DNA of 22,456 nt from Chiloscyllium plagiosum (lineage: Eukaryota), in the NCBI RefSeq assembly GCF_004010195.1, contig NC_057758.1, forward strand, positions 1,170,983-1,193,438, given 5' to 3'. Positions 1 to 22,456 of this stretch are shown here, one piece after another. The notes below the pieces were generated by a model that saw nothing but the letters and a program-made list of their open reading frames with translations, ran no database searches and was not told the DNA's origin. Made by a program: the position numbers and the translations under genes. The stretch's first letter is position 1, and the number at the start of each line of letters is the position of its first letter.

Positions 1-139
1 AGTGGTCGGGCTAGCTGGGACGCAATTGCCTTATCAGTCCCAGGATCAAACCTAGGAATTTCTTCTTTTGTGGGCGTTTGAGGGTAGTGGCAAGGGACAA
101 TTTAAATTGCCATTGGGCACTCACTGATTGTCCTTACCT

Positions 140-545
140 GCGTACCCTAGCTCGATAACTTCCTTCAGCCTCTAAAACCCTGTCTTCCTCTGTAACCTCC
201 TCCAGACCTACACCATCCCCATCTCCGCAACCTCCGCCAGCCACAGCACCCCCTCCTTATCGCTGAAACCGCCTCCAGCCTCTGCACCTTTCCTTTGTCT
301 GTAACTCCCTCCAGTCGCTAAACCTTCCTTTTCTCTGTAACCGCCTCCAGTCCCCTTCACCTCTCCCTATCTCTGTAACTATCCACCTTTCCGTGCACTG
401 CCACCCTATCTCCCCTTCTCAAAGATCTCTGCATTTCTGCAATTCTATCCTCCTAGAACATTCCTTCATTTCTATCGTTTGTCCGCAGAGGGAAGGGGTG
501 GCATGGACTTTGGGAATATTCAGACTCTGGGACTTGCTCCCCGTC
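140..545 (+). repeat. ~36-bp degenerate minisatellite (CCCTATCTCTGTAACCTCCTCCAG-like), probably expanded from and running into an L2-type LINE 3' end
   Basis: TGTAACC-like cores at ~155, 191, 226, 264, 300, 336, 374 (spacing 35-38). They are followed by AAGATCTCTGCATTTCTGCAATTCT..., which resembles the vertebrate L2 3' region as I recall it (not searched). Confidence 0.6.
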
Positions 546-673
546 TTTTGCTTCTTTTGCAATTCACTTCCATTCCTGAGAGGGAAGGACAGTCCATGAC
601 TCAGAAAGAGTGAGAAACTGTCAGTGAGAGAGTGAGGAGTATGAACATTGAGAGAGGCAGACACTTACCAACC

Positions 674-792
674 GATGTGGAGATGCCTGTGTTGGGGTCG
701 AGGTCAGTGGTCAAACTGCACCAAGTAAAATAGTAACAGGTTTGTTTCAAATCACAAGTTTTGGGAAAGTTGCTGTTTTGTCAGGTGAAGTG
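674..792 (-). mobile_element. Old short interspersed element of the Penelope-LTR/hammerhead-derived type; core decayed
   Basis: Minus strand reads CACCTGACAAAACAGCAACTTTCCCAAAACTTGTG...AAACCTGTT...CCAACACAGGCATCTCCACATC, resembling a common shark repeat whose consensus carries CTGATGA...GAAA. Heavily diverged. Confidence 0.4.
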
Positions 793-1019
793 GTCTGGAC
801 AATTCAGGACCCTGTCAGTGCATTCCCGACACCGTTGTTCATTGGAGTTCATAAAGCTACCTCCAACATCAAACCTTCCAGAAGCTTCACACCACATCCG
901 CGATCTGAAAGCACAGCTGACGGCCACGTCTGTCTCTGAATCTGAGGAATCCCGGTGAAAGATGGATTGACATTGTAATATCCAACTGACTGGAGTCCTG
1001 TGCCAGAAGAAGTGGACTG

Positions 1020-1685
1020 TCCAAAGTTCACTGTCCCAGTATCCGTCAGTTGCAGCGCTCACTGTCCCAGTCTCTGTCCGTCCCACAGCTCACTGTGTCA
1101 GTTTCTTTGAGTACAGAGCTCACTGCCTCAGTCAATGTCAGTCCAGAGCTCACTGAAGCCAGTTGCACACTCAGGCCTTCTGTTCACTGTTCCAGTCACT
1201 TTCTTTCCCTCAGCTCACTCTCTCCTCGTCTCTGTCAGGCCTAATGCTCACTGTCCCAGCCTCTATTCGCCAAACAGCTCATTGCCCCACTCTCTGTCAG
1301 TCCCAGAGTTCACTGACCGAATTTTTATCAGTCCCAGAACTCACTGTCCCAGTCTCTGTCTGTGCCAGAACACATTATCCCAATCGGTGTCAGTTCCAGA
1401 GCACCCTATTGCAGTCGGTGTCAGTTCCAGAGCACACTATTGCAGTCGGTATCAATCCAGTGCTCGCTGTCTCCGTCTCTGTCAGTCCCAGAGAACACTA
1501 TCCCAAGTTGGTGTCAGTCCAAGAGCACACTGTCCCAGTCTATGTCATTCCCAGAACACACTGTCTGAGCCTCACTCTTGGAACAAGAGCGCACTGTCCA
1601 CTCTCACTCTCAGTCACAGCCCTCGCTGTCTCAGTCTTGCTGTGTGAGTCGCAGTCCTCACTGTGCCAAACTGTGTCAGCTGCAC
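1020..1685 (+). repeat. Degenerate ~31-bp satellite/minisatellite (consensus ~CTCACTGTCCCAGTCTCTGTCAGTCCCAGAG)
   Basis: Recurrent CTCACTGTCCCAG and GTCAGTCCCAGAG words every ~31-33 bp; same unit and orientation as 12740-18723. Confidence 0.85.
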
Positions 1686-1800
1686 AGTCATAGAATCATT
1701 CAGTACAGAAAAACCTCCAAACCCAATTCGGCCATGCAAACCAGGAAATCAAAACTGAACTATTTCCATGCACCTGCATTTACCAGGATCCATCTAAACA
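1686..1800 (-). mobile_element. CR1-type LINE 3' terminus (first part of a split copy; continues at 3973-4203)
   Basis: GTCATAGAATCATTCAGTACAG...CCATGCAAACCAG...ATCCATCTAAAC is a diverged reverse complement of the CR1 3' end seen on the + strand at 5555-5682. Confidence 0.65.
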
Positions 1801-1862
1801 GTTGGGTGGCAAATGGTTCAGTGGTTAGCTCTGCTACCTCACAGAGCTAGATACCCGCGTTC
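1801..1862 (+). mobile_element. tRNA-derived SINE (HE1-like), 5' head with pol III A box and first half of B box
   Basis: GGGTGGCAAATGGTTCAGTGGTTAGCTCTGCTACCTCACAG...ACCCGCGTTC: A-box-like TGGTTCAGTGG at 1814-1824 and B-box GTTC at 1859-1862, then an abrupt switch to LINE sequence. Confidence 0.75.
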
Positions 1863-3736
1863 TGGAGACCAGCAGGAACTCGGGTGCTCCCCAACAGAAA
1901 ACCCTGAATGAATCAGAACATACAGAACCTGCTAGAAAAAACAGGGGCGAGGCCTTCAGATCAGGAGACCTACTCAAGTATAAGGAAACCAAGTATGACC
2001 TTCGCAGGGCCATTAAGACAATACCGATCCAAACTAGAGACCCAGACAGACACCCGGCGACTATGGCAAGGACTGAATGGTATCACAGGTTATGAAAGAG
2101 ACAGTGCAAGATAGCAGACGATAACGCATCCCTCCCAGATCGTCTCAACGCCTTCTCTGTTTGCTTTGAGCAGAATTTCGGCAGAGAGCTAACACCTATT
2201 CTGACGAGTCCTGACGAACCTATCCCACCAGAGGTCAGATCAGTTTTCCTTCGTGTGAATCCAAGGAAAGCGATGGCACCAGACGGAGTAGCAGGCCATA
2301 CACTCAGAGCATGCACAGATGAGCTCGCAAAGGTCTTCGCGGACATCTTCTACCTCTCCCTGCAGCAAGCCACTGTCTCTGCTTGTTTCAAGAGGGCCAA
2401 CATCATCCCTGTGCCTAAGAAGGCACATGCAGCGTTTCTCAATGATTACCGTCCAGTGGCCCTATCTTCGGTGGTCATAAAGTGCTTTGAAAAACTGGGC
2501 AAATCCAGCCTCCGCACTACTCTTGACCCACTCCAATCCGCTTTTCGGATCAACCAATCCATATCAGATGCCATATGAATTCCCCTTCCTGGAACATCTT
2601 CACACCAATTACAGCTACATAAGTATCTTATACATTGACGGCAGTTCAGCCTTCAGCACTATTATCTCCTCGAGACTGATAACTAAATTTAGTGATCTCG
2701 GACTAAGCCCCACTCTCTGCAAAAGAATCCTCAGTTTCCTGACTCGCAGGCCGCATTAAGCGAAGATTGGGGATAATATTGCATCCTCACTAACACTCAA
2801 TACAAGAGCAACCCAGAGGTGCGTACTCAGTCCCCTACTGTACTCACAGTGTACCCATGACTGTGTCGCCAAATACCAAACTAATGCTATTTACAAGTTC
2901 ACTGATGACATGACGTAGTCGGTCGAATCTCAGATGGCGACGAAATAGACTACAGACGAGAGATAGAAGACCTGGAGAAATGTGAATTGAGAGCAATCCA
3001 GCTCTCCATGCCGACAAACTCATTATTAACTTTTGGTAGGATGTTGCTCATGCACCCCCTCCCCCTCCAAACACACAAACGCGCGCACACACACACACAC
3101 AAACACAATGATTGCACAGAGGTGGAACGAGTGGATAGTGTCAAACTGCTGGGAGTGTTCATAATCGATAAACATTCTTGGGTACTTCATGTGGACGCAC
3201 TGGTTGCAAAGGCCCAACAACGTCTCTTCTTCCTCAGACAGCTGTGGAAATCTGGCATGACGGTGAATGCCCTTGCCAACATTTATAGGTGTGCCATCGA
3301 GACGATTCTGTCTGGACGTTTCACTGCCTTGTATATCTACTGTACCATTCAAAATCGCAGACAGTTCCACAGAGTAGAGTACTCGACTCAGACAATCACA
3401 AAGGCCAGCCTCCCATTTACGTAATTCATCTACAGGGCCGCCAGCATTCTCAAAGATCCATCCCAACCTGTTTTTCCACAACCTCCACCATCGTGGAGAA
3501 GGTACAGAAGCCTGAACACACGCACCATCTGGTTTTAAAACAGTTTCTCCCCGACTGTTGTTCGAATACTAAATGGCCTCACAAACTCTGCCTGCATCTA
3601 TGTTTTATTTTTTGCCTCTGTTTGTCTATTATTTACTTATCTATGCCACTTAACCATAAGCTCTGCCTGCATTGTTCTCAAGATAAAGCCTTTCACTGTG
3701 CCTCTGTCCAGGTGACAATAGATTCAATTCAATTCA
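1863..3736 (+). mobile_element. Rex1/Babar non-LTR retrotransposon, 5'-truncated and degenerate (RT plus 3' UTR)
   Basis: ORF pieces NPRKAMAPDGVAGHTLRACTDELAKVFADIFYLSL, IIPVPKK...LNDYRPVALSSVVIKCFE, LDPLQSAFR, ILYIDGSSAFSTII; PRGCVLSPLLYS at ~2812-2847; KFTDD at ~2895-2909; VERVDSVKLLGVFI, KAQQRLFFLRQL. Multiple stops and frameshifts; ends in (ATTCA)3 at 3722-3736. Confidence 0.88.
3069..3107 (+). repeat. (CA)n microsatellite inside the Rex1/Babar copy
   Basis: ACACACAAACGCGCGCACACACACACACACAAACACA. Confidence 0.85.
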
Positions 3737-3972
3737 TTTCTGGCGACTGCCTGTGTGGAGTGTGCACGTTCTCCACATGTCAGTGTGGGTCTCCTCCCAC
3801 AATCGAATGCTGTGCAGGTTAGGTGAATTACCCAAAGTACTCATGAATGTGGAGGGTTGGTGCATTACTCAGGGGAAATGTGAAGTAATAGGGTCGATGA
3901 GTAGGTCTGTCTGAGTTAATCTTCGAAGGGTCGGTGTTGACTGGTTGGACCAAATAACCTGTTTCCACACTG
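3737..3972 (+). mobile_element. tRNA-derived SINE (HE1-like), body and LINE-derived 3' tail; continuation of 1801-1862
   Basis: GGCGACTGCCTGTGTGGAGTGTGCACGTTCTCC...CTCCCACAATC...GTGCAGGTTAGGTGAATT...CTTCGAAGGGTCGGTGTTGACTGGTTGGACCAAATAACCTGTTTCCACACTG matches the V-SINE/HE1 core and a CR1-like tail. Confidence 0.75.
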
Positions 3973-4203
3973 TTCATGCGGCTCTCTGAATGTCGTTTAC
4001 ATTTGACTGCTCGTTCCATGAACATACCACCATCGGTGTGAAAGTGGTGTCCCTCAAGTCCCTTTTAGTTCTTTCCCCCGAACCTTAAATTTATGCCTTC
4101 TAGCTTTGGGCTGTCAAACGCTGGAGAAAAGACGTTTCACATAGTCTATATCCCTCATATTTTTGTAAAATGTTATAAGACCACATCTCAGCCTCCTGCA
4201 CGC
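3973..4203 (-). mobile_element. CR1-type LINE 3' region (second part of the copy at 1686-1800)
   Basis: TTCCATGAACATACCACCATCGGTGTGAAAG...GTCCCTTTTAG...CCTTAAATTTATGCCTTCTAG...CCTCATATTTTTGTAAAATGTTATAAGACCACATCTCAGCCTCCTG is colinear with the reverse complement of 5285-5480. Confidence 0.65.
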
Positions 4204-4377
4204 GGGGGAGGATGGGGGGAGGCAGACTGACGCCTCTGTGTGTATATAACTGACGCGGGGGTGAGATCAGACTGAACCCACACAATCGGCTTCTCACATG
4301 TGGATGTATGTCCACTGACACAGTGCCTCCCTTTCTGACCCCATGCATTCCTCTTTTTTCCTAAAAAATGCTGATTT

Positions 4378-6068
4378 TCATTGGTTAAGCAATTTAAGCG
4401 AGATTGTTATTGGATACTTGAACATATCCTTCACCTGATCCCTGCACTTGGTCAATGCAATGGCATAAATACAAGTATGTGTACAACACCGTGTGAGCTG
4501 ATAGACGTATCCAATATCATGTACAAAATAATGCAGCCAGATAGACTTCTGCCCCAATAGTCACGCCCACTTATATATTGAATAGAACATAAAGTTTGCC
4601 CATGACAGTTGGCCGAGATGAGAAATGGTAAAATTATGCATTTTTTCCGACTCTCCATTTTTGGATCTGTTCCATTGTTTCCCCTGCTGAGAGTCTGGAG
4701 TACCCTGCGGGCTTTGTTAGCCATTAGGACATGTCTGACAAACAAAGCATTGAACAGCACAGTCAAAAGAATTGCCAAACACGGGGTTAGAAGATGATGA
4801 GTAATTTCCATTCTTCCCCAGATGTCTGATAATTTAAAACACAATCTTACTTCACAAAACCAAGGAAGGTTCTTTAGTCGTTTCTGACTCGTTAACATAA
4901 AATACCAAAATATATTCTTTAAACAACTTAGCACCATCACTTTTCCCAGTGCCACAGATGTTGATTTCTCGATGCAATATTTACAGTTCAATTTCTGGCG
5001 ACAGATGGCCACAAATTGATCAAAGCTGAAAACAACAGATAGAAGAGTCCGTGGCTGCACAGAAAAGAATGGCATGGATGTTGCACAAAGAGACCTTGGA
5101 GTGCAGGTTCATAGTTACTTGGAAATGGAGTCGCAGGCAGTGAAGAAGGCTTCACTGCCTGCTTTCTATTATTGGTCAGAGTATTGAGTACAGGAGTTAG
5201 GACGTCATATTGTGGATGTTGCCAGAGTTGGAGTATTTGAGCTGTAGGGAGAGGCTGAACAGGCTAGGGCTGCTTTCCCTGGAGCGTCAGTAGTTGAGGG
5301 GTGACCTTATAAAGGTTTACAAAATCATGCGGGGCAAGGATAGGGTAAATAGACAAATTATTTTCCCTGGGGTCGGGGAGTCCAGTACTAGAGGGCATAG
5401 GTTTAGATTGAGAGGGAAAAGATATCAAAGAGACTTTAGGGGCAAAGTTTTCACACAGAGGGTCATACATGTATGGAAGAGCTGCCAGAGGAACTTTTGT
5501 AAGCTGGTACAATTGCAACATTTAAAAGGCATTAGGATGGTATATGAATAGGAAGGGTTTGGAGGGATATGGGTCAGGTACTGGCAGGTGGGACGAGATT
5601 GGTTGGATATTTGGTCGGCATGGATGGGTTGGACGGAAGGATCTGTTTCTATGCTGTACATCTCTAAGACTCTCTGACTCTAAGGAAGGATTTCACAAAC
5701 TGAAACTTGCATATGCAAATATTTGGAATGTACCTCAGCGTCAATTCAAGGATGTTGTCCAGTAGATTCGCCATCTCCACCAAACACCGGGTTACACATT
5801 TGTATAGACTGCATTTTGCCCGAGACAGGATTCCAAACTTTGGAATGTTAACTATGAGAAAGGACTTTAAAACCTGAATATGATAAATCAGTTGAAGAGC
5901 ACATACTCTAATCGACAGCATAGAGAGTGGTTTCAACTCGGAATTAACAGGCACCCGTTTAAGACTGATATGAGGGCGGTTGGCTTTTCTCAGATTCTTG
6001 AGTTCTTCAAACGCCTTTTTTTTTACAGAGCGATATGGAAGCAAGAGTCTTGAATATGTTGGAGTCAT
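4378..6068 (-). pseudogene. Class A GPCR pseudogene, GPR139/GPR142-like (family expanded in cartilaginous fish); two exons; split by a CR1 insertion
   Basis: Exon 2 begins after a CCTTTCTCATAG acceptor (AG at 5853-5852) and reads NIPKFGILSRAKCSLYKCVTRCLVEMANLL...(5851-5683). It resumes below the CR1 as CNIHAILFCAATDSS / FSFDQFVAICRQKLNCKYCIEKS (DRY-equivalent DRF decayed to DQF)...LLTPCLAILLTVLFNALFVRHVLMANKARR...DPKMESRKKCIILPFLISAN / LSWANFMFYS...CCTHTCIYAIALTKCRDQVKDMFKYP, with the stop at 4378-4380. There are at least two frameshifts and an in-frame TGA at 4561-4563. The putative exon 1 (6068-5948) is less certain. Confidence 0.85.
5085..5682 (+). mobile_element. CR1-type (HER1-like) LINE, 5'-truncated 3' end, inserted into the GPCR exon
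   Basis: AGAGACCTTGGAGTGCAGGTTCAT (RDLGVQVH); ORF LRGDLIKVYKIMRGKDRVNRQIIFPGVGESSTRGHRFRLRG...FTQRVIHVW; tail TCTCTAAGACTCTCTGACTCTA; internal deletions. Confidence 0.9.
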
Positions 6069-6262
6069 TTTGGCCTCAGAATGATAACCCTCTTCCTCTC
6101 CCCAACGATGCTTGTCCTGAAGGAAAGCCACACTTGACGTGAAATAGTACTAGACAGGGTAAACGGAGAAAAGTGTTCCTGATCACTGGTAAACTCCAGA
6201 CCTGGTGGTGGGGTGAGGGAGAGTGGTCATCACAGTCTAAAGATACTGTGCAGGGCTGAGAA

Positions 6263-6340
6263 GAAACGTGAACTCGGTTTCCTTCTCTCTCCACAGATGC
6301 TGCCAGACCGGCTGAGCTTCCAAGTTTTGCCCTGATATCA
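6263..6340 (+). mobile_element. Remnant of short hammerhead-headed element (only the GAAACGT half of the core retained)
   Basis: GAAACGTGAACTCGGTTTCCTTCTCTCTCCACAGATGCTGCCAGACCGGCTGAGCTTCC shares the GATGCTGCC(A/T)GACC body with 7235-7331, 11187-11270 and 15229-15458. Confidence 0.55.
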
Positions 6341-7234
6341 GTGTGCCCTGATGACATTTTCACTGCGTCAATCGCCTTAAAGGAGCACTCACTGGACATC
6401 AGTAAACACATCATAGATGCCATTGCACGAACACGTTGCTGACAATCGAATGTAGACTGATGGCATCAGTGTTTTCGCTGGACTGAAACAGCGCTACTAG
6501 TGTTGCAGCAAGTTCCTGCATCCCATCTAATCATTCCGAAAATTACAATAGATTTTGGACGTGCATCATGTGGACTGAATGGAGGACAAGATGGAACAGG
6601 AACAAGTGAACTCGGCTTTAAAGGTAATAAATATTTCAGACTGTTTCTTGCCCCATGTGATATTTGTCAAACTCAGTTCCTCAGTTCCTGATTTCGTTGC
6701 CCACCGCCATTTACAAGTGAATTATGGCGGAATGGCAAATCCTAAATCACAACTGTTGCTTTGATGCTCACGCTGTTCCATTGATCACATACAACATGTG
6801 CTGATTGGGTCCAAAGGCCTGAATTACCAACTCTTCATTAATTCTCTACATCATCATCAGTCTCTTCATCAATTCTGCATCTCCTCTTTCTGTATATACT
6901 TGATTCTGTCTTTGTCAAGCTCCTTGCAACGTCTCCCTTCAGCAAATATTAGTCCCTTCCGTTCCGACAAATGAATGATTGAGGCACCATCATCTCCACG
7001 TTCACTCTGTCAAATTTACTCTGAAGCTTTCTTATTTCACTTCCGAGTCTTTGAAATTCCAAATGATACAAACTTAGCCTTGACACTGAGAATGTTTCTT
7101 AACAACCAAAGTCTCCCACCATCTATTCCTTCCACCTATGTGTTTCTCCCCTTCCTGACTCCCTTTGTCCAGGTGCGAAACTCCGGCAATAAATTTGCAA
7201 TAAGAAAACAACAATGAAATGATTGAAATTGGAG

Positions 7235-7331
7235 AATAAACCAGAATGACTGGAGGGACGTTGCAGGTCTGGCAGCATCTAGGGACAGAATAACAGAGTT
7301 AGCATTTCTGGTCCAGTACTCTTCTTCAGTA
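7235..7331 (-). mobile_element. Short hammerhead-headed element, diverged
   Basis: Minus strand: CTGAAGA-AGAGTACTGGACCA-GAAATGCTAACTCTG...AGATGCTGCCAGACCTGC. CUGANGA and GAAA are retained; stem II and the cleavage triplet are decayed. Confidence 0.6.
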
Positions 7332-7619
7332 ACCGGGACTGTTGTCACCACTCCCGTTTTGGACAAGGGATTCAGCTGGCACTGTTTCTATTTCTGCCGA
7401 GTTTGCTATGAGCCTGTGGATTGCGCTGAGTGCGTTCTGCATCAAAGGCTCCTCTCTAGAACAGAACAGCAAAAAAACCAGCAGACCTGTCAGAAACTGC
7501 AAGCAGTTAGGGAGGAAGGATCGATATTTGAGGGATTTCAGACAGAACCTTTGGAGAAATTGATTGTGTTCACTGGTGTATTTACTCATTGTGTTTGTTT
7601 TTGACTGTCAATGGCGTTT

Positions 7620-8000
7620 AGATTAAGTCAACATTCATACAGATCTGGACTAGCCTTGTAAATACGATGGGTGCAAGAGTCTGGAAATCCTGCAGGGAGT
7701 CACTCTCCTCCTGAGTCACCCCAAAAGATTGTCCGCCATCGAAAATGCACAGCCTCAGCACTGTGATGGAATACTCCCACTTACCTGGAAGAATGCAGCA
7801 ATTCAATACTTGGGAAGTTCGCCACCAAGGAGGTCAATGCACCACACTCACAAACATTCATTTCCTTCACCATCTAAACACAGAAGCAGCAGTGTATAAA
7901 ATCCACAAGATGCATAGCAGAAATTCAGCAAAGATCCTTAGGCAGTCCCTTGCAAACCCACAATCACTTTTCTCTGGAAAGAAAATGCAGCAGATATATA
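7620..8000 (+). mobile_element. Old CR1/L2-group LINE fragment (C-terminal RT region)
   Basis: Decayed STVMEYSHL..., NIHFLHHLNTEAAVYKIHKMHSRNSAKILRQSLANP resemble the post-RT (RSxMEY...SLHHRR...YKMH) region of CR1/L2-group LINEs. Confidence 0.55.
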
Positions 8001-8068
8001 GAACACCACACCACCTTGCAAGTTTACTTGTTGGAACTTTGATCAAAATACGATGATAATGATATCGA

Positions 8069-8265
8069 TGAGCTCCACACCCTCCCCACATTTACTGCAC
8101 ACGGTACATCTAAAAGGCTAAGAACATTGTGGGAGACACCACACACACCTCACTCAAACTCTTCTCCCTCTTGCCATTTGGCAGAAGGTACCAGACTACA
8201 CAGCGTCTCATGGCGAGACCGTACAACACTTTCTTCCCAAAGCCATCAAGCCCCTTAACACAGCA
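8069..8265 (+). mobile_element. Second, older Rex1/Babar 3'-end fragment
   Basis: KAKNIVGDTTHTSLKLFSLLPFGRRY...NTFFP, homologous to 3430-3570 of the larger Rex1/Babar copy. Confidence 0.7.
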
Positions 8266-8335
8266 CAATCGGTCTCTTTCCATCTGAACTTGTTTCTTAT
8301 TGCTGCTCGAAAAATATCTCCAAATATTCATCATT

Positions 8336-10875
8336 TTTTGGGTGTAGGTTTGCTCGCTGAGCTGTAGGGTGATATCCAGACGTTTCATTAACTGGCTAGG
8401 TAACATCATCAGTGGCGACCTCCAAGTGAAGCAAAGCTGATGTCCCCTGCTTTCTATTTATATGTTTGTCCTGGATGGGGTTCCTGGGGTTTGTGGTGAT
8501 GTCATTTTCTGTTCGTTTTCTGAGGGGTTGATCGATGGTATCTAGATCTATGTGTTTGTTTATGGCGTTGTAGTTGGAGTGCAATGCCTCTAGGAATTCC
8601 CTGGCACGTCTTTGCTTAGCCTCTCCCTGGGTAGATGTGTTGACCCAGCCGAAATGGTGGGTTTTTTTCTCCGTGTGTAGGGCTACGAGGGAGAGAGGGT
8701 CGTGTCTTTTTGTGGCTAGCTGGTGTTCGTGTATCCTGGTGGCTAACATTCTTCCTGTTTGTCCTACGTAGTGTTTCTGGCAGTCCTTGCATGGAATTTT
8801 GTAGACGACGTTGGTTTTGTCCACGGGATGTACTGCGACTTTTAAGTTTGTTAGTTTTTGTTTGAGGTTGTTGGTGGGTTTGTGTGCTACTAGGATTCTG
8901 AGAGGTCTTAGTAGTCTGGCTGTCATTTCTGAAACTTCTTTGATGTAAGGTAAGGTGGTTAGGGTTTCTGGCTATGTTTGGTCTGCTTGTTGTGGTTTGT
9001 TCTTGTGGAATCTGCGGACTATATTTTTTGAGTATCCGTTCTTCTTGAATATGTTGTATAGGTGGTTCTCCTCTGTTTTCCGAAGTTCGTCTGTGCTGCA
9101 GTGTGATGTGGCTCGTTTGAATAGTGTTCTAATACAGCTTCGTTTGTGTGTGTTGGGATGGTTGCTAGTGTAGTTAAGTATTTGTTCAGTGTTTGTCGGT
9201 TTTCTGTATACGCAGGTTTGTAGATCTCTGTTGTCTGTTCTTTCAACTGTGACGTCCAGGAATGCGAGTTTGTTGTCGGTTTCTTTCTCCTTGGTGAACT
9301 TTAGGCCTTTGAGGGTGTTGTTGATGATATTACATGTCTCTTCTCTTAATTTCGTTTTGTGATGACAAAGGTGTCATTTATGTAGCGGACCCAGATTTCA
9401 GGTTTTATGGTTTGTAGGGCTATTTGTTCTAGTCTTTGCATTACCACTTCTGCTATGAATCCTGATAGTGGAGATCCCATGGGTGTGCTGTTGGTTTGTT
9501 TGTAGATTATGTTGTTGAAGGTGAAGTGGGTGGTGAGGCACAGGTCCACCAGCTTCATGATGTTTCATTGGTAATGTGATTGATGGTGGTTGGAGTGTGT
9601 GTGAGGGTCTCTTCTAAAAGTGTGGTAAGTGTTTCCTTTGCCAGGTCGATGTTGATGGAGGTGAACAGTGCTGTTACGTCGAGTGAGATCATTGTTTCAT
9701 CTTCCTCTATTTTGGTGTTTTTGATGATTTTTAGGAATTCCTGGGTGGTCCTGGGTGGAGTGGATGGAGTGCTGTGACTCTTCTACTAGGTATTTCAGTC
9801 TTGCGTGTATATCTTTGGCCAGTCTGTAAGTTGTTGTTCCGGGTAGTGAGACTATAAGTCTGAAGGGGGCTCCTGGTTTATGGATTTTTGGTAGTCCGTA
9901 GAATCGTGGGGTGTTGGTCCCGTCTGGTTTCATTTTCTGGAATTCCGTCTTGTTTAATTGTCCGGAATTGTGTAATTTTCTTAGGAGACATGTAATTTGC
10001 TTCCTGGTTGTGGGTTCGGGTCTAGCGCCAAATGTTGGTAGGTGTTGGTGTCTGCGATTAGTGTTTTGGCTTTCTCTATGTTCTGTTCAGGATGACAGTG
10101 AGCCGACCTTTGCCTGCAGGTAATATAACGATGTTTTTGTCTTTATTAGGTTTTCTAGGGCTTTCTTTTCTTGTGTGTTCAGTTTGTTTCCTTCCCTCTT
10201 TCGGTTCAGAGTAGGTGCAAACTGTCTGTCTGATCGTTTGTTGTGTTTCTTCCATGAGTTTGTTGTCCTTCAATGTGGTTTCTAATGTCACTAGGAAATC
10301 TTTCTTGACAGTGTCTCGGTAATTGAAATTTAGTCCTTTTACTAGTACCACTTTTGCTGTGTCTGATAGGGTCCGGTCTGATAAGTTCTTTATCCATGCC
10401 CCTGTGTTACCGGTTTTGTCTTTGTGAGTTTGTCAAGTTTTTTCTTCAGGTCCCGCTTTTTTCTGTGTTTGGTGTTTGGTGTTTGGTGTTTATGGCTCGT
10501 TCTACCGCGTCTGTCCATTCTTGATTTGTTGCTGGTTTGAATAACGGTTTTTGGCACGCAATTTCCCGGTTGTATTTTCGGAGTCTGTGGTGGGCGTCAT
10601 TGATTAGTTCTCGGAGCATTCTGCGGCCGCTTCGTTCTGTTAAACTTCTGGCTTGAGGTGTTTTTATCAGCGGTTTGTATTGAAGACATTTTGTCAGTAC
10701 CCGTTTTCTCAAACATTCATGCAGGAAGCACAGTTGTTCGTGGGTGGAACTCTCTCGGATGGTATTCATTTCCCATCTTCGGGCAAGTTGTAGCGTGTTG
10801 TACCCATAGGTTTTTGCCAGGTTTATGAAGGTTTGTAACTCAGGTTGAGGTTTACGGTGTAGGTTTGCTCGCTGA
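8336..10875 (-). mobile_element. Penelope-like element (PLE; Penelope/Poseidon type), near full length, frameshifted: N-terminal domain, RT, GIY-YIG endonuclease, terminal repeat
   Basis: N-terminal HEQLCFLHECLRKRVL; LVKGLNF; ILPAGKGRLTVILN; PRFYGLPKIHKPGAPFRLIVS; TPMGSPLSG; WVRYINDTF (YVDD decayed); GIY-YIG NVVYKIPCKDCQKHYVGQTGRMLATRIHEH...REFLEA. A 20-bp direct terminal repeat GGTGTAGGTTTGCTCGCTGA lies at 8341-8360 and 10856-10875. Confidence 0.93.
8376..8415 (-). ncRNA. Minimal type I hammerhead ribozyme motif in the PLE 3' terminal repeat
   Basis: Minus strand CCA-CTGATGA-T-GTTACC-TAGCCA-GTTAAT-GAAAC-GTC-TGG: complete CUGANGA/GAAA core, GUC triplet, stem I CCA/TGG, stem II with one mismatch, and palindromic ACGT in place of stem III. 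Confidence 0.8.
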
Positions 10876-11151
10876 CTCCCCTTCAGTTCTTGCCCCATTG
10901 AAGATCTCTCTCCGTCGAGTTTTGCTCTGCATTGAGTATAGACTGAATCTCCTGAATCAATTATCACTGACTCGTAAATGTGCTCCCATTTGATTGACTT
11001 GTCTCACCTTATTTTAAAGAAACGTTTTAACAATCAACCATTTCTTGTTATCTGGATGCAGACAGCTGCAGGTCTTCTCAACAAAACCTCAGGAAGCTTG
11101 CCTTTCACTGCTCCTTACACTGTCCCAGCCGACGTTTGGATATGGATTGCA

Positions 11152-11270
11152 TTGATGAACGGTTTATGCTCAAAACATCAATGTTCCTGATGAAGAGCTT
11201 ATGTCCAAAACATCGATTCCCCTGCACCTCAGATGCTGCCTGACCGCTTGTGCTTTTCCAGCGGCTCATT
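11152..11270 (+). mobile_element. Short element with two tandem decayed hammerhead heads
   Basis: TTGATGAACGGTTTATGCTCAAAACATCA (11152) and CTGATGAAGAGCTTATGTCCAAAACATCG (11187), followed by ATTCCCCTGCACCTCAGATGCTGCCTGACCGCTTGTGCTTTTCCAGC, homologous to 15366-15445. Confidence 0.7.
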
Positions 11271-11470
11271 ATTCTTTTCTGCAGTCCTCTCTTTTTCCTA
11301 ATCTTTCTTTTGGTGTCTCCCTCTTTTTGCTTGTCTCTCCCTCCTTCCTGCCTGAGCACCTTTCTTTTTCTTTCTTACTCCTAGTCGCTTTATGTCCATG
11401 TCAGGGTGCCTCACTTTCTTACAAGCTCTCTCTTTCTCACTCCCCTCTCTCGCGCGCTCTCTTTCTCTTC
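11271..11470 (+). repeat. CT-rich low-complexity tract
   Basis: Pyrimidine-dominated sequence with (CT)n/(CTTT)n runs. Confidence 0.7.
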
Positions 11471-11497
11471 ATGTATCACTGTCCCATAGTGTTCGTC

Positions 11498-11985
11498 TAG
11501 AACAAGAAAACAAATGCGAAAATGGTCATTCAGCCCCTCCAGATTGCTCCACCATTTAATATGATCATAGTTGATCTCATCTTGGCGTCAATTCCACTTC
11601 CTTGACCGTTCCCTCAATTCATTATTAATTAAAAAGTTCTCAATCTCTTCCTTAAACTTACTTCGTGCCCCTACTGTATGCATGACTCTTTGAAATCCAC
11701 ATATTTCGTGGTAAGGGCATGGAATGCGCTACCTGCTAATGTACTGAACTCAGCCACATTAGGGATATTTAAACAATCCTTAGATCAGGACATGAATGAT
11801 TTTGGGATAATGTAGGGGTACAAGCTGAGAATTGTTCACAGGTCAGCGCAGCATCGAAGGCCGAAGGGCCTGTTCTGCGCTGTATTGTTCTATGTTCTAT
11901 GTTCTATAATCATTGAGAGAAGTAAATCTTCCTCATCTCTGTTTTAAATCTGTAGCCTCTTATCCCAAAACGATGTACTCTCGCT
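11498..11985 (-). mobile_element. CR1-type LINE 3' end (minus strand), interrupted at 11708-11907
   Basis: GGTCATTCAGCCCCTCCAGATTGCTCCACCATTTAATATGATCATAGTTGATCTCATC...AATCCACATATTTC, resuming as TTGAGAGAAGTAAATCTTCCTCATCTCTGTTTTAAATCTG; typical antisense CR1 3' end. Confidence 0.65.
11708..11907 (+). mobile_element. CR1-type LINE 3' terminus with (GTTCTAT)n tail, nested in the previous element
   Basis: GTGGTAAGGGCATGGAATGCGCTACCT (VVRAWNALP)...TTTAAACAATCCTTAGAT...GGCCGAAGGGCCTGTTCTGCGCTGTATT-GTTCTAT-GTTCTAT-GTTCTAT. Confidence 0.85.
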
Positions 11986-12270
11986 CGCACACACATTTGC
12001 ATTCATGCAGACACATACTCAAACTCTCAATTTTTGCTTGCGTGCGCACACACAGCCATACACCATCATGCACACACAATCACGTGCAATCACACTGACA
12101 TATATTCACATCCACATACACAGAGACATACTTACATGGAGTGATGCACATTGATAAATACAACACAACACTCACTGAGACACACACAGGCAATGAAACT
12201 CGCACATTCACATTTACCCATACTCGCACACAAACTTGCACACATGCACTTCCAGAGACACACACACATA
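11986..12270 (+). repeat. Degenerate (CA)n-rich microsatellite
   Basis: CACACA-dominated tract. Confidence 0.85.
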
Positions 12271-12739
12271 CTGTTCATAGGACTGCCTGGGGATATAGTT
12301 GAACTATTCTTTTCTCAACTTTAATCCCCTCTTTTGGATTCCTTGGCGGAACTTGAAAACGATATCCTTGTGATTCGAATGAAATCTCTTACAAATAGGA
12401 TTTGTCCCATGGGGTCAAACTATTGCAGGAGAAAATGGAAGTATAACGAAAAAGTTCTCAATCAGACCCTTTGAAGTTCTGACGCATACATCCACGTGAT
12501 GCTATTTGAGTTCAATTAAATCACAATCACTCAAACCATGGTTTGTCATATTCCTCCTGCATAGTCCTGCTGGAGCGCCCTGCATTCGCTGACAGACTTC
12601 TGACAATGCATCCTATCTTGAAGATCTGTAAGCAGACTTGTTTTTTGTTGTACATGGTACAAACTGCTGCGAATGTGCACCCGTTGTCACTCCTTCCACA
12701 ATCCCGTGAGACTCTTAAAAGAATCTCATCTGAGCTTGT

Positions 12740-14494
12740 GTCCCAGACTTCATTGTTCCAGTCTCTGTTAGCCCTGGTGTTTATTAAACCACTCTGCCTC
12801 AGTCTCAGACATCACTTTCCAGTATCTTTGAGCCCCAGTGATCACTGTTGAAGTCCCTGTCAGTCTCACAGCTGACGGGCCAGGTCCCACTTTCAGTCCC
12901 AGTGCTCACTCTCCCAGCCTTTGTCAATCTCAGGACTCACTTTCCAGGTCTCTTGCTTGGTCCCAGAGCGTACTGTCCAGAATGCTGTGGAGTCCCAGAA
13001 CTCTCTGTCCCAGACTGAATCTTATCCCAAGGGCTCACTGTCCTGGCGTCTACCAGTCAAGGAGCTGACTGGCGCAGTCTCTATAAGTCTCAGAGCTCAC
13101 CATCCCAATGTCATCTTAATATGCAGTACACATTGTCCCAATTACTTTCAGTCCCAGAGCACATAGTCCCAGTCTCTATCAGTGCCAGTACCAGCTCTCC
13201 CAGTCACTGGCAGTTCCAATACTCACTTTCCAGACTCTTGACAGTCCTTATACTCTGTCAACCAGCGATTGTCCGGCCCAGAGCTCACTGCTATAGCGTT
13301 TGGCAGTACCAGAGACAGTTATCCCAGACGCTATCAGTTCCAGAAATCACTATTCCTGTCTGTGTCAAAGATCTTTTCCCCTATTTCCATTTCACTCGCA
13401 GTTATCGTTGTCCCAGTGTCACTCTCGGTCTCAGAGCTCACTGCCTTATTTCTGTCAGTCACAGAGCTCACTGTACCACTGCACACTGTCCCCGTCTATC
13501 TCTCCGATGCAGAGATTATGTGCCAGTCTGTGTCAGTCCCAGTGCTGCTAGTGTAGCCTTTTGTTGTTCCAGAATTCCCTTTCCTAGTCAGTGCCAGTCC
13601 CAGAACTCAATCTCTGAGACGCTGTCAGTCCCAGAGTTCACACTCTCGGTCCTACATCTTCAATTTTCAGGACGCTGTCAGACCCAAAGCTCACTGTTCC
13701 TTTTTCGCTCTCAGTGCCAGGACTCAGGATCCTGATCTGTGTCAGTCCCACTGCTCACTGCGCCTGTCCATGCGAGTCCCAGAGCTCACTATCCCTGTCT
13801 CCTTCTTTGTCCCATCACTTTTAGTTCCAGACCTCATGCTCTCAGTTTCTGTCAGTCCTAGTCATTATCAGTTGCAGTACTCACTTCAACACCTCTTGTC
13901 ATTCTCAGCACTCGCTGCACTAGTGTATGTCATTCAAAGAGCTCACTGCCCCAGTATGATCTCATTCCCAGTGGTCACAATGCCAGTCTCACTCTTGGTC
14001 TCAGAGCTCACTGTCTCAGTCTCTTTTAGACCCGGTACACACTATGAGACTCCCTGTCTCTCTTCCAGACACAGACATCACTATCCAAGTCTCTGTTTCA
14101 CTGAATTCACTGTCAACATACACGGTGAGTCCCACAGATTGCCGTCCCATTCTGTGTCAGTCACAGAGCTCAATACGCCAATTTGTCTCAGTCCCAGACC
14201 TCCCTGTACCAGTTTCACTCTCGGATCCAGGGCTCATTGTCTCGGTTTCTCTCTCAAACCAAGAGCTGACTGTCCACGTCTCTGGTAATCCAAGAATTCA
14301 CTGCTCCAGTCTCGGTAAATCCCAACGTGCACTGTGCCTGGCTGTGTCAGTCACAGAGCTCCTGTTCCAAGCTGTGTCAGTCACAGTGATTGCTTCTTAG
14401 CCCCGTGCTCACTATCTCAGTCTGTGTCAGCCCCAGAGCTCACTGTCCCAGTCTGTCAGACACAGACCTCCCTGTTCCAGTCTCACTCTTGTTC
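12740..14494 (+). repeat. Degenerate ~31-bp satellite array (left block)
   Basis: Recurrent GAGCTCACTGTCCCAGTCTCTGTCAGTCCCA units, with a 33-bp variant containing CTCACTCTCAGT. Confidence 0.9.
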
Positions 14495-15580
14495 TGAAGG
14501 TGATTTCGACACCTCTCTGATAAATGAAATCAAAGCACCCAGACGTTAGAACCTTGCCTCTGTAATCTGACAAAGGAGTGTGACAAGGTAATAGCCTACT
14601 TCTCACCATTCGTCTGTTTTGAATAATTTAACAGAATTACTAAAATCCGGACAAATTCCTGACAACTGATCAAAATTCCACTGGAAAGAATGTCATTCAG
14701 AGTAAATACAAAGTCCCATTTATATAAACGGAAGTAATAAGAAAATAATAAATGAAAATATAATCCGTCCACGTTCTCACAGTCTATGTCTTCTCCGCTT
14801 TAACTTGAATCTTCCTTCTGCTGAACTGACATCACAAACGCAATTATTTCGCTGATTTTTCTCTGAGGATTTTGAGCTGGAAATATTGCGATATCTTTGA
14901 TGGTTAACAATTCTAGAAGGTTAACAATTTTGTGTGAAGGCAGGTTTGTCTCTCAGATGGTGGATTTGTTTTCTTTGCAGCTGAAGTTTGGCTCTTCCCT
15001 CAATTGAGTTGCCTCATTCCCGATTTTCAAAAGAACACTTCCTTAGACACGATCGATGATGCAACAAAGACTCATGATATGATTGATTTTAGGCTGTAAT
15101 ACCATGAATCGGCGTTGGATTTCTGTGTGTTTGTTTTAAATTATTCGGCCAAATTCAAAATTGCCGTCTAAACAAGCTTAAGGCATCCATTAACAAAACC
15201 AATTGTTCCATGTTTCCATTTTAGAACTAGGAGAAAGTGACGACTGCAGATGCTGGAGATCAGAGCTGAAAAATGTGTTGCTGGAAAAGCGCTGCAGGTC
15301 AGGCAGCATCCAAGCAGCAGGAGAATCGACGTTTCGGGCATAAGCCCTTTTTCAGGAAATTTTTCCTGAAGAAGGACTCATGCCCGAAACGTCGATTCTC
15401 CTGATCCCTGGATGTTGCCTGAACTGCTGCGCTTTTCCAGCAACACATTTTTCAGCTCCATTTTAGAACTGTGTACTTTCTCCACCTGATTCCTTTAAGT
15501 GATAAAAGCATTATCTCTTAAAGGGGGCATACGTTGCTTTGCAATTCATGATTATTTTATAAAAGTATTTAGCACTTTCA
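14495..15580. mobile_element. Probable solo LTR (AT-rich insertion interrupting the satellite)
   Basis: Sharp compositional boundaries; starts TGAAGGTG and ends CACTTTCA (TG...CA, 7/8 inverted match); ~0.84 kb once the nested palindrome is removed; no clear TSD. Confidence 0.45.
15229..15458. mobile_element. Palindromic short retroelement with two oppositely oriented hammerhead heads and a 14-bp target-site duplication
   Basis: Inverted arms ~15263-15358 and ~15363-15458; + strand CTGAAGA-A-GGAC-TCAT-GCCC-GAAAC-GTC at 15366-15393; TCCATTTTAGAACT at 15215-15228 and 15457-15470. Confidence 0.85.
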
Positions 15581-18500
15581 TCTCCAATGCTCACTGTTTC
15601 ACTCTCACTCTCAGTCTCAAAGCTCACTGTGCCTGTCTATGTCAATCTCAGTGTTCTAGTCTGAGATATTCCTGAAACTTAGTGTAATTGTGTGTTGGGG
15701 GGTGGGGGCACAGAGCTCCCGACCTCGGTCATAGTCGCAGATCTCACTTTTCAACTCCGTCAGTCCCAAAGCTCGCTGACCCAGTCTGTGGCAGTTCCAG
15801 AACTCAATGTCCCAGTCTTACTCTCAGTCCCAAGGCTCAGTGGCCCAGTCTGTGCCAGTCCCAGACAACACAGGCCCAGCATCTTTGAGTCGCAGAAATT
15901 GCAGTCCTGTTCTCACTCGCATTCCCAGATCGCAATAATCCACCCTCTGTCCGCCCCACAACTCACTGTCAAATTCTTTCACTTACAGAGCTCTCTGTTC
16001 CAATCTCAGTCAGTCCGACGCTTCATTGTCACTGCCTCAATCAGCCACAGAGAGCACTATCCCAGTCTTTGTCATTCCTAGAGCTCAATGTCCAGGTGTC
16101 TGTGAGTCCCAGAGATCACTGTCTCATCCTAAATCATCCCGAGACCTCATTTTCCCAGTCTCTGTCAGTCCGTGTTCACTGTCCCAGGATGTGTCAGTCC
16201 CAGAGCGCAGTGCCCCAGTCTCATTCAGTTCCAGAGATCGCTCTGTCAGTCTCTTTTGGGCCCAGTGCTGACTGTTTCAGTCTCTTTCCATCTTAGAGCT
16301 CATGGTGTCTGTCTCATTCTCCCTTCCTCTGCTAACTCTCCAGGTTTCTGGGAGCTCTCTCCTACATTTTTCCCAGCCGTCTGTCTCAGTCCCAGATCAC
16401 ACTGGCCCAGAAACGTTCAATTCCAGTGCTCACTGTCTCGGCTTCACTCTTAATCCCAGAAATCACTGTCCCAGATTCTCCCAGTCCCACAGCCTAATGT
16501 TACAGGCTTATTCAGTCCCAGAACTTGTTGTTCCTGTCTCTGTGAGGCCGACAACTCAATGTCCCAGTCTCACTCTCAGTCGCAGTCTCACTTTCTGCCT
16601 CGAGTTCATTGTCCCAGTCTGTGCTCCAATCTGTCATTCTCACACCTCACTGTCCCTGTCTCTGTCATTTCGAGGACTCACTGTCCCAGTCTCACGCAAT
16701 CCCAGAACTTACTGCCCCAACCTCGGCCAGTTCCAGGCCTCATATTTACATTCGGTGACAATTCCAGAGCTTACTGCTGCAGTCTGTGACTGTCCCAGCG
16801 CTCACTGTCCCCATCACTGTCAGTCCCAGACCTCACAGTCTCAATCTTTTTTTTTTAAATTTTCAGAGGTCACTGTCACACTCTCACTCTCAATCCCAGT
16901 GATCACTTTCCCAGTCTCACTCTCAGATCAAGAACCCATTGTCCCTGCCTCTTTCATTGAAAGAGCCCATTGCCCACTTTCAGGCTCACTTTCAATCCCA
17001 GTCCTGAGCGCCCAGTGATTCTCAGATCTCACTGGGACAGTCTCTTTCTGTTCCAGACCATACTGTCTCACTCTTGTGTCCCATCGTTCAACACCACAGT
17101 CTCATTCTGGGTCCCATGTGCTCACTGCGACAATCACCTTTTGTCAGGACTTGATTGTCCAAAGTCCATATCATTTCCAGTGCTCATTCTTTCAGATTCT
17201 GTCAGTCACAGTGTTCACTGTCCCAGTCTTTCTCAATCCCAGAGCTCGTTCTACAAGTCTCACGGTCAGTCTTACAGCTCTTTCACAGAAGCCTCTGTCA
17301 ACTCCACTTCTCACTGTCCCACTTCCTGTCCGTCTGTGTGTTCACTCTCCCAGTCACTATTTGTACTACAACTCACTATCCTAGTCTGGGTCAACCCCGC
17401 AGCTCATTGTCGCAGTCACTGTCAGTCTCAGAGGTAACTATCCCAGTCTCTCTCTCGTCTTAGTGCTCAGTGTCCAAGTCTGTCAATCACAGAGCTCACC
17501 GTCTCAGTCTGTTTCTGGTACAGAACTCACTTTCACAGTTTGTGTCAGTCGCAGAGCTCACTGTCATAGTTTGTGTCAGTCCCAGTGCTCATTGTACTAG
17601 TCTGTGTTCGTCCCAGATCTCGCTAGTCCAGCCTATTTCAGTTCCAGAGTTGAAATATCCCAGTCTGACTCGCTGTTGCAATTTCATTCTCGATCCCAAG
17701 TGCACAATGTCCCAATTGCTTTCAGTCTCAGATCTCACTCTCCAAGTCTCTGACTGCCCTAGCTTTCACTCTTCCCCACTACATTCCTCACTCTCCCAGT
17801 TAGTCTCAGTCCCAGAAATCACAGCCCCAGTCTATTTCATTCCCAAATCTCAGTGAATCAGTCTGTGACGTACCCAGATCTTACTGTTCTAGTCTCTTTC
17901 AGTCCCACAGCTCACTGTCCCGGTCTCACTTTCGGTCCCAGAGTTCACTGCCCCACTTCCTCCCAGGGCCGGCTTGCTGATCCAGTCTGGCTCTCAGTCC
18001 GAGGTCTCAATGAACCAGTCTGTGTCAGCCCCAGATCTAAACTGGCCATGTCTCTTTCAGTCCCAGAGCTTGTTGTCCCAGTCTCACTTTCGGTCCCACA
18101 ACTCACTGTACGAATCTCAGTCTCGGTACAAGAAATCATAGTCTTGGGCGCTGCCAGTTCCACAGCTCACCATTCCAATCTGTGTCAGTCCCGGAGCTCA
18201 CTGTCACAGTCTTTGTCAGTTCCAGAACTCACTTACCTAGCTCCTGTCAGTCCAAGTCCTCACTCTTCCAGTCTCTCTTAGTCTCCGTGTTTACTCTCCG
18301 AGTTTCTCGTCAGTCCCGGAGCTTATTCCGCCAGTCTCTGTCAGTTACAGTGCTTGGTGTCCCAGTCTATTACAGTCCCAGAGCTCACTGACCCAGCGTG
18401 TGTCAGTCCCATATGTCACGTCCACTGTCTTTCAGTCTCAGAGCTGACTGTCCCAGTCTCTGTCAGTCTCAGAACTCACTGCACCAAATCTTACTATGAT

Positions 18501-18723
18501 CATCTCACACTCGGTCCCAGAGCTCACTGTCCCCAGACTGTCAGTCTCACAAATCGCTGTACCACTCTGTGTCAAAGCCACACCTCATTGCACCACAGTT
18601 GTGTTCAGCCTCAGAGCTTACTGTCCCAATTTCTGTCAGTCTCAAAGCTTACAGTCCCTGACTGTGGCAGTCGCAGAGCTAACTGTGCCACTTTGCGTAG
18701 TCTCAGGGCTCCATTGCAATCTC
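15581..18723 (+). repeat. Degenerate ~31-bp satellite array (right block, runs into the gap)
   Basis: Same unit and orientation as 12740-14494. Confidence 0.9.
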
Positions 18724-19223
18724 NNNNNNNNNNNNNNNNNNNNNNNNNNNNNNNNNNNNNNNNNNNNNNNNNNNNNNNNNNNNNNNNNNNNNNNNNNNNN
18801 NNNNNNNNNNNNNNNNNNNNNNNNNNNNNNNNNNNNNNNNNNNNNNNNNNNNNNNNNNNNNNNNNNNNNNNNNNNNNNNNNNNNNNNNNNNNNNNNNNNN
18901 NNNNNNNNNNNNNNNNNNNNNNNNNNNNNNNNNNNNNNNNNNNNNNNNNNNNNNNNNNNNNNNNNNNNNNNNNNNNNNNNNNNNNNNNNNNNNNNNNNNN
19001 NNNNNNNNNNNNNNNNNNNNNNNNNNNNNNNNNNNNNNNNNNNNNNNNNNNNNNNNNNNNNNNNNNNNNNNNNNNNNNNNNNNNNNNNNNNNNNNNNNNN
19101 NNNNNNNNNNNNNNNNNNNNNNNNNNNNNNNNNNNNNNNNNNNNNNNNNNNNNNNNNNNNNNNNNNNNNNNNNNNNNNNNNNNNNNNNNNNNNNNNNNNN
19201 NNNNNNNNNNNNNNNNNNNNNNN
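18724..19223. other. Assembly gap (500 N); true size unknown
   Basis: Run of N; the round number suggests a scaffolding placeholder. Confidence 0.98.
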
Positions 19224-20775
19224 TCCACATCCTTTTGGTAATGTGACGAGCAGAACTGTACGCAGTAGTCCAAATGTGGTCGAATCAAAGTCTAAAACAA
19301 CTGTAATATGACCTGTCAACACTTGTGCTTAATACTCCGACCAATAAAGGAAAGCATTCCGTATGCCCTCTTTACCACGCTACTGAGCCGCGCTGCCACC
19401 TTGGGAGAATAATGGACCAGAACACCCAGATCTCCCTTAACATTAATTTTCCTGAGGACTTTTCATTTTACAGTATAGGTAGCTCTTGAATTGGATTTTG
19501 CAAAGTGCATCAGCTCATCAGCTCACATTTGTCCAGATTGAATTCCACCTGCCATTTCTCTGCCAAACTCTCCAGTTCAACTGCATTCTGATCTATTCTC
19601 TGGAAATCTCCTTCACTATCTGCTACTTCGCCAATCTTATTGTAATCTGCAAACTTGCAAATTCGATAACCTCCACCTTCCTCCAAATCTTTCATGTATA
19701 CCACAAACAGCAGTGGCCCCAGCACGGATCGCAGTGGAAAATCAATAGTCACAGGTCTCCATTTTGAGAATATCCCTTCCACGACTACTCTGTGTCTCCT
19801 GTTACCCAGCCATTCTCTGTCCATTTAGCTAGAACAGCCTGGATCCAGTGCGATTTCACATTATCCTTCAGCCTACTACGGGAAAATTTATCAAATGCAT
19901 CACTGAAGTCCGTGTGTATGACAACTACGTCTCTTCCCTCAATCAACTTTGTCACCTCCTCAAATAATTGTAAGAAATGAGATTCTCCACAAAACCATGT
20001 TTCCTATCACTGAGTATCCCATTTTCTTCCAGATGGGAAGCTATCATTTCCCTCAATAACTTCTCTAGCAGCTTCTCTAACACTGACGTCAGGCTCAAAG
20101 GTCGGCAATTGTCTGCATTATCCCTGTTATCCTTCTTAAACAAGGCCACAACATTAGCAATGGTTCAGTCCTCTGGGACCTCACCCGGTTTCAAGGATAC
20201 TGCAAAGATATATGTTAAAGCCCATTCCAGTTCCTTTCTCGCTTCCCTCAGTAACTTGGGGCAGATCCCGTCCGGACATGGGATTCGTCCAGCTTTATGC
20301 CCTTTAGAATACCCAACGATTCCTTCCTCCTTATATCGCCAAATCCTACAGTAATCAAAGATCTATCTCTAAACTCAACATCCACCATGTCTCTCTCCTC
20401 GGTGAATTTATTTAGAATCTCACCCATTTTCTCTGAATCCGCGCATACATTTCCTCCTTTCTCCTTGAATGGGCCACCCCATTATATAGTTGCTCTCTTG
20501 CTCAGAAAATATGAATACAATGCTTTCGGATTTTCCTTCACCCTGTTTTCTAAGGATATATCATGATCCATTTTCCCACTCTTAATTCCACGTTTCTAAT
20601 TCGTCCTACATTCCCGATATTCTTTCAAATCTTTATTATCTTTAGTGGCCTAGACTTTACATACACATCTTTTTTTCCTCTTAGACAGTTTCCCAATTCC
20701 ACCTGTCATCTATGGTTCCCGAATTTTGTTATTTTTATTCCTCATTTTCACAGGAACATATCTCTCCTGAACATT
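19224..20775 (-). mobile_element. CR1-type LINE ORF2 (RT region), degenerate
   Basis: Minus-strand peptides ALFKKDNRDNADNCRPLSLTSVLEKLLEKLLRE...ILSDRKHGFV; WLGNRRHRVVVEG...SVLGPLLFVVYMKDL...ICKFADYNKIG; IRPHLDYCVQFCSSHYQKDV; many disablements. Confidence 0.92.
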
Positions 20776-21871
20776 AATGTTTAACGAGTTAAGTTGTTTA
20801 ATGTGCACTTTTAGAGTTAGAGAATACATTGATTTTTTTCTTGAAATACTGATAGTTGGGAGTTCTCTGCCACTCATACTCTAACAGATCATGAGGCAAG
20901 GTGACCTTTTCTGAGTGTTTGTTTTAATGATCAGAAAGGTTTCACCGACGCGTCATAACATCTCTTATAGTTGAGCCTAATACACAGTATGTCCAGTTTT
21001 ACTTGATGGGAATCTACCTTCCAACTCTGTTCATTTTCACCCTCTTGAGCTTATGCCGAACCTCTCCTCCCTTTGTCCAAATTGAATCCTATGATAAAGT
21101 GTTTCCCATTGACCCGCAATTATCTGCTGCCTCTGCAGGGACCCAATTAGTTCTGTCTATGAATGGGACATCCCCCATCCCCCTCTTCTTCTCTCTCTCC
21201 CTCCCTACCTCACTTACCTCCCCATAAAAACAGTTGCAGCATTTGCCATCATCAATATTGTTATCTTTCCTGAATACTTTTCGAACACGTATATATCACA
21301 CCCTGTTCTTCCCTCCCACATTGCACCCACATTGGTGCACCCACATCATTACCTTCATTTGGGGTGGGGTGGGGTGGATAATAAAGCCTGCTTCTATTTC
21401 TCGTCAATCCTATTTATCGCCTACTTTCTGATCACATGCAGGTGCAAAATGTTTAATTTTTATGTCAGCCCCTTTTCGTACACTTGACTCTGAACTGACT
21501 AATACACCACAGATGCCGGTGCATCGACATCCGCCCTTAGAAATAATTGGTGCACATTGGTGGTTTTTGTTTCGTCCGGGGTCCCATGCTCCTGACTAGG
21601 TTGTTCAAAACTTGTTCTGTGTTGGAACCCGTCAGCCGCCCAGCAATCTGTTCCTACCTCTTTCGAGTTGGATCCACTGGGGACTGTGCAGGTCAGTCTC
21701 CTCAGAGGTGCTACTGTCCTTTCACTCTGAAGCTCTCCATTTTGCTGCACTCTTCTGGCATAGGTCACTTTTTGTCACACTTTAGTCCTTAGTATGTGAA
21801 CCACAATACTCACATCGATCCTCTCTGTCACCTTCGGAAAGATCTGTAACAGCTTCATCATTATCAAACAT

Positions 21872-22456
21872 TATGTAGACAGGCCAATAAGAGGTGAGGC
21901 CATACTGGATTTGGTTCTGTGTAACGAACCAGGCCAGGTGTTAGAATTGGAGGTAGGTGAGCACTTTGGGGAGAGTGAACACAATTCGGTGACTTTTACT
22001 CTAGTGATGGAGAGGGATAAGTGTGCACTGCAGGGCTAGACAGGTCAATAAGAGGTGAGGCCATACTGGATTTGGTTCTGTGTAACGAACCAGGCCAGGT
22101 GTTAGAATTGGAGGTAGGTGAGCACTTTGGGGAGAGTGAACACAATTCGGTGACTTTTACTCTAGTGATGGAGAGGGATAAGTGTGCACTGCAGGGCAAG
22201 AGTTATAGCTGGGGGCAGGGAAATTATGATGCGGTGAGGCACGACTTAGGATGCGTGGCTTGGAAAAGTAGGCTTCAAGGGAAGGGCGCAATTGATATGT
22301 GGAGCTTGTTCAAGGAGCAACTATTGAGTGTCCTTGATAAGTATGTACCCGTCAGGCAGGGAGGAAAGGGTCGTGTGAGGGAGCCGTGGTTTAATAAGGA
22401 ATTGGAATCACTTGTTAAAGGGAAGAGGGCGGCCTATGTAAAGATGAAGCGTGAAG
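21872..22456 (+). mobile_element. Young CR1-type LINE ORF2 (end of APE endonuclease and linker), 5'-truncated, runs off the window; contains a 161-bp tandem duplication
   Basis: YVDRPIRGEAILDLVLCNEPGQVLELEVGEHFGESEHNSVTF (LD and SDH-type APE motifs), then an open frame KSYSWGQGNYDAVRHDL...MWSLFKEQLLSVLDKYVP...EPWFNKEL to the window end. Confidence 0.9.

Follow-up and report, generated by a model that had tools for sequence, protein, structure and literature searches.

The Penelope-like element

The window, meaning the whole 22,456-nt stretch of DNA analysed here, carries on its minus strand a decayed Penelope-like element whose parts are collected in Table 1. Given that the proteins P0086 and P0031 tile the element by tblastn in several frames interrupted by stops, and that the reverse-transcriptase motif reads YIND instead of YVDD, this copy is old and dead. 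The element is collinear with P0086 and P0031, and the domain order is that of a single ORF with a reverse transcriptase followed, at the C-terminus, by a GIY-YIG endonuclease; an RVT_1 domain is found in P0086 and P0239. The Pfam GIY-YIG match within the open frame at 8396-8971 (E=0.0029) lies under the curated cut-off. Carpet-shark proteins are the closest named homologs, followed by flatworm proteins, and the family appears to be a high-copy one of cartilaginous fish. The clade names Poseidon and Cercyon are assigned provisionally from domain order and relatives, the accompanying tree being one of the endonuclease region without named references. As a separate observation, three shark host proteins (P0005, P0020 and P0029; a CUE domain protein 2, a MAP3K7 isoform and another) contain a piece of the element's endonuclease in predicted isoforms, through either exonisation or a gene-model artefact.

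Table 1. Coordinates of the element, its hammerhead motif and the overlapping codons within the window
Feature	Position	Strand	Basis or remark
Decayed Penelope-like element (Penelope/Poseidon group), nearly unit length	8336..10875	-	tblastn, end repeats, read depth
5' copy of the 25-nt repeat	10851..10875	-	element start
Broken reverse-transcriptase region (frameshifts, stops)	8972..10480	-	YIND vs YVDD in relatives
Open C-terminal frame: linker, GIY-YIG endonuclease, tail of ~40 residues into the hammerhead	8396..8971	-	
Hammerhead ribozyme motif, minimal type I	8376..8415	-	sequence, descriptor search, folding
Core C3-A9 (CUGAUGA), intact	8412-8406	-	Thr-Asp-Asp in the endonuclease frame
AUG of the hammerhead, probable ORF start in tandem arrangement	8404..8406	-	register with P0086 and P0239 N-termini; PAc position
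Extra U between A9 and G10.1	8405	-	sequence
Stem-loop II, 18 nt (7-bp stem, 4-nt loop)	8387..8404	-	folding
UAG stop of the RT-endonuclease ORF	8396..8398	-	U in uppermost stem II pair, AG in loop II
G12-A15.1 (GAAA)	8386-8383	-	sequence
Palindromic ACGU replacing stem III	8383-8380	-	sequence; same as min-HHR design (PMC4209133)
Site of one-base shortfall against most family sequences	8368..8370	-	read comparison
3' end of pseudo-LTR, repeating the 5' coding region	8336..8360	-	25-nt repeat with 10851-10875

The family was sampled from four public runs (X2, X11, X9 and X21; 24 runs were listed) over 8250-8850, with 7478-8628 contigs aligned per run and depth falling away below 8334. Family members extend ~20-30 nt past the 8336 end, as a Penelope tail, and in three runs the loose ends before 8336 run on into the sequence found after 10851, which fits a Penelope tail or a tandem junction. 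For comparison, the pseudo-LTR of Adineta Pen2a_Av holds the first 12 ORF codons, or 22 with the tail (Arkhipova et al. 2013, PMC3846280), against ~24 codons plus tail in the 3' repeat of the window; in the sections of that paper available, no ribozyme is considered and no overlap with the 3' end of the ORF is described. At its 5' end the element starts ~18 nt downstream of the counterpart of the predicted cut site, and an upstream hammerhead is absent there. We have only this one observation of a 5' end 18 nt within the predicted cleavage product and do not treat it as evidence for cleavage.

A minimal hammerhead motif in the pseudo-LTR

The hammerhead motif lies within the pseudo-LTR of the element and possesses the full set of type I core positions (C3-U4-G5-A6-N7-G8-A9, G12-A13-A14-A15.1 and U16.1-H17). 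The strands of stem II are 8404-8398 and 8393-8387 around a loop at 8397-8394, C17 is 8379, and the predicted cut site falls at 8379/8378. Stem I is open-ended and short, with 3 bp (8415-8413 with 8378-8376) and a pairing probability of ~0.2, and by analogy with related ribozymes the ACGU at 8383-8380 is a putative dimerisation site. A preliminary description of this DNA had proposed a minimal type I hammerhead of the Penelope kind, with a palindromic stem III and a complete catalytic core, written over the last codons and stop of the ORF; the present analysis bears out all of these points.

The motif closely resembles the min-HHR that metazoan Penelope-like elements carry (Cervera and De la Pena 2014, PMC4209133). 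In the available portion of that work these ribozymes, like the one described here, sit in the pseudo-LTR of an element with RT and GIY-YIG domains and combine a CUGANGA core with an unpaired base before G10.1, a 7-bp helix II, a short helix I and a 4-nt palindrome in place of helix III. The extra U between A9 and stem II, noted in the preliminary description, is present (U8405) and, rather than being unusual, belongs to this published consensus. In Fig. S3 of the same paper, an 18-nt stem-loop II like the one here is found in the rows for Clonorchis (1) and Schistosoma mansoni (1); no row of that figure is from a shark. A palindromic, very short stem III is also a feature of the small Penelope-like hammerheads of Lunse, Weinberg and Breaker, which are reported to cleave as dimers, as cited in PMC6765202.

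A descriptor for minimal hammerheads has a single match across the whole window. An Rfam scan returned no hammerhead among its 15 matches at E<=10, the motif having no helix III. In 200 dinucleotide shuffles, any match to a relaxed descriptor appeared in 4 and an equally good match in none. Although the Rfam result taken by itself would suit a chance likeness, we reject this reading, to which we give next to no credence, on the basis of the shuffle test and a stem II that is restored in family sequences (see below), and the pseudo-LTR is moreover the published location of the class (PMC4209133). The hammerhead motif at 8376-8415 is real.

Stem II and the probable loss of cleavage in this copy

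Within the window copy, C8400 faces U8391, a mismatch in stem II, and the closing 10.1-11.1 pair is G-U rather than G-C. At 8391 a base able to pair with C8400 accounts for ~99% of contig depth in three runs and for 58 of 60 RNA reads, so that the mismatch is private to this copy. The consequence for the helix is considerable: the predicted energy of stem II is +0.5 kcal/mol in the window copy compared with -6.2 kcal/mol with the family base at 8391, and the pairing probability is ~0.13 compared with 0.87-1.0. Position 8387 (11.1) is absent from the 40 variants listed, beside which there are 145 further ones, and G-U is probably the common family state there; the same pair occurs at 10.1-11.1 in several rows of Fig. 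S3 of PMC4209133. One of the 40 listed variants (with 145 more in existence) falls inside the 40-nt motif, which for ~500 nt covered is about the expectation with a slight deficit and, given the variants beyond those listed, carries no weight as a measure of conservation against the flanks.

The preliminary description had allowed that this copy, or its family consensus, could self-cleave. With regard to the copy itself these data point the other way. Free folding of its sequence does not yield a hammerhead, the fold being no better than that of shuffles (z=0.76), and the descriptor search found no second, partner hammerhead in the window, unlike the arrangement of the Penelope-like hammerheads said to cleave as dimers (PMC6765202). 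The min-HHRs are themselves described as inactive as monomers and weak as dimers (PMC4209133). Given the broken stem II and the lack of a partner hammerhead in the window, this copy most likely no longer cleaves. The complete set of core bases is what speaks for an active ribozyme at this site, but against the private C-U mismatch, the unremarkable fold and the missing partner we regard activity of the window copy itself as improbable.

In the RNA run X21, depth is continuous over the cut site without a listed pile-up of read ends. This is a poly(A) single-cell run of which about 2% was read, giving 392 reads, 350 of them <95% alike and mostly from diverged copies. Most first mates map to the plus strand, an indication of sense RNA. 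Poly-T loose ends next to A-rich tracts hint at internal priming, which makes the read-end evidence from X21 weak in either direction.

A stop codon inside the ribozyme

The ORF at 8396-8971 terminates in ATDDVT-stop. The preliminary description had placed the stop codon in the loop of stem II, and this is correct for its AG, while its U pairs at the top of the stem. To compare ORF ends we used the 142 of 234 collected proteins with a complete endonuclease domain. Four of them end inside the motif, namely P0017 (TDEVS) and P0018, P0031 and P0197 (TEDVT), and five read through it (P0015, P0019, P0025, P0079 and P0081), P0015 and P0019 being shark proteins without the stop. P0086 and P0239 terminate before any such motif. 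The overlap of the ORF end with the ribozyme, noted earlier for the single copy, is thus also seen in related shark families, and from these alignments the stop overlap is a family trait, with P0017, P0018, P0031 and P0197 ending at an equivalent place. That it arose as an accident of decay in the window copy was rejected on the same ground.

From the end of the domain to the core the tail measures 47, 50, 51 or 74 residues; it is poorly conserved, and its frame is constant. Three shark subfamilies, with 57-65% identity to the window protein and on separate tree branches, have tails of 47, 50 and 51 residues, and P0025, from a distant family, enters the core in the same frame after 74 residues. 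With a preceding tail of poor conservation and varying length, the earlier suggestion that the C-terminal codons are under protein constraint finds no support. By eye, the translated Schistosoma mansoni (1) row of Fig. S3 in PMC4209133 agrees with 19 of 20 residues of the P0025 tail, so that published sequences, as well, contain an ORF that extends into the ribozyme. On the endonuclease-region tree the stop-in-ribozyme label is not clustered beyond shuffles (209 of 500 as low).

We also searched for DNA copies. With protein queries, viral contigs gave no confirmed locus, whilst genome contigs gave 1 and 10 loci, all distant; metagenomes gave 137 confirmed loci, of which 80 were kept, all of them distant (24-53% identity). 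The 91 distant loci, mostly invertebrate elements, contain 42 descriptor matches. Downstream of the protein match there are 23 sense-strand hammerheads (at 22 loci, some of them duplicates), and none of the 23 overlaps the end of the ORF, which lies 133-1310 nt upstream, a distance that early stop codons in decayed copies could lengthen. On this count we rejected the stop overlap as a general trait of Penelope elements. With 0 of 23 overlapping and the ORF ending 133-1310 nt ahead of the ribozyme, the superfamily does not require such an overlap, which may reflect packing.

Concerning these loci themselves, L002-L091 are metagenome and bacterial-genome contigs with animal Penelope elements, that is, host DNA. 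Almost every hammerhead found in them has a 6-nt palindrome and a position far downstream of the ORF, and some form inverted pairs. DNA-pattern searches gave 0, 0 and 3 matches, the three being hammerhead-like cores with ACGU in bacterial genome bins (L092 362-395, plus strand; L093 640-673, minus strand; L094 4001-4038, plus strand), and L092 and L093 have common flanks. Carrying no Penelope protein match, they were set aside; possibly they are bacterial minimal hammerheads, or else chance.

A probable start codon inside the ribozyme

The preliminary description overlooked an AUG in the same ribozyme bases. A9, the extra U and G10.1 spell AUG at 8406-8404, so that this codon is an automatic by-product of the core together with the extra U. 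It lies 8 nt upstream of the UAG and in another frame, and start, stop and cut fall within 31 nt. Other AUGs in frame with it are found at 8409-8407 and 8388-8386. In the window copy the AUG frame reads MMLPSQLMKRLDI and then departs from the protein frame, since one base fewer at 8368-8370 puts the AUG out of frame with the N-terminus of the ORF. Most family sequences carry the additional base: 54426 of 61399 depth in X2 and 53696 of 59920 in X11, with 5638 of 18482 in X9, where many contigs clipped at this point show the same in their loose ends. In the RNA run X21 it is found in 23 of 41 reads, plus 11 of 50 at the neighbouring position. The extra family base joins the AUG to the frame reading AQRANLH, where the N-terminal coding region begins (10874).

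Protein sequences agree with this register. P0086, a full-length relative of 832 aa and the best match in the profile search, begins MMSSRLVTKRL, its residues 9-11 being KRL and 17-19 AQR, and its N-terminal register is that of the AUG frame of the window, as is that of P0239. By eye, the translated Clonorchis (1) row of Fig. S3 in PMC4209133 agrees with 13 of the 15 first residues of P0086. In a codon-compatibility test, run on proteins that are mostly fragments or distant, the hammerhead was compatible with 2 of 201 distinct N-terminal Met windows (the P0086 type and P0239), both with an 18-nt stem-loop II; internal Met windows passed in 5 of 1503 cases, with a stem-loop II of 15 or 16 nt and none of 18. 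That 2 of 201 fit means that the start is not evident in most of the collected relatives, which counts against reading the AUG as a start. The N-terminal frame, used as a query, gave nothing from 95 candidates, and in the distant loci the hammerhead AUG opens only 3-18 codons of unspliced sequence. On these comparisons we infer that the AUG at 8406-8404 is the start of the ORF of the next unit.

A precedent exists in PAc, the hammerhead of the Poseidon element of Anolis carolinensis (Frangieh et al. 2024, PMC11167929), whose ORF opens where stem II begins and whose cut lies 26 nt downstream. The element described here has the same layout, with the probable ORF start at stem II and the predicted cut just downstream, 25 nt after the start codon, and likewise has a tail at the 3' end of the element and an AT-rich insertion site. 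An ORF end inside the ribozyme is not stated for PAc in the text of PMC11167929 that was available. Overlaps with ORF start or end are likewise not discussed in the main text of PMC4209133, as far as available, where the word 'codon' is absent, and a recent preprint (bioRxiv 10.64898/2026.07.22.740005), which sampled one chondrichthyan, has neither 'start codon' nor 'stop codon' in its accessible text. We found no statement of a Penelope ORF ending inside its hammerhead in the literature covered, which left out most subscription papers and Repbase reports. Of the two overlaps, the one at the start looks to be the more widely conserved.

A model for the seam between tandem units

These data allow us to propose an arrangement for the family. 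We consider it likely that the motif is an ordinary Penelope minimal hammerhead in the 3' pseudo-LTR of a dead copy, at the seam between tandem units and overlapping both a start and a stop codon. The ORF of one unit ends at the UAG in stem-loop II, and that of the next would start at the hammerhead AUG. The ORF would then be 11 nt longer than the unit, so that protein could be made only from transcripts beginning in an upstream pseudo-LTR. Judging from the Anolis Poseidon element and from Schistosoma, the ribozyme would be weak and require either a second copy pairing through ACGU or the protein of the element, and the cut, 28 nt from the A of the AUG, would detach the start codon from the downstream ORF. 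Cleavage would leave a unit-length RNA no longer able to make the full protein. The simplest view of the stop inside the ribozyme is that a tail under loose constraint, in a compact element, runs into it as the first stop. Ribozymes of this kind have been published, as has a start overlap, for PAc; the layout of start, stop and cut in 31 nt is a family trait. The copy is a fossil with a ribozyme of known kind, and its value lies in the layout of the family. The role of the hammerhead in Penelope elements is called unclear in the available part of PMC8557442, and start, stop and cut within 31 nt offer a compact test of whether cleavage controls translation rather than unit-length processing. 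In practical terms, the protein termini T(D/E)DVT-stop and M-x6-KRL flag the hammerhead from protein sequence alone.

The overlap could instead be a selected control device, in which the 5' half of the ribozyme is melted by ribosomes that terminate at the UAG and might then resume at the AUG by termination-reinitiation, so that translation delays cleavage, and cleavage or protein binding converts the message into a template. Three shark subfamilies keep the frame into the core despite their different tail lengths, as does the distant P0025 family, the stop and start are 8 nt apart, and cleavage of PAc is assisted by, and needs, its protein (PMC11167929). However, the shark families share common ancestry, and the position of the stop is not fixed: P0086 and P0239 stop earlier, in the P0025 family the ORF continues through the motif, the stop is missing from P0015 and P0019, and the hammerheads of the distant loci lie clear of the ORF end. 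We hold selection for such a device to be unlikely.

To a similar degree we doubt that the motif is kept for a role other than cleavage, for example as a protein-binding site, as start-codon context or as a promoter, and is catalytically silent in vivo. Such a role would accord with the low activity of min-HHRs in vitro (PMC4209133) and with PAc, for which insertion in vitro does not need cleavage and is unaffected by core mutants, and RNA-seq shows no ends at the cut (PMC11167929); the lack of a read-end pile-up at the cut site in X21 and the success of Naiad elements without canonical hammerheads (PMC8557442) would fit as well. It is harder to reconcile with the retention of the core, the 18-nt stem-loop and the palindrome in both sharks and flatworms. 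Between families the stem changes on both sides, as seen by eye in Fig. S3 of PMC4209133 and in the form of codon compatibility. In addition, the C3G/G8C double mutant of PAc partly restores cleavage, as in a true hammerhead (PMC11167929).

A bolder version, which seems to us slightly less probable again, would make the hammerhead a translation switch throughout a shark-flatworm branch. In this case the ribozyme's extra base would create the start codon, the ORF would circle the unit and end within the same ribozyme 8 nt past its own start, ribosomes would restart on tandem or circular RNA, and protein-assisted cleavage would remove the start and commit the RNA to reverse transcription. Compared with these proposals, we retain the ordinary minimal hammerhead at a tandem seam as the preferred reading.

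Other features of the window

Several further repeats and gene remnants were recorded. Decayed frames of a non-LTR retrotransposon occupy 2096-3424 on the plus strand, with a Pfam ALKBH8_N match at 2909-3421 (E=2.4e-07), a domain that we take to mark the end of Rex1/Babar-type elements. On the minus strand, a 218-codon frame at 4452-5108 resembles by eye a pseudogene fragment of a seven-transmembrane receptor, without a Pfam match at E<=0.01. Short frames at 5294-5551, 19510-19824 and 22021-22455 look by eye like remnants of CR1-type retrotransposons, the first two lacking a Pfam match.

A degenerate satellite with a 31-nt unit and ~80 copies in register covers 992-1683 and 12735-18570 and accounts for many spurious open frames rich in Ser, Gln and Val. 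Within 15263-15458, two head-to-head copies of a ~97-nt repeat, 91% complementary and 2 nt apart, would form a long hairpin; the Rfam microRNA matches there are far under the cut-offs and reflect this hairpin. The repeat, probably a SINE or the end of a LINE, has a third, diverged copy at 11184-11281, and 6286-6319 and 7263-7289 hold shorter pieces of it. An N gap of 500 bases lies at 18724-19223. Near the end of the window, two tandem 161-nt copies at 21876-22197 are 99% identical, as the result of either a recent duplication or an assembly overlap.
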